NCBI GenBank assembly: GCA_965248435.1
Contig: OZ252100.1
Coordinates: forward strand, 576,001-640,000
DNA: 64,000 nt
Direction: 5' to 3'
Origin: Candidatus Latescibacterota bacterium
GTDB lineage: Bacteria; Latescibacterota; UBA2968; GCA-2709665
The stretch's first letter is position 1. Every line of letters starts with the position of its first letter. Of the stretch, positions 1 through 64,000 are shown one piece after another. The notes under the pieces were generated by a model that saw only the letters and a program-made list of their open reading frames with translations, was not told where the DNA came from and ran no database searches. A program made the translations under genes and the position numbers.

Positions 1-321
1 GCCCGAAGGGGTCTTGAGGGTATCTACTCCCCTGGGGAGTGCATCTGCCAAACTCCGAAGTTCCTTTCTCGTGAGTTTCAGACCTGCTATGTCCTGAATC
101 AGCTCGGCCTTCTGCCGCTCGAAGAGAAGGATTGCATCCTGCTGACCGATCGCATCAGACGCTGAGGACGCAATCTCGCCCGTCGCCGCCCGACCTTCAA
201 GCAGCGCTTTCAACTCATCCATGTCTTTCACGGTGCCTGTCGCAAACAGGACCACAACGCCGATGGCAGCAAATGAGATGAGCATAGCGATGATGATGAT
301 CAGTAACAGGGCAGCCTTCAT
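1..321 (-). CDS. Hypothetical membrane-anchored protein, 3' end runs off the window
   Basis: ATG at 321 preceded by GGAGG. Reads MKAALLLIIIIAMLISFAAIGVVVLFATG (one TM helix), then a helical/coiled-coil region. Open to position 1. Confidence 0.6.
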   Translation of the reverse strand, partial: MKAALLLIIIIAMLISFAAIGVVVLFATGTVKDMDELKALLEGRAATGEIASSASDAIGQQDAILLFERQKAELIQDIAGLKLTRKELRSLADALPRGVDTLKTPSG

Positions 322-390
322 CGATGCCTCCAGGAAATGAGCCCTTTAGCTTCCACATTGCAGGTATTCAAAAACCGGACGAGCCTTTCC

Positions 391-910
391 CTATTTCATC
401 TCAGTTATCGTTACCACAAGCGACTTATCGCCCAGATCGGCCAGAGTGGTGGAGCCGCCGATGTCGACGACGGCGCTCCCACTGGCCGACACGTGCCCGG
501 AGTTTTCTCCATCACGGAATTGAAGATTGCTCCGGAAGGTCAAGCCAATCTGCTCTTTTTTCCATCAAAGGCAAGTTCCCCTGAACATTGAAACTGAATG
601 AGGAGATCTTCGTGGTGATCGCAGCATTGATCGCGTAAGTCTTTGTCGCGACGGATATCGAATGCGGCTTGTCCCCCTTCTCCAGCGGTTCCAGCTTGAA
701 CTCCATCTTGATCGTCTTGCCCAGCCAGGTCATCTGCTGGGGTTCGAACCGTGACTGGATCTGTTCCAACACCTCGGTCATCACCCTCTCCACCAGTGCC
801 TCGATTCGCCGTTCTACCTCCTCGGTCCCGGAAGCCTCCTCAGCATCAGCAGGAACCACGAGCAGCAGAATGGCGAAAATCGACAGTAAAAAGCGATACC
901 AGGTCATCAC
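391..910 (-). CDS. Hypothetical secreted protein, frameshifted in an A6 run near 556-561
   Basis: Signal peptide MTWYRFLLSIFAILLLVVPADA. Removing one A extends the frame as MEKEQIGLTFRSNLQF...SLVVTITEMK to TAG at 391-393. Confidence 0.55.
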
Positions 911-1461
911 ACGCCTTTCGAGGCCGTTTGTCTTGAGTTGTCGAACCGAAAGATCACTCTGTCCCCAAGAAAGGTCTCGCCCCGATTTTCCTCAAACTCC
1001 TCTCCGAAGGCCTGACACAATGTCTTTCGCCAGAATGCCAGCGCGGGAAGATTGTTGGGCGCCACGTAAAATTCCCATTTCCCGTTGAACTTCTCGAAAC
1101 CCTGGATCGCAGCCTTCTCGCCAACGCCCTTCCCTCTGAACGCATGCACAAGAAAGAACTCGTGCACGAGATAGTCCGCCTCCGTCGGTACGTATTCTCC
1201 TGTGGCGATGAAGTTGAAGCCTACCGGAACCCCATCCACGCAGATCAGGAATGGAAACAGGACCTCGGACTTTTCCCACCAGACGTTTTGCACTTCCCCC
1301 TGATCTGCCAGTGTACGAACGAGTTCCGGTTCGAGAATGCCGTGTTTGTTCGGCACAACATCCTCGAATTCGGAAAGATCGTGAAGGTAGAGGGAGTAGA
1401 GATTCTTCGCAATGTAGGCACTGTCCTTGTCTGACAGGACGAGCTCAACGTTCGTTGTCAT
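907..1461 (-). CDS. GNAT family N-acetyltransferase
   Basis: EFFLVHAFRGKGVG acetyl-CoA motif and NLPALAFW motif. Confidence 0.85.
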   Translation of the reverse strand: MTTNVELVLSDKDSAYIAKNLYSLYLHDLSEFEDVVPNKHGILEPELVRTLADQGEVQNVWWEKSEVLFPFLICVDGVPVGFNFIATGEYVPTEADYLVHEFFLVHAFRGKGVGEKAAIQGFEKFNGKWEFYVAPNNLPALAFWRKTLCQAFGEEFEENRGETFLGDRVIFRFDNSRQTASKGV

Positions 1462-1473
1462 CGAAGAAATACC

Positions 1474-1917
1474 CTACTTTAAAGTGGATTTGCTACGGAT
1501 GCCGATCGCCATCTCCCTATAGATCCACATCGGATCGATTTTGTCCGCCTTCTTGAACCCGCATTTTAGGTAGAATTCAGTTGCGTGCGCCATGGCGAAC
1601 AAGACGTGCTGATGAAAATGCTCATACTTGGAAGTCAGCGTTCCCAGAAGCGTCTTGCCAATCCCCTTTCCCTGGTAGTCCGGCATGACGAGCAGGTGAG
1701 GGTAATACACAGTGAGGTGGCCATCTGAGATCGCGTTTCCGAGGCCCACGAGTTTGTTCTCATCCCAGGCAGTTACAACTGAGTGGGAGTTCATCAGGGC
1801 GTTGTAGAGCGCGTCCGGCTTGTTCGCCGACGGCCACTCGTTTGCTTGGTATAGATCCAGGACGTCCGCCATTCCGAAGTCCCGGTCGTCCCTGTACTGG
1901 ATATTCATTTTGTCCAT
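1474..1917 (-). CDS. GNAT family N-acetyltransferase
   Basis: LLVMPDYQGKGIGK and FYLKCGF motifs. Confidence 0.9.
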   Translation of the reverse strand: MDKMNIQYRDDRDFGMADVLDLYQANEWPSANKPDALYNALMNSHSVVTAWDENKLVGLGNAISDGHLTVYYPHLLVMPDYQGKGIGKTLLGTLTSKYEHFHQHVLFAMAHATEFYLKCGFKKADKIDPMWIYREMAIGIRSKSTLK

Positions 1918-2643
1918 TTAAGAACCCCTCACGGTTCGCGGTTCCAGCATCTCCAGAAGTTCCTCCAAGCTTTCCACCCGAAGCGAGTTGGAAGCTCCTC
2001 TATCTACACCCCTATCGAGCCAAACACCCACCATACCCATTTCAGTCGCCTTTTCAACACAGTCCGGCCAGTCATCGACGAAAATCATCTCCTCAGGCGA
2101 CAGGTCCATTCGCTCGATTGCGGTGCGAAAATTTCGCTCATCGGGCTTGCAGCGTCCAATCTGTGAGGATATGACGAACGCGTGGAAAAATTCCCTAATC
2201 CCGAGTTCCCGAAACTTACGATCGAGAGAGGGCCACGAGTCCGACAGGATGCCGAGACGAAGACCCCTTTTCTGAAGACCGTTCAGAATTCCGCGCGTCT
2301 CGAGATAGGGATGGAAGTTCGGCTGATACACCATGGCCTGCGCCAGTTTCGCAGGCAGCTCAGAGGCCGATCCAGAAAGACCTAGCTCACTAAGCAGAAT
2401 TCCATAGTAGTCTCCAAACTGGTCGCATTCCCCATCTTCAGTCAAAACGTGGTGATGTGCATCGAGATAGTCCATCCCTTTCTGCAGCGCCTCGTCCAAT
2501 CGCTTCCAGGCGAAATGGTGAACCCCGTTCTCCAGTAGAATTCGCCGGAAATGTGTCCCGGGGAACCAGGCCCCGCCAATGGGACGAACCAGGGTACCGC
2601 CCGAGTCAAGAAGCACGCCTTTGATCTCTATTAAACTGTCCAT
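1918..2643 (-). CDS. HAD-superfamily hydrolase
   Basis: LLDSGGTL (motif I variant), ILSDS, KPD and FVDD motifs. Start codon uncertain. Confidence 0.85.
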   Translation of the reverse strand: MDSLIEIKGVLLDSGGTLVRPIGGAWFPGTHFRRILLENGVHHFAWKRLDEALQKGMDYLDAHHHVLTEDGECDQFGDYYGILLSELGLSGSASELPAKLAQAMVYQPNFHPYLETRGILNGLQKRGLRLGILSDSWPSLDRKFRELGIREFFHAFVISSQIGRCKPDERNFRTAIERMDLSPEEMIFVDDWPDCVEKATEMGMVGVWLDRGVDRGASNSLRVESLEELLEMLEPRTVRGS

Positions 2644-2696
2644 CTCAGCGACCTCTGCAGATTCCAGGCCTAACAACCCTGCTTCGCGGCGACCAT

Positions 2697-3034
2697 TTAA
2701 GAGTTCGGCGCGGTTGGATCAAAACCAAACGTGTTCTCCACGACCCCTGGGAGCAGGGTGTAGACGGACCGACCGATCACCGCCTCAAATTTTGCTTGAA
2801 TCGTCAGTACCTCTTTCCACTTCTGGGCAATCTTCTCATTCGTCGTGTGCCTCACGGCGGCATCTACCATCCGCTTTTCAATCAGACAGAATCCGCTTGG
2901 AATCGCCAAGTGGTCACACAGCTGAAACAGTCCGCCTCCCCCACATACCTGGAATGCGGGATCCAGCGGCCGGGGGTCATTCGTTCGGCCTCCTCCAGGT
3001 AAGCTTCGGTCTGTCCGAGCGTGGGGATCTTCAC
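2697..3034 (-). pseudogene. Internally deleted HD-domain protein remnant
   Basis: N-terminus MKIPTLGQTEAYLEEAERMTPGRWIPHSRYVGEA is joined out of frame (about 2932) to C-terminus LFQLCDHLAIPSGFCLIEKRMVD...LLPGVVENTF. The central HD core is absent. Confidence 0.6.
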
Positions 3035-3591
3035 GTCATCGCCCCAGCTTCCAGCTTGTTCATATACAGCAGAGCCAGTGAGATCGCAGTCGTCCATCCC
3101 AGCACTTTGAATTCGTGCTGTAAGAGGGCAGTTTCCAGCTCGGATCTGGTCAGACGGACGGTCTCCAGTCCGCCAATGTCATCATAGTCAGGCTCCTTTA
3201 CGCGCACCGTGCCGAGCGCCAGGAAGAGGTTCGCCTTCCCTGCGCCGCGGTTTGCATCCACAATGTAGCTTCCCAGATCGATCCACTCCCCGGCCTCACA
3301 GCCCGTTTCTTCGAGAAGCTCTCTCTTCGCGGCAGATAAGGGGTCCTCTCCCGGATCGATGAAGCCGCCCACAGTGGCCAGCGACACCTCGTTTATGGCG
3401 TACTTTACCTGTTTAAGACAGACAAAGTCACCCGCTTCCGTCACGGCCACAACATTCGTGTAATCCGAAATGATAACCCACGGCCACTTCTCGATCACTT
3501 CTCCATCGGGCGGCCTTACGCTGTGGCTTTCCACAGTCAGGAAACTGTGCTCCAGTATCGTTTCTTTCGAAAGGGTTTTCCAAGGCTTCAT
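3031..3591 (-). CDS. NUDIX hydrolase (ADP-ribose pyrophosphatase-like)
   Basis: Nudix box GFIDPGEDPLSAAKRELLEETG. Confidence 0.9.
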   Translation of the reverse strand: MKPWKTLSKETILEHSFLTVESHSVRPPDGEVIEKWPWVIISDYTNVVAVTEAGDFVCLKQVKYAINEVSLATVGGFIDPGEDPLSAAKRELLEETGCEAGEWIDLGSYIVDANRGAGKANLFLALGTVRVKEPDYDDIGGLETVRLTRSELETALLQHEFKVLGWTTAISLALLYMNKLEAGAMT

Positions 3592-3620
3592 AGATGGCGC
3601 TCCTAACCTGGCAGATTTGC

Positions 3621-4199
3621 TCAGGACTTATTCAAACCAAAACCTTTATCCCACTCTGGTTCCAAGTCCGTGTAGACGATCCTGAAAAGATCGGGCGTCT
3701 GAATCGACTCCCAATCTTTGAATCCGAACGAATCGTCGAGATGGTTCAGGTATAATCCGATCGCGTTTCCGTGAGAACAGGCCAGGAGGACCTTTCCCAC
3801 ATTGTCCGTAGCGAGCCTCACGATACAAGCCTTCATCCGCTCCTGACAGACCTTCCCCGATTCACAATTGGGCAGGGCGAAATCGAAATCGCTCCAGGCC
3901 CTCTTGAGGATCACGTACCAATCTTCTATGTAGCGATCAGTTAACTTCCTTTCCTTCAGATCCGGCTCGATCTCAATATCAAGCCCGGCGCCTTCGCAGA
4001 ACGGCCGGACGGTTTCGACCGCCCGGGGAAATGGACTCGAATACGCTCGATCGATCCCCAAGTCATCGAGGCGATCACGAAGGTTCAACGCCTGTTCCTT
4101 TCCATCCTCCGAAAGGGGCCAGTCTGGCTCTGGGAGTTCCGGACTGGGAGCGCTCATGGCGTGACGCGCGAGGTAAATCGTGGTGGTTTCTCCGGTCAT
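3621..4199 (-). CDS. Histidine phosphatase (phosphoglycerate mutase) family protein
   Basis: LARHA, SSPFPRAVET and CSHGN motifs. Confidence 0.9.
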   Translation of the reverse strand: MTGETTTIYLARHAMSAPSPELPEPDWPLSEDGKEQALNLRDRLDDLGIDRAYSSPFPRAVETVRPFCEGAGLDIEIEPDLKERKLTDRYIEDWYVILKRAWSDFDFALPNCESGKVCQERMKACIVRLATDNVGKVLLACSHGNAIGLYLNHLDDSFGFKDWESIQTPDLFRIVYTDLEPEWDKGFGLNKS

Positions 4200-4280
4200 C
4201 CAAGAATCAATATGGTCGTTACAACGAGGCCGGCTTCGACTTCTACAGGTTGTGTATGATCGTAATTCATTCAGCCCGCT

Positions 4281-4763
4281 TCAACCGCTCGTTTCAATAC
4301 ACATAATCGTGATGTCCTGCCCGTCGTAACGGTCGCGTGTGACTTCCCGCCAACCCAGCCGGGCATAGAACTGCGGTGCGGGGTGTGTATACAGATACAG
4401 ACGATCCACGCCGAGTTCGGCGGCCGCCTTCACGACTCTTTTCACCAAAGCGGCGCCGATCCCCTGACGACGAAATTCAGGTCTTACGTAGAGTCCTGAT
4501 AGCCAGGGTGAGAGTTCCGCGTAGATCGACATATCATGCTTGACCAGCGACACCGAGCCCACGGGAGAGATACCTTCGATGGCGACGAACGCGGTGGGAA
4601 TTGCATCTCGCAGTGTGTACGTCGCAAGGTTTGCGGTCCAGGACTCTAGTGATCCATCGTGATCGAGACAGCCCCATTCATCCCAGTGCCATCTCGCAAT
4701 CGTCGGGACAAGATCGACGTGGTCGGCCAGCAATTCGATCGTGAAGGACATCCTGCGTCTCAA
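4281..4763 (-). CDS. GNAT family N-acetyltransferase
   Basis: PWLSGLYVRPEFRRQGIG and FYARLGW motifs. Confidence 0.9.
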   Translation of the reverse strand: MRRRMSFTIELLADHVDLVPTIARWHWDEWGCLDHDGSLESWTANLATYTLRDAIPTAFVAIEGISPVGSVSLVKHDMSIYAELSPWLSGLYVRPEFRRQGIGAALVKRVVKAAAELGVDRLYLYTHPAPQFYARLGWREVTRDRYDGQDITIMCIETSG

Positions 4764-5455
4764 CCAAAATTGAAATCCACGCCATACTTGACCAAACCCA
4801 GTTTTTCGGCAACCTTCTCAGACGGCACATTTCCCAGGGCGTGGCTATACAGAGGTATGAGGCCAAGCTCACGGACGGCGCTCGCCCATCCCAGGGTCAC
4901 TTCTCCTGCGTATCCTCGTCCACGATAGTCCTTCGCAGTATCGAGACCCGCCTCGGCAGCCTCCGATGTCTTTCGGGCGCAACAACACACGGAAACGGCG
5001 GCCCCGTCGACAATTCGTACAATGATCGGGTCAGACTGCTCCATTTCATTCAGCCAATCCGAAAAGAAAGGCCGCAGGAGATCTGAGTTTTCTTGTTGGA
5101 TCCTCACAACGTCCTCGGACGTCCCGATCTGTTCCGGAAACACGTAGTTCGGTCCAATCCTCATCTTCGCTACTCCCTGGTCTGTTCTAAGCAGCGATTC
5201 GAGTTTCTTTGACTGCGCCGGTGCCTCAGAAAGATCGTCAGGGATCGGCTCAGAGGAAACAACCGCTTCCACCTCATTAGCGAGTTCGTCTAGTATGTCA
5301 TAACGAAAGCGGCAAAGGTGCCCGTTTCGAGTACGACCCAAGAAAAGTCGCGGGGCCGGGGACCGATCCGGATCATTGACGCACACAAGTCGCTCGTTTT
5401 CGTCCTGAACATTCAGAACCCGGGCATGGATTTCCATCAGCTGTTGATCGTCCAA
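4760..5455 (-). CDS. GNAT family N-acetyltransferase (C-terminal GNAT domain)
   Basis: EAGLDTAKDYRGRGYA and NVPSEKVAEKLG motifs. Confidence 0.8.
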   Translation of the reverse strand: MDDQQLMEIHARVLNVQDENERLVCVNDPDRSPAPRLFLGRTRNGHLCRFRYDILDELANEVEAVVSSEPIPDDLSEAPAQSKKLESLLRTDQGVAKMRIGPNYVFPEQIGTSEDVVRIQQENSDLLRPFFSDWLNEMEQSDPIIVRIVDGAAVSVCCCARKTSEAAEAGLDTAKDYRGRGYAGEVTLGWASAVRELGLIPLYSHALGNVPSEKVAEKLGLVKYGVDFNFG

Positions 5456-5458
5456 CGC

Positions 5459-5965
5459 TCACTCCGCGCTCTGGATCGCGTAGACCTGCATCGGCTTGTT
5501 CTTCCAGGTCACATCTCTTTCAAATCGCATCCCGTTCTTGAGGGCCACCTTTTTGGAGGCGACGTTCCCTGGATCGATCAGCGAAACAAGGCGCTTGAGA
5601 CCAAGCGTGTTCAATCCATACTCCTTCGCAGCCTGTGCGGCCTCCGTGGCATATCCCCGACCCCAGTAGGTGCGATCCAGATGGTAAGAGACTTCGATTT
5701 CCAGAGCGTCTTCTACCTCCTGACGCAGCAGTCCGCACCATCCGATCAGCCGCTCCTCCCCCTTTAAGATAACTCCCCACCGTCCGTAGCCATACTCCTC
5801 ATAAAATCGAATCGTGCCTTCTACCATCTCCTGGATCGATTCGAGGGTTCGCGGTCCGCCTTTGAACTCCATCCCGGCAGGATCGATGTACATCGCCTCG
5901 ATCGTTGGAATGTCATCCAGCGTAACCTGGCGGAGGATCAAGCGCGGGGTCTCAGTCACGGTCAT
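5459..5965 (-). CDS. RimJ/RimL-type GNAT acetyltransferase
   Basis: ETPRLILR, YWGRGYATEAA and NVASKKVALKNG motifs. ATG at 5965. Confidence 0.9.
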   Translation of the reverse strand: MTVTETPRLILRQVTLDDIPTIEAMYIDPAGMEFKGGPRTLESIQEMVEGTIRFYEEYGYGRWGVILKGEERLIGWCGLLRQEVEDALEIEVSYHLDRTYWGRGYATEAAQAAKEYGLNTLGLKRLVSLIDPGNVASKKVALKNGMRFERDVTWKNKPMQVYAIQSAE

Positions 5966-6713
5966 GAGGTATCCTTTCGACAGCATCCAGAATCTGTGCC
6001 AAGGAAGTGACAGTAGCGTCAGGCTCGATCTCTTCACCCGGGTGTCCAGTTCCCCTGGATGGCGCGCGACTCAGGCTCTCGATGTAGACTTTCTCCCGAT
6101 CACTTTTCGCCACATACCCGTGGGCAACAGGGTCCAGATCGAACCAGATGCTACACATCCCGAGTCGCTTGGCAGGAGCGATGTCATTGTCGATACGGTC
6201 GCCGATCATAATTGCCTCAGCGGGCATACAATCTGCCTCCGCCAGCAGGCCTTTGAAGAACCTGGGATCCGGCTTGCTCAGATTCCGCTCCGCGCTGATC
6301 CCGACAACAGAAAAATAGCCCAGCAGCCCGGCAGTTTCCAGTGCCTGGCGGCAGATTTTTGGCTGATTCGCGGCAACACCCAGCTTATAGCTGGTTGAGA
6401 GGTTCCTCAGCACCGCTTCAGCCCCCTCTATCGCATAATTATACGCGAAATAGTCCTGTTGAATCTTTCGCCGATTCCGTTCTTGCACCTCCGCCCAACC
6501 CTCCTCGCCCAGGAATTCGTGCCCGAGGGTCACATATGGCACGCGGTCCTGATTCTTACGAACCAGTGTCTCGCGCCTCTCCATCAAAGCCTCAAATGAA
6601 ATTTGATGTCCTGAGTCACGGATCGCGTCGTGTAGTCCAAGCTAATGCATCGCAATGATTGGTTCATCGACGAACAGGACGTTGCCAATGTCGAAAAATA
6701 TCCAGTGAATCAC
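5952..6713 (-). pseudogene. HAD-superfamily hydrolase interrupted by an in-frame TAG at 6642-6644
   Basis: GTG at 6713 gives MIHWIFFDIGNVLFVDEPIIAMH*LGLHDAIRD..., in frame with the KPDPRFF and MIGDRIDNDI motifs. Confidence 0.75.
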
Positions 6714-6715
6714 AC

Positions 6716-7165
6716 TCAATTTCCCCTAAGTCCCATCTTTGCCAGGAGTTCAGAAAGCAAATATCCGTGCTCCCCGTACAGTTCAGGAACGCCGTCGGGC
6801 AGCCGCACCCAGTAGAGGTCGAATGTGATCGGTTCGCCACCGTCGCTCCGGTGTCGCTCTACGTTATGCCATCGATCTGGCGCCTCCTCTTCGCAGACAA
6901 GGTGAAAGAAGTGGCGGTTGTGTACCTCTTCAATGGAGTAGTCCCTCATGTCGCGGCGTTGTGTGCCGAGAAGGCCTACCTTTTTCAGTCGCTTCAGTCC
7001 CGTCTCCTCCTCCGCCTCCCGCATGACCGCCTCCTCGAGCCGTTCACCCTCTTCGACGGTACCTGCGGGAACCTGCACACCTGCGTCCGGATTCCCCAGA
7101 TGCTGAAAAACGAGTAGATCGCTACCTCTTGTGATGTATGCGAATACTTTGTCTCTTTGGATCAT
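6716..7165 (-). CDS. NUDIX hydrolase
   Basis: Nudix box GTVEEGERLEEAVMREAEEETGL. Confidence 0.9.
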   Translation of the reverse strand: MIQRDKVFAYITRGSDLLVFQHLGNPDAGVQVPAGTVEEGERLEEAVMREAEEETGLKRLKKVGLLGTQRRDMRDYSIEEVHNRHFFHLVCEEEAPDRWHNVERHRSDGGEPITFDLYWVRLPDGVPELYGEHGYLLSELLAKMGLRGN

Positions 7166-7367
7166 CCAGTCCCCCTAACGACGATTGGATTCCCTTAAGC
7201 TCTCCTTTACAGCTTTCAAGACAAGGTCGGATATTTGAAGGAGGAGTGTCACTCACGTTGAAGTGTAGCCAATTATGCAAGGTGCTCAAACGAAAAACCC
7301 CGCACGAGCGCTCGAGTCTCGGACGGGTTAGATTTTTGCGATTCCTTGTAGGGATCAACGATCCGGC

Positions 7368-7955
7368 CTAATCTCCCCCTGACCCCGACACGTCTACTTC
7401 AATGACCCTGGGAGAATCTGCCTCGACGCCGATCGGACCGGGAACCTCACCCCAGAATGTCTCACTTGCACTCAGACGGTAGACCACGTTTTGATCTGCG
7501 AGGTATACGGTCGGTGAAGGTTCGATCCGCACGTAGCTCTTGCTCCAGTCACTCCGGGAAGGCCCAAAGACAAAGGCGCCCACTGTATTCCCGTTTCCAT
7601 CAAACAGCGTCAACTGCAGGCCCGATGCGTCGTCGACAGAATAGGTCGGCCATTTGTTCAAATCCTCAGTCATCACGGTGCTTCGTTTCACCGACAAGAC
7701 GTTGTCGAACAGACCATCGATTCGATCCTGCCGAATTTGCAGCGTATCGTGTCCGGAAATATGCCAGGCGCCGGCCTTCTTGATCAACTCCAACTTCTCC
7801 TCTGCCCGTTCAATCGACACCCTGGCGACCTCCGCCCTGTCCCCCGAAAAAATGCTGTCGATCTGCGTCGTAACCCGGCGTTTCGAGTACTGAACGTAGA
7901 TCAGTCCGACTCCGAGCAGCACGATCGCCGCGATCCAGATGGCCCCTTTACCCAT
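7368..7955 (-). CDS. DUF4340-like membrane-anchored protein
   Basis: N-terminal TM helix and a beta-rich periplasmic domain. Lies directly after gldG, the usual position for this family. Confidence 0.7.
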   Translation of the reverse strand: MGKGAIWIAAIVLLGVGLIYVQYSKRRVTTQIDSIFSGDRAEVARVSIERAEEKLELIKKAGAWHISGHDTLQIRQDRIDGLFDNVLSVKRSTVMTEDLNKWPTYSVDDASGLQLTLFDGNGNTVGAFVFGPSRSDWSKSYVRIEPSPTVYLADQNVVYRLSASETFWGEVPGPIGVEADSPRVIEVDVSGSGGD

Positions 7956-9456
7956 ACAACGCCTCCAGGAACCTCGCCCGGGCAAGTTCCCGTCTCCACC
8001 GAAACATCCCGTAGCCGATGATAAGAATGGGCGGCAGAAAGATGTTCAACCACTTCCAGGTCACCCGTTCTGCATCCTGCAGCACGGCCAGCGGCCGCGT
8101 CGTGATCTCGCGCGAGCGAAGGGCCACGAGATCGCTGTCCCCCATCAGGAAATCCACTGCGTTGGCAACGAACAGGAAGTTCTCCTGAAATGCGCCTCCC
8201 CCGCCGTCATCGAAGAAAAAGGAATCGCCCACGAGAATCACCTGACTCACGTTCGCCGTGCTGGCAGACTTGACAGCGGAAAGCGCGCCGACCACCTTCC
8301 CCTGCTGGTTCGTATTTCTGAACGATGGATTGTCTACCGGACTCAGGTTGTAGCGTTCCGAAACGGTCCCCGATCTATTCGACGTGACGAACAGGGGCGT
8401 TACAAGAGTGGACAGGCTGTCGGACCGATTCAGAACGATTTCGCTGCTGAACAAGAACCGCACCTGCTCCAGCCCATTGACCGTCAGATGATCTCCGAAC
8501 TCCTGGATGAGCGGAAAGAAGGGATATTCGACCTGGGAGTTCATGCGGAAAATTCCACGCTGCTGGGTGACCGTGATGTGGCTGCACCGCTGGTCAACGA
8601 CGAGGTTTTCCTTCAGCGCGAATCCCAATTCCTCCAGAAACCCGAATACATTCGACTCGATCGGGCTGCCCACCTGGGTCTGCAGGTCCGCCTTGACGCG
8701 ACTCTGTGCGATGAACAGATTCCCACCTCGATCCGTGAACGCCTGGAGGTGGATCAGGGCTTCTGTGCTGAGGGAGTCCTCCACTCCGCTCATCAACAGG
8801 AGCGGGATATCCTCCGGAATCTCCGTATCCAGATCCACAACCGTTACGTTATATGATTGCCCCAAGACATCCCGGATGTTCTGGGTACCCGCTTCTCCAC
8901 CGTCCGTGGCAGCGAATCCAATCGCCCGCTTATCTTTGTCCACCAGCCGCTTGATCTCTGTGGTGATGTCGTACTCGAGCCCGGTCGTCGTTTGAATAAC
9001 GGGAAGCGTTGCCCGGGCGTCGCCATAGAGAAACACCATGCCCATGTAGACGCGCTTCACCTCTAGCTTGTCGTTCTCGATCACCTGGAGCTGCACGGGC
9101 TGAATGCCGTAGCGACGCGCCTCCTGAGTCAAGGCCTCGTCGCTTTCCGGTTTGTAGATCTCGAATCGGATCTTCCCATCCGAAAAGGCCTCATACTCTT
9201 CCAAAAGATCCTGGAGGTAACGCCGATTGTTTCCGTACTGTCCCGGCAGGTTCTCCGTGAAGTAGACCTTGAGGATGAGCCGGTCATCGAGCTTGCCGAT
9301 CACGGCCTTGCTCGATCCTGAAAGCGAATACATCTGCGTGTCAGTGAGGTCCAGCCTGAAGAAGATGTCTCGACAAACGTAGTTCAGCACCACGACGATC
9401 GCTGCGGCGCCGATTAGAAAGACGAGGAATGTCCGCTTATCGTGAACTTTCAACAT
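7948..9456 (-). CDS. gldG: GldG-family ABC transporter auxiliary/substrate-binding protein
   Basis: RLDLTDTQMYSLS, LEYDITTEI and C-terminal LRSREITTRPL plus TM helix. Confidence 0.85.
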   Translation of the reverse strand: MLKVHDKRTFLVFLIGAAAIVVVLNYVCRDIFFRLDLTDTQMYSLSGSSKAVIGKLDDRLILKVYFTENLPGQYGNNRRYLQDLLEEYEAFSDGKIRFEIYKPESDEALTQEARRYGIQPVQLQVIENDKLEVKRVYMGMVFLYGDARATLPVIQTTTGLEYDITTEIKRLVDKDKRAIGFAATDGGEAGTQNIRDVLGQSYNVTVVDLDTEIPEDIPLLLMSGVEDSLSTEALIHLQAFTDRGGNLFIAQSRVKADLQTQVGSPIESNVFGFLEELGFALKENLVVDQRCSHITVTQQRGIFRMNSQVEYPFFPLIQEFGDHLTVNGLEQVRFLFSSEIVLNRSDSLSTLVTPLFVTSNRSGTVSERYNLSPVDNPSFRNTNQQGKVVGALSAVKSASTANVSQVILVGDSFFFDDGGGGAFQENFLFVANAVDFLMGDSDLVALRSREITTRPLAVLQDAERVTWKWLNIFLPPILIIGYGMFRWRRELARARFLEALYG

Positions 9457-9457
9457 G

Positions 9458-10171
9458 CTACCTCCATTTGCGCATCCCCAGGACCCGGACCGTCACCGCC
9501 AGGAACAGCCAGATTCCACTCAAGAAATAGACGAGGTTTCGAGAATCCACCACCCCTCGGGAGATGTTGGAGAAATGAAAATTCACACTCAGATATTGCA
9601 TTGCGTGGGAAATCCCCGAAGGCATGAACAGGAGCATCTGCTCTAGCATGTAGAGCACGAAGATGATGCAGACCGCGATGATCAGGGCAACGACCTGGTT
9701 GTCGGTAAGGCTGCTGGCCATGGTGCCCAGGGCCGCGTAAAACGACCCGAGCAGGACCAGGCCCAGATATCCAGTCAAGACAGCGCCATAGTCGATGCGC
9801 GTACCCACATACAGGAGCGTCACGAAATGCACGGCCGTAAACAACAACCCTACAACGATTAGAGACACCGCTGCGAAATATTTGCCCAGCACGAATTCTA
9901 CATCCTCGATCGGCAGCGTCGAGACCACCTCCATGGTCCCCAGGTTCTTTTCCCTCGCGATCAACCCCATGGAGATGGCCGGTACGAAGAACAGGTAGAT
10001 GAGCGGTACGATACTGAAGAGCGACCGGAGGTCCGACTGACCGGCGAGGAAGAAGGTGCTGCTGAAGAAATAGCCGTTCAGGATCCCGAACAGTACCAGG
10101 AAAATGTAGGCCATGGGGCTGTTGAAATAGGACTTCAGCTCTCTCGTATAGATCGCCAGAATGTTATGCAC
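9458..10171 (-). CDS. gldF: GldF-like ABC-2 permease
   Basis: RELKSYFNSPMAY, EKNLGTME and RGVVDSRNLVYF motifs; multiple TM helices. Confidence 0.85.
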   Translation of the reverse strand: MHNILAIYTRELKSYFNSPMAYIFLVLFGILNGYFFSSTFFLAGQSDLRSLFSIVPLIYLFFVPAISMGLIAREKNLGTMEVVSTLPIEDVEFVLGKYFAAVSLIVVGLLFTAVHFVTLLYVGTRIDYGAVLTGYLGLVLLGSFYAALGTMASSLTDNQVVALIIAVCIIFVLYMLEQMLLFMPSGISHAMQYLSVNFHFSNISRGVVDSRNLVYFLSGIWLFLAVTVRVLGMRKWR

Positions 10172-11105
10172 TCTCTGCCTCCACCGTCAAACCCCTGAAC
10201 ACATCTTCCAATTGCACTTTCAACTGACTCATCTCCAGGATGACCCAGCCGTTCTCTTTCGCGAAGTGAAAAATCGATTCCCTTGGGTCTTCGGTCTGGT
10301 CGTACTCGATCGCGAGGTTCTTCTTCCCATCTTGTTCCGTCACACCGGCTACCCTGATTTCGTTCACCTGTTCTTCAAGCCTGTGGATGCTGTCCGGATC
10401 GGCGTGTTTTACCTCCAGCGTCAACCGGGTCTGTCCCCGGAAGCTGGACATCAACTGATCCGGAGTACCATCCGCAACGATCTCCCCCTCGTTCAGGATA
10501 ACGATTCGGTCCACTGTTGCCTCGATCTCCTGCAGGATGTGGCTCGAGATGATCAGCGTCTTTTCCTTTCCCAGGGACTTGATCAGCTCCCGGATTTCCA
10601 CGATCTGATTCGGATCCAGGCCCGTGACGGGTTCGTCCATGACCAGAATATCCGGGTCGTGGATCATCGCAGACGCAAGCCCGATGCGCTGCTTGTAGCC
10701 CTTGGAACACGCGCTGACATCCATATGCACAACGCCGTTAAGCCCACATAGCTGCACGACACGGTCGAGGGCATCATTGAACGCCCGACCGCGAATTTCG
10801 CGGACTTGGGCGACAAAAGCCAACAGATCGTAGACGCGCATCTCTCCGTAGAGCGGGTTCAGTTCCGGGAGATAGCCGACACGTTTCCTGATCTCCAGTG
10901 AGTGGGATTCGATGTCGAGGTCGTCCACGTAGACGTTCCCGGATGTCGGTGCGAGGTAGCTCGTGATGACCTTCAGGGTGGTGGACTTTCCGGCCCCGTT
11001 CGCACCAAGAAATCCCAGGATCTCGCCGTCACGCACTTCGAAGGTGATGCCTCGGACCGCCTCGATCGTCCCGTAATGCTTTACCAGGTTCTCAACACGT
11101 ATCAT
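10164..11105 (-). CDS. gldA: GldA-like ABC transporter ATP-binding protein
   Basis: Walker A GANGAGKST, SKGYKQR and DEPVTGLDPNQ motifs. Confidence 0.85.
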   Translation of the reverse strand: MIRVENLVKHYGTIEAVRGITFEVRDGEILGFLGANGAGKSTTLKVITSYLAPTSGNVYVDDLDIESHSLEIRKRVGYLPELNPLYGEMRVYDLLAFVAQVREIRGRAFNDALDRVVQLCGLNGVVHMDVSACSKGYKQRIGLASAMIHDPDILVMDEPVTGLDPNQIVEIRELIKSLGKEKTLIISSHILQEIEATVDRIVILNEGEIVADGTPDQLMSSFRGQTRLTLEVKHADPDSIHRLEEQVNEIRVAGVTEQDGKKNLAIEYDQTEDPRESIFHFAKENGWVILEMSQLKVQLEDVFRGLTVEAESA

Positions 11106-11391
11106 TCAGCGCGTGCCTCCCGAAAACGTGTATTCGATTTCGACTAATTTAGGCCAAAATCTCGGCCAGTCAAGATCGAGATGTGAAACGACGGAATCTG
11201 GAGAAACCTGGCTAAGTGCTGAAAACACGTTGACCCTCTACTACAGAGAGTAAGAGCACCCCGTCAACATTTCGCGTGGAGAGTTTGGGTTTGTGTCCAC
11301 GCGCCAGGCAACATATCTTGTAAATATCCTGTTTTTCAACCAATAACCGTCAGAAATCCTCGAGGATTTTCGTCCCGAAAGAGGGCAGACG

Positions 11392-12471
11392 ATGAAATTC
11401 GTGATCCGCGCCGGGGGAATCGGCACACGGCTCTGGCCGTATAGTCGCAGAGATCGTCCCAAGCAGTTCCACGCATTCGTGGGGGGGCGCAGCATGATCC
11501 AGGAAGCCGTCGCGCGCATCGCTTCCCTCGCTGGCCTGGACGACCTCTACGTCTCCACTGGAAAAGACACAGTCACGGCCGTACGTGAGCACCTGCCGGA
11601 CCTCCCGGAAGCCCACCTCTTTGAAGAACCAGCGGTGCGCAACACGGGCCCCGCTGTTGGTCTGGAGAGCGTGCTGCTTGAGACTAGATATCCCGGCTGC
11701 ACTGTTGCAAGCCTCGGTTCCGACCACCACATCGGGAAGCCGGATGAGTTCTGCCGTCTTCTCCAGGTCGCAGAGACAGCCCTTGAAGAGATGCCGGAGA
11801 CCCTCATCACCGTAGGCGTGAAACCAACGAGAATCGACACCGGCCTTGGATACATAAAAAAAGGAGAGCGACTCCGCACGATATTGGACGAACCGGTCTT
11901 CGCGGTTGAGGGATTTACCGAGAAGCCGGATGAGGATCTGGCCCGGGAATACGTCAAGAGCGGCGATTACCTGTGGAACAGCAACATGTTCGTTTGGAAG
12001 GCCCGAACCATTCTGGATCTCTTTTCCAGGTTCGAACCGGAAATCTACGATATCCTGATGCGAATCCAACGGGAGGCGGAGCGGGGAGACGCAAGCGACG
12101 TGATCGCAAGCGAATATCCCAAAATGAAGGAAATCCCGATCGACAACGCCATTCTGGAACGCGCGCAATCCCTTGCCACCCTGGAGGCCGACATCGATTG
12201 GAGTGACATTGGAACCTGGGGCGCCCTGGCTGAGGTGCTGCCAACAGACGGCGAAGGCAACCTCCTCTCAGGAGACGTCCTTGCCCTCGACGCGCACCAG
12301 GTGACCGCATATGCCTCCGCTGGAAAACTAATCGCACTGATCGATGTGGAAAATCTTGTCGTGATCGATACCCCGGACGCACTCCTGATCTGTCCGAGAG
12401 ATCAAACACAGCGAGTCAGAGACGTGGTCACCCGACTACAGCAGGAACGGGACCGCGAAAAGTACACATGA
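11392..12471 (+). CDS. manC: Mannose-1-phosphate guanylyltransferase
   Basis: AGGIGTRLWPYSR..PKQF, RNTGPA, FTEKP and WSDIGTW motifs. Confidence 0.9.
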   Translation: MKFVIRAGGIGTRLWPYSRRDRPKQFHAFVGGRSMIQEAVARIASLAGLDDLYVSTGKDTVTAVREHLPDLPEAHLFEEPAVRNTGPAVGLESVLLETRYPGCTVASLGSDHHIGKPDEFCRLLQVAETALEEMPETLITVGVKPTRIDTGLGYIKKGERLRTILDEPVFAVEGFTEKPDEDLAREYVKSGDYLWNSNMFVWKARTILDLFSRFEPEIYDILMRIQREAERGDASDVIASEYPKMKEIPIDNAILERAQSLATLEADIDWSDIGTWGALAEVLPTDGEGNLLSGDVLALDAHQVTAYASAGKLIALIDVENLVVIDTPDALLICPRDQTQRVRDVVTRLQQERDREKYT

Positions 12472-12519
12472 TGGTGTTTCGATGCAACCTTCAAGAGATG
12501 GCGATCTGGGAGCGCGAAT

Positions 12520-13263
12520 TCATTCATGCTCTGCGACGATAGCGGTCCGATAGTAGCTGCAGAAGCCCGTGATCGGGCAAATGTCGCACGATGGGCTTCT
12601 CGCCGTGCAAACCCCCCTTCCGAAATCGATCAGATCCAGATGAAACCCTCTGGCCCTTCCTTTGGGAATCAGTTCGGCAAGCTCAAGGTGAGCCCTATCC
12701 CTCCCGACGCGCTCACCGATCACGCCTACACGGCGTAACACTCTGTGCACGTGCGTATCGACTGCGCACATATCCCGGTTGAACGCGAAAGCCAGGACGA
12801 TATAGGCCGTCTTAAGTCCGATGCCCCTGTGGCTGGTCAATAACTCGACAGCCTCCTCATCCTCGAGACCTTCCACAAAACCGAGATCAAAATCTCCTCT
12901 TTCCCTTTCCAGCCACCTGAGGAACGAGCGAATCGTCCGGGCCTTCTGATCGGTCAGGCCGGCTACCCGAATGGCACGCTTGAGCCTCCGGAGATCGGCA
13001 CGTGCGACTTCAGGCCAGGTCGAGAACCGCTCTTTGAGCCCGTCGAACGCCCGGTCCCGATTACGGTCCGTTGTATTCTGCGAGAGGATCGTTCTGATCA
13101 ATGCATCCAGAGGATCACGGGCCTCGCGCTTTGGATTCCACGCAACTCCGCCGTAGATTCGATCGAGGACCCGAAACACATTCCGTACGAGCTCCCGGCG
13201 ACACCGTCTTTCGTCGGGATCGGACCGTGGCGGACTAGCTCGATCAGGACCGGGGGTTCGCAC
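12520..13263 (-). CDS. nth: Endonuclease III (HhH-GPD DNA glycosylase)
   Basis: ILSQNTTD, GIGLKTA and VDTHVHR motifs; Fe-S motif CTARSPSCDICPITGFC. Start assumed at the GTG overlapping the PilZ stop. Confidence 0.85.
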   Translation of the reverse strand: MRTPGPDRASPPRSDPDERRCRRELVRNVFRVLDRIYGGVAWNPKREARDPLDALIRTILSQNTTDRNRDRAFDGLKERFSTWPEVARADLRRLKRAIRVAGLTDQKARTIRSFLRWLERERGDFDLGFVEGLEDEEAVELLTSHRGIGLKTAYIVLAFAFNRDMCAVDTHVHRVLRRVGVIGERVGRDRAHLELAELIPKGRARGFHLDLIDFGRGVCTARSPSCDICPITGFCSYYRTAIVAEHE

Positions 13264-13640
13264 TAGCTGCCGTCCCTCTCCTCGATCTCCTGAACCAGCT
13301 TCAACAGGCGCCCTCGTGCATCCCCGGGATATTCGCAGAACATCCACCCGCTCGTCCGAGTCCCTTCCTCATCGGAGTCGGTCCAGATAGGCTCGGCGAC
13401 AAGTTGTATGGGTTCCTCTCCCTCGCGAGGGACGAGGCTCACTCTGACCTCCCGATCTCCACCCGTCAAATCGGCGATCGTCGGGACCTCTGAAAGATCG
13501 ATCCTCATGCCGGTCTCACTCACATCCTTGGTCCTGCACATCCGCTCATCCCCCTCGCGGACCGTTATCAGAACCAGCAAACGCACTGAAAAGCGCGTAT
13601 TCTTGCGGCGCCTCCTCCAAAACCTGCCAAGCAAGCCCAC
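13263..13640 (-). CDS. PilZ domain protein (c-di-GMP binding)
   Basis: RxxxR (RKNTR) and DxSxxG (DVSETG) motifs. Confidence 0.8.
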   Translation of the reverse strand: MGLLGRFWRRRRKNTRFSVRLLVLITVREGDERMCRTKDVSETGMRIDLSEVPTIADLTGGDREVRVSLVPREGEEPIQLVAEPIWTDSDEEGTRTSGWMFCEYPGDARGRLLKLVQEIEERDGS

Positions 13641-13908
13641 CTTCGGTCCTCGCAATTGAGTCTTCAGATCGCAACTTGGTTTTTGCTATCTGCCGGAAAC
13701 GATCGTGACAGCCCTCGGAGGGGCAAATAGGAAGCTTCGGGGTTTAAGAAATCATACTTCAGCGGGATAGACAAGGAATTTTCTCGCCAGATCACGGCAA
13801 AACCGGGCTCTGCCCGACCGGGTTGCGGGGAGGGCATCCTTGACTTCCAAGGCTCTTAAGTCAGGGTGTTTGAAGTATTTGTCCCATTTCTCTAGCTTTG
13901 GTTCCGGC

Positions 13909-13937
13909 TTGACACACCCGGTGCTTATCCCGATATT
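13909..13937 (+). promoter_or_regulatory. Putative sigma70 promoter for the tetR gene
   Basis: TTGACA-N17-GATATT, about 50 bp upstream of ATG 13990. Confidence 0.5.
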
Positions 13938-13989
13938 TTCTGCAGCACCTAATCGCTCGACCTGATTTCTTGACCTATCAACTTATATT

Positions 13990-14659
13990 ATGACCTCTAA
14001 ACGACTTCCACACGAGGAACGACGCAACCAGATCATCGAGGTCGCGATGGAGCTCTTCGCGAACAAGGGGTTCAAGGGAGCGACTACACGCTCGATCGCA
14101 AAGGCTGCCGGAGTCTCTGAAGCCATTATTTTCCGCCATTTTGAAACAAAGGAAGACCTCTACGACGCCATCATCACCTATAACGGTAGAAAGGCGCATC
14201 AAGACCTGGGAAGGAGATGCGGCTTCCCTGGAGAAAGCGGGAGATTTGAGGACGATCCTCCGGGAATTCGCACAATTCTTCATCGAGCGCAACAGACGGG
14301 ATCACACCTTTATCCGGCTCATGATGTACAGTGCATTGGAGGACCACAAATTCCGGGAAAAATTCAAGGAGATCTACCGGTCCACCCACTTTGCGCGCAT
14401 TCGGCAGACCATCGAAACCGGCATCGAAGAGGGACTTTACAGGCCGGTAGATCCTCGACTCACGACCCGTTCCTTTTTCTGGGCTTTGCTCCACTACTGC
14501 ATCGCCCGATTCGTGGTCGCGAAACCCCGCCTGAACTCGTCCACCGATGAGGAAATGGTCGACAACCTGGTTGATATCTTTGTGCACGGCCTGGAACGCC
14601 ACGGCTCAGAGCACGGTATCGGTTCACCCGCGTTCGAAAATGAGACATTCCAGGAGTAA
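13990..14659 (+). CDS. TetR/AcrR family regulator, frameshifted by an extra A at about 14182
   Basis: [32 protein letters not shown]. The C-terminal domain continues in the 14141..14659 frame. Confidence 0.85.
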
Positions 14660-14734
14660 GAGGCGAAAGATGCGTCCGAGGACAGAGGATGAAGGTTTCA
14701 GGATTTACTGCACAAATTGATTGGGGGCAGTCGT

Positions 14735-15253
14735 TTGGCTGAGAAAGACGCAACGAAACTTTCGGAAAACACCCGTCGGTTCGTTCACATCCTTGATAAA
14801 ATCCCCATGTTTCAAAGACTCACGCCCGCGCAGGCCGTGGAGATTTTGAAAATATGCAAACCCCAGTCTTTCAGCCAGAAGGAAGTGCTGTGCGAGTATG
14901 GCAGCAAGAGCACAGAGATGCACATCCTGCTGTCGGGAAAGCTGGTCGTAACCGCCCAAGATGGTACGGCCCTGACTTCACTTACGCCCATCACGACGGT
15001 GGGTGAGATGGGTGTCATCACGGCACAGCCCCGGTCGGCCACGGTGATCGCCGGTCAGCCCAGCAGTGTGTTTCTGGTATCGAAGCTAAAATTCGAAGTC
15101 CTCATAAAGAAATTCCCGGATATAGGGTTTGTTATCTACCGAAACATCATTCAAATCTTATCTGAGCGTCTGGACACAACAAACAAGCAGCTTGTTACAA
15201 GCCAGAAGAATCTCTCAGAAATCCGCGAGAAAGGTGACGTGCTTTCCATCTGA
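14735..15253 (+). CDS. Cyclic nucleotide-binding domain protein without an HTH
   Basis: VGEMGVITAQPRSATV cNMP pocket and a C-terminal coiled helix. Confidence 0.85.
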   Translation: MAEKDATKLSENTRRFVHILDKIPMFQRLTPAQAVEILKICKPQSFSQKEVLCEYGSKSTEMHILLSGKLVVTAQDGTALTSLTPITTVGEMGVITAQPRSATVIAGQPSSVFLVSKLKFEVLIKKFPDIGFVIYRNIIQILSERLDTTNKQLVTSQKNLSEIREKGDVLSI

Positions 15254-15302
15254 GTCACCTTAGCGGTCCACACCCCTCCCCCACCACCACTTTCCACTCT
15301 CT

Positions 15303-16670
15303 ATGAGCGTTGATCTCAAATTTCTTGAATCGGGTAAGGCCATCAGGGACCCGATATGGGGTTACATCCACGTCCCTTGGGATATGATCTCCCTTGTGGA
15401 CACTCAAGAATTTCAGAGGCTCCGAGATATTTCTCAGCTCGGGCAAGTGCTGCTGGTCTATCCGGGGGCTCGCCACTCGCGTTTTGAACATTCGCTGGGT
15501 GTTTTTCATCTCACCGGACAGTTTTTGAACCAGCTTCTCAAAGCAGACCAGCCTCTGGACATCGAAATGGAAGACGCCAGGGTGCTACTGGCCGCAAGTC
15601 TTCTCCACGACGTCGGCCATTATCCTTTCTCCCACCTGTTCGAAGAGATGCAAATGTTCTTCGTGGACCACGAGGAACGCGGCCGACAGATCCTTCTGGA
15701 CCCGGCTACGGAAATTCACACCGCACTCCTGGAAGCAGACATTGACCCTTTGAGAGTCTCAAACGTGATCGACTACAAGAATGTGAAAGAGGAGATCCCA
15801 CCCCGCGACCTCAGACTGGCCTATATCCTGAGTGGTACGCTCGACCCGGATAAGATCGATTACCTCTTGCGAGATGCCCGTTACTGCGGCGTACCTTTTG
15901 GCGAAAGCGTTAATCGAGACCGCCTGGTGCGCGCCATCACGTTTGATCCGGCGAGTCAGCGGCCAGCCATTACCTACAAAGGCGTCTCTGCTGTGGAGGC
16001 CCTCATCTTCACGAATTACCTAATGTACAGAAACGTCTACTGGCACCACGCCGTCCGATCGGCAAATGCGATGCTCAAGCGGGGCATACAGGATCTGCTG
16101 GCCCATCCTGAATGCAGTTTAGAGGAGGCAGACTTCGACCGATCGACCGAGGCCGACCTCATTCATCGCCTAGAGTTGGAAATGGATCGCCTCGGCGTAG
16201 ATAGACGTGAGAACATGATCGCCCGCCTTAAACGAAGGAAACTGTATAAAGTCGCAAGGACGTTCTTTCAGCACGAACGCAATCGGGACCTGATGAATAC
16301 ATTCGAGCATCTTTATTACCACCCCGAGGCACGCCGAAAACTCGAGGCCGAACTCTGTGACCGGTTTTCCGGGATGATCAACGATCGATTGAGATCGGAC
16401 GAAATCCTGATCGACATTCCACGTCTTGGGAAGAGCCCGGAAGTCGACCTGAAGGTTTTCTTCGGGTCACACATTCCGGCAGACAAGGCCGATCCACTCT
16501 CGTTTGACGACCCCGAGGTTACACTGCTCAAAGATTACCTGATTGGCAATTTCGAGGCGCAGGCCAAAGTCGTGAGAATCTTCTGCACCGACAATCCCGC
16601 TTTGCTGGAGACGGTGAAGACGGAAATCCAGAATCTCCTCACCTCGAGGGCAGAGAAAATCGCTGGTTAG
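15303..16670 (+). CDS. HD-domain phosphohydrolase (SAMHD1/dNTP triphosphohydrolase-like)
   Basis: RDPIWG, FQRLRDISQLG, HSRFEHSLG, LLHDVGHYPFSH, DPDKIDYLLRD and VYWHHAVR motifs. Confidence 0.9.
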   Translation: MSVDLKFLESGKAIRDPIWGYIHVPWDMISLVDTQEFQRLRDISQLGQVLLVYPGARHSRFEHSLGVFHLTGQFLNQLLKADQPLDIEMEDARVLLAASLLHDVGHYPFSHLFEEMQMFFVDHEERGRQILLDPATEIHTALLEADIDPLRVSNVIDYKNVKEEIPPRDLRLAYILSGTLDPDKIDYLLRDARYCGVPFGESVNRDRLVRAITFDPASQRPAITYKGVSAVEALIFTNYLMYRNVYWHHAVRSANAMLKRGIQDLLAHPECSLEEADFDRSTEADLIHRLELEMDRLGVDRRENMIARLKRRKLYKVARTFFQHERNRDLMNTFEHLYYHPEARRKLEAELCDRFSGMINDRLRSDEILIDIPRLGKSPEVDLKVFFGSHIPADKADPLSFDDPEVTLLKDYLIGNFEAQAKVVRIFCTDNPALLETVKTEIQNLLTSRAEKIAG

Positions 16671-16700
16671 TCCGCTTATCCACAGTGTTGAGATTCCCGC

Positions 16701-16729
16701 TTGACAATGCGGTTTGGAGAACTTACATT
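16701..16729 (+). promoter_or_regulatory. sigma70 promoter for the M23 peptidase gene
   Basis: TTGACA-N17-TACATT. Confidence 0.65.
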
Positions 16730-16800
16730 CCGGTTAGGTATCAACAATTGTAATACATCAAATTAAGTGTATTAGGCGAAGTTAAGGGAGGAGCTCGCCG

Positions 16801-17751
16801 GTGAGCAGATACCTGACGTTCATGGTTATACCCCACAATGAGGATCAGGTCCGGGAAGTGAATCTTTCCAGGCCTAGCCTGTGGGGAATATTTGCACTCG
16901 TCGCGATCGCCGTCTTGGCCCTATCGTTTTACGCGATGGGATATTACACGAAGCGCAGCCGCGAAATCAAGCTGTCTGTGGTCAGGGCTGAGAACGCCGA
17001 TCTAAAGGATCACCTGCTAAGGGTGAAGGGAAAACTCGGCTACGTCCGCGACAGGGTCGATTACCTCTCCAAGACGGATCGCATGATGCGCGCCTGGGCC
17101 AGCTTGCCGGAGCCGGGCGAGGACGTGAGAAAGATGGGTGTGGGCGGTTTATCCCACGATGCCCCACCCTGGTCGGGCTTGGTTTCGTCCGTGACGTCGC
17201 AGAGCCTGACAGAGGTCCATTTCCAGATGGAGCAGTTCCTGAGGGAGGCTCGATTTCTGAGCACAAGTTTCGACAGCATCGGTGCCCTACTCAGTCGAGA
17301 TGATGCGCTAAGGCGCCACACACCCTCAATATCACCCGTCTCTCCAGAGGCCGAGTGCTGGACCTCCTCAGGTTTCGGGTATAGAACGGACCCCTTCACA
17401 GGCCGGCGGCAGTTTCATAACGGTCTGGATATCGCCTGTCGCATGGGGACGCCCATCCTTGCCACGGCCGACGGCGTGATCAGCAAGGTCAGCGCGAGCG
17501 CGCACAAACATCTCGGTTTCTACGTGGCGATAGACCACGGCCAGGATTTCCGTACGGTCTACGGACACTTGCAGAGTGTTCCCTCTCTCAAGTTGGGTCA
17601 AAGGGTCAGACGCGGGGAGGTCGTTGGAAGGATGGGTAAATCGGGCAGGGCCACAGCCCCCCACCTGCATTACACCATCAGCATCAGCGGGCGGGCCGCA
17701 AATCCCAAGCGCTACATCTTCGATCAAAGAAGCTTCAGCTCGATTTTTTAA
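16801..17751 (+). CDS. M23 family murein metallopeptidase
   Basis: TM helix and coiled coil, then HNGLD, TVYGHL and PHLHY motifs. Confidence 0.92.
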   Translation: MSRYLTFMVIPHNEDQVREVNLSRPSLWGIFALVAIAVLALSFYAMGYYTKRSREIKLSVVRAENADLKDHLLRVKGKLGYVRDRVDYLSKTDRMMRAWASLPEPGEDVRKMGVGGLSHDAPPWSGLVSSVTSQSLTEVHFQMEQFLREARFLSTSFDSIGALLSRDDALRRHTPSISPVSPEAECWTSSGFGYRTDPFTGRRQFHNGLDIACRMGTPILATADGVISKVSASAHKHLGFYVAIDHGQDFRTVYGHLQSVPSLKLGQRVRRGEVVGRMGKSGRATAPHLHYTISISGRAANPKRYIFDQRSFSSIF

Positions 17752-17770
17752 ACGCGCGATCCCTTGAAAG

Positions 17771-17808
17771 AATAAAAAGAGGACCCTCTTTGGGGTCCTC
17801 TTTTTATT
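17771..17808. terminator. Bidirectional rho-independent terminator
   Basis: AATAAAAAGAGGACCC / GGGTCCTCTTTTTATT perfect inverted repeat between the convergent M23 and lptG genes. Confidence 0.9.
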
Positions 17809-17854
17809 GGCAGTGACACAAGGAACGGTGGGCTTGCAGTCGACGAAGAACCTC

Positions 17855-18924
17855 TTATTTATGCGCTCTGGCTAGGAGCACAAAGCCGATGCCCAGGAAG
17901 AGCAGGTTGGGCAGCCACGCTGCAAGGAATGGATCGAGCAAACCATTCCATCCCATGGCCCTGCCCACCTGGATACACCCGTAAAAGACGAAGGAGGCGA
18001 GTAGACAGATTCCAAACTGAAGCGGCCTCCTTGCTGCTCGAAACCAGGAGGCAAGGGGCAGGCCAAAGAGTACGATGACGAAGTCAGCGAAAGAAAAGCT
18101 GATCCGGAGGTGGCGCTCCACCAATTCACGATTTACATCCTGTCCGTTTCGAACCTTTCGATGAACATAATCTCCCAGTTCCGAATAGCTCATCTGCTCG
18201 GTTGTCCGATACTTCCTGGAGAGATCGGCCGGGAGGCTCGTGATTTCCTTTCCGCGCCATTCCTGGAACCTTCTTACAGTCTCGACTTCCCCGACATGAA
18301 ACCGTCTTACCTCTCCGGTGAGAAACAGCCACTCGTCATCGTCCCAAACCATCTCCGCTGCGCTTACTTTTCGGATCAACCTTTGACCCTTATAGTGGTC
18401 GAGTGTGATTTGTGTGCCACGTCGTTCTCTTGGATGATATTCTCTAACGGAAAGGATTTGCCCGTCCACATCCCTGATCGTCACCTGCGACATCACAAAG
18501 GGTCTGACGAGGGAATTCTCGCCCTTGTCTATCTCCATTCTTCTTCGGTTCGCCGTAGGCAAAACCAAGTCGGCAAAAAAAAAGCCCCGATACTCACCAG
18601 GAGCGCAAACACATTAACGGGCAGCAGAATTTGAACCAGACTCACACCTGTCGCCTTCATCGCGGTCAATTCATTGTGGCGCACGAGACCCCCCACACTG
18701 AACAGGCTGGCGAGCAGGAGGGCCATGGGCAGCACCAGGATGGAGATGTAGGGGACATACCAAAGGTAATAGGATACGATCAATTCAATTGTTACATCCC
18801 GATCGATAAACGACCCCAATCGGTCGACAAGATCGATGACGATGAAGATGACCAGGAAGGATAGGAGCCCGAGACCCAAGGGAGCAAGGAACTGCCTCAG
18901 GACATACCTGCTCAAGATGTGCAC
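17855..18924 (-). CDS. lptG: LPS export permease LptG, frameshifted at a T9 run (18575-18583)
   Basis: ILSRYVLRQF and HNELTAMKATGVS in the N-terminal frame; LDPFLAAWLPNLLF in the C-terminal frame. Confidence 0.85.
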
Positions 18925-20216
18925 ACGCGCCTCCCCAGCCTAAGGAGGCTCTTGTCACCAACGAGCCTCAGAGACATCCAGACCCCGAAGCAACCCACGA
19001 GTATGTTCGCCGCCCACATCGACAACCACGGGGATAGGTACCCTCGGTCGGCCAATCTCTCTCCTCCGATCAGAAACGCCCAATAGATCAGAAAAAAGGC
19101 AATACTGATGCCGGCTCCCACACCGGCACCCCTCACCCTCACTAAAACGCCGAGGGGGGCGCCTACAAGGACGAATACCATGCAGGCCGCCGGTATGGAG
19201 AACTTCTTGTGGACTTCCACCCAGTCACGGTCGGCCGCGCGCCGCTTATGTCTGGCCAGGGCCGCATCTGCCCTGGCCTGCGCAATCAGGCCCCGAAGCC
19301 GCAACCTCACCTTTTCCCCGGGCATCGGTTCAATCAGGTTCCTTTTCATGAAATCGACCAGATTTTGCCTCCGTCCTGCCTTCAGCTGCCGAAACTCGCG
19401 CTCGTAGGTTGCAGCGCGCTTCGAAAGCATCCCGATGCTCATCTCCCGATCGTTCCGGTAGTGCGACACCGTGCGAGAGAGCCGCCTCCCGGCCTTCCCG
19501 AGCCTAAGTACCTGCCTTTCAAACCTGGCCTTTACGTAGATTCCCGGATCGGATTCGTCTACACGGTGGATTTCGCCTTTTCGAAGCAACAAGGAGACCT
19601 CATCTGTCCCCTCATCGTATGAGATACTTCCTCCGTCGGCAAAAATCGTCACAGGGTATCCTGCGGCCTCATAGCGGTAGATAATCACATTTTCAAGCTC
19701 AGAGGTCGCCTGGTCGATTTCACCTATAAGGATCCTGTAATCTTCGAAATCCTTGATGAAAATCCCGGGCTCGAGAACCACAGATGGCTGTTTCCTCCGG
19801 ATGTCCATCGCCAGCACGCGGGCCCTGTGGTTGAACTCTGGCAAGACCCGATCGTTAAACAGGACCAGGGCTAGGCCCAGAAGACAGGCACAAAGCAAGA
19901 CCGGCCAGATCAACTGGTGGATCCCGATTCCGAGCGCCCGCGCCGCGATCATCTCGTTGTCGCCGCTCATCCGACCGAACGCCATTAAGGTGCCACCCAG
20001 CACGGACATCGGGACCGCAAGGGCCACCATCCAGGCTGTGTTTAGGAGAAAGAGCTCCAAAACAACTGCGAGTTCGACACCTTTGCCAAGGATCAGGTCG
20101 AGCATCTGCAGGATCAGGTCTACGATCAGCAGGAACATGATAACGGCAAAACTGTAAAAAAACGGCGCCAAGTGCTCAAGCAGCACGTAACGCTTCAAAA
20201 GCATACCGATCTCCAT
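18912..20216 (-). CDS. lptF: LPS export permease LptF
   Basis: LKRYVLLEHLAPF, GRMSGDNEMIA, EVHKKFSIP and MWAANI motifs. Confidence 0.85.
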   Translation of the reverse strand: MEIGMLLKRYVLLEHLAPFFYSFAVIMFLLIVDLILQMLDLILGKGVELAVVLELFLLNTAWMVALAVPMSVLGGTLMAFGRMSGDNEMIAARALGIGIHQLIWPVLLCACLLGLALVLFNDRVLPEFNHRARVLAMDIRRKQPSVVLEPGIFIKDFEDYRILIGEIDQATSELENVIIYRYEAAGYPVTIFADGGSISYDEGTDEVSLLLRKGEIHRVDESDPGIYVKARFERQVLRLGKAGRRLSRTVSHYRNDREMSIGMLSKRAATYEREFRQLKAGRRQNLVDFMKRNLIEPMPGEKVRLRLRGLIAQARADAALARHKRRAADRDWVEVHKKFSIPAACMVFVLVGAPLGVLVRVRGAGVGAGISIAFFLIYWAFLIGGERLADRGYLSPWLSMWAANILVGCFGVWMSLRLVGDKSLLRLGRRVCTS

Positions 20217-20538
20217 CAGGGAACCTAATTGAAAAAGATAAGTTAATTGAATATAGGCGTTTTAAACACGACAGAAAAGGGCTTTCTCCCTGAATAAGCC
20301 CCTGAAAAACCCGTGAATATCATCGCTTTCACCCCGTCGCGTTTCCCATTTCCCCTTGATCTTTCCGGGGGGTTGGGGTATATATATTTGACCACTTTTC
20401 CAGGCAGCATCTCCACGCATTCTTTCCCGAGAAGCTTGATCCACCTCACCGAATCTCGCATTCCGGTGAAGGCTTTCGTCCGGAGAGGCAATTCTTGATC
20501 AGGGCCTGGCCTTCACATTCTTTCGACCCCCGGCCGAC

Positions 20539-23500
20539 TTGAAAAGTAAAAAGGTCAATCAGCTCATTAAGGCATTTGCCAGGAGTGGGCGGATTTTGCC
20601 CAGTGTGAGCCGCTTTCCTCGGGCTTCAGGCTGGGTCCCGTCTGTCCTTCTGGTAACGGGAATCTTGACCTTCGGACGGCCCGCCGACGTTCGGGGCGGT
20701 AGCCCAGAGATTCGTGTCCCTTCAGAACATCCAACGCTCCAAAATTTCCTGATTTCAATCAAGAAGAAATCGACTCGGCGCGCCCGGTCGAACCGATTGA
20801 TCGACACTGGCGTGCGCCTGCTCAACGGGGACCTCCAAACCGTGCTCTTTTACGAAGAGGTGGGTGGCGAAGTTACCGGCCTCCCCGTTCTCCTCTCTCT
20901 GCAAGAATTCGTGTCCTACAAGCACGCAAGAGACCGCCGGCGACTGCTTGATGAAGGTCTGGGCAAGGAGGTAAGGAGGGTGCCTGGCGAAGCAGGGGGG
21001 CTCCTCGACATCAAAATCCCGGTAAAAGTGCCAAAAGGTCTGAGCATGATCACCGGAGAAGGTGATACAGATATACGAATAACAGGCTCCCGTCGGATCG
21101 ACCTCTCCGGCCTCAGCAACTACACCGTGGGTCAGGCACAGACCGCACGCGGGCGAAATTCCAAGTTCCCGAGCATCAACTTTCAACAGGAGTCTCAGCT
21201 GAGTGTCCAGGGTACGATCGGAGAGCGGATCACCATCGGGCTAGAGCAGAATAGCCGCAGCCAACAAGACATTACGGAATCTCTGAGAATCAGATACGAC
21301 GGTGATGAAGACGGGATCATCCAGGAAATCGAAGCTGGGAGCACATCATTGTCCCTGCCTGGCACGCGGCTCGTCGGGTTCTCTCAGGGTCGCGGCGGCC
21401 TGTTCGGGATCAAGGCCAGGGGCCGCCTGGGGGGGTTGAACCTGACCGTTGTCACCACACAGGACAAGGGGTCGAGCAATCGGAAGACCTTTCAAGGGCA
21501 GTCAGAAGAGTTCGCAACGGAGGTTCGCGATTACCAATTCCTGGAAGATACCTATTTCTTTCTGGACAGCGTACATCGAAATCCGTTTCCGAACAATCCC
21601 CCCGAACGCGATCTCGTGGACATCAGTTCGATACGCGTCTTTATCAACGACTTCAACGATCTCAACGACATTGAACAGCGAGCCAACCCGGGCATTGCCT
21701 ATGCCCTGTGGACCGATGACGGCAGCCCGATCACCGACCTCGACTTTTCGACAAGCGGGCGAGTCGAAGAGGGATCGTTTCACGAGCTGGATCGTGATCG
21801 GTTTTTCGCAGATGCGCGGGGCTATCTCATCATGCGATCGGGGCGGGTGAACCGCGGATTCGCACTCGGCGTTGCCTATCGCACCCTGGATGGACGTGAC
21901 TTTGGCGACCTCGGTTTCATCCCCGATCCCGGGAACCCCAACGCAAGGGTCGAACTCAAGCTCATCAAGGCGAGGCAACAAAGGCCTGATTATCCCACGT
22001 GGGACCTCTCGTGGCGAAACGTCTACGGGCTCGCCGGAAGACAGATCGAGCCCGAAGGATTTGAGCTCCGCATCTTTCGGGAGGTTTCCGGTCAGCAACC
22101 CCTGGACAACCAGGGCGGCGTGCCCTACCTGCAGATCTTCGGACTGGACACGCACACCAATGGGTCATCGGCCTCCTCCCCCCCCGATAACCTGATCGAT
22201 ATCGATGGGGGCAATAACCTCCCTGGGCTCAACCTGGCGCTCGGCCACCTCGTGTTTGCCGATCTGGAACCGTTCGGAGACAGGGGTGTGGGGGCCGACG
22301 ATCTGGACAATGACACCCGGGTGCCTGATATCTACACGACCACGAACAGCACGACGCGGAGCGAGAAGAGCAAATTCATCCTGCGCATTCGGTCCAGGAG
22401 TCAGGCGACGCAGTACAACCTGGGTTTCGGAATCATAGAGGGCAGCGAAGAGGTGATTCTGAACAATCAACGACTGGTCCGGGGCAAGGATTACAGGATC
22501 GAGTATTCTTTTGGAAGGATCCAATTCCAGGGAAATGCCGCAGACCTCGTGTCAGACCCCTCAGCAAATCTGAGGATCAACTACGCATCCAGAAACCTCC
22601 TGGGTATTGGCGGATCGAAGAGCCTCCTCGGCATCCGGGCCGAGCATCCGCTTGGAGGCAACCAGTCGCTGCTGGGCATGACGCTGCTCTACAGCAACCA
22701 GGGAAGCGCGCAACAGCGCGTGCGTGTGGGTGAAGAGCCGGCGCGGACGTTGATTTGGGACACGAATGCAAGACTGCGCTTCCGGCCCCGGATGATGACC
22801 GATCTCGTGAATAGACTCCCCTTCATCACGACGGATGCGCCCTCCAGCCTCGACATCGACGTCGAAGTTGCACAGAGCCTGCCCAACCCGAACACGAAGG
22901 GCGTGGCCTACATCGACGACTTCGAAGGGGCGCAGAACAGGCTGGGCTTCGGCATCTCCAAGCTCGGGTGGTCTCGCGCCAGCACTCCAACCCGAAACTC
23001 AAGCAAGTTGACGACACCACAGGCCAGGTTGACTTGGTACAACCCCGTCCGGAACGACCGGATCTCGATATTCCAGATCCAGCCGAATCGAGAAGACATC
23101 CCCATCGATCAGGCCATCGTGGACATCCTGGTGCTTCGGTTCGAACCCCAGCTAACGAACGGCTTTCCGGTGACGACCCGAAATCAGGACGAGGGAACCC
23201 CGGTGGAGTCCTGGGGCGGAATCGAGCGACATCTCGGCGGCTTCGACCTCTCCCGCTCCAAATTCATCGAGCTCTGGGTCAGGGGGAATGCCGGACGGAT
23301 GCACATCGATCTGGGAGAAATTTCGGAGCGGGTCAGCCTCCCGCTCGACCACATCCCACTGAACGCACCCCCATCAGGCTTTCGCACGGAAGATACAGAG
23401 CTGCCCGGTCTGGGAATCGGCGACCAACTGGCCACGCCCGAAGAGGATATCGGACTCGACGGCCTCACGGATGCCCAGGAAGACTCGGTCTTCAAACGGA

Positions 23501-26500
23501 TCTATGGAGAAAATATTCCTGTGCCTTCCGATCCATCGGGGGACAACTTTTCTGATGTTGACTTCAGCCAAACCGACAACATTACGCTCAGGTATCCCCC
23601 CAGCGTCAACGGAACCGAGGGAAACAACCGGGAACGGGACGCCCTCCCAGACACGGAAGACCTGAATCGAAACGGGATTCTGGACGTCACCAACAGATAT
23701 CTGCGCTACAGCGTCGACCTGGCGACCGACCGGGGTTTAAACCCCTCCACGGGCCTGTTTGACGGCCCGATCCTCCGAGTTGAGGGCACCCGATCCGATT
23801 CAACGAATCTCTCCTGGAGGCTCCTGCGAATCCCACTCAGGGGCAAAGGCGCGCCCCGGACATTAGAGGGGGCAGCAGACACGTCGTTTGCGGATGCCAT
23901 CGACTTTGCCCGTCTCTGGCTGGAACACGACGAGAGCACATTCATGCAGGTCTTCGCATTTGACGTCGTGGGCAGCAACTGGCTGGAGAACCCGACGCCG
24001 TCCCGGTCCGGAGACTTTGGCGTAACCAGCATCGGAACCGACAACGCCGTATACGAGTCCCCGCCGGACATCAAGCTGGAGAAAGACGCACAGACCGGCC
24101 TGCAGCTGCTCGAACGGTCCCTCGCCCTTGAATTTGAAGACCTCTTTCCGGGTGATCGGGTCTCCGCCTCACGGGCGCTGTTCCAGGGCCAGAACTACAC
24201 CCAATATGGCTCGATGGCCATGGATGTGCACGGGGGCAACCCCAGCAGTCCGACCTACGAGACGAACTTCCCGGCCGTCGAAGACAGCGCGTCTGTAGGT
24301 GCCAGTCCTGTAGAACTGTTCATCCGGTTCGCACCCATCACCGACGACACACTGAACATCTACGAGTACCGGCTACCCATCTACAGGGGCTGGGCGCCGG
24401 AGGTGAACCGAGTGGAGATCGACCTGGAGCTGATGTCGCAGCTGAAAGGTCAGCTCTCAGACCTGAAGGCATCGGGTGCCGCTGCCGACACGGTCACTCT
24501 ATCCCTCTCATCAGGAGAGTTCGCTGCTCGATTCGATGCAGCAGGGAACAGCATCGAGACCCTGGATCGGAACGGTAAAACCTATTTCGTGCGGGGGAAC
24601 CCGGCCCTTTCGAGCATCAAATCTTTCACGATCGGGGTTCAGAATAGAGGAGAGTTCATCCTGACAGGAGAAAATGAAATCTGGTTGGACGAACTCAGAG
24701 TAGACGATATCCGCAAGAAACGGGCGATTTCTGGAATCCTCAATGTCCAGGCAAAGCTGGCCGACCTGGGTAGATTGTCCCTCGAGCTCGAGCGGCGCAG
24801 CGGTGACTTCCAGGACCTACAGGGTCGCGCTTCCGGCAACACGACCGAGAGGCTCCGTTTGGGCGGTCAGCTGAATCTCAATAAATTCCTGCCGACTTCC
24901 TGGAACACCTCGATCCCGGTGAGGTTCAACTACAATCGATCTACATCGATACCACGAATCAGACCCGGGTCCGATATCGTCCTCACCTCAGAGCAGCGGA
25001 AGGACGAAAGCAACGTTCAGTCTCAGTCCCTGTTCAACATATCCCTAAGAAAGCGCGCCGCACCGAGGGATTCAGGCCTTTTCGCACGGCTTTTCTTCGA
25101 CAGGATAAGTGCATCCATGAACCTCGGAAAGAACAATTCCGAGAGCGGCGCGATCACGCGCAGAAGAATCAGCGAGACCGAGAACCTGACCGGAACGTTC
25201 TCTTATGATCTGGGCAAACCCCTACAGAGATCCGTGCGCCTCTTCAAATGGTTTCCCCTCTTCAAAAGAGTCAAGCGGACGGAGCTCTTCTACATCCCGT
25301 CAAACATCCGATACACGACACGGTTCACACGAAACCTGAATGATCAGCGTTCCTTTTCGGCTGCCGCGGGGGATACGTCCGATCTTACCGAAACTGGTCG
25401 TGAGGCGTTCAGCATGAACGAGAACTATACCGTTCAGTTCAAGCCATTGAGGACGTTGAGCGCGGACTATAAACTCGACCTGAGTCGGGACCTTCGAAAC
25501 GGGTTCGCCTTTTCCAGCCTCCAGTTCGGACGGGAAACGAATCGCAGCCAGAACCTCACGCTCAAATACACTTCGCGGGTCTTCACCTGGATCAACCTTA
25601 CCACGCAGTTCAGTGCTAATTATCGTGAGAGTTTCGAGACGGGCGGTCAGGCTTCCACCTACGGAAACGAGCGCAGGGGCTTGAAGGTCAACAGCAGCAA
25701 GAGCACGAACGCGCAGGCGAGTTTTAACCTCCCCGTCCTGATTCAGAAGCTCAAAGGCAAAAAGAAGGCCGAGGGTTTCTCCATCCGCCAACTCGTCGGC
25801 AGAATGGGGTCTTCACTCCAGCCGTTGTCGATCAGGGGCTCTCAAACGAATTCTTTTAACCTCTTCGGTCTCAAGAAAAGGCCCCCGCTGATGTTTCAGT
25901 TCGGATTCACGGACACCGCGATCGTCGATCGATTCGGCTCGGGCGGCGTGACCCGTGTAGACACACGGGTCCTTTCGGACAAGGCGAGTTTCACGAGCGG
26001 GGTCAGGCTTCCGCGGGGTCTTAACGTCCAGACAACCGGCAACTACAGTCGCAGTAGAAACTTCGGCAACGCGAATACCGTACAGGAGACGATCACCCTG
26101 CCCCAGGTCTCCGTGACCTGGAGAGGGATAGAGAAGCTCCCCCTACTGCGCGCCGTATTGGCCAGTTCAAGCGTCAATTTCAACTTAAGGAAGGTTCACA
26201 CCCAGAGCGGAGAGGGAGGGCTGGACACACTCTCCATTACAAACGACAGCCGAAACACCGCCTACAATCCCCTCTACGCATGGCAGGCCAGATGGAAGAA
26301 TCAGATGTCCATGAATATCAGGGGAAATCGAAGTGAGCAGACGGCGCTCCGATACCAGCGCAACGTGGGAGGCGGCACCGAGACTCCACCCGGACTCCAG
26401 GATCGGCTGATCGGGACGACCGTTACAACCGGGTCCGGTATGCAGGGCAATCTGAGCTACAGCTTTAAGCCCCAATTCTTGAAGACCCTCAGGAGCAACA

Positions 26501-26759
26501 TCAACCTCGACCTGAACTACACCCAATCCTCGAGTCAACAGAAGGAGATCCCTAGGACGACAGCCCTTGACGAGCCGGCGGAACCGGTGATCCGGCGCGA
26601 TGACAGCACCTGGTCAGCGAGTCTCCAGGCACAATACCAATTCAGCAGCAGCTTCACGGGGGGAGCCGGTTCCGTCACGAAAGCCGTAGAGACCAGCTTC
26701 GCGATTTGACGAACAAGGTCTGGGAGTTTCGCCTTTGGGGCGAGATCCGTTTTAATTGA
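20539..26759 (+). CDS. sprA: SprA/Sov-family large outer-membrane beta-barrel (T9SS translocon homolog), frameshifted near 26660
   Basis: Over 2000 aa with EAGSTSLSLP, AYIDDFEG, LPDTEDLNRNG, WRLLRIPL and EIWLDELRV motifs. The shifted frame ends ...EFRLWGEIRFN, resembling a beta-signal. Start uncertain. Confidence 0.85.
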
Positions 26760-26779
26760 TCAACCCCCAGGGAATCTTT

Positions 26780-27166
26780 ATGTTCTCATTCAATCGAAAC
26801 GAACAGATCGTGATTCTCCTCCTAACTGGAACGCTCCTTGTGGGTGGCGTCGTGCGGCTTCTGGATCACTACCTGGACGGCGGATTGCCCGACTTTGAGG
26901 TCCGGAAAGCGGCGGTCCCTGTCCCGACAGAACTGTCCGAAGCCGGTTCCGAACCCACCACACCCGAGCCTATCGACCTGAACACGGCAACGGCGGAGGA
27001 ACTGGATCTCCTCCCAAGGATCGGGCCGCGAACGGCGGCCAGAATCATCGACCACCGCGAAAGTTTTGGGCCCTTTCAGCGCGTGGAAGACCTGGAAGGG
27101 GTGAGAGGCATCGGAAAGAAGACCATAGAAGAACTCAGACATCTCGTCGTGGTTTCGGAACCGTGA
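26780..27166 (+). CDS. comEA: ComEA-family helix-hairpin-helix DNA-binding protein
   Basis: IDLNTATAEELDLLPRIGP and VRGIGKKT motifs; N-terminal TM helix. Confidence 0.85.
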   Translation: MFSFNRNEQIVILLLTGTLLVGGVVRLLDHYLDGGLPDFEVRKAAVPVPTELSEAGSEPTTPEPIDLNTATAEELDLLPRIGPRTAARIIDHRESFGPFQRVEDLEGVRGIGKKTIEELRHLVVVSEP

Positions 27167-28115
27167 GCAGAGTTACGGGTATCCACGTCTCAGGGCGTAT
27201 CCTCCGTCTTGTCTGTCTGGAAGCCGGTCCGGACGGTCTCCACCTGCGCGCCCTACTTGAAGCAAGCCTGCCGCTGGAGTTTCGGTCCGAAGTACTCCGG
27301 GATCCGAATGCCAGGAATGGGCTTGTGAAGGGCATTGAAGAGACCGTCTCTTCGATCGATGAAGATCTTGGAGTAGTGGTCACCTGCCTGAATGGCGGAC
27401 TCTACCACATTCAGAAGGTCCCTCTTGAAGTCGCTTCCGCAGAGGACCAGAGGGACCAGATCGACTGGGAGGCCTCGCAGGCCTTGATTTCCCCCCGAGT
27501 CGACTACATTGTAGACTTCTACCCCGCAGGTCGGGTCGCGTTCTGGGTCGCGCTCAGAAGGGAAGTCGTGGACCTTTGTACAGACATTTATGCATCCGCG
27601 GGGATCTCGGTGAGCCTCTTTCAAGTGGAGCCGATCGCCCTGTTTTATGCCTGTCAGATGGCAGGCGTTTGGACAGGCGACCCCAGGGCAGCCATCCTGA
27701 TTGGAAATCCGTGGCTTTCTTTTATAGCGGCGAAGAATACGACGCTCACGGCGGCCGAAACGGTATCCGTAGACTGCCGCCTTCCTGATGAGCCGTTTGA
27801 GAAAAACGGTCGGGGCCCACGCGTCCTGGAGCAACAAGGGCGATTCGAGATCACCAGGCAGTGGATCTACGGCGACCTGTCTCCGGATCTTCGCCGCCCG
27901 ATCTATGAGGAAGTCTTCTTCTGTGGAGAACAAGAGCAGACGCTGCCGCTCGTAAGACTGTTCGAAAACGAGACGCCAAAGATGAGGGCCCTTAACCCAC
28001 TTTCAGCTTGCGAGGTTGAAGGCCTCAAAGCGTCGAACCGTCAATTTCTCCGCCACGAGAGCAGCTTCAGCATCGCTGCGGGCTTGGCCTACAGAGGATT
28101 AGAAAGGGATTCATC

Positions 28116-28119
<4 letters not shown>
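27163..28119 (+). CDS. Divergent PilM-like (actin-fold) protein
   Basis: N-terminal TGIHVSG, QIDWEASQ, VEPIALF, VFFCGE and FSIAAGLAYR resemble PilM segments. Confidence 0.55.
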
Positions 28120-29625
<1,506 letters not shown>

Positions 29626-30765
29626 ATGGCTCAAGTTCTCCAGGATTGGTTGACACTGCTTTCCGTACCCGGCCTGGGCCCAACCGCTTTTGCAGAACTA
29701 CTTCAACGGTTCGAAACGCCCGGGGACGTCCTTCAGACCCCCTATAGCCGGCTGCGCCAGGACTCTGGCATTCCCGACGACGTCGCGAGCGCCATCGCGG
29801 AGCGCCAAGATCCGGCGTGGGCTGAGCGTCAGATCGACACTGCCTCGCGTGAATCGATCCAAATCCTCACCTTCTCTGATCCGGAATACCCACAACTTCT
29901 GAATCAGATCCACGCCCCTCCCCCGATCCTCTTTGTGAAAGGGGACGTCTCTCTCCTATGCGAACCCACGGTTGCAGTTGTCGGTTCGCGCTCCTTTACG
30001 ACATACGGTCGCGACAACGCACGCCACTTCGCCGGCCAGCTTGCAGCGCGCGGGGTCACAGTTATCAGCGGCATGGCCAAGGGCATCGATGCAGAGGCCC
30101 ATCGCGGCGCCCTGGCAGTCGATGGCCACACGGCCGCCGTCCTGGGAAGCGGACTCGACCATCCCTACCCGTCCCAGAACCTGCAGCTGTTCGAAGAGAT
30201 CTGCGAACGAGGTGTCGTCGTCTCCGAATTCCCCCTCGGCACACGCCCCGAGCCCCACAATTTCCCACGACGCAACCGGGTCCTCAGCGGCCTCAGCCTG
30301 GGTGTCCTCGTCGTTGAAGCCGGAGACCGGAGCGGCGCGCTCATTACGGCCCGGCACGCCCTCGAACAGAACAGGGAGGTCTTTGCCGTACCCGGACCGA
30401 TCCATTCCGGAAGGAGTTTTGGAACGCATCAGCTCATCAAGCAGGGCGCGGTTCTGGTGGAACAGATCGAGGACATCCTCTCTGAACTCAATTCGTCGCT
30501 GCCCCTGACCAGACTAAGACCGGCCTTGACGCTGTCTCCGGTTTGCGAGCAGGGGCTTTCCAACGAGGAGATCAAGGTCCTTGACTGTCTCACCGCGAAC
30601 GAGCCTCACCACATCGACGTCATATCGACCGAAGCCGACTTCACGGTCGAGAAGGCCCTCGGGATTCTCCTCGGCCTTGAGCTATCGGACTTTGTGGAGC
30701 AGCTTCCGGGGAAACGGTTCGTGCTTAAGAGGACGGCGAACCTCGGACCACAGACGGCGAGATGA
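29626..30765 (+). CDS. dprA: DNA-processing protein DprA
   Basis: VAVVGSR, ISGMAKGIDAEAH, FPRRNR and SGALITA motifs. Confidence 0.95.
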   Translation: MAQVLQDWLTLLSVPGLGPTAFAELLQRFETPGDVLQTPYSRLRQDSGIPDDVASAIAERQDPAWAERQIDTASRESIQILTFSDPEYPQLLNQIHAPPPILFVKGDVSLLCEPTVAVVGSRSFTTYGRDNARHFAGQLAARGVTVISGMAKGIDAEAHRGALAVDGHTAAVLGSGLDHPYPSQNLQLFEEICERGVVVSEFPLGTRPEPHNFPRRNRVLSGLSLGVLVVEAGDRSGALITARHALEQNREVFAVPGPIHSGRSFGTHQLIKQGAVLVEQIEDILSELNSSLPLTRLRPALTLSPVCEQGLSNEEIKVLDCLTANEPHHIDVISTEADFTVEKALGILLGLELSDFVEQLPGKRFVLKRTANLGPQTAR

Positions 30766-30855
30766 ATAACGCGATCGTTGGTGTTTTGAGCGGTCTGTAG
30801 TCTGCCGTCGTGGCTAGCTTCTTTTTTGCACCACGGCACACTTCCTTAGGCCACT

Positions 30856-30885
30856 AAAAAACCCTCCGTCAATCAAGACGAAGGG
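30856..30885 (-). terminator. Rho-independent terminator of lexA
   Basis: Minus strand reads CCCTTCGTC-TTGATT-GACGGAGGG-TTTTTT. Confidence 0.75.
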
Positions 30886-30918
30886 CCAAACAGGTTTCCA
30901 GACCAGAGGCTGGAGGAC

Positions 30919-31548
30919 TCAGAGGCGACGCATCAGGCCGACGATTTTCCCCGCTATCCGAAAGGCCTCGCGATGTACATCGACCACGATCGGTTCGAAC
31001 GCCTCGTTCTCGGGGACAAGGCGCACGCGGCGCCCCTCCCGATAGTAACGCTTGACCGTGGCCTCCTCGCCGATCACCGCCACGACGATGTCGCCCGACT
31101 CCGCGTTCTCCTGCTGCCTGGCGAGCACATAATCTCCATCCAAGATCCCCGCGTTCCGCATGCTCTCCCCCCTCACGTGAAGCGCAAAGACTGTTTCGGA
31201 AGGAAGAAAAGAGCTGTCGACAACGAGCGTCCCCTCCAGATTCTCCTGGGCTAAAATCGGTTCGCCCGCGGCCACTCGGCCAATCACTGGAACCTCCCGG
31301 ACCTCTGTCGTCTGGGAAACCTCTCGTTCCACGTAGTCGGTCAGTTCGATGCCGCGGGAGAGCATCGGCCTCCGCCGGATATACCCCTTCTTTTCGAGGG
31401 CGGCAAGTGTGGTTCTAACCCCATTTGTGGAGGCGATCCGAAACGCTTCCATGATTTCCCGAATCGTAGGCGGGAATCCCTTATCCCGAATCGACTCCGC
31501 CACAAATTCGAAGATTTCGCTCTGTCTGTCCGTCAATTTTCCGCGCAT
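30919..31548 (-). CDS. lexA: SOS repressor LexA
   Basis: GFPPTIREI HTH, VAAG cleavage site, GESM catalytic Ser and TVKR catalytic Lys. Confidence 0.95.
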   Translation of the reverse strand: MRGKLTDRQSEIFEFVAESIRDKGFPPTIREIMEAFRIASTNGVRTTLAALEKKGYIRRRPMLSRGIELTDYVEREVSQTTEVREVPVIGRVAAGEPILAQENLEGTLVVDSSFLPSETVFALHVRGESMRNAGILDGDYVLARQQENAESGDIVVAVIGEEATVKRYYREGRRVRLVPENEAFEPIVVDVHREAFRIAGKIVGLMRRL

Positions 31549-31610
31549 TGCAGAACCCCCGGAGATGGAACTGATCCGCGTGGTGGGCGCCCCCACTAGG
31601 TGCACGTTTG

Positions 31611-31639
31611 AATATAGTGCACATAAGTGCAATCGTCAA
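31611..31639 (-). promoter_or_regulatory. lexA sigma70 promoter with an SOS box TGCAC-ATAA-GTGCA (31618-31631) in the spacer
   Basis: Minus strand reads TTGACG-N17-TATATT. The palindrome matches the Fibrobacter-type LexA box TGCNC-N4-GTGCA. Confidence 0.8.
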
Positions 31640-31782
31640 GCTGCAATTTTCAAAACCGGTTGAAAAATAACGAGATCCTTAGACTCCCTCCCCTCGCGGC
31701 ACCCAACCCCTAGAACCGTTTTCCTACACTACTTTTGTTGCAACTACTTGTATGACAAAAGGTTATTTCAGCGACAAACGGC

Positions 31783-31810
31783 TTGACAGGGGGTTGCGCG
31801 CCAGTATATT
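31783..31810 (+). promoter_or_regulatory. sigma70 promoter for the hypothetical / TIM-barrel / PqqD operon
   Basis: TTGACA-N16-TATATT. Confidence 0.55.
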
Positions 31811-31859
31811 TAGACATTCCCGAATCAAAGGAGCTCGATCGAGCCCATTGGAGAAGGAT

Positions 31860-32828
31860 TTGAAACGGCTGAGCTATTCCGAATGGACGAACTTTGGCTG
31901 GGAAGGGGCATTCCTGCACATCCCTCGGGCGTGGAATCCAGGCAGTATTACGGGCGACAGAAAATCTGGCAGCGTCCGTCTGGATGATCGAAAGATGGCA
32001 AGGCTGGAGTTCGAGTGGAGGGAGGCGAGGGGCGATGATGAGTTGGGACGGCTCGTGGACCGCTACATCGAGGGCCTGGCCAAGAAGGCTCAAAAGGCGG
32101 GAAAGTCCCTGAATGTGGAACGACATCCTGAATCCCTCGGCCTCAATCTCCCAGACATGCGCTCAGTCGAGGCATTCAGCTGGGAATCTGAATTCCGGGT
32201 CACCACCCTGGCCTGCTACAGCCAAAAAAGCGACCGGGTGTTCTTCCTTCGAGCAATGGGGCATCCAGAAGAAGATCTCAGCGAACTCCTGCAGAAGCTC
32301 TTTAATTCGCTCCTCGATACTGCTCCTGAGGCCCCCAAACTTTGGGCACTCTACGATCTTGAGTTCACTTCCCCTTCAGGATACGATCTGGAGGGCTACG
32401 ACCTCAAGTCGGGTCATATCAAACTTAGTTTCCGGAAAGGTCGGAATCTGCTTCAGCTGGACCGGGTCAGCCTCGCAGAAATCCTGCTTCGGACACAGGC
32501 GCTTTCGAATTGGTACCGAGAGTTCTTCAAGAAAGACCTTCGTCACTACGACTTTGAAATAGGAGACGGTTCGGTCAGGGGGCATTCGGCACTGTCTGTC
32601 AAGGGTAGACCCAAAAGCCGAATTCGAGGCCTGCTTCGACCGCTGCCCGTCTGGAACGTACAGCCCCGATTCAACCTCGATGGCCGGGCCTGGTCCTGCG
32701 AGACATCGAACAAGATCTTTGTCCTGCACGCGTTTTGGAAAGATCAGGAGTCAGTGACGGACCTCTGTGACAGCTGCAGCGCGCTCCTCTGCCACCTGGA
32801 AGATGGCCGGTCCATTCGATCAGGATAA
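31860..32828 (+). CDS. Hypothetical protein
   Basis: Long ORF with a TTG start after AAGGA, downstream of the promoter. No recognisable motif. Confidence 0.7.
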   Translation: MKRLSYSEWTNFGWEGAFLHIPRAWNPGSITGDRKSGSVRLDDRKMARLEFEWREARGDDELGRLVDRYIEGLAKKAQKAGKSLNVERHPESLGLNLPDMRSVEAFSWESEFRVTTLACYSQKSDRVFFLRAMGHPEEDLSELLQKLFNSLLDTAPEAPKLWALYDLEFTSPSGYDLEGYDLKSGHIKLSFRKGRNLLQLDRVSLAEILLRTQALSNWYREFFKKDLRHYDFEIGDGSVRGHSALSVKGRPKSRIRGLLRPLPVWNVQPRFNLDGRAWSCETSNKIFVLHAFWKDQESVTDLCDSCSALLCHLEDGRSIRSG

Positions 32829-32829
32829 C

Positions 32830-33630
32830 ATGCCTTTCAAATTTGCTTACAGCACGATCAGGTGGAGAGAGCCGGACCTGGAAGCGGCCCTCGCGGAGGT
32901 GAAAAAGGCCGGGTGGGATGGCTGGGAAGGCCGCCTGCCGCTGGATCACCTCGGCACCTCCACTCACCTCCGCCGGATCTGTCAGAACATCGGCTTGCCG
33001 CTTGTCGTACTAAGCTCAGACGGGCCTCCCGAAAGGCGTGAGGCCGAACACGTGGAGCGCAACAAGCGCCGCATTGATTACGCTGCAGAGATGGAAGTCG
33101 ACTGCTTCATGACCATAGGCGGCTCGAGGTCAAAAGGCGTGAGAGTAACGGAGGAGGACCTCAGGCGGGTCGCTGAGGGTGCCGAAGTATGGGCGGACTA
33201 CGCGTCTCAGTATGCGCTTGAGGTCTGTTATCACATCCACACCAATACGCTGGTGGATTCAAGGGCCGACCTGGCATTTTTTATGCAGCAGGTGGAGAAG
33301 ACCAGGCTTTGTATCGATGTCTCCCACGCAGAGCTCTGGGGCTACGATCCCTCCAATGCCATCCGTGATTATCGCAACGCGCTGAATTACGTTCACCTGC
33401 AGGACTTCGCGTCCAGTTCGCGCGAGGAAGATGGCACCTACATCGTGACCTGGGCCGACGTGGGTGAGGCACAGAACGTAGATTTTCCAGTCGTTTTGTC
33501 GACGCTGGAAGAGATTGGATTCAAGAGGTGGATCACCTGCTGTCCCGGTGAGCCTCTCCTTGACGATCCCTGCAGCGATGCGAGGCGAAGCAAAGGTATG
33601 CGGGAATATCTCAGAAAACTCGGATACTGA
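32830..33630 (+). CDS. Sugar phosphate isomerase/epimerase (TIM barrel, IolE/AP-endonuclease 2 family)
   Basis: GWDGWE, CYHIH, CIDVSH, YVHLQD and VDFPVVL motifs. Confidence 0.8.
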   Translation: MPFKFAYSTIRWREPDLEAALAEVKKAGWDGWEGRLPLDHLGTSTHLRRICQNIGLPLVVLSSDGPPERREAEHVERNKRRIDYAAEMEVDCFMTIGGSRSKGVRVTEEDLRRVAEGAEVWADYASQYALEVCYHIHTNTLVDSRADLAFFMQQVEKTRLCIDVSHAELWGYDPSNAIRDYRNALNYVHLQDFASSSREEDGTYIVTWADVGEAQNVDFPVVLSTLEEIGFKRWITCCPGEPLLDDPCSDARRSKGMREYLRKLGY

Positions 33631-33642
33631 ATCAGGCACACA

Positions 33643-34065
33643 ATGCTCAAACGACAACCCAAGATCAGCCGTGAGGCGATGTTCGAATCCAAGCCCACGC
33701 GAAACGATCTTCTGGAATGGGAAAAGACAGACGACGACGAGGTAACCATCACGATGACGCGGGGAGACAACTGGAAGGTTCGGGTCCTGAGCAAGGTCTT
33801 CTGGATTCCGAAGCAAAAAACCCTCGTGCTGGACCAGATCGGAACGCAGGTTTGGGAAATGTGTGACGGCCGCACGACCGTGGAAGCGATGATACGCCGT
33901 CTGAGCGAAAGCCACAAACTTAACGAGAAAGAGGCCGAGATCTCGCTGTTGGCCTATCTGAAAAGGTTGGCGCAGAAGCGTCTGGTGGGATTCCTCGTGG
34001 ACAAGGAGGACCTTGCACGAAGGAAGAAGCCTCGACGGGATCCGAGCGGGAAGGCCTGGGGATAG
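33643..34065 (+). CDS. PqqD-family (RiPP recognition element-like) protein
   Basis: LDQIGTQVWEMCDGRTTVEAMI...YLKRLAQKRLV winged-helix pattern. Confidence 0.8.
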   Translation: MLKRQPKISREAMFESKPTRNDLLEWEKTDDDEVTITMTRGDNWKVRVLSKVFWIPKQKTLVLDQIGTQVWEMCDGRTTVEAMIRRLSESHKLNEKEAEISLLAYLKRLAQKRLVGFLVDKEDLARRKKPRRDPSGKAWG

Positions 34066-34084
34066 GTGGCTTTTAGCGAATGCT

Positions 34085-34132
34085 AAAAGAGAGAAGGCCC
34101 CGTGGACTGATGTCCGCGGGGCCTTCTTTTTT
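34085..34132. terminator. Bidirectional rho-independent terminator
   Basis: AGAAGGCCCCGTGGAC-TGAT-GTCCGCGGGGCCTTCT followed by a T run, between the convergent pqqD-like and nuoN genes. Confidence 0.9.
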
Positions 34133-34145
34133 AAAAGGCATTCAG

Positions 34146-35675
34146 TTATTCGATCTGGGCCTGAACGGCCCCGGCGTTCGCTTGAAACAGGGTTGTTGAA
34201 CGGGCGGTCAGGTCTGCGAGCGGGGCCCAATAGACACCCAGCAGGATCGTGCCCGCGAACAGAAAGGCCAAGGTCACGGTAGCGAAGCGAGGAATCACAA
34301 CAGGGTCCTCCACAACAGGCCGCTCCAGGTACATCGCCCGGATGATCCTGGCATAGTAATACAGCGAAACCGCGCTGTTCAGAACGCCAACGACGGCCAG
34401 CCAGTAGAGTCCTCCATCGATCACGGACGCAAAGAGATAGACCTTCCCGATGAACCCTGCTGTCGGGGGCAAGCCCGTCAACGAGAAGAGAAAAGCCGTC
34501 ATGGCAAGCGCGATCCAGGGAGAACGCCATCCCAACCCGTTGTAGTCCTCGATATCTTCGCTCTCGATCTTCACGGCCAGTACCAGCACGACCAGAAAGG
34601 CCCCGAGATTCATGAAGAGATAGGCGGCCGTATAGAACATCACGGCCTGGAGCCCGGATGCGGACAGCATCACGATCCCCATCATCATGTAGCCCGCGTG
34701 CGCGATGCTCGAATAGGCCAGAAGCCGCTTGAGGTTGCGTTGCCAGATCGCCGTCAGGTTGCCCAGCGTCATCGTACAGGCAGAGATGACGGCCAGCAGT
34801 TGGGGCCAATCTATACCGATCGCACTTCCGGATGTTCCATCATACTCGGATAGCCCCAGGTAGAAGAACCTGGCCAGCAGCGCAAAGCCTGCGGCTTTCG
34901 GCGCAACGGAAAGGAACGCAGTGACCGGGGTGGGCGCCCCTTCATAGACATCCGGACACCAGAAGTGAAACGGCACGGACGCCACCTTGTAGCCGAATCC
35001 CGCCATCGCCAGCGCCGCGCCGAGAAAGAGGGCAAGGCTGTGCGGGGCAGACGCACCGAGCGACGCAGCAATCTCATAAATATCCAATGTACCCGTCAGG
35101 CCATAGATCAGAGAAAACCCGAACAGCATAATCCCGGAGGAGACTCCCCCATAGATGACGTACTTGAGGGCTGCTTCGTTCGAGCGCTGCACCCGCTTTT
35201 GGTAGCCGACAAGGATAAAGGACGACAGGCTGACAAGCTCCAATGCAAGGTACATCATCAACAGGTTCGTCGCCGACGCCATGAAGAAGCCGCCCAGGAC
35301 GACCGAAAGGAAGATCGCATAAAACTCCCCGATGCGGGCCTCCTCGATGTCGGGCGACTGCAGGCCGAACAGGACGACGAGTATCGTCGTCACAACGAAC
35401 AGAATCTTGAAAAAGAGGGCAAATCCGTCCAGCGCGGCCATGCCCAGGAACAAGGACCGCGGCGCCTCATCGTAAAGGTCGGCGACGGCAATCAGGCAAA
35501 CGACGAGCGATGCGAGCGTCATCGCCGTCATCAGCCCCTTCTTTCCCCCGCCAACGATCAGGTCAACCACAATGATGATCATGATCGAGGCCGTCAGAAC
35601 CACCTCGGGCCAGATATATCCCAAGCTGCTCAGGTTGACGGCAACGGCGTTTTCTATCGTTTTGTCCAGCAACAC
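34146..35675 (-). CDS. nuoN: NADH-quinone oxidoreductase subunit N
   Basis: EAALKY, FGYKVASVPFHFWCPDVYEGAP and KRLLAYSSIAHAGY motifs. Confidence 0.95.
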   Translation of the reverse strand: MLLDKTIENAVAVNLSSLGYIWPEVVLTASIMIIIVVDLIVGGGKKGLMTAMTLASLVVCLIAVADLYDEAPRSLFLGMAALDGFALFFKILFVVTTILVVLFGLQSPDIEEARIGEFYAIFLSVVLGGFFMASATNLLMMYLALELVSLSSFILVGYQKRVQRSNEAALKYVIYGGVSSGIMLFGFSLIYGLTGTLDIYEIAASLGASAPHSLALFLGAALAMAGFGYKVASVPFHFWCPDVYEGAPTPVTAFLSVAPKAAGFALLARFFYLGLSEYDGTSGSAIGIDWPQLLAVISACTMTLGNLTAIWQRNLKRLLAYSSIAHAGYMMMGIVMLSASGLQAVMFYTAAYLFMNLGAFLVVLVLAVKIESEDIEDYNGLGWRSPWIALAMTAFLFSLTGLPPTAGFIGKVYLFASVIDGGLYWLAVVGVLNSAVSLYYYARIIRAMYLERPVVEDPVVIPRFATVTLAFLFAGTILLGVYWAPLADLTARSTTLFQANAGAVQAQIE

Positions 35676-35691
35676 CGACCCTCCCAAGACC

Positions 35692-37272
35692 CTAGAATCC
35701 CGCGAGTGCGGCCGGGGCGCCCAGAACCCGGACGAGTTCACCCAGCGAGGCCCCAATCAGGTTCAGCACCGGCATCGGATAGAACCCGAGTAGCACCACG
35801 ATCGCGCCCAGCGGGGCCAGCGTGAAGATCTCACGGCTGTTGATTTCGGGCAGGTCACGACATCGTTCGTTAAGCGGCCCCATAAACAGTCGTTGAAAGG
35901 CCCAGAGCATGTAGGCGGCCCCAAGCAGCACGCCCAGAGTTCCGAGAATCGTGAGCGTCCTGTGGACCGGAAACGCCCCCAGGAAGCAAAGGGCTTCGCT
36001 GATGAATCCGGACAGCCCCGGTAGGCCGAGCGCCGCAAAATAGGCGAGCATCGTGATGCTTCCATAGACCGGCATTTGCGACCAGAGGCCACCGAAGCCC
36101 AGCTTACCCTGGAGCTCCGGGTCTTCATAATCCCTTGGAAATACGATGTAGCGGTGGTGTGCACGGTCATAAATCACACCCACAAGCAGGAAGAGCATCG
36201 CAGTGATCGTCCCGTGGTTAAACATCTGGAACACCGCGCCATTGATCCCGTGAGGTGTGAACGACGACATGCCCAGCATCACAAACCCCATGTGGCTGAT
36301 GCTGGAATAGGCCACCAGTCTCTTCAGATCGGTCTGTGCCATGGCGACCAGCGCCCCGTAGACGATGTTGATCACACCGAACACGGCGATCATCGTGCTC
36401 ACCCACTGTTCTGTCGTCGTCTCCGGAAGCATCGGGTAGTTGAACCTGAGTATCCCGTAGGTCCCCATCTTCAGCAGCACGCCGGCCAGGATGACGCTGA
36501 CGGGCGTAGGAGCCTCCACGTGTGCATCGGGTAGCCAGGTGTGAAACGGGAACATGGGAATCTTGATCGCGAACGCGATGAACATCGCCATCCAGACCAT
36601 CACTGGCGCGGACTGCCCGAAGACGATCCCGGCGCGGAGCCACTCAGAATGATTCGCCTGCTCCATCATCACGAGCATGTTGAAGGTGTGCTCGCCCGTG
36701 GTCGGATCGGTCACGTTGAAGTAGAAGGCCAGCATCGCCAGAAGGAGGAGGACACTCCCGAACAGCGTGTAGAGGAAGAATTTGATCGCCGCGTATTCCT
36801 TCCGGGGTCCGCCCCATATCCCGATCAGGAAGTACATGGGAAGCAGCATGATCTCCCAGAAGACGTAAAAGAGGAAGAAATCAAGGGAGACAAACACACC
36901 CTGCATTCCGGTTTCCAAGAGCAGGAAGAGGGCAAAGTAGCCCTTCACTCCCCTTTCAACGCCCCACGAGGCCGACATGCACAGAAAGGACAGCAGCGCC
37001 GTCAGCAGGACCATGGTCACGCTCAACCCGTCGATCCCCACGTGATAGTCGATGTTGAATGAAGGGATCCACGGGATCTGCACCCTGTACTGCATGCCTG
37101 ACTCAGCTCGATCGAACGACATAAACAGCCAGATCGCCAGTAGCACACAAACCGCCGTTGTGACCACAGAGATCCAGCGGATCAGGTTCGCCTTCTGACC
37201 CGGCATAAGAAGAATGACAGTTGCGCCAAGCAGAGGCACAAACGTCAAGAGCGTTAAAATCCACTGGTCCAT
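35692..37272 (-). CDS. nuoM: NADH-quinone oxidoreductase subunit M
   Basis: FYVFWEIMLLPMYFLI and HTWLPDAHVEAPT motifs. Confidence 0.95.
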   Translation of the reverse strand: MDQWILTLLTFVPLLGATVILLMPGQKANLIRWISVVTTAVCVLLAIWLFMSFDRAESGMQYRVQIPWIPSFNIDYHVGIDGLSVTMVLLTALLSFLCMSASWGVERGVKGYFALFLLLETGMQGVFVSLDFFLFYVFWEIMLLPMYFLIGIWGGPRKEYAAIKFFLYTLFGSVLLLLAMLAFYFNVTDPTTGEHTFNMLVMMEQANHSEWLRAGIVFGQSAPVMVWMAMFIAFAIKIPMFPFHTWLPDAHVEAPTPVSVILAGVLLKMGTYGILRFNYPMLPETTTEQWVSTMIAVFGVINIVYGALVAMAQTDLKRLVAYSSISHMGFVMLGMSSFTPHGINGAVFQMFNHGTITAMLFLLVGVIYDRAHHRYIVFPRDYEDPELQGKLGFGGLWSQMPVYGSITMLAYFAALGLPGLSGFISEALCFLGAFPVHRTLTILGTLGVLLGAAYMLWAFQRLFMGPLNERCRDLPEINSREIFTLAPLGAIVVLLGFYPMPVLNLIGASLGELVRVLGAPAALAGF

Positions 37273-37324
37273 CCGCAACGTCCTCCTTCAGGATTTAGCC
37301 GAATCCACGATCTGAAACGGTTCG

Positions 37325-39397
37325 TCAGATGATCCGAATGGCCATAATCACCAGGATCCCGGCCAACACGAGCAACACGTAAGTCTGAAGCCGACCCGTC
37401 TGAATCCGCCGCAGTCTAGCCCCTGCCCAGGTAATGATATCGCCAACCAGATTCACGGCCCCGTCCACCACCAGGCTGTCGAACAGCCCCTCCAAGACCG
37501 AGACCGCTCTCGTGATGTAGGCCACACCGTTCACGAGTCCGTCGACCACCCAGGTGTCGAACCAATCGAGCGCCACCCGGAGGGCCAGCGTCGCTCTGAT
37601 GACCGTCGCGTCGTAGATCTCATCGAAATACCACTTGTTGTGAAGCGCTCGGAACAGCCTGTTGCGGCCGATTTCGGCCTCCTCCCAGGCCATCATTTCG
37701 GCCTGTCGGCCGTAGTATCGTCGGTAGGCCAGGTAGATTCCCCCTCCTGCGATCAGGATTGACAGAGCCATCGCGGGGTAATGGGCCCGATGTGCTGAAT
37801 CGGTGTGCGTCTCCCCGTGAGCCGTTCCAGCAACCGTCTGGATTTGCTCAACCGAATCGGATTCCCCCATCATCGCGATACTCTGAGGTTCCTGAATGAG
37901 CGTGTGGAACCAACCCTCGCCAATTGGATTGGGGCTATACCAGAACCAGAGGCTCAGGGTCGCAAGCACGATCAGGGGAACGGTCATCACCCGCGGAGAC
38001 TCGTGGGCGAACTCAACCACCTTTCGATCCTTGGGCGACCCATAGAAGGTCATAAAGATCAGTCGGAACATGTAGAAGGCTGTCAGACCCGCTGCAGCGA
38101 ACCCGGAAAGCGGGATCAGAATGTGTCTGGGGTGGTCGAAAAAACCGAACCCAAGGGCCCCCGCCAGAATCGCGTCTTTACTCAGAAACCCGGACGTGAA
38201 CGGGACGCCTGCCAGGGCGACCGTCGCAATCGCAAAGGTCCAGAATGTAATCGGCATCTTGTCCTTCAGGCCCCCCATGTTCCGCATGTCCTGTGGATCT
38301 TCCTTAGACCCGGTGTGGCGGAAGACATGATGCATCGCGTGGATCACGCTCCCCGAACCGAGGAATAGGCAAGCCTTGAATGCGGCGTGCGTCATCAAAT
38401 GGAAGAATCCGGCCGCGTAGGCCCCCACGCCCAACCCCATGATCATGTATCCAAGCTGGCTCACCGTCGAGTAGGCCAGCACGCGCTTGATGTCATACTG
38501 TGCGACTGCAATCGTCGCGCCCAGCATCGCTGTAATCGCGCCGATGTAGGCGATCACCACGAGCGCATCCGGCGTCAAAATCGGAAACATCCGCGTCACC
38601 ATGTAGACTCCCGCCGCCACCATCGTCGCCGCGTGGATCAAGGCGCTCACCGGCGTCGGGCCCTCCATCGCGTCCGGCAGCCAGACGTGCAGCGGAAACT
38701 GGGCCGATTTCCCGACCGCCCCACAGAACAGGCAGAGCCCGGCAGCGGTCAGAAGCGATCCCCCGAGTTTCCCCTGGGCGATGCCTGAAAAAACGCCGTC
38801 GAAATCGAGAACGCCCAACTTCCAGAACAGGATCAGAATCCCGACGAAAAAGCCCAGGTCGCCGACCCTGTTGACCAGAAAGGCTTTCTTGCAAGCGGCC
38901 GCGGCAGACGGCTTTTCATACCAGAAACCGATAAGCAGATAGGAACTCAGACCGACCAGCTCCCAGAACACGTAAAGCAGGAGAAAGTTGTCACAGAGGA
39001 TAAGTCCCAGCATCGAAAAGGAAAAGAGGGAGAGAAATCCGAAGAACCGAGAGTAGCGCGGATCCCCGTGCATATACCCGACCGAGTAGAAATGCACGAG
39101 TCCGCTCACCAGCGTCACCACCATCAGCATGATGACCGTGATGTTGTCAACGAGCAACCCGACCGCGATCTGGGTCGTACCCAGATCCAGCCAGGTCCAG
39201 CGTCCAAACGAAATCCTGAAATCGGGATGGGCGGCTGAAAGAGCCTGAGTGAAGAACGGCAGAGAAAAGAAAAAAGCGAGAACGATCGCGGAAAGAGATA
39301 CCCAGTCGCCGCCACGCGGAAGCCTGCGCCCAAAGAAGACCTGGATAACGAAGGCGGCAAGAGGAACCGCCGGAATAAGCAAGGCGTATGGAAGCAT
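37325..39397 (-). CDS. nuoL: NADH-quinone oxidoreductase subunit L
   Basis: GKSAQFPLHVWLPDAMEGPTPVSALIHAATMV motif. Confidence 0.95.
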   Translation of the reverse strand: MLPYALLIPAVPLAAFVIQVFFGRRLPRGGDWVSLSAIVLAFFFSLPFFTQALSAAHPDFRISFGRWTWLDLGTTQIAVGLLVDNITVIMLMVVTLVSGLVHFYSVGYMHGDPRYSRFFGFLSLFSFSMLGLILCDNFLLLYVFWELVGLSSYLLIGFWYEKPSAAAACKKAFLVNRVGDLGFFVGILILFWKLGVLDFDGVFSGIAQGKLGGSLLTAAGLCLFCGAVGKSAQFPLHVWLPDAMEGPTPVSALIHAATMVAAGVYMVTRMFPILTPDALVVIAYIGAITAMLGATIAVAQYDIKRVLAYSTVSQLGYMIMGLGVGAYAAGFFHLMTHAAFKACLFLGSGSVIHAMHHVFRHTGSKEDPQDMRNMGGLKDKMPITFWTFAIATVALAGVPFTSGFLSKDAILAGALGFGFFDHPRHILIPLSGFAAAGLTAFYMFRLIFMTFYGSPKDRKVVEFAHESPRVMTVPLIVLATLSLWFWYSPNPIGEGWFHTLIQEPQSIAMMGESDSVEQIQTVAGTAHGETHTDSAHRAHYPAMALSILIAGGGIYLAYRRYYGRQAEMMAWEEAEIGRNRLFRALHNKWYFDEIYDATVIRATLALRVALDWFDTWVVDGLVNGVAYITRAVSVLEGLFDSLVVDGAVNLVGDIITWAGARLRRIQTGRLQTYVLLVLAGILVIMAIRII

Positions 39398-39406
39398 CGC
39401 TCTCCT

Positions 39407-39712
39407 TTAACCGCTCAGCGAATCCAGCCGGTCTACGCTCACCATCTCGTAGTTTCTGTAGATGTTCAACACGATAGCCAGAGCCACTGCGGCCTCGGCC
39501 GCTGCCAGGATAATCACGAATATGGCGAAGATCTGGCCGTCGATCCCCGCATCTGAAAACCGGGAGAATGCGACCAGATTCACGTTCGCGGCGTTCAGAA
39601 TCAACTCTACTCCCATCAGTACAGCGATGGCATTTCGCCGGGTCACGACGGCAAGAATGCCCAGACAGAAGAGGATCGCACCTATGACCAGGAAATGCTC
39701 CAGTCCGATCAT
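39407..39712 (-). CDS. nuoK: NADH-quinone oxidoreductase subunit K
   Basis: LMGVELILNA and AAAEAAVALAI motifs. Confidence 0.95.
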   Translation of the reverse strand: MIGLEHFLVIGAILFCLGILAVVTRRNAIAVLMGVELILNAANVNLVAFSRFSDAGIDGQIFAIFVIILAAAEAAVALAIVLNIYRNYEMVSVDRLDSLSG

Positions 39713-40217
39713 AGTTCCTCGCCTTCTTCGTCCTTGCTTGCCAGCACAGCGGCGCCGATCAGTGCAGCCAGAAGCAGGACAGAAACCACCTCGAAGGGCA
39801 AAAGGTAGTCCGTCATCAGAAGCCTTCCGATCTCGGTCGTCGTGTCAGAGGACGACTTGGCTTCGGTCACCCGCCACGGTGTGTCATAGATAACAGCAAC
39901 CAGCAGGGCGAATCCGGCACCCACAACGATAACGCTCGGAACGAACTGAACGCGCTCGGCCAGGAGCCTGAGGTCATAGATCCGATTGGTCAGCATCACG
40001 CCGAAGAGAAGCAGGATGAGGATTCCGCCGACATAAATCAGCACCTGCGCGGCGGCCAGGAACTCCGCATCCAGAAAAATATAAAGCCCCGCGACACCGA
40101 AAAAGGTGAACAGCAGGGCGAATACCGCATAAACCAGACGACTGGTCAAGACGACTAGGGAGGCGGAGCGACGGTAATTGCGGCAAAGACGTAAAAGACG
40201 TAGGTCGAAAGCTCCAT
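39709..40217 (-). CDS. nuoJ: NADH-quinone oxidoreductase subunit J, one-base deletion at about 40170
   Basis: MELSTYVFYVFAAITV is out of frame with SASLVVLTSRLVYA...QVLIYVGGI...YLLPFE. Confidence 0.9.
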
Positions 40218-40224
40218 AGGCCTA

Positions 40225-40725
40225 TCAGGCAGTCACCTTCGACGGAGTGGCTTCTTTCTGAGGCGTTTTTTCGTAGTCCTCAGGGCGAGCGTACCGATAG
40301 ACCAGGTCTGTGCGGTCATAGACCGAAGATTCGTAGCTTGGCGTCATCACAAGGCACTCGGTCGGACAGGGATAAGTGCACAGACCGCAGTAACAACAGA
40401 GCCCCATGTCGATGTCAAACCTGAGAAGTTTGAGACGCTTTTTCGTTCCCTTTGAAGTCAACCCCAGGTCTTCATCAGGGCCCGCCTTTTCCGTCTCGAT
40501 GTAGATACAGTCTACAGGACAGACCCGCGCACACTGGTCGCACCCGATACAATCATCGATGTCGTTGTAGAGCTGATTGCGCGCCCGTTCGGGCATCTCC
40601 CACTTCTCTTCCGGGTATTGAAGCGTGATGGAGGGCGTAAACAGGTGTTTCAGCGTGACGTTCATCCCAACCCAAATCGAGAAGACGGAATCATAGATGT
40701 TTCGGAAGTATCGACTCATCGACAT
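40225..40725 (-). CDS. nuoI: NADH-quinone oxidoreductase subunit I
   Basis: TLQYPEE; two [4Fe-4S] motifs, CIGCDQCARVCP and CCYCGLCTYPCP. Confidence 0.93.
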   Translation of the reverse strand: MSMSRYFRNIYDSVFSIWVGMNVTLKHLFTPSITLQYPEEKWEMPERARNQLYNDIDDCIGCDQCARVCPVDCIYIETEKAGPDEDLGLTSKGTKKRLKLLRFDIDMGLCCYCGLCTYPCPTECLVMTPSYESSVYDRTDLVYRYARPEDYEKTPQKEATPSKVTA

Positions 40726-40734
40726 CCCCTTTAA

Positions 40735-41910
40735 CTACTGAGCAATTCCTGTCTGCTGATGCCTTCCTTCCAGGAGACCCCGTGCGGCAGAACGCAGCAG
40801 AAGAATCAAGAGTCCGGCCATCAACACGATCAATACCGTGGTACCTGCGAGCTTCAACCACCCCGGAGCCGCAAAGGCCCAGACAACCGAACCCACCATA
40901 CAGAGGAAGGCTGCGGGGGTCAACACCTTCCACCCGATATACATCAATTGATCCACGCGAAGCCGCGGCAGGGTCCAGCGAAGCCACATTTGAACGAAAA
41001 CCAAAAAGATCGCCTTTCCCATCACCCAGAAGAATCCGCCCGGGAACGACCCTCCCCAGGGGGCCTGCCAGCCTCCCAGAAAGAGCGTGGCCGCGACGAT
41101 GCAGACCGCGGTCATGGCTGCGTATTCGGCGATGAAGAAAAACGAAAATCGCATCCCGCTGTACTCCGTGTGATATCCGGCCACGAGCTCAGACTCCGCC
41201 TCCGGGATGTCGAAAGGCGTCCGGTTTACTTCGGCCAGCACCGCGATGAAGGAAAGGAAGAAGGCCAGAAACGTAAACGGATTCCGAAAGACAAACCAGT
41301 GCTGGAATCCGCCGTCCTGTGCCGCGATGATCTCCTGCATGCTCAGAGATCCAACGAGCGGAACGACGCTCAGCAGCGCGAGCGCAACGGGGATCTCGTA
41401 GCTCACGACCTGCGCCGCAGAGCGCATGGCGCCCAAAAGCGCCCATTTGTTGTTCGAGGCCCAGCCTGCCATCAAGATTCCGACCACACCCAGAGAAGAG
41501 ACGGCAAGGATGTAAAAAAGACCGATGTTCAAATCGCTGACGATCAACTCTTCACCGAATGGGAGCGTCACAAAGATGGCAAACGCTCCAGCGAACACGA
41601 TAGCTGGGGCCAGCTTGAACAGGAGACGATCGGCGGCGGTCGGAATGATGTCCTCCTTCAACAACAGCTTGATTCCATCCGCGAGGGTTTGAGACCAGCC
41701 GTGCCATCCCCCGACTCTCATCGGGCCGAGACGGTCCTGCATGTGGGCTGACACCTTTCGCTCCAGCCAGACCAGGACCATTCCCAGGACGGCGACGAGG
41801 GTCAAAATGGTCACTCCCGCCACGAAGCCCAGGGCCAGTGACACCCAGGAGGCCTCCACGCCTTCCAGAATCGGGACCCACTCGATCAGCTTTTTCGCAA
41901 TCTCCTGCAT
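40735..41910 (-). CDS. nuoH: NADH-quinone oxidoreductase subunit H
   Basis: [32 protein letters not shown] and PRLRVDQLM motifs. Confidence 0.95.
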
Positions 41911-41925
41911 TCCAGTTCGCCCACC

Positions 41926-43128
41926 TTAGCGATCGATCTCACCCAGGACGATATCCAGACTCCCGATGATGGCCACGATGTCTGCAATCATGTGACCCCG
42001 GCTAATCTCGTTAAAGACGCTCATGGCCGTAAAACAGGGGGACTTCACCCGAACCCTGTATGGCACATTCGATCCGTCACTGATCAGATACACGCCGAGT
42101 TCGCCTCTCGGGTTCTCGGTTCTGAAATAACATTCGGCGTCCTTTGGGGGCCGCACGTTCTTGGGCACTGCCTGGAGTACGTCACCCTCGGGGAGTTGAT
42201 CCAGTGCGTCGCTCACGATCCTGGCGCTTTCCGTCATCTCTCGGATCCGAACCATGTATCGATCCCAACAGTCTCCTACCGTACCCATCTCCCCCTTCCC
42301 GATTGGGACTTCGAACTCAAACCGATCATATATCGAATAGGGGTCATCCCGCCGAAGGTCCCAATCGACTCCCGACCCGCGTAGGTTCGGACCGGTAATA
42401 TTGTAGCTGTATGCCTTATCCACCGGGAGCACACCCACGTTGGCCGTTCGTTCGACGAAAATCTTGTTGTAAGAAAGCAGGTCATTGTACTCCTGGATCT
42501 TCGAGTCGAATTTTCTCAGGAAGGCACGCGTACGCTCGATGAACCCCGGTGGCAGGTCGTGGGATACGCCGCCGACCCAAATATAATTGTATAGCATTCG
42601 GGCACCGCAGGTCATCTCGAACAGGTCAAAAATCTCTTCCCGCTCCCTGAACGCGAACAGAAACGGCGTGAACGCCCCGATGTCCATGCCGTAAGTGCCG
42701 AAAGAGACCAGATGACTGGCAATCCGATTCAGTTCGGCCATAATGACCCGAATGTACTCTACCCGCTCCGGTATCTTGAGGTCGAGTAGCTTTTCTACCG
42801 CAACCACATACCCCAGGTTGTTGTTCATCGAAGCGAGGTAATCCATCCGGTCCGTGAACGGAATCACCTGCTGATAGGGCAGATTCTCCGCGTGTTTCTC
42901 GAAACAGCGATGCAGGTATCCAATGTGCGGCCGCACCTCTTCTACGATCTCGCCATCCGTTTTGAGTTCCAGGCGCAGAACGCCGTGTGTGCTCGGATGC
43001 TGAGGCCCCATGTTGATCGTCATCATATCGCTCTTGAGTGAATCGTCCTCAAGCTCCACAACAGGAGGGAGCCCGGGGTGCTCGACTGTGATTTCGGCCC
43101 CTGGTAGACCTGGTTTGACTTCTGCCAT
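41926..43128 (-). CDS. nuoD: NADH-quinone oxidoreductase subunit D
   Basis: NMGPQHPSTHGVLR, GYLHR and C-terminal DIVLGEIDR; no NiFe-binding CxxC pairs. Confidence 0.95.
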   Translation of the reverse strand: MAEVKPGLPGAEITVEHPGLPPVVELEDDSLKSDMMTINMGPQHPSTHGVLRLELKTDGEIVEEVRPHIGYLHRCFEKHAENLPYQQVIPFTDRMDYLASMNNNLGYVVAVEKLLDLKIPERVEYIRVIMAELNRIASHLVSFGTYGMDIGAFTPFLFAFREREEIFDLFEMTCGARMLYNYIWVGGVSHDLPPGFIERTRAFLRKFDSKIQEYNDLLSYNKIFVERTANVGVLPVDKAYSYNITGPNLRGSGVDWDLRRDDPYSIYDRFEFEVPIGKGEMGTVGDCWDRYMVRIREMTESARIVSDALDQLPEGDVLQAVPKNVRPPKDAECYFRTENPRGELGVYLISDGSNVPYRVRVKSPCFTAMSVFNEISRGHMIADIVAIIGSLDIVLGEIDR

Positions 43129-43129
43129 C

Positions 43130-43600
43130 CTACACCTCAACCTTGATGCCGCGGTAAAACTCCTGGACTTCGTAGTCCTTGCGCAATGGAAAGCCTTCCC
43201 AATCTTCTGGACACAGAATACGGCGGAGATCGCTGTGCCCATCGAACACGATTCCGTACATATCGTAGGTCTCTCGTTCGTGCCAGTTGGCCACGCGCCA
43301 GATGTGCTCCACTGTGGGCACGTGAGGATCCTCACGTCCAACATCGGCCTTCAGGACGATCTTGTGTCGATGAGCTGTCGAGAACAGGTGATAAACCACA
43401 GTAAGGTGATCCGGGAAATCGACTCCGCTCAGACACATCAGAGATTCAAACTTCAGGTCATCGGCGTCACTCATAAGCCGGGCGATGGCCGCGATGGCCT
43501 CCGCCTTCACGTGAATGGAGGGATCCAGACCGTCCACCAGGTCACCAACCTGGTCTCCGAACTCTCCCTTTAGCCGGTCCAGAATCTCTTGTGGCTCCAT
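43130..43600 (-). CDS. nuoC: NADH-quinone oxidoreductase subunit C
   Basis: ANWHERETYDMYGIVF and GFPLRKDY motifs. Confidence 0.95.
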   Translation of the reverse strand: MEPQEILDRLKGEFGDQVGDLVDGLDPSIHVKAEAIAAIARLMSDADDLKFESLMCLSGVDFPDHLTVVYHLFSTAHRHKIVLKADVGREDPHVPTVEHIWRVANWHERETYDMYGIVFDGHSDLRRILCPEDWEGFPLRKDYEVQEFYRGIKVEV

Positions 43601-43604
43601 ACCC

Positions 43605-44090
43605 TTACCCAACCTTCGCGATCGACTGGTGGCGGATCTTCTCCTGGAGTTTCAGGACCCCTTCCAGGAGCGACTCGGGACGCGGAGGACAACCTGGAAC
43701 GTAGACATCCACGGGGATGACCCGGTCCACACCTTTTAGCACGTGATATCCGTGCTGCCAGTAGGGCCCTCCAGAAGTGGCACAGCACCCCATAGAGATC
43801 ACATACCGGGGCTCGGCCATCTGGTCGAAGAGTTTCTTCACGCGCGTGGCCATCTTGAGCGTGACCGTACCGGCCACGATCATCAAATCTGACTGCCGGG
43901 GTGTTGCCCTTGGAATAAGCCCAAAGCGGTCCCAATCGTAGCGGGAAGCCCCCGTCGCCATCATCTCGATCGCGCAGCAGGCAAGCCCGAACGTCATCGG
44001 CCACAGGGAAGAAAGCCTGGCCCAGTTGATGAAGTAATCCAGCGACGTTACGATTACGTTGTCGTTAAAACGGCCTTCAACGACGCCCAA
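43605..44090 (-). CDS. nuoB: NADH-quinone oxidoreductase subunit B
   Basis: [17 protein letters not shown] and VPGCPPRPE motifs. Confidence 0.95.
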
Positions 44091-44191
44091 AGATAGTCAC
44101 CTCCTGAGGATTAAGGAACCTAAGGTTATTGCCGGAGTAATGGGGGGATTCAGGATCGTGGTGCCGATACCGCTGATGAGGGCTGGGCCAA

Positions 44192-44596
44192 TCACGCAGC
44201 CCGCTCCTCGCTCTGATCGGGAATCTGCGCAACCACCCACTCCAGTGCGCCCCTTTTCCAAGCGTAGGCCAGTCCCACGAGGAGGATCGCCACAAAGATC
44301 ATCATCTCCACAAAGGCAAACCACCCGTACTGCATCAGGTCTTTGACGACCACGGCCCAGGGGTAAAGGAAAACGATCTCCACGTCGAAGATAATAAAAA
44401 CGAGAGCGACCACGTAGAAACGGATGTTGAACTGGATCCAGGACCCGCCCACCGGCTCTTCACCACACTCATACGTACTCAGCTTTTCGGCCGAGGGGTT
44501 CTTTGGACGGATAAGGCTCCCTAAAAACAGGTTGAAGATGATGAAGAAAGTACCTATACCTAGAAAAATCAATACATTAGCATAATCGATCAGCAT
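44192..44596 (-). CDS. nuoA: NADH-quinone oxidoreductase subunit A
   Basis: YECGEEP and [12 protein letters not shown] motifs. Confidence 0.95.
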
Positions 44597-44680
44597 TCTC
44601 GGGAATCCCTGCGCTAAGACGCGAAAGATGTGAACATCGGTAAAAACAAAAGGTTATGAAGATTTCCTGTTCGGAAATTT

Positions 44681-44710
44681 AAAATACCTAATAATACGTG
44701 CCCCTGTCAA
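44681..44710 (-). promoter_or_regulatory. Putative sigma70 promoter of the nuo operon
   Basis: Minus strand reads TTGACA-N18-TATTTT. Confidence 0.45.
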
Positions 44711-44833
44711 GTGGAAAACGCTTTCTTGATGTTTTCCGTTTGGACCCCGGCCATCCCTCGGACCAGCAGGCTTATATCCAATCATAACATTGGGTTATGC
44801 TCAACATTAGTAAAGGATGACGCTTCGACTTTA

Positions 44834-44865
44834 AACTTGACAATAAAGTATAGTTAAGTTATGTT
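44834..44865 (+). promoter_or_regulatory. suf promoter overlapped by an imperfect palindrome (candidate Rrf2 operator)
   Basis: TTGACA(44837)-N17-TATGTT; inverted repeat AACTTGAC-N11-GTTAAGTT. Confidence 0.65.
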
Positions 44866-44954
44866 TGGAGCTTGGAGGAGGGGCTTATTCACACGCTAAA
44901 CGTAAGAAAAGTTCCGCTTCTTCGCCACACATACTTTGCAGAAAGGGCCACTTG

Positions 44955-46421
44955 ATGAGCGGCGAAGTGAAACAACTGGAAGAACTCGCGGAGAGCGACT
45001 ACAAATACGGGTTCGTAACCAATATCGAGCAAGATTCGGCGCCGCCTGGGCTGAACGAAGACACCATCCGATTCATCTCCGCAAAGAAGAATGAGCCGGA
45101 ATGGCTCGTGGAATGGCGCCTTAAGGCCTATCACCACTGGCTCAAGATGGACGATCCGACGCGACGGCCCAAGAGCCGGCAGTGGGCCAGGGTCACCTAT
45201 CCCGACATCGACTATCAGGACATCATCTACTATTCCGCACCGAAAAAGGGGGGTGGACCGAGCAGCCTGGACGAGGTGGACCCGGAGCTCCTCTTGACTT
45301 ACGAGAAGCTGGGCATCCCACTCGAAGAACAGAAAATGCTGTCCGGCGTTGCGGTAGACGCCGTCTTCGACTCCGTTTCCGTGGCCACAACGTTCCAGGG
45401 AAAACTGGCCGAGGAGGGCATCATCTTCGGTCCCTTCTCCGAAGCCGTCCAGGAACATCCCGACCTTGTGCGGAAATACCTCGGGTCCGTGGTTCCCTAC
45501 AACGACAACTTTTTCGCTGCATTGAACTCCGCGGTGTTCACCGACGGTTCATTCTGCTACATCCCCAAAGGGGTGCGTTGCCCGATGGAGCTTTCCACCT
45601 ATTTTCGGATCAACGCATCCAAGACGGGCCAGTTCGAGCGGACCCTCATCATCGCCGACGAAGGCAGCTACGTCAGCTACCTCGAGGGATGTACCGCGCC
45701 GATGCGGGACGAAAACCAGCTCCACGCCGCCGTCGTCGAGCTGGTGACCCACGACGACGCGCAGATAAAGTATTCCACCATCCAGAACTGGTATCCCGGC
45801 AATGCAGAGGGTAAGGGTGGTATCTATAACTTCGTGACCAAGCGAGGCGCGTGCCGGGGTGCAAACTCCAAGATCTCCTGGACACAGGTCGAAACCGGCT
45901 CGGCCATCACCTGGAAGTATCCCAGCTGTATCCTTCAAGGCGATAACTCTGTCGGCGAATTTTATTCGATAGCCGTAACCACCGGGCATCAACAGGCCGA
46001 CACCGGGACCAAGATGATCCACATCGGCAAGAACACCAGAAGCACGGTCATATCGAAGGGGATTTCCGGCATCTACGGCCAGAATACCTACCGGGGCGGC
46101 GTAAAAGTCCTCAAGGGCGCAGACCGGGCAAGGAACTTTACACAGTGTGACTCGCTGCTCATCGGCGATCGCTGCGGAGCGCACACCTTCCCTTACATCG
46201 AGGTCAAGAATCCGACGGCGCAGGTGGAGCACGAGGCCTCCACATCCAAGATCGGCGAGGATCAGATCTTCTACTGTAACCAGCGAGGAATCCCGACCGA
46301 AGACGCCGTTTCTATGATCGTCAACGGCTTCTGCAAGGAGGTCCTTGCAGAGCTGCCCATGGAGTTCGCGGTCGAAGCCCAGAAACTGCTCGGCATCAGT
46401 CTCGAGGGCAGCGTCGGCTAA
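44955..46421 (+). CDS. sufB: Fe-S cluster assembly protein SufB
   Basis: [21 protein letters not shown] and EHEASTSKI motifs. Confidence 0.97.
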
Positions 46422-46438
46422 AACGAGTGGAGGAACGG

Positions 46439-47212
46439 ATGCTCGAAGTCAAGAATCTGCACGCAAGCGTCGAGGGCAATGAGATCCTTCGCGGCGTTAA
46501 CCTCAGCGTCGGCCGAGGCGAAATCCACGCGATTATGGGCCCGAACGGGTCAGGCAAGTCTACCCTGGCGCAGGTCCTGGCAGGACACGAGGCGTATGAA
46601 GTCACTGAAGGCGAGGTCATCTATCAGGGCGAAAACCTGCTGGAGCTTAACGCCGACGAGCGAGCACGGAAGGGGATCTTCATGGCCTTCCAGTACCCCG
46701 TGGAGATCCCGGGCGTCAACAGCGCCTATTTCCTCAAGGCGGCCCTGAACGAGGTCCGAAAAGCGCGGGGTGAGGAGGAACTGGATGCCCTCGATTTCCT
46801 GTCGCTGTCCAGGGAAAGGCTCAAACTGGTCGACATGGACGAAAGCCTTCTTAAGCGCTCCCTCAACGAGGGTTTTTCTGGGGGTGAAAAGAAGCGCAAC
46901 GAGATCTTTCAGATGGCGGTCCTGGAGCCCAAACTTGCGATTATGGACGAAACCGACTCCGGACTCGACATCGATGCGCTCAAGATCGTCGCGAACGGGG
47001 TGAACACCCTTCACGCACAGCAACCCAAAAGTTCGGTCGTCGTGGTGACCCACTATCAGAGACTGCTCGACTACATCGTTCCCGACCAGGTTCACGTCTT
47101 ACTCAACGGCCGAATCGTCAGATCGGGCGGGAAGGACCTGGCTCTGCAGCTGGAGGAAAAAGGTTACGATTGGATTCGGGAAGCGCACGAGGCAGAAGCC
47201 GTCACCGTATAG
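46439..47212 (+). CDS. sufC: Fe-S cluster assembly ATPase SufC
   Basis: [19 protein letters not shown] and [12 protein letters not shown] motifs. Confidence 0.97.
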
Positions 47213-47227
47213 GGGAACAGCCTAACC

Positions 47228-48568
47228 ATGGCACAGCCCGCACCGGACGCAAAGGATGCCTACCTTTCTGCCTACAGGGAATTCGAGAAGGGTCTGAACG
47301 GAGCCAGCCGCTCGCCCATCGACAGACTGCGCAGGCAGGCTGTCGATCGGTTTGAAAGCCTCGAATTTCCGACGACGGCGGATGAGGCTTGGCGATACAC
47401 GAACGTGGCTCCGATTGTAAGCACCTCGTTCAAGCAGGTGATGAGCGGCACTCCGCCTCGGCTGTCTGCGAAGCAGATCAAGCCCTTCACGTTCAACGGG
47501 ACCCAATTGGTCTTCGTGAACGGCCAGTACGCTCCGGAGCTTTCTTCGCTCGAAAATCTGCCCCGTGGAGCCAAGGCTGTTTGCCTAAAGGCGGCTATCG
47601 ACTCCGACGATGACCTCCTGTCAAGGCACCTCGGTCAACACGCGGACTATGAAGCGCAGCCCTTTACCGCGCTCAACACTGCATTCGTCCACGACGGGGC
47701 GCTTATCCATGTTCCAGGCAACACGGTCGTCGAAGCACCGATCAACGTCCTCTTTGTTTCGACCGCGAACGGACAACCGACCGTCTCCCACCCGCGCTGC
47801 CTCGTTCTTGCCGAATCCCACAGCCAGGTTTCGATCGTCGAAACCTACGCGGGACTTGGGACAACCCCCTACTTCACGAATGCGGTTACCGAGATCGTAG
47901 CGGGTGAAAACGCGGTTGTCGACCACTATAAGCTCGTCCTGGAAGGCGACGAGGCCTTCCACGTCGCCACAACACAAACCTGCCAGGAGCACGCCGCCAA
48001 CGTCTCCACTCACACGATCTCCCTGGGGGGACGTCTCGTCCGCAACGACGTTAACGCCCGCCTGTCCGGCGAGGGAGGCGAGGCCACAGTGAATGGTTTC
48101 TACCTGCTCGACGGGGCGCAGCACGTGGATAATCACACGTTGATCGAGCACGTCGAACCTCACTGCACCAGCCACGAGCTCTTCAAGGGCATCCTGGACG
48201 GAAAATCCAAAGGGGTTTTTCGCGGAAAGATTTTCGTCCATCAGAAGGCACAAAAGACAGACGCCTACCAGACCAACCAGAACCTGCTCCTCTCCGGGGA
48301 TGCCGGAGTCACCGCCAAGCCGCAGCTCGAAATCTACGCAGACGACGTCAAGTGTTCTCACGGGGCCACGATCGGCCAGATGGATGAAAATGCCATCTTC
48401 TATCTCAGGTCTCGAGGTCTCGGCCCGGAAGCTGCCCGACAGATCCTGATCCAGGCATTTGCGGACGAAATACTCGACAGGATTCGTGTGGCTCCGGTCA
48501 GGGCGCGTCTAGGCGGTTGGGTCAGAGAAAAATTCGAACGCCTCCCGGGGCTGAGAAAGAAGCAGTGA
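47228..48568 (+). CDS. sufD: Fe-S cluster assembly protein SufD
   Basis: EAWRYT and KPQLEIYADDVKCSHGAT motifs. Confidence 0.95.
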   Translation: MAQPAPDAKDAYLSAYREFEKGLNGASRSPIDRLRRQAVDRFESLEFPTTADEAWRYTNVAPIVSTSFKQVMSGTPPRLSAKQIKPFTFNGTQLVFVNGQYAPELSSLENLPRGAKAVCLKAAIDSDDDLLSRHLGQHADYEAQPFTALNTAFVHDGALIHVPGNTVVEAPINVLFVSTANGQPTVSHPRCLVLAESHSQVSIVETYAGLGTTPYFTNAVTEIVAGENAVVDHYKLVLEGDEAFHVATTQTCQEHAANVSTHTISLGGRLVRNDVNARLSGEGGEATVNGFYLLDGAQHVDNHTLIEHVEPHCTSHELFKGILDGKSKGVFRGKIFVHQKAQKTDAYQTNQNLLLSGDAGVTAKPQLEIYADDVKCSHGATIGQMDENAIFYLRSRGLGPEAARQILIQAFADEILDRIRVAPVRARLGGWVREKFERLPGLRKKQ

Positions 48569-48572
48569 TGCG

Positions 48573-49850
48573 ATGAGCCTACCTTCCTACATCCTTACTG
48601 AAGATCCTTCCTGTCCGCTCGTCGAAAGGGCGGGGCCGTTCGACCCGGAAGCAGTCCGTTCTGATTTTCCAGTCCTGAAGCAGATCGTGAACGGCAAACC
48701 GCTCGTCTACCTGGACAATGCGGCGACGGCCCAGAAGCCGCGTCTCGTCATCGATGCACTCCAAAGCTACTACTCGTCTGAAAACGCCAACGTCCATCGG
48801 GGGGTTCACCACCTGAGCCAGGTCGCGACCGATTCCTACGAAGGCGCGCGACACAAAGTTCGACAGTTCCTGAATGCCGCACACGACAAAGAAATCGTCT
48901 TCGTGCGGGGAACGACCGAAGGAATCAATCTCGTGGCACAGACCTTCGGCAGGCAGAACGTGGGGCGGGGGGATGAAATCCTCATCTCCGAAATGGAGCA
49001 CCATTCCAACATCGTTCCCTGGCAGATTCTCTGTGAAGAAAATGGGGCGACCCTGCGCGTCATTCCCATTAATGATCGTGGGGAATTGCTGATGGAGGAG
49101 TACGAGAAGCTGCTCACCCCACGGACGAAGCTCGTTTCGGTCGCACACGTTTCAAATGTCCTCGGCACCCTCAATCCCGTTTACGACATCGTGAACCTCG
49201 CCCATGAGTGCGGTATCCCAGTGCTCTTTGACGGCGCGCAGGCCGTTCCCCATCTGGAGGTGGACGTCCAGGACCTGGATTGCGATTTCTACGTCTTCTC
49301 GAGCCACAAACTTTACGGCCCTACGGGAATCGGCGTACTCTATGGAAAGGCCGAACACCTTGAGGCCATGCCCCCCTATCAAGGTGGGGGAAGCATGATT
49401 CGATCTGTTACGTTCGAAAAAACAACCTATGCCGACCCCCCTAACAAGTTCGAGGCCGGCACGCCTCCAATCTCGGGCGGAATCGGGCTTGGGGCGGCCA
49501 TCGATTACCTGGCACAGATCGGTTTGGACCACGCCGCAGCCCATGAAGCGGACCTCCTGTCCTACGCCACGCAGGTCCTCTCAGAGATACCGGGCCTCAG
49601 ACTCATCGGTACGGCACGGGAAAAAGTGAGCGTGCTTTCGTTCGTACTCGAGGGAGTGCACCCCCACGATATCGGGACTATTCTTGATCAGCAAGGCGTC
49701 GCTGTCCGTGCCGGTCATCACTGCGCGCAGCCTTTGATGCGGCGCTACGGGATTGACGCGACAACCCGCGCAGCCATCGCGTGCTACAACACCAAAAGTG
49801 ACATCGATGCCATGGTCCGCGGTCTCTACAAAGTGCTGGAGATATTCTGA
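48573..49850 (+). CDS. sufS: Cysteine desulfurase SufS
   Basis: YLDNAATAQKP, SSHKLYGPTG (PLP Lys) and RAGHHCAQP motifs. Confidence 0.96.
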   Translation: MSLPSYILTEDPSCPLVERAGPFDPEAVRSDFPVLKQIVNGKPLVYLDNAATAQKPRLVIDALQSYYSSENANVHRGVHHLSQVATDSYEGARHKVRQFLNAAHDKEIVFVRGTTEGINLVAQTFGRQNVGRGDEILISEMEHHSNIVPWQILCEENGATLRVIPINDRGELLMEEYEKLLTPRTKLVSVAHVSNVLGTLNPVYDIVNLAHECGIPVLFDGAQAVPHLEVDVQDLDCDFYVFSSHKLYGPTGIGVLYGKAEHLEAMPPYQGGGSMIRSVTFEKTTYADPPNKFEAGTPPISGGIGLGAAIDYLAQIGLDHAAAHEADLLSYATQVLSEIPGLRLIGTAREKVSVLSFVLEGVHPHDIGTILDQQGVAVRAGHHCAQPLMRRYGIDATTRAAIACYNTKSDIDAMVRGLYKVLEIF

Positions 49851-49851
49851 C

Positions 49852-50298
49852 ATGCTAGACTTGCGTGAGCTCTACCAACAGGTGATCCTGGATCACAACA
49901 AGAGCCCTCGCAACTTTAGAGAGCTTGTGGATGCCAATCGGTCGGCGGAGGGGTATAACCCCCTCTGTGGCGACAAATTTAGCGTCTATTTAAAGCTTGG
50001 AGATGGCCGGATCGACGATATTACGTTTCAAGGCTCGGGCTGTGCGATCTCGAAGGCCTCCGCCTCGATGATGACTTCCCTCTTAAAGGGACAGAGCGTG
50101 GAGGAAGCCGAAGCGCTCTTCGGAAAATTTCACGACCTGGTGGCGGGGGATACCTCCCCCGACCTCGAGGAGGTAGGCAAGCTTGCCGTGTTTGCAGGTG
50201 TGAAAGAATTCCCGACTCGCATCAAATGTGCAACCCTGGCGTGGCACACGCTGAAAGCAGCGCTCCGGGGAAAAGGGGATCACGTCACGACTGAATAG
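49852..50298 (+). CDS. sufU: SUF system NifU-like protein SufU
   Basis: LYQQVILDH, NPLCGD, GCAISKAS and RIKCATLAW motifs. Confidence 0.95.
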   Translation: MLDLRELYQQVILDHNKSPRNFRELVDANRSAEGYNPLCGDKFSVYLKLGDGRIDDITFQGSGCAISKASASMMTSLLKGQSVEEAEALFGKFHDLVAGDTSPDLEEVGKLAVFAGVKEFPTRIKCATLAWHTLKAALRGKGDHVTTE

Positions 50299-50316
50299 AA
50301 ATAGGAGGCAATCCTG

Positions 50317-50856
50317 GTGCTTAGAAGATTCCTAAATCGAGCCTTTCAGAGTACGATGAACCGACTATTCAATCTTCCGGCCGAGGCTCCGAAGCAGACC
50401 GAAACACCTCAAGCGGCGGATCCGAAAACGAAAGAGGAAGAGACGAGTCCGGTTAACGTCCAGGCCCTGACCTCCTACGGGGACCAGAAGTCGGAGGAGG
50501 TTGTAGAGCGCACGGCACAGCTAGAAGCCTCAGCTGAGCCGGGCGTGGACGCCACCGACGTGGAAAAGAAGATTGTGGAGATTATTGGCACGGTCTACGA
50601 CCCCGAGATTCCAGTAAACATCTATGAACTCGGACTGATCTACGAAACCCGTATCGAGCCATCTGGAATGGCGCACGTCAAGATGACCCTTACCTCTCCG
50701 AACTGCCCGGCCGCGGCCACACTCCCCGCGGAGGTAGAGAGCAAGGTTCGCAGCGTTCCTGGCGTCAGAGATGTCGTTCTGGACCTGGTCTTCGATCCAC
50801 CCTGGAATCCCGATATGATGTCCGAGGCCGCGAAACTCGAACTTGGCATGCTGTAA
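50317..50856 (+). CDS. sufT: SufT / MIP18 (DUF59) Fe-S assembly protein
   Basis: VYDPEIPVNIYELGLIY, MTLTSPNCP and FDPPW motifs; disordered N-terminal extension. Confidence 0.85.
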   Translation: MLRRFLNRAFQSTMNRLFNLPAEAPKQTETPQAADPKTKEEETSPVNVQALTSYGDQKSEEVVERTAQLEASAEPGVDATDVEKKIVEIIGTVYDPEIPVNIYELGLIYETRIEPSGMAHVKMTLTSPNCPAAATLPAEVESKVRSVPGVRDVVLDLVFDPPWNPDMMSEAAKLELGML

Positions 50857-50889
50857 CAACCCGATTTTGGCACAGAACGGGGGCGGGAA

Positions 50890-51375
50890 ATGAAGCTGAG
50901 TGCTCAGGAAGAATACGGACTGCGGTGCCTCATTCAGATTGGTCGGAACGAACTCGAGGTCGGTGGTGACCTCACGATTGCGGAAATCAGCCAGGCGGAG
51001 GGGCTTTCCATCCCGAACGTGGCGAAGCTGATGCGCATCTTACGGCTAGGAGGCTTCGTGGATAGCGCCAGGGGCCAGGCCGGTGGCTACAGGCTTTCAA
51101 GACCCGCCGATCAGATCGTCGTGGGTGACGTCCTTGCGGTTCTGGGAGGACGTCTCTTTGGCCCGAACTTCTGCGATGAGCACACCGGAGTCGCCGAGCT
51201 CTGCACGCATTCTGTAGACTGCTCCGTCCGCTCGCTTTGGAACGCCGTGCAGTCCGTAATCGACCAAATGCTCGGCCGCGTTACACTCAAAGATCTGCTG
51301 GTTCGCGAGGAAGATGAACTGAGCGGATGCTTTCGGGATATGGCCGACGATGTTCTCCGGGTCGTTCCCAATTGA
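50890..51375 (+). CDS. Rrf2-family transcriptional regulator with three Cys Fe-S ligands
   Basis: EEYGLRCL, SARGQAGGYRLSR and FCDEH...LCTHSVDCSVRSLW motifs. Confidence 0.9.
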   Translation: MKLSAQEEYGLRCLIQIGRNELEVGGDLTIAEISQAEGLSIPNVAKLMRILRLGGFVDSARGQAGGYRLSRPADQIVVGDVLAVLGGRLFGPNFCDEHTGVAELCTHSVDCSVRSLWNAVQSVIDQMLGRVTLKDLLVREEDELSGCFRDMADDVLRVVPN

Positions 51376-51436
51376 CGCACTGCCTGATTCTTCGTATCAT
51401 ACTTACACTGCGATGATTCGATAACTGGAGATCGAA

Positions 51437-51958
51437 ATGGGCTTGGAGACGAACCTAGGCGAGAACGTAATTACCACCACGCTGGACAAGATGATCAATT
51501 GGGCTCGGAAGAGCTCGCTCTGGCCGATGCCCTTCGGCACAGCGTGCTGTGCCATCGAAATGATGGCTACGCTTTCTGGACGCTTCGACATGGCGCGTTT
51601 CGGGGCCGAGGCTGTCCGCTTCTCGCCGAGACAGTCGGATCTTCTGATCGTGTCAGGCCGAGTCTGTATCAAAATGATGCCTGTGCTGAAAAAGATCTAC
51701 GACCAGATGCCCGATCCAAAGTGGGTGATTTCGATGGGGGCCTGCGCCTCTTCCGGGGGGGTCTTCAACACATATACGATGGTTCAGGGTGTGGATCAAT
51801 TTCTTCCCGTCGATGTCTACGTCCCGGGTTGCCCACCTCGGCCGGAAGATCTGCTGTACGCGCTGATGAAAATTCAAGATAAGATAGACCGAGAACATCC
51901 AACTAAAAGTGTCGAACAGGGCAGTCAGGGCAAAGCTGCCTTACACGCCGGAGGATAA
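51437..51958 (+). CDS. nuoB: Second, stand-alone NuoB paralog
   Basis: [27 protein letters not shown] and VPGCPPRPE motifs. Confidence 0.92.
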
Positions 51959-51960
51959 CA

Positions 51961-52542
51961 ATGGTAACCGTTACCGAGGTTGCACAGAAAGAAGTCGTCA
52001 GGCTCATGGAAGACCAGGAGGCCAAGTTGAACGGTGTCAGGGTGAAGGCCGAGGCCACGTCTCCGCTCCAGGCGAACTACCGGCTGTCTTTCCTCGGTGA
52101 GGGCCAGGAAACCCCCGAGGACGAGGTCATCCCGTTCGAGGGCTTCAATGTTTACATCGATTCAGAAAGCTCACCCTTCTGTCAGGACATCACGCTCGAC
52201 TTCGTGGACGGCTTGACCGGAAAGGGTTTCAAAATTGACAACCCGAACCGGGTGCCACCCCACTTGAAGGGCACGGCGGCCGAAAAGGTTCAGCAGATCA
52301 TCGACGACAAAATTAATCCAAGCGTGGCCTCCCACGGAGGGTTCGTGTCTTTGATAGACGTGAAGGACAACGTGGCTTATGTCCAGTTCGGAGGGGGCTG
52401 CCAGGGGTGTGGTATGGTCGACGTCACCCTCAAGCAAGGGGTTGAAGTCCTGATCAAAGAGGCCATACCGGAGATAGAGCAAATCATGGACATCACCGAC
52501 CACGCAGACGGAACAAATCCCTATTACCAGCCTTCGAAGTAA
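51961..52542 (+). CDS. nfuA: NfuA-type Fe-S carrier (degenerate A-type domain plus NifU-C domain)
   Basis: VTVTEVA...FKIDNPN N-domain; INPSVASHGG, GGCQGC and DITDHADGTNPYY motifs. Confidence 0.9.
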   Translation: MVTVTEVAQKEVVRLMEDQEAKLNGVRVKAEATSPLQANYRLSFLGEGQETPEDEVIPFEGFNVYIDSESSPFCQDITLDFVDGLTGKGFKIDNPNRVPPHLKGTAAEKVQQIIDDKINPSVASHGGFVSLIDVKDNVAYVQFGGGCQGCGMVDVTLKQGVEVLIKEAIPEIEQIMDITDHADGTNPYYQPSK

Positions 52543-52545
52543 GGG

Positions 52546-53982
52546 ATGCACACCAGAATCCGGAACAACGACGGCCCAGCTCTGAAAGTCGTTCTCATTT
52601 CGACTTACGAGTTGGGCCGTCAGCCTTTTGGCCTGGCCTCCCCCGCTGCCTGGCTGAGGCGTGCGGGGATGGAGGTCGCCACCGCCGACCTCTCAGTTGG
52701 AGATCTGCCCGAAGCAGCAGTAATCGCAGCTGATCTTGTTGCGTTCTACATCCCCATGTACACCGCAACCCGCCTTGCCGTGCCGGTCGTGGAACGCGTA
52801 AAGGCTGCAAACCCCCATACGCACATCTGCTTTTATGGTCTTTACGCCTCCGTAAACGAAATCTATCTACGAAATCTGGGCGCCCAAACCATCCTCGGGG
52901 GAGAGTTCGAAGCAGGTCTGCTCCACCTCGCCAACTCACTTCAGGAATCGCGAGTCATCCACGAAAGGCAGACGGGGCCGGTCGTCTCTCTAGAGCGGCA
53001 GGATTTCCTGATCCCCGACAGAAGCGATCTTCCCCCGCTCTCCAGGTATGCCCGGCTCAAGGACGTGGACGATTCAGAGAAACAGGTCGGCTATGTAGAG
53101 GCCAGCCGAGGCTGCAAACACCTCTGCCGACATTGTCCGGTCGTACCGGTTTACGCTGGGAAATTCAGGATCGTCCAGCCTGAAATCGTGTTGGAGGACA
53201 TCCGCCGGCAGGTGTCCGCGGGGGCAGAGCACATCACGTTCGGAGATCCCGACTTTTTTAACGGGATCGGTCACGCCCTTCCTCTGGTCGAGACCCTTCA
53301 AAGGGAATTCCCAGATCTGACCTACGATGTGACGATCAAGGTCGAGCACCTCCTCCAGCACGCGAAGCATATCCCAACCCTTCGGGAAACCGGATGCAAA
53401 ATCATCACGACGGCCGTGGAATCGCTCGACGATACCGTCCTTTTCAAGTTGAACAAAGGCCACACCCGCGCAGACTTTATCCAGGCGCTCCAGATCTGCC
53501 GAGAGCATCTCATCACTTTGAATCCCACATTCATTCCGTTTTCTCCGTGGACCACGGCTGAGGGATATGCAGATCTCCTGGAAACCCTCAGCGATCTGGA
53601 ACTGATCGAAGAGGTCGCACCCGTCCAGTTGGCCATTCGCCTCCTGATACCTGAAGGGTCTCTGCTCCTGGAGCTAGCTGACATTCAGGAAGTGATTGCG
53701 CCTTTCCATCCGCAAAGCCTGAGTTACCCCTGGAAGCACGCAGAGCCGCGCGTCGACCAGCTTCAGGAAGTCATCAGCGGGATCATCAAAAGAGGTTTAG
53801 CCGAAAAGGCGTCCAGGAAAGAGATCTTCGGAGCGGTCTGGGAAGAGGCAAACACTTTGGCGGACCGCGCTCCGCCCGTTTATGACCCGGCGCCCCAACC
53901 GTCCCTTGCTACAATCCCCTACCTGACCGAGCCATGGTATTGCTGAGCGGAACCGACCGAAGAGCAGTTTGCTCTTACGTAG
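52546..53982 (+). CDS. CUAEP-tail radical SAM selenoprotein (TGA 53944-53946 read as Sec)
   Basis: B12-binding-like N-domain and CKHLCRHC radical SAM motif. Tail reads YLTEPWYC-U-AEPTEEQFALT to TAG at 53980-53982. Confidence 0.88.
53958..53979 (+). promoter_or_regulatory. Candidate bacterial SECIS hairpin
   Basis: CG-AAGAGCA-GTT-TGCTCTT-A-CG stem-loop beginning 11 nt after the UGA. Confidence 0.7.
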
Positions 53983-54020
53983 ATGTGCAGGCGATGTTGT
54001 GATTCATAGAAAGGCAACCG

Positions 54021-54359
54021 ATGACGATTCAAGAATTGGCAGCAAGGTTTCCAGAGATCCCGGAAGACCTGCACGACGAACCTCAGCTCGCTCGATTTGG
54101 AGAGGCCTTTGGCGAACAGCTTCAGGTCGCGCAGAACCCGGGCGCCTGCTCTTCCGAATACTCGGCAGGCAATCATTATTATCTCAAACTGATCGGGCCG
54201 CTCAGGATCTACATGTACGGTCTGTCGAGTCGCGAAAGGGCACTCTCGCAACTCCAGGAACTGCTCGACCAGTATCAGACTGACCCGGATGGCTTTCTTG
54301 CCGGACTGGTCCCGCAGGACGCCGCCGAACAAGAGCTCAGAGGTCCGGGCTGCCAATGA
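54021..54359 (+). CDS. Hypothetical 112-aa protein with a C-terminal GPGCQ
   Basis: AGAAAGG RBS-like sequence and ATG start; co-directional with the radical SAM gene; two Cys residues. Confidence 0.75.
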   Translation: MTIQELAARFPEIPEDLHDEPQLARFGEAFGEQLQVAQNPGACSSEYSAGNHYYLKLIGPLRIYMYGLSSRERALSQLQELLDQYQTDPDGFLAGLVPQDAAEQELRGPGCQ

Positions 54360-54366
54360 CAACGAC

Positions 54367-55608
54367 TCACCGGTCTGAAATACCGATTCCGAGCATCCCA
54401 TAGGACTTCCTCAATGCGACCTCCACCCGCTCGGGCGAACCCTCCCGTGCGAAGATAAACCCGAGGTATTTCGATCCTTCGGGCAGGGGTTCGACCCGCT
54501 CGCCGATCGGGATCGTCACGGCGAGATCTTCGATCCCCGGAACCGCTCTCGCTGACTCCAGTCCCGTCACTTTTTCGAGCCGCCCCTTCGCTGGAACAGG
54601 GATCATCATCACGCCGGACGCGTCCGAACGGGACTGCACGGCGCTTTCGATCTCCAGCCCCAATGCGTGTCGAATGATCAACGTCTCCAGCGACATCCCC
54701 GCCCCGAACTTCAAGGTCCTCGAGCACAGCCCACCGATTGAACGGCCTGCGACCTCCAAGATCCACACACCCTTTGAGTTGACTCTGAGTTCCGCGTGGA
54801 CTGGTCCCTCTTCGAGGCCCAGCGCCGAAGAGGCCTCTACAGTCGCTTCCCGTATGTCCTCCTGAAGGCCGGCGTCCAGCCGGGACGGTGTAATGTAGAA
54901 GGTTTCCTCGAAGTAGGGACCTTCGAGCGGGTCTGGTTTGTCAAACAGGGCAAGGACGTGGAGCTCCCCCCGGATCAACAATCCCTCGAGCGCGACCTCG
55001 CTCCCCGGGATAAAATCTTCAACCAGGATTTCATTCGCTGGCAATTCACCTTTTCCCTTCACATCATCTCTTCGAAGAAACGCCGTGATCCGCTCAAAGG
55101 CCGACACAAAAGAACCCGGATCATCCGCTCGAATCACGCCGCGGCTGGCGCTGAGGAAGATCGGCTTCAAGACACACGGGAATCGAATCTCCTCGGCGAC
55201 TTCGTCCGGATTAGTCTCAATTGAAAAAGGCCTGAACCCAGGAGAGGGCAGGCCTTTCGCCGCGAATTTCTGTCTCATCAGAAGCTTGTTTCGCGATGCC
55301 TGAACGGAGGAAGCGGAATTGTGGCGCAACCCCAGGGCCTCGTTCGCGACGGACGCGAGCACGACCGAGTCGTCATCCACACCCAGGACTGCGTCGAGCT
55401 GATATCGTTCGGCGAACTCCAGAATCTCCTGGGCTGCTACCCCGGGTCTCGAAAAATCCAACGCGATCGTCTTCCCCGGAGTCAGGTCGGCCAGGGCCTG
55501 GCGGCGGTCGGATCCCACGACCACCTCGACTTCAAGCGCCTCCGCCGCCTTCATGAAATCGGGCGCTCGATACGTGGTTGTAGGCAGTAGGAGCAGGACG
55601 CGGCCCAT
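54367..55608 (-). CDS. ATP-grasp domain ligase
   Basis: RNKLLMRQ, PCVLKPIFLSASRGVIRAD, LVEDFIPG, GPVHAELR and LEVAGRSIGG motifs. Confidence 0.9.
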   Translation of the reverse strand: MGRVLLLLPTTTYRAPDFMKAAEALEVEVVVGSDRRQALADLTPGKTIALDFSRPGVAAQEILEFAERYQLDAVLGVDDDSVVLASVANEALGLRHNSASSVQASRNKLLMRQKFAAKGLPSPGFRPFSIETNPDEVAEEIRFPCVLKPIFLSASRGVIRADDPGSFVSAFERITAFLRRDDVKGKGELPANEILVEDFIPGSEVALEGLLIRGELHVLALFDKPDPLEGPYFEETFYITPSRLDAGLQEDIREATVEASSALGLEEGPVHAELRVNSKGVWILEVAGRSIGGLCSRTLKFGAGMSLETLIIRHALGLEIESAVQSRSDASGVMMIPVPAKGRLEKVTGLESARAVPGIEDLAVTIPIGERVEPLPEGSKYLGFIFAREGSPERVEVALRKSYGMLGIGISDR

Positions 55609-55622
55609 TGAGGTCGATCCGC

Positions 55623-55997
55623 CTATCCTCGATCAACTCCGGCCGGTTCCTCTGTCTTCTTCTTTTCCCGTTTCTCTCGAAACTCTCTGACCTTTTTGAT
55701 CACATCGGGGGCCAGTTCCAGGAGCTTTCGAAAGGACATATCACCCTCCTGAAGCGGAAGGAGCTGCGCCTTACCGTCGCGAATCACGATAAAGGCGACC
55801 GGTTCGACTGAGCCGCCTCCCCCGGTTCCGCTCCCCCGGTCCCCTCTGTTCCCCCCGGCACCAAAACCGAAGGAAATCTTGGAAACGGGAACGATCACCG
55901 TCTCCCCGACAACCATCGGTTCTCCGATCACGGTTTCCGTCTTAACGATCTGCCGAAACTCCTGCATCATCGTCTTGATCAAGTCCTCGACCGACAT
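55623..55997 (-). CDS. YtfJ/GerW family protein
   Basis: ETVIGEP, IVPVSKISFGFGAGG and GGGGSVEPVAFIVI motifs. Confidence 0.88.
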   Translation of the reverse strand: MSVEDLIKTMMQEFRQIVKTETVIGEPMVVGETVIVPVSKISFGFGAGGNRGDRGSGTGGGGSVEPVAFIVIRDGKAQLLPLQEGDMSFRKLLELAPDVIKKVREFREKREKKKTEEPAGVDRG

Positions 55998-56019
55998 GCC
56001 ACCTCCTTCTTAACGGCTG

Positions 56020-56718
56020 TCAATTCGTTCTGCCGATCCTTTTATGTCTCCATCGATTCCAGTAGTAGGATAAGCCGACCCCGCCCGCTTGACAAGCCAG
56101 ACAGGCCACTGCCCACAAGATTCTGTGCAAATAAACGGCCAGCTCCACTTCGGCTTCCCCTTCCAGCCGTTCCTGATCGAAATCGGGGGCCAGAGCCAAA
56201 TCTACTCCGGGTCCCGTCGCGCCTGAGATCGCCAACGAGTAGCCGAATACTTGACCCGTGGTGACCGGATCTGAAGCCCCGAACACGACATCACACGACA
56301 GCCTGCGGACTCGAAATCCGCCGATCAGGCGCATCAGGAACCGCAAGACAGATCTTCTGAGTCTCTTGAAAAAGTACCAAATCGGACCCGCGGCGAACAG
56401 CCTCTGTTTCAGACCGGGTGTCTCCTGCTCTGGCTCGATCTCGGCCGGTTCAGCGGTTTCAACGGGCTCAACCGGCTCGGGAACCGGCTTCTTTCCACGC
56501 TTCAGATGGAAATTCCAGGGCGCCCAACGCCAAACCATCGGGCCCAAACGTAGTCTCTTCTCCTCATAGATGACCTGGATTCCGCAGAGTCCGTTCCACG
56601 GCCGCACCCATCCTCGAAGCAGACCGGCCTCCGGTGAGTATTGCCCCCATCCTCCCAAGCGGACCGGGAGGAAGAGCAGCAGGAGAATCGCGATAAAGAG
56701 GAGAAGAATCACTGTCAC
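56020..56718 (-). CDS. DUF2953 (YtfI-like) membrane protein
   Basis: N-terminal TM helix, FGASDPVTTG and PDF motifs; adjacent to the ytfJ-like gene. Confidence 0.7.
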   Translation of the reverse strand: MTVILLLFIAILLLLFLPVRLGGWGQYSPEAGLLRGWVRPWNGLCGIQVIYEEKRLRLGPMVWRWAPWNFHLKRGKKPVPEPVEPVETAEPAEIEPEQETPGLKQRLFAAGPIWYFFKRLRRSVLRFLMRLIGGFRVRRLSCDVVFGASDPVTTGQVFGYSLAISGATGPGVDLALAPDFDQERLEGEAEVELAVYLHRILWAVACLACQAGGVGLSYYWNRWRHKRIGRTN

Positions 56719-56811
56719 GCGGCCAACTCCTTATTTGGCTCTCGGTTGCGCAACAATACAGAAAAGACGCGAACAAAGTCAAGCCTTTTCTATGTTTGGA
56801 ACCAGGCTTTC

Positions 56812-56840
56812 TTGACTTGACTAACACTTTGATTTAATAT
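56812..56840 (+). promoter_or_regulatory. Putative sigma70 promoter for the phosphoglucomutase gene
   Basis: TTGACT-N17-TAATAT. A divergent TTGACT-N18-TATTGT lies on the minus strand at about 56753-56782. Confidence 0.5.
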
Positions 56841-56877
56841 GTGGATGGCTTGATTTCAGCTCCCAGGAGATAGGCAC

Positions 56878-58716
56878 ATGCTCAGGCAGGTTGACACCTG
56901 GATCAGCAGCGGAAGGCTCTCCAGTGAAGCAGGCGTAGAACTCGAGCGCTGGTTGTCCGAATCGAAGTTTGGGGAATTCCAGCCGGAAATCGCTTCTCTG
57001 ATCGACTTAAAGGACCTGCAAGAGCTCGAGGACGCCTTTCGCAAACGCATCGAGTTTGGCACGGGTGGGATTCGTGGGAAGATGGGCCCTGGACCCAACC
57101 GAATCAACCTCCGCACCGTGGGTGAGGCCGCACAGGGCCTGGCGCAATACGTCATCAACACGCTGGGCAAGGACGGAGCCGAGCGAGGGATTGTGATCGC
57201 CTGCGACACGAGGAAAAATTCCGAACGGTTTGCCCGCGAGGCGGCATCCATATTCGCCGCAAACGGCATCCAATCACTCTTGTTTGACGGGTTTCGCTCG
57301 ACGCCCGAGCTTTCATTTGCCGTCAGGGCAAAGGAGGCTGCTGCCGGTGTGGTCATCAGCGCCAGCCACAATCCGCCATCCGACAATGGCTTCAAGGCCT
57401 ATGGATCGGACGGCGGCCAGGTGGTTCCCCCCCAGGACCGAGAGATCATCTCCGAGGTGAATGCCGTAACCGAAATCAAGAGGCTCGACTTCGACCTGGG
57501 TGTTGAACGCGGCCTGATCGAAACGGTAGGCAGCGAGATTGACTCGGAATACCTCCACAAATCAGTGACGACCTTCGCGGATACACGTGCCGTCAGGATC
57601 GTCTACACTCCTCTACACGGTGTCGGTATGACATCGGTGGCCCCGGCCCTTCGCAACCTCGGTTTCCAGGACCTTCATCTCGTTGCAGAGCAAACTGAAC
57701 CGGATGGAAACTTTCCGACGGTCCGCAATGGTATCGCCAATCCCGAGGACCCCCACGCACTCACGCTCGCGATCCAGAAGGCGTTGGAGGTCGATGCCGA
57801 TATCGTCCTGGCGAGCGATCCGGACGCCGACCGGCTTGGGTGTGCGCTGCCCGATCCCGACAGAGGATGGAACGCCCCGCCCGAAGACCTTTCTCTGAAC
57901 GGCAACCAGATCGGCGTGATCCTGTGCCGGTATATACTCGGTCAGAGAAAGAAACTCGGATCACTACCTCAAAAAGGCGTCGTCGCCAAGACGATCGTCA
58001 CCACAGACCTCATCGCCCTCATCGCGCGCGCCTTCGGCGTCCGCGTCGTCGACAATCTTCTCATCGGCTTCAAATACATCGGTGATGTAATCAAGACGCT
58101 CCCTCCCGAGACCGAATTCATCTACGGCGCGGAAGAGAGCCACGGCTATCTGGCAGGATCTTCGGTCAGGGACAAGGACGCTGCATCAGCCGCCATCCTT
58201 CTAGCCGAATGCGCAGCGAATCTCAAAGAACAGGACCGCTCGCTTCGCGCCTATCTCGACGAGATCTACGCGGAATATGGTTACTTTCAGGAAGTTCAGA
58301 AATCGGTCGATCGAGTGGGGGCAAGGGGAAGTCGCGAAATCGACCGCATCATGGCAGCCCTGCGAACAGACCCACCCGAACAGATCGGAGGATATCCGGT
58401 CTTTGAGATCATCGACCGGAAAATCGGCAAAGCCGCAAATTCCAAAGCTGGATCGGTTAGGGACGTGGCTGGGGCAAAAGGGGACGTCATCGCCTTTACG
58501 TTTTCCAATCCAGGACACTCAAGGATCTCGGCCCGGCCATCAGGCACCGAGCCCAAGATCAAATACTACGTCTCCGTCACGTCAGCGGACCAACCCAAGA
58601 CTTCGGGCGGGAGTCTGAACGAGGTGAAAGCCAAGCTCGACGAGATGGCTGCCGACATTATGGAGGGGATGCTCGCCCTGTCAGAACAAATCCTTCAAGA
58701 GGAGCCGAGCGCCTAG
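56878..58716 (+). CDS. Phosphoglucomutase/phosphomannomutase
   Basis: FGTGGIRG, ISASHNP (phospho-Ser), DPDADR, EESHG and RPSGTEPKIKYY motifs. Confidence 0.95.
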   Translation: MLRQVDTWISSGRLSSEAGVELERWLSESKFGEFQPEIASLIDLKDLQELEDAFRKRIEFGTGGIRGKMGPGPNRINLRTVGEAAQGLAQYVINTLGKDGAERGIVIACDTRKNSERFAREAASIFAANGIQSLLFDGFRSTPELSFAVRAKEAAAGVVISASHNPPSDNGFKAYGSDGGQVVPPQDREIISEVNAVTEIKRLDFDLGVERGLIETVGSEIDSEYLHKSVTTFADTRAVRIVYTPLHGVGMTSVAPALRNLGFQDLHLVAEQTEPDGNFPTVRNGIANPEDPHALTLAIQKALEVDADIVLASDPDADRLGCALPDPDRGWNAPPEDLSLNGNQIGVILCRYILGQRKKLGSLPQKGVVAKTIVTTDLIALIARAFGVRVVDNLLIGFKYIGDVIKTLPPETEFIYGAEESHGYLAGSSVRDKDAASAAILLAECAANLKEQDRSLRAYLDEIYAEYGYFQEVQKSVDRVGARGSREIDRIMAALRTDPPEQIGGYPVFEIIDRKIGKAANSKAGSVRDVAGAKGDVIAFTFSNPGHSRISARPSGTEPKIKYYVSVTSADQPKTSGGSLNEVKAKLDEMAADIMEGMLALSEQILQEEPSA

Positions 58717-58748
58717 GAACCGTGTTCGTCGGAGCGACAGCAAATCGA

Positions 58749-60464
58749 ATGGAAAACAAACCCTTGGGCATCAATCGAAATCTTGCCTCCTACGGCGACA
58801 CCGAGTTCAGCAAATACATCCGGCGCGCCTTCCTGGCCTCCGCCGGGTTCGACGAGACAGATCTGGATCGACCTGTCGTTGGGATCGCGAATACTGCCTC
58901 CGACTACAATACGTGTCACCGGCAGATGCCCGAACTGATCGAGGCCGCTAAACGGGGTGTGTTGGAGGCCGGAGGGCTCCCCTTCGTTTTCCCGACCATC
59001 TCCCTCCACGAAATCCTCTTCTCTCCAACGACCATGATCTACCGGAACCTCCTCGCCATGGAGACCGAAGAGATGATCAGGGCACAGCCAATGGACGCCG
59101 TCCTCCTCCTCGGGGGATGCGACAAAACGGTCCCCGCCCAGCTCATGGCCGCGGTCTCTGCGAACATCCCGGCCATCCTCGTCGTGACGGGACCAATGAG
59201 GTCTGGAAGTTGGCGCGGCGAGCCGCTCGGGGCGTGTACAGACTGCCGCCGATACTGGGGCCAATACCGAGCCGGTGAGATCGAAGCTTCCGACATCCGG
59301 GAACTCGAGCAGGCGCTCTGCCCGACGGGTGGGACGTGCATGGTCATGGGCTCGGCCTCATCCATTGCGTGTACGACAGAGGCTCTGGGCATGATGCTCT
59401 CCGGCGGGGCGACACCGCCGTCGGGCACCGGGGACCGCCTGCGGAACGCCTCGGCCTCGGGGCGATGCGCGGTCGACCTCGCGCGGAAGGGCCACAAACC
59501 CTCGGACATCCTGCAGAGGGCTTCCTTTATCAATGCGCTTACGCTCCTCGTGGCACTCGGCGGGTCTACAAACACGATCATCCACCTCCAGGCCATCGCG
59601 CGACGCGCCGGAGTGACCCTGTCTCTGGAAGACCTCGACGAAGTTTCCAGACGTGTCCCGTTGCTCGTCGACTGCAAACCGACCGGAGAAGGATACGTTG
59701 AGACTCTTCACCACGCGGGAGGCGTCCCGGCCGTCCTGAAGACGCTCGAGCCTTTCCTCGATCTCTCGACCCGTACCCTCTCCGGGCAGACCACTGGGGA
59801 AATCCTCGAAACCGTTTCCCCACCCGGGGACTGGCAGCAGACGATAAGGTCACTCGAAGATCCCCTGGGCCCAACCGGCTCACTTGCGGTCCTCCACGGT
59901 TCCCTCGCTCCTGACGGCGCCGTGATCAAGACCGCCTCGGCCAGCGCCTCGCTCGTAGAGCACCGCGGGCCGGCCGTCGTGTTCGAATCGCCCGAAGATG
60001 CGATTACACGAATCGACGACCCCGGACTCAACCTCACCCCGGAGCACGTCCTCATTCTCCGAAACGCCGGACCCGTAGGCGCCGGCATGCCGGAGGCCGG
60101 CTCTTTGCCCATCCCGAAACCGCTTGCTGAGTCAGGGGTCAAGGACATGGTGCGGGTCTCAGACGCCCGGATGAGCGGGACGGCGTATGGGACAGTGGTC
60201 CTACATTGCTCACCGGAGGCGGCTACGGGGGGACCGCTTGCACTGGTTCGAGACGGGGATCTGGTTGAGTTGAACGTCTCGGAGCGCCGAATCGATCTGC
60301 TTGTGAATGGAGAGGAACTGGCGCGTCGGCGCGAATCGTTCACTCCCCGCCCACTCCCCCACCGGGGCTGGCGCCGCCTCTACGCAGAGCACGTGCTCCC
60401 CGCGCACCTCGGAGCCGATCTGGATTTCCTTGCAGAGCCGTCGAAGGACTCCGAACACCCCTAA
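58749..60464 (+). CDS. IlvD/Edd-family dehydratase (dihydroxy-acid or sugar-acid dehydratase)
   Basis: YNTCH, GGCDKTVPAQLM, GGSTN and SDARMSGT motifs. Confidence 0.9.
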   Translation: MENKPLGINRNLASYGDTEFSKYIRRAFLASAGFDETDLDRPVVGIANTASDYNTCHRQMPELIEAAKRGVLEAGGLPFVFPTISLHEILFSPTTMIYRNLLAMETEEMIRAQPMDAVLLLGGCDKTVPAQLMAAVSANIPAILVVTGPMRSGSWRGEPLGACTDCRRYWGQYRAGEIEASDIRELEQALCPTGGTCMVMGSASSIACTTEALGMMLSGGATPPSGTGDRLRNASASGRCAVDLARKGHKPSDILQRASFINALTLLVALGGSTNTIIHLQAIARRAGVTLSLEDLDEVSRRVPLLVDCKPTGEGYVETLHHAGGVPAVLKTLEPFLDLSTRTLSGQTTGEILETVSPPGDWQQTIRSLEDPLGPTGSLAVLHGSLAPDGAVIKTASASASLVEHRGPAVVFESPEDAITRIDDPGLNLTPEHVLILRNAGPVGAGMPEAGSLPIPKPLAESGVKDMVRVSDARMSGTAYGTVVLHCSPEAATGGPLALVRDGDLVELNVSERRIDLLVNGEELARRRESFTPRPLPHRGWRRLYAEHVLPAHLGADLDFLAEPSKDSEHP

Positions 60465-60486
60465 TCCTATTTGAGGCCGTCAACAG

Positions 60487-62796
60487 GTGCCCAGAGAACC
60501 GAAAAGGAAGTCATCAAAGGCCAAAGAGGCCAATCTCGATCAGATCCACGAAGAGATTGACAAGTTTCTGGAAAACGGCCTGGACGAAACGACGGCTTCC
60601 CGGACGCGGGGGATGCAAGTGGGTCCCTTAAGGCAGGCCGCGCCGTCGAAGGAAGCGGAAACCGCCCCGGAAGATGACGTGCCTGAGTCGCAGTCCGACG
60701 AAGCGAAGGTGGCCAAAAGCAAAGCAGAAGGTCCGGAACTGGCCCTGGACATCTCAGAGGACGGCCTTCAGGCGATCGTGCGCATCATCTACCCGACCAC
60801 AACGGAAGAGGACATCCTGGAGCTCATGAAGGCGAACGGCGTCACTGCCGAGATGTCGAAAAACGCCGTCAAAAAGGCCCTGGAAACGTCTGGAGACTCG
60901 AACCAGCCCGTACGGGATACGTTGGTCGCGGAGGGAGAACCCCCAAAACCTCCGGGCAAACCCAGCCTCAGTCATCGCCCCCCGGAGGGGGTGGACTCAC
61001 TGCCCGGTCTCGACGCCGTCGGTGCTCTGCTTAAGTCCGAGGACCCCGACGGGATCCCGGAAGTCGCAGCCTCTCTTGAGGCACTCACAGTCCACCCCGG
61101 GGACCCGCTCGCCACGCTTGAGCTTGAAGAAGGAGAACCGGGCTCGAACGTCAAGGGAGAGCCGATCCCGCCCCCGACTACCGACAAAGCCAGCATGGAT
61201 GACAGCCTCAAGCCCGGAAAGGGCGTGGATGTCGCGGAGAACGGCGTCGACTACCATGCTCAGATCTATGGTTACGCAGGCCTGCTGGCCGGCCAGGTCT
61301 CCGTCCTGACGCCTATCCGGATCTCACCCGACGGGAGTGAGGCCTCACTCCTCAACCTCGCCCAGGTGGCCGATCTCCCGCCTCCCGGTCCAGATGAACT
61401 CATAGCGGCGCTTTCCGCTGCCGGTGTGACCGTCGGCGTGGACGACAAGGCCGTGGAAGCGGCGTGCAGTGGGCTTGTAAAGGGAGATCTGAAGGACCCC
61501 CTGATCCCTCTTGCGCGCGGTATATCCCCTGTACCGCCCAAAGATGCGGGCGTGGAGTTCATGTTCGACTTTGAAGAACAGATCGGTCGTATCCTGCCCG
61601 ACGGTTCCATCGACTTCAGAGAGCGCAACCTCTTCCCGACGGTCACGGAGGGCGCCCTTCTGGCGGAAGGGACCGCGCCGGAACCCGGAACGCCTGGCCA
61701 GACGGTAAAAGGGAAGGAAGTTGAGGTCCCGACACCGGTCGGTATCGAATTCGTCGCGGGAGAGAACGTCCGCTTGGAGGAAACAGGACAGATCCAGAAG
61801 GTCTATTCAGAGATCGAAGGTGGGGCGAGCGTCCAGGTTACAGAGGTGACCTCCCAGGCAGGCAGCCTCAAACGCTACAACATCTCTGTTCGCCCGGTCG
61901 CGCAGATATCGGGTGACGTCGATTACGAAACGGGAAATGTCGACTTCAAGGGGAACGTGGAGATCAAGGGATCCATCGACAGTGGATTCAGCGTCGTGGC
62001 GACTGGAGATGTCGTAGTCTCTGGGAGCGTAGAGCCGGGCGCGAAGGTGGATGCGGGCGGAAACTTTACGGTCAAGCAGGGAATCGTCGGTGAAGAGACG
62101 TTGATCAAGTCTGCCACCACAGTAACGGCCAAGTTCGTCCAGGACGCCACAATCGAGGCCGGAGCCGACGTCGTCGTAGGAAGCTATATCCACAACGCCC
62201 ACATCCGGGCAGGCGGGCAGGTGAAGATGGAGGGCAAGGGCGGTTCCGGGGGCAGCATTGTCGGGGGGGAAACCTGGGCGACAGGCGGTATCATATCACG
62301 ATCTGTCGGTTCGGTAAGAAGCACGACGACCTCGTTGACGATTGGCCTCGACCCGGATGTGGCCAAGAAACTCGGAGCGCTTTCCGAGGCCGTCCGACGC
62401 GCCTCCGCTCTGCTCCAGAAGCTGCTCACAGCGCTCGGCCTCTCGACGCTGGAGGCCGAGGAAGTCAAGAAGCTGATCGCCGCTAATCCGCAGCGGCAGA
62501 AACAGATAATGGAGTACATCCAGAAGGCAAACGAGCTGGCAAAGGTGGAGGAAAAGCGGCTTCAGGAACAGGAGGAACTCCGAGTGCAGGTGACCGAGGG
62601 GGCTAAGAAGGCCACGCTAGACGTGAAGGAAGTTGCATTTGCCCGAACCCGACTCAGAATTGGAGATGCCGAAACCGCACTGCACGAGGACCTGAAGGGC
62701 GTCCGTTTTGGAATGAATCCTGAAGGGATTATCGTCCCGAAAGACCTTTCAGAGTCCTCGGACAAGGATTCTGCTCAAGAAGGTGCTGAAGAATGA
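60487..62796 (+). CDS. FapA / DUF342 family protein with a duplicated N-terminal module
   Basis: DGSIDFRE, GDVDYETGNVDFKGNV and beta-helix segments; C-terminal coiled coil. Confidence 0.85.
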   Translation: MPREPKRKSSKAKEANLDQIHEEIDKFLENGLDETTASRTRGMQVGPLRQAAPSKEAETAPEDDVPESQSDEAKVAKSKAEGPELALDISEDGLQAIVRIIYPTTTEEDILELMKANGVTAEMSKNAVKKALETSGDSNQPVRDTLVAEGEPPKPPGKPSLSHRPPEGVDSLPGLDAVGALLKSEDPDGIPEVAASLEALTVHPGDPLATLELEEGEPGSNVKGEPIPPPTTDKASMDDSLKPGKGVDVAENGVDYHAQIYGYAGLLAGQVSVLTPIRISPDGSEASLLNLAQVADLPPPGPDELIAALSAAGVTVGVDDKAVEAACSGLVKGDLKDPLIPLARGISPVPPKDAGVEFMFDFEEQIGRILPDGSIDFRERNLFPTVTEGALLAEGTAPEPGTPGQTVKGKEVEVPTPVGIEFVAGENVRLEETGQIQKVYSEIEGGASVQVTEVTSQAGSLKRYNISVRPVAQISGDVDYETGNVDFKGNVEIKGSIDSGFSVVATGDVVVSGSVEPGAKVDAGGNFTVKQGIVGEETLIKSATTVTAKFVQDATIEAGADVVVGSYIHNAHIRAGGQVKMEGKGGSGGSIVGGETWATGGIISRSVGSVRSTTTSLTIGLDPDVAKKLGALSEAVRRASALLQKLLTALGLSTLEAEEVKKLIAANPQRQKQIMEYIQKANELAKVEEKRLQEQEELRVQVTEGAKKATLDVKEVAFARTRLRIGDAETALHEDLKGVRFGMNPEGIIVPKDLSESSDKDSAQEGAEE

Positions 62797-62816
62797 AAAC
62801 AGGTGAGACCAATCCC

Positions 62817-63878
62817 TCAAAAGACATCGCTGCTCCAGTAGAAAGCCTCCTCGCATTCCGGCAGGCCCTTCATCCAACGGGCAAACGACCAACCTGTGTC
62901 GATCTGCGTCAGCCCCAGAAAGGCGTGCCAGAACTCAGAGTCGGACTTGGGTCTTGCAGGCTTCTCCCCCCCTCCGAATCGTTCTGTCAGGGATTCCCAG
63001 TCGATCGTTCGGACCATCATCTTGCTGTGAAGACCCCACGCGGGTGGCGCCTGGGCAACCGCAGCCAGAGAATCCACCAAGACGTGACCTTTCGGAAGAC
63101 TCCCTCCCACCCGTTCAATCCCCCGATCCATTGCCTCCGCCAGCATCGCGCTACCCAACCCTAAGAAGGCCTTTTCGGATCCTGGCCGCGCGCACGCCTC
63201 TTTCACCCAAATTCGGTTCGGCTCCACCTCGAAGTTAAGGTAGGCAAGCAGCTGCCCCCCCGCTTCGTACCCCCAGCCGGGAAAAACACCCCGGTACCTG
63301 GATGGCCCCGATGTCCAGTAGCCTCTGGATCTGACTTCAGGTCCCGTCATCCCTTCACAGTAGTGTGCGTAGATCTCCATGACCGCCTCCAGATCCTTTT
63401 CGATCCGGACTCTCCTCACGCCCTTCCTAGGCACGGAAATGTGCAAGCCTTTTCCCAGTGCAAGCTCAAACGTCGGCAGAGGAATCGCCGACCACCCGAG
63501 CCTCTCGTAGAAGGCGGGTCCCATGACTGTAAAGAGCAGCCCCAGGTCGTAGCCCTCTCTGGCCATATAACTGACGGTTTCTCGCATCAATGCGCTCGCG
63601 TGTCCCAGCCCCCGCGACTCGGGACGCGTCAACAAACTCCCAATCCCACCCGCGCGAAGGGCTACTCCGCGTACGCGGATCTTTCGGTCCCATATCCTCA
63701 GATGGGACACGATGCGTCCCTGATCAATCACAACGCGGGATTGATCAGGGCGATATCCCGGATCCTCTCTGAAGTAGGACCAGTAGCGTGCCTCGGCCCG
63801 CTCCTTCGGCCGAAAGACCCGACATTGAAGCTCGATAAGTTCGTTAAGTTCGGATGGTTTGGCGGCTCGAATCTTCAT
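62817..63878 (-). CDS. Eis-like GNAT acetyltransferase
   Basis: GGIGSLLTRPESRGLGHAS and FYERLGW motifs; tandem GNAT-length protein. Confidence 0.8.
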   Translation of the reverse strand: MKIRAAKPSELNELIELQCRVFRPKERAEARYWSYFREDPGYRPDQSRVVIDQGRIVSHLRIWDRKIRVRGVALRAGGIGSLLTRPESRGLGHASALMRETVSYMAREGYDLGLLFTVMGPAFYERLGWSAIPLPTFELALGKGLHISVPRKGVRRVRIEKDLEAVMEIYAHYCEGMTGPEVRSRGYWTSGPSRYRGVFPGWGYEAGGQLLAYLNFEVEPNRIWVKEACARPGSEKAFLGLGSAMLAEAMDRGIERVGGSLPKGHVLVDSLAAVAQAPPAWGLHSKMMVRTIDWESLTERFGGGEKPARPKSDSEFWHAFLGLTQIDTGWSFARWMKGLPECEEAFYWSSDVF

Positions 63879-64000
63879 TCCCGTGCCATTAAGAGACTGG
63901 AACCCCTTAACCTAGATTGATGTGCGTCGAATATACGCCTGGCTTGGACGCCTGCTGAAGAAACTTGCATGACGAAGACTGCACCCGCTGCGCCAGGCCA

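Follow-up and report, generated by a model that had tools for sequence, protein, structure and literature searches.

The radical SAM gene at positions 52546 to 53982 of the window (the whole stretch of DNA that was analysed, 64,000 nucleotides long) raises two questions: whether its in-frame UGA codon is read as selenocysteine, and what use such an enzyme would make of a Cys-Sec pair close to its C-terminus. The open reading frame 52546-53946 terminates at EPWYC-TGA and, as the initial annotation had pointed out, the frame runs on beyond this codon as GCG GAA CCG ACC GAA GAG CAG TTT GCT CTT ACG, encoding AEPTEEQFALT, up to a TAG codon. The coordinates of the features discussed are collected in Table 1.

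Table 1. Location of the radical SAM gene, its elements and its neighbours in the window.
Feature	Coordinates	Strand	Details
SUF operon (sufB, C, D, S, U, SufT-like) and Rrf2-family regulator	44865..51375	+	Directly upstream of the nuoB-like, nfuA and radical SAM genes
Solitary NuoB paralogue, [4Fe-4S] subunit type	51437..51958	+	TIGR01957, 235 bits
NfuA-type Fe-S carrier	51961..52542	+	TIGR03341, 158 bits (below the cut-off of 269.35); Pfam NifU, Fe-S_biosyn
Radical SAM selenoprotein, full CDS	52546..53982	+	478 codons and stop, Sec467 = UGA; translated with TGA = U
CX3CX2C motif (CKHLCRHC; C190, C194, C197)	53113..53136	+	Radical SAM [4Fe-4S] ligands; sequence read
Cys466-Sec467 pair	53941..53946	+	TGC = 53941-53943, TGA = 53944-53946
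SECIS hairpin	53958..53979	+	2-bp lower stem, bulged A53977, 7-bp upper stem, GUU loop with invariant G53967; fold and covariation
True stop TAG	53980..53982	+	Sequence read
112-codon ORF, uncertain status	54021..54359	+	Between the radical SAM and ligase genes
L-amino-acid-ligase-type ATP-grasp enzyme	54367..55608	-	Pfam ATP-grasp_4, LAL_C2, ATPgrasp_N

The UGA codon and the hairpin that follows it

When the UGA is read through, the product matches the NCBIfam model NF040546, named 'CUAEP/CCAEP-tail radical SAM (seleno)protein', with 628.5 bits against a cut-off of 500 (E 6.6e-189), residues 15-476 aligning with positions 1-467 of the 468 in the profile. Both the C-U-AEP tail and the CX3CX2C motif are present, in agreement with the family that had been proposed for this gene. 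A total of 576 clusters at 50% identity match the family at E ≤1e-30. In the accessible part of Haft and Gwadz (2022, bioRxiv 10.1101/2022.07.06.499078) the family is named in one sentence as an uncharacterised CU selenoprotein, and this was the only relevant mention returned by a literature search for 'CUAEP' or 'NF040546'; the terms 'NF040546', 'CCAEP' and 'tail radical' are absent from the main text of a 2026 AEM selenoproteome review.

The in-frame TGA is found in 22 of 22 genomes of the host's taxonomic family, host included, and in at least 120 further genomes from many phyla. In a first sample of 80 loci, the second codon of the pair is TGA in 9 cases and TGC or TGT in the other 71, and it is followed by [A/S]EP in all of them, which is the pattern that the initial annotation had proposed to look for among homologue C-termini. 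On a tree of 187 sequences, Sec and Cys were exchanged at least 12 times. The machinery required for recoding, also put forward as a check, is complete in the same genome, where selA, selB, selD and the tRNA-Sec gene selC are clustered at C1:1062487-1067069, all four scoring above their cut-offs, and selD itself contains one in-frame TGA. Selenium appears not to be essential to the reaction, because two of the five Cys-form genomes searched gave no selA match.

Folding of the RNA downstream of the UGA reproduces every element of the stem-loop described beforehand. The lower stem (C53958-G53979 and G53959-C53978) begins 11 nt past the UGA, a spacing that presumably resembles that of the E. coli fdhF element, and 53960-53966 pair with 53970-53976 to form the upper stem, closed by the loop 53967-53969. 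Taken alone, this sequence folds with an unremarkable energy (z = -0.75 for a 91-nt stretch, 48 of 200 shuffles being equally or more stable), and an Rfam search of 53880-54060 with E up to 10 returned two chance-level matches and no SECIS family. Single-sequence folding being uninformative, it is the comparative data that place the hairpin beyond chance. Across 139 distinct Sec-form homologues the helix occupies identical columns, with 81.3% of cells paired against 71.6 +/- 0.8% in shuffles, none of 500 shuffles attaining the observed value. Both-sided changes were recorded in five of the seven pairs (133 cells), and in a control in which the 3' partner was shifted by one to three columns pairing was at most 54%. 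Among these Sec forms the loop G (G53967, column 24) is present in 139 of 139 and the U two bases further in 135. A stem of at least 6 bp is retained by 120 of the 139 Sec forms, as against 21 of 69 Cys forms. The nucleotides of the hairpin encode 48 different hexapeptides, for 38 of which the stem is kept.

A rival view, in which translation truly ends at the UGA or the TGA is an erroneous TGC, with the downstream frame and the hairpin coincidental, can call upon the unremarkable folding energy and the lack of a matching Rfam family, but it is already contradicted by the comparative sequence data (TGA conserved across the host's family and many phyla, AEP conserved downstream, complete Sec machinery, and a hairpin that covaries while the encoded peptide varies), and we give it next to no chance.

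We conclude that 52546-53982 is almost certainly a genuine selenoprotein gene and that its product belongs, with no special features, to the curated NF040546 family. The initial annotation was therefore right about the Sec codon with its SECIS element and about the genome's Sec machinery, and also in predicting that gene callers would cut the tail short: in a large protein collection, 38 of 81 tail-bearing cluster representatives terminate exactly at W[FY]C. Its label 'hidden' was overstated, since the name of the NCBIfam model already says '(seleno)protein' and the accessible part of Haft and Gwadz (2022) lists the family as a CU selenoprotein.

Architecture of the enzyme and its conserved neighbours

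The Pfam Radical_SAM domain (PF04055) covers residues 185-332 with 53 bits. In an alignment of 58 sequences C190, C194 and C197 are near-invariant, and conservation of Cys outside this triad is limited to C466 and U/C467. That they are the sole extra ones argues against an auxiliary cluster, and the three or more extra conserved Cys that mark an auxiliary Fe-S cluster of the MiaB/RimO/LipA type were not found among the 58 sequences. The AlphaFold2 model of the selenoprotein has a mean pLDDT of 93.8 and a pTM of 0.92; the linker 441-460 is of low confidence (block means 74 and 69) and the tail 461-478 lies at 84-88.

A sequence search of the PDB gave one weak match, 9ccb (E 4.4e-5). The best match of a fold search, which informs on architecture only, was AprD4 (6fd2, TM 0.67, E 4.9e-17), followed by TsrM, OxsB and MiaB, and no ArsL or NF040546 structure was among the sequence or fold matches. 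The window protein has its two-domain architecture in common with AprD4, TsrM and OxsB, radical SAM enzymes whose N-domain is a Rossmann fold of the B12 type, but is just 14-18% identical to them in sequence. Its match to the Pfam B12-binding domain PF02310 is below threshold (20.4 bits, cut-off 32.1), and AprD4 is not known to use cobalamin.

The gene lies at the end of a series of Fe-S genes, of which SufU, the SufT-like protein and Rrf2 were assigned by their families and sufB, C, D and S were named from their translations. The stop codon of nfuA is 3 nt ahead of the radical SAM start codon. NfuA is directly upstream in all 20 loci from the host's taxonomic family. A second sample of 77 loci contributed 15 further cases, from Latescibacterota, SAR324, Eisenbacteria and Alphaproteobacteria. 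The NuoB paralogue, present in 18 of the 20 family loci, lies 2 nt upstream of nfuA, with which it may be co-transcribed. It shares 57% identity with the nuoB at 43605-44090, which adjoins nuoA. A promoter-like site at 51372-51400 was noted as a consensus match only. The SUF link is limited to the host's taxonomic family, as it was found in 3 of the 80 first-sample loci, all three from that family.

Downstream, the ATP-grasp ligase gene is convergent with the radical SAM gene, and the best named NCBIfam relatives of its product, BacD and DdaF, are both far under their cut-offs. Of the family loci, 19 of 20 have a ligase homologue in the flanks of the radical SAM gene, as do 63 of the 80 loci of the first sample and 52 of the 77 of the second. 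The vicinity of the gene also includes YggX (PF04362), at 54 of 81 loci in one count and 41 of 77 in another. These counts strongly support a conserved module whose Fe-S helper is NfuA here and YggX in most other lineages, and whose other two members are the radical SAM enzyme and an L-amino-acid ligase. The gene itself is no different from those of other NF040546 members; specific to this lineage are its position at the 3' end of the SUF operon behind the NuoB paralogue and NfuA, and a ligase gene that is convergent instead of co-directional.

In the actinomycete loci the ATP-grasp ligase is replaced by a GCS2 ligase or a PaaK-like adenylating enzyme. Also encoded there are PLP aminotransferases and a decarboxylase, as would suit a product of amino-acid type.

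The 112-codon ORF gave no Pfam or NCBIfam match and no usable Atlas match. It occurs in two of the 20 family loci (this one and a locus of the same genus, at 77% identity) and in none of 80 elsewhere, and was dropped as a part of the module for want of a family match and because it is confined to one genus. Three apparent fusions of the radical SAM enzyme with the ligase (P0157, P0158 and P0160) were likewise rejected, their matches ending at positions 371-431 of the 468 in the profile with loss of the tail, and a similar record, P0057, has an Arg-rich, out-of-frame-looking stretch between its domains. All four look like frameshifted gene calls.

Within about 10 kb the gene is surrounded by SUF genes, Rrf2, the NuoB-like protein, NfuA, the ligase, YtfJ, DUF2953, a PGM/PMM-family gene and a dehydratase. 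No genes for metal or metalloid transport, resistance or methylation were seen near it in the window, and no ars gene (arsM, arsQ or other) was seen within about 10 kb or among the annotated conserved neighbour clusters, which are of the housekeeping kind (G6PD, glucokinase, HAD hydrolase, Lgt, permease).

Taken jointly, these data make it almost certain that the gene encodes a 478-residue enzyme with a Rossmann-like N-terminal domain, a CX3CX2C core and a C-terminal arm bearing an invariant Cys followed by Sec, that its UGA is recoded through the SECIS, SelB and tRNA-Sec, and that it belongs to the conserved module.

Relation to ArsL and the role of the Cys-Sec pair

The second-best family for the protein is the ArsL profile NF040542, with 282.6 bits under a cut-off of 450, so that the kinship with ArsL stated in the initial annotation is borne out. 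Positions 2-403 of the 423 in this profile align with residues 16-406. As the alignment spans nearly the whole core, NF040546 proteins and ArsL differ mainly in the tail. The two share a core homologous throughout, a canonical CX3CX2C motif and a Cys-bearing C-terminal tail, but ArsL has a three-Cys CCxxC tail and arsM/arsQ as neighbours, whereas here two chalcogens stand in C-U/C-A-E-P and the neighbours are an amino-acid ligase and Fe-S helpers. ArsL, which forms C-As bonds in arsinothricin biosynthesis, is the nearest characterised relative of the window enzyme. It cleaves SAM to MTA and ACP, and no other CX3CX2C radical SAM enzyme has been shown to yield an ACP species instead of a 5'-deoxyadenosyl radical. 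The acceptor, As(III), is held on a Cys-rich tail; upon removal of the tail the product is lost while SAM cleavage is kept (Yao et al. 2024). According to the accessible part of Serrano et al. (2026), ArsL binds As via three Cys, PaArsL co-purifies with As and, in the proposed mechanism, the atom on the tail attacks an organometallic Fe-ACP species.

By analogy with ArsL, the Cys-Sec pair would present a soft acceptor atom (a chalcogen, a metalloid or a thiophilic metal) to an Fe-alkyl species of the ArsL type. The product would be a gamma-substituted 2-aminobutyrate, which the ligase would then condense with another amino acid; NfuA would keep the labile cluster loaded, and Sec would be a catalytic upgrade of Cys and not a requirement. 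To our best explanation as a whole, identity of the protein and proposed chemistry included, we assign a probability of roughly 0.85. Taken by themselves, the inferred steps of the mechanism are tentative, with the odds somewhat against them.

Circumstantial evidence comes from actinomycete members of the family, in which five distinct fusion proteins consist of a complete CCAEP-tail enzyme followed by a MerB-like domain. The four fusions scanned reach 614-623 bits on NF040546, and the aligned fusion P0005 retains WCA.D and FC motifs equivalent to the MerB residues Cys, Asp and Cys, which we take to be catalytic. In two actinomycete genomes MerB-like genes are located 2-5 kb from the radical SAM gene. 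These fusions and neighbours favour a Cys-Sec pair that presents a soft atom to ArsL-type alkyl transfer, and the fusions suggest that a thiophilic atom may be passed between Cys pairs as in the metal hand-over of the mer system. The link has its limits, since it is confined to actinomycete members, and a scan with an Actinomadura MerB-like protein gave only three loci, two of them without a radical SAM gene. Species-representative genomes scanned with a fusion protein contained no full-length fusion, the matches ending near residue 506 at the latest. The window protein has no MerB-like domain, and a search of its genome with PF03243 gave no match, which is weak evidence given that control genomes also gave none. 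MerB breaks C-Hg bonds, as opposed to the C-X bonds made by ArsL-type enzymes. Also against the proposed alkyl transfer are the two ligands of the pair, compared with the three Cys that hold As in ArsL, and the housekeeping neighbours among which metal and metalloid genes are missing.

A further point of comparison is the family TIGR04167, the ArsS-type radical SAM (seleno)protein, presumably that of the arsenosugar enzyme ArsS. Like the window enzyme it is a radical SAM protein with a Cys or Sec, separate from the cluster motif, that would hold the atom attacked by a carbon radical; by description, it is set apart as a separate family with a GxxU motif and a 5'-deoxyadenosyl radical. Such a 'Radical SAM domain protein, GxxU' is listed in the accessible part of the 2026 AEM selenoproteome review.

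The strongest competing account holds that the pair binds no substrate atom. As a redox-active selenenylsulfide arm it would deliver a hydrogen atom or electrons, by which a radical intermediate is quenched or reduced, or re-reduce an active-site group, the substrate being organic. Thioredoxin reductase offers the precedent, its C-terminal redox tail being GCUG in mammals and SCCS in insects; common to both enzymes are an adjacent Cys-Sec or Cys-Cys pair, a mobile C-terminal arm and a natural exchange of Sec and Cys. Most known Sec enzymes are redox enzymes, and the free exchange of Sec and Cys in one member of a pair of adjacent residues borne by a flexible arm, the presence of just two chalcogen ligands with no further conserved Cys, and a context of housekeeping and Fe-S stress genes devoid of metal-handling genes all speak for it. 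However, the pair of thioredoxin reductase is penultimate and works with FAD and a dithiol centre, whereas that of the window enzyme lies 12 residues from the end of a radical SAM enzyme and is followed by the conserved AEP and at least eight more residues. ArsL holds an acceptor atom on its Cys tail and does not use it for redox purposes, the MerB-like domains, whether fused or encoded nearby, speak for carbon-metal chemistry, and no dedicated disulfide reductase was noted among the annotated neighbours. On balance we consider a redox arm unlikely, if still to be taken seriously.

A canonical enzyme, which would direct a 5'-deoxyadenosyl radical at a peptide, a protein or a cofactor with the tail as a lid or a substrate recognition element and the ATP-grasp enzyme acting on the same macromolecule, appears improbable. 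Among solved structures, the nearest folds belong to radical SAM enzymes of the canonical or B12 type (AprD4 at TM 0.67, then TsrM, OxsB and MiaB) and some ATP-grasp enzymes modify peptides, but there is no conserved small precursor ORF, the 112-codon one being confined to one genus, the ligase bears the LAL_C2 domain of free-amino-acid ligases, and the PLP aminotransferases and decarboxylase of the actinomycete loci act on free amino acids.

More improbable again is an ArsL isoenzyme whose pair binds As(III), the example given in the initial annotation, and which makes hydroxyarsinothricin or a close arsenical. The rank of the ArsL profile, the nearly complete alignment of the core and a representative of the ArsL family, P0142 (RCCIKC tail, 477 bits on NF040542), that is 34% identical to the window protein would agree with it. 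Against it, the score of the window protein stays under 450, the RCCLKC (CCxxC) motif, a string that a literature search returned only in ArsL papers, is absent so that two of three As ligands are present, and the gene has no arsM or arsQ (arsQML) neighbours, nor any other ars gene in the surroundings surveyed above. The family was moreover found in 22 of 22 genomes searched of the host's taxonomic family and, with housekeeping genes as neighbours, is spread widely over soil phyla, unlike an arsenic island.

Returning to the proposed alkyl transfer, its fullest form would see the Cys-Sec pair as a swinging arm that carries a soft atom (a Se or S chalcogenide, a thiophilic metal or a metalloid) into the ArsL-type Fe-alkyl intermediate. 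A large, vertically inherited family of soil bacteria would thereby make an unseen heteroatom-substituted homoalanine, which a dedicated ligase would convert to a dipeptide. We regard this complete scenario as a rather unlikely one.

Significance for the family

As a selenoprotein call the result is ordinary, since it bears out what had been built into the NCBIfam model, and it is an example of a familiar failure of annotation in which nearly half of the tail-bearing representatives stop at the Sec codon. The interest lies in the chemistry of a large family whose only characterised relative is ArsL and whose genes keep close company with those of an amino-acid ligase and of Fe-S helpers. From this family it could be learnt whether ACP transfer, a non-canonical reaction, occurs widely as a class. 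If the pair does swing a soft atom into the Fe-alkyl intermediate, the actinomycete MerB-like fusions would make and break carbon-metal bonds on one polypeptide, and biological organometal(loid) chemistry would extend well beyond arsenic.

Tail, Sec codon and SECIS element

We found that the open reading frame starting at 52546 reads ...LTEPWY up to adjacent TGC and TGA codons and, as the initial annotation had proposed, continues in frame past this apparent stop with GCG GAA CCG ACC GAA GAG CAG TTT GCT CTT ACG before reaching a TAG. Reading the TGA as Sec (U) yields a 478-residue product with the C-terminus ...EPWYCUAEPTEEQFALT, carrying the pair Cys466-Sec467. This read-through protein scored 628.5 bits against the NCBIfam model NF040546, 'CUAEP/CCAEP-tail radical SAM (seleno)protein' (cut-off 500), the match spanning profile positions 1-467 of 468. 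A hairpin with its onset 11 nt past the UGA, likewise proposed, was recovered when the sequence was folded; the fold alone is unremarkable (z = -0.75; 48 of 200 shuffles equally stable) and no Rfam model matched it.

Coordinates of the features discussed (window positions unless a contig or locus is named)
Feature	Position	Strand	Remark
nuoB	43605-44090		adjoins nuoA
Rrf2	50890-51375
Solitary NuoB paralogue	51437-51958	+	between Rrf2 and nfuA
NfuA	51961-52542		directly upstream of radical SAM gene
Radical SAM gene	52546-53982	+
TGC (Cys466)	53941-53943
TGA (Sec467)	53944-53946
Hairpin, lower stem	C53958-G53979, G53959-C53978		A53977 bulged
Hairpin, upper stem	53960-53966 with 53970-53976		7 bp
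GUU loop	53967-53969		closed by upper stem
TAG	53980-53982
160-codon ORF	53919-54401		antisense, overlaps 112-codon ORF
112-codon ORF	54021-54359	+	between radical SAM and ligase genes
ATP-grasp enzyme	54367-55608		convergent with radical SAM gene; L-amino-acid-ligase C-terminal domain
YtfJ/GerW-family and DUF2953 genes	55623-56718	-	beyond the ligase, same strand
Sec genes, own genome	C1:1062487-1067069
selD, own genome	C1:1062705-1063625		outside the window; one in-frame TGA
MerB-like locus, Nonomuraea	L081:12077-14579
MerB-like locus, Actinomadura	L245:6324-7415
Gene cluster, Actinomadura	L245:3080-11589		Trp halogenase, TDO-like, MerB-like, PLP decarboxylase, radical SAM gene, aminotransferase

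Conservation was searched in 41 genomes, the organism's own and 40 relatives. An above-cut-off match was obtained in 22, namely every genome searched from the window's taxonomic family (own included), each with one TGA inside the match; none of the 19 sister-family genomes gave an above-cut-off match. Another 80 loci, retrieved by similarity, have TGA (9 loci) or TGC/TGT (71 loci) as the second codon of the pair, and [A/S]EP always comes next. A pattern scan for Sec forms returned at least 120 further genomes, the phyla among the matches listed being Acidobacteriota, Chloroflexota, Actinomycetota, Pseudomonadota, Calditrichota, Eisenbacteria and others.

For comparison of the SECIS element, 139 distinct 45-nt segments running from the TGA onward were aligned and their pairs counted. 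In the helix formed by columns 16-22 and 28-34, 81.3% of cells were paired as compared to 71.6 +/- 0.8% in shuffles, none of 500 reaching the observed value, and sliding the 3' partner by 1-3 columns as a control reduced pairing to 54% or less. Both-sided changes were present in five of the seven helix pairs (133 cells), and most 'unpaired' cells arise because 30 of the 139 segments, about a fifth, pair one base out of register. At column 24, the loop G (G53967) never varies among these segments, and U occupies column 26 in 135 of them. Since 48 different hexapeptides are encoded across the stem, 38 of which keep a stem of at least 6 bp, it is the RNA that is conserved and not the peptide. A contiguous stem of at least 6 bp was found in 120/139 Sec forms versus 21/69 Cys forms.

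The organism's own genome carries selA, selB, selD and tRNA-Sec, adjoining one another and each above cut-off. They form a compact cluster, and selD itself encodes a Sec-containing SelD because of its in-frame TGA. As the homologues carry the conserved AEP and do not stop at WYC, and the complete set of Sec genes searched for is present, the two objections to a coding UGA, a family lacking the tail and a genome lacking the machinery, both fall away. We conclude from this comparative evidence that the UGA is a real Sec codon and that the initial annotation had identified the gene correctly.

The selenoprotein nature is already written into the family name, and within this curated yet unstudied selenoprotein family the gene is an ordinary member. 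Haft and Gwadz (2022) list the family as a CU selenoprotein. In the literature searched, CUAEP or NF040546 appeared in no relevant paper besides theirs, and a 2026 review on the selenoproteomes of prokaryotes has neither 'NF040546' nor 'CCAEP' nor 'tail radical' in its main text. The expected loss of the tail in gene calls was evident among the 150 best cluster representatives from a 1.8-billion-protein library: 38 stop exactly at W[FY]C, 43 have a W[FY]CC..P tail, one has an ArsL-type CCxxC tail and 68 have no tail motif, 72 of the 150 being shorter than 420 residues.

The Sec/Cys state changes at least 12 times in a FastTree tree of 187 distinct sequences, a biased sample in which a pattern search supplied the Sec forms and a similarity search the Cys forms. 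When five Cys-form genomes were searched for selA, it was intact in one, fragmented in two and without a match in two, from which it follows that the reaction needs no selenium; Sec is an optional upgrade at one residue of the pair. The fragmented genes (genomes G041 and G043, loci L060 and L063) appear spread over several frames, for which an assembly error or a decaying Sec machinery could be responsible.

Genomic neighbourhood

The radical SAM gene belongs to a conserved module with an L-amino-acid ligase and an Fe-S helper (NfuA here, YggX in most other lineages). In the window, sufB-C-D-S-U and a SufT-like gene are followed in turn by Rrf2, the NuoB paralogue, NfuA and the radical SAM gene, with intergenic gaps of 2 nt between the NuoB paralogue and NfuA and 3 nt between NfuA and the radical SAM gene. 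Neighbours were counted at 20 loci of the window's taxonomic family and in two broader samples.

Neighbours of the radical SAM gene; the first sample includes three duplicates of family loci
Neighbour	Family (20 loci, 1.5-kb flanks)	First sample (80, 8-kb)	Second sample (77, 9-kb)
L-amino-acid ligase	19/20	63/80	52/77
NfuA directly upstream	20/20	8/80	15/77
YggX (PF04362)		54/81 (window included)	41/77
NuoB paralogue	18/20	2/80	1/77
Rrf2	19/20	4/80	0/77
112-codon ORF	2/20 (own genus)	0/80

In the first sample the ligase gene usually follows the radical SAM gene directly and in the same orientation. NfuA carriers in the second sample belong to Latescibacterota, SAR324, Eisenbacteria and Alphaproteobacteria. 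Other frequent annotated neighbours are housekeeping genes (G6PD, glucokinase, HAD hydrolase, Lgt, permease), and no ars or mer genes were seen near the radical SAM gene in the window.

The solitary NuoB paralogue is 57% identical to the window's nuoB. Across the family it is more conserved than NfuA (88-94% versus 72-84% identity), and it may serve the radical SAM enzyme as a dedicated [4Fe-4S] electron carrier. The 112-codon ORF matched no family and nothing in the Atlas; its one counterpart, 77% identical, is in a genome of the same genus. The YtfJ/GerW-family gene encodes a 'sporulation' protein; the Latescibacterota, the label carried by the relatives of this lineage, are not known to form spores.

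MerB-like fusions and actinomycete loci

In protein P0005 (695 aa), a complete CCAEP-tail enzyme runs on through a Pro-rich linker into a MerB domain (PF03243, 54.7 bits). The added domain aligns to MerB2 (5c17, E 1.9e-15) and MerB (3f2g, 1s6l) and keeps the WCA.D and FC...F.S motifs, which we take to hold the MerB catalytic residues Cys96, Asp99 and Cys159. In all, five distinct fusions of this kind were found (P0005, P0152-P0155), sharing 47-64% identity with P0005 across the tail and MerB parts. Four were scanned on NF040546, with 614-623 bits and coverage through position 467, and are true family members and not truncated gene calls. MerB-like genes also occur without the CCAEP-tail gene, no full-length fusion was present among species-representative genomes, and a search of the window's genome for MerB, a weak one, gave no match.

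Next to the radical SAM gene of Nonomuraea (L081) are two MerB-like ORFs, of which one has a Pfam match and the other a tblastn match only, together with an aminotransferase and a GCS2-type ligase. In Actinomadura (L245), the radical SAM gene comes after a PLP decarboxylase, and a Trp halogenase, an aminotransferase, a TDO-like gene and a MerB-like gene (87 bits) lie close by; this looks like a secondary-metabolite cluster, unlike the housekeeping context elsewhere. In P0159, a PaaK-like adenylating enzyme is fused with a Sec-truncated family member, and the two are neighbours in a Mycobacteriales locus. Apparent radical SAM-ligase fusions (P0157, P0158, P0160 and P0057) were not counted: the last 37-97 radical SAM profile positions are lost, P0057 has Arg-rich filler between the domains, and frameshifts in gene calling on metagenome assemblies are the probable cause.

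Candidate chemistry of the Cys-Sec arm

Pfam places Radical_SAM at residues 185-332 and gives a B12-binding match below threshold at 16-123. Overall confidence of the AlphaFold2 model is high (mean pLDDT 93.8, pTM 0.92); linker 441-460 is weak (block means 74 and 69) and tail 461-478 fairly confident (84-88). The nearest solved folds are AprD4 (TM 0.67), TsrM, OxsB and MiaB, at 14-18% identity. Conserved Cys in an alignment of 58 sequences, 32-55% identical to the query, are limited to C190/C194/C197 of the radical SAM cluster and to C466, which precedes U/C467, and this makes an auxiliary Fe-S cluster unlikely, judging from the sequences. In the EPW[YF]C motif, E462 and W464 do not vary.

The nearest characterised relative is ArsL, the RCCLKC-tail enzyme of arsinothricin biosynthesis. 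ArsL splits SAM into MTA and an ACP species, and its Cys-rich tail binds As(III); when the tail is deleted, SAM is still cleaved but no product forms (Yao et al. 2024). According to Serrano et al. (2026), As is bound by all three tail Cys and the bound atom is proposed to attack an Fe-ACP organometallic species. By analogy, we tentatively favor (probability about 0.35) an ArsL-type alkyl transfer in which the Cys-Sec arm would present a soft acceptor atom to the Fe-ACP species. The product would be a gamma-substituted 2-aminobutyrate that the ligase would condense into a dipeptide, and NfuA or YggX would service a labile cluster. The ligases, aminotransferases and decarboxylase found in varied contexts agree with an amino-acid product, and the MerB-like fusions with carbon-soft-atom chemistry. 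Arsenic, the example of a tail-borne atom given at the outset, is poorly supported because the pair offers two ligands whereas ArsL has three, ars context is absent and the ArsL score is below cut-off.

The main rival, in which the pair would form a thioredoxin-reductase-like selenenylsulfide arm supplying reducing equivalents, we consider unlikely, and canonical 5'-deoxyadenosyl chemistry improbable. The interest of this gene lies in the reaction of the CUAEP/CCAEP-tail family, for which the MerB-like domains beside or fused to CCAEP-tail enzymes in actinomycete-type sequences are a new lead.
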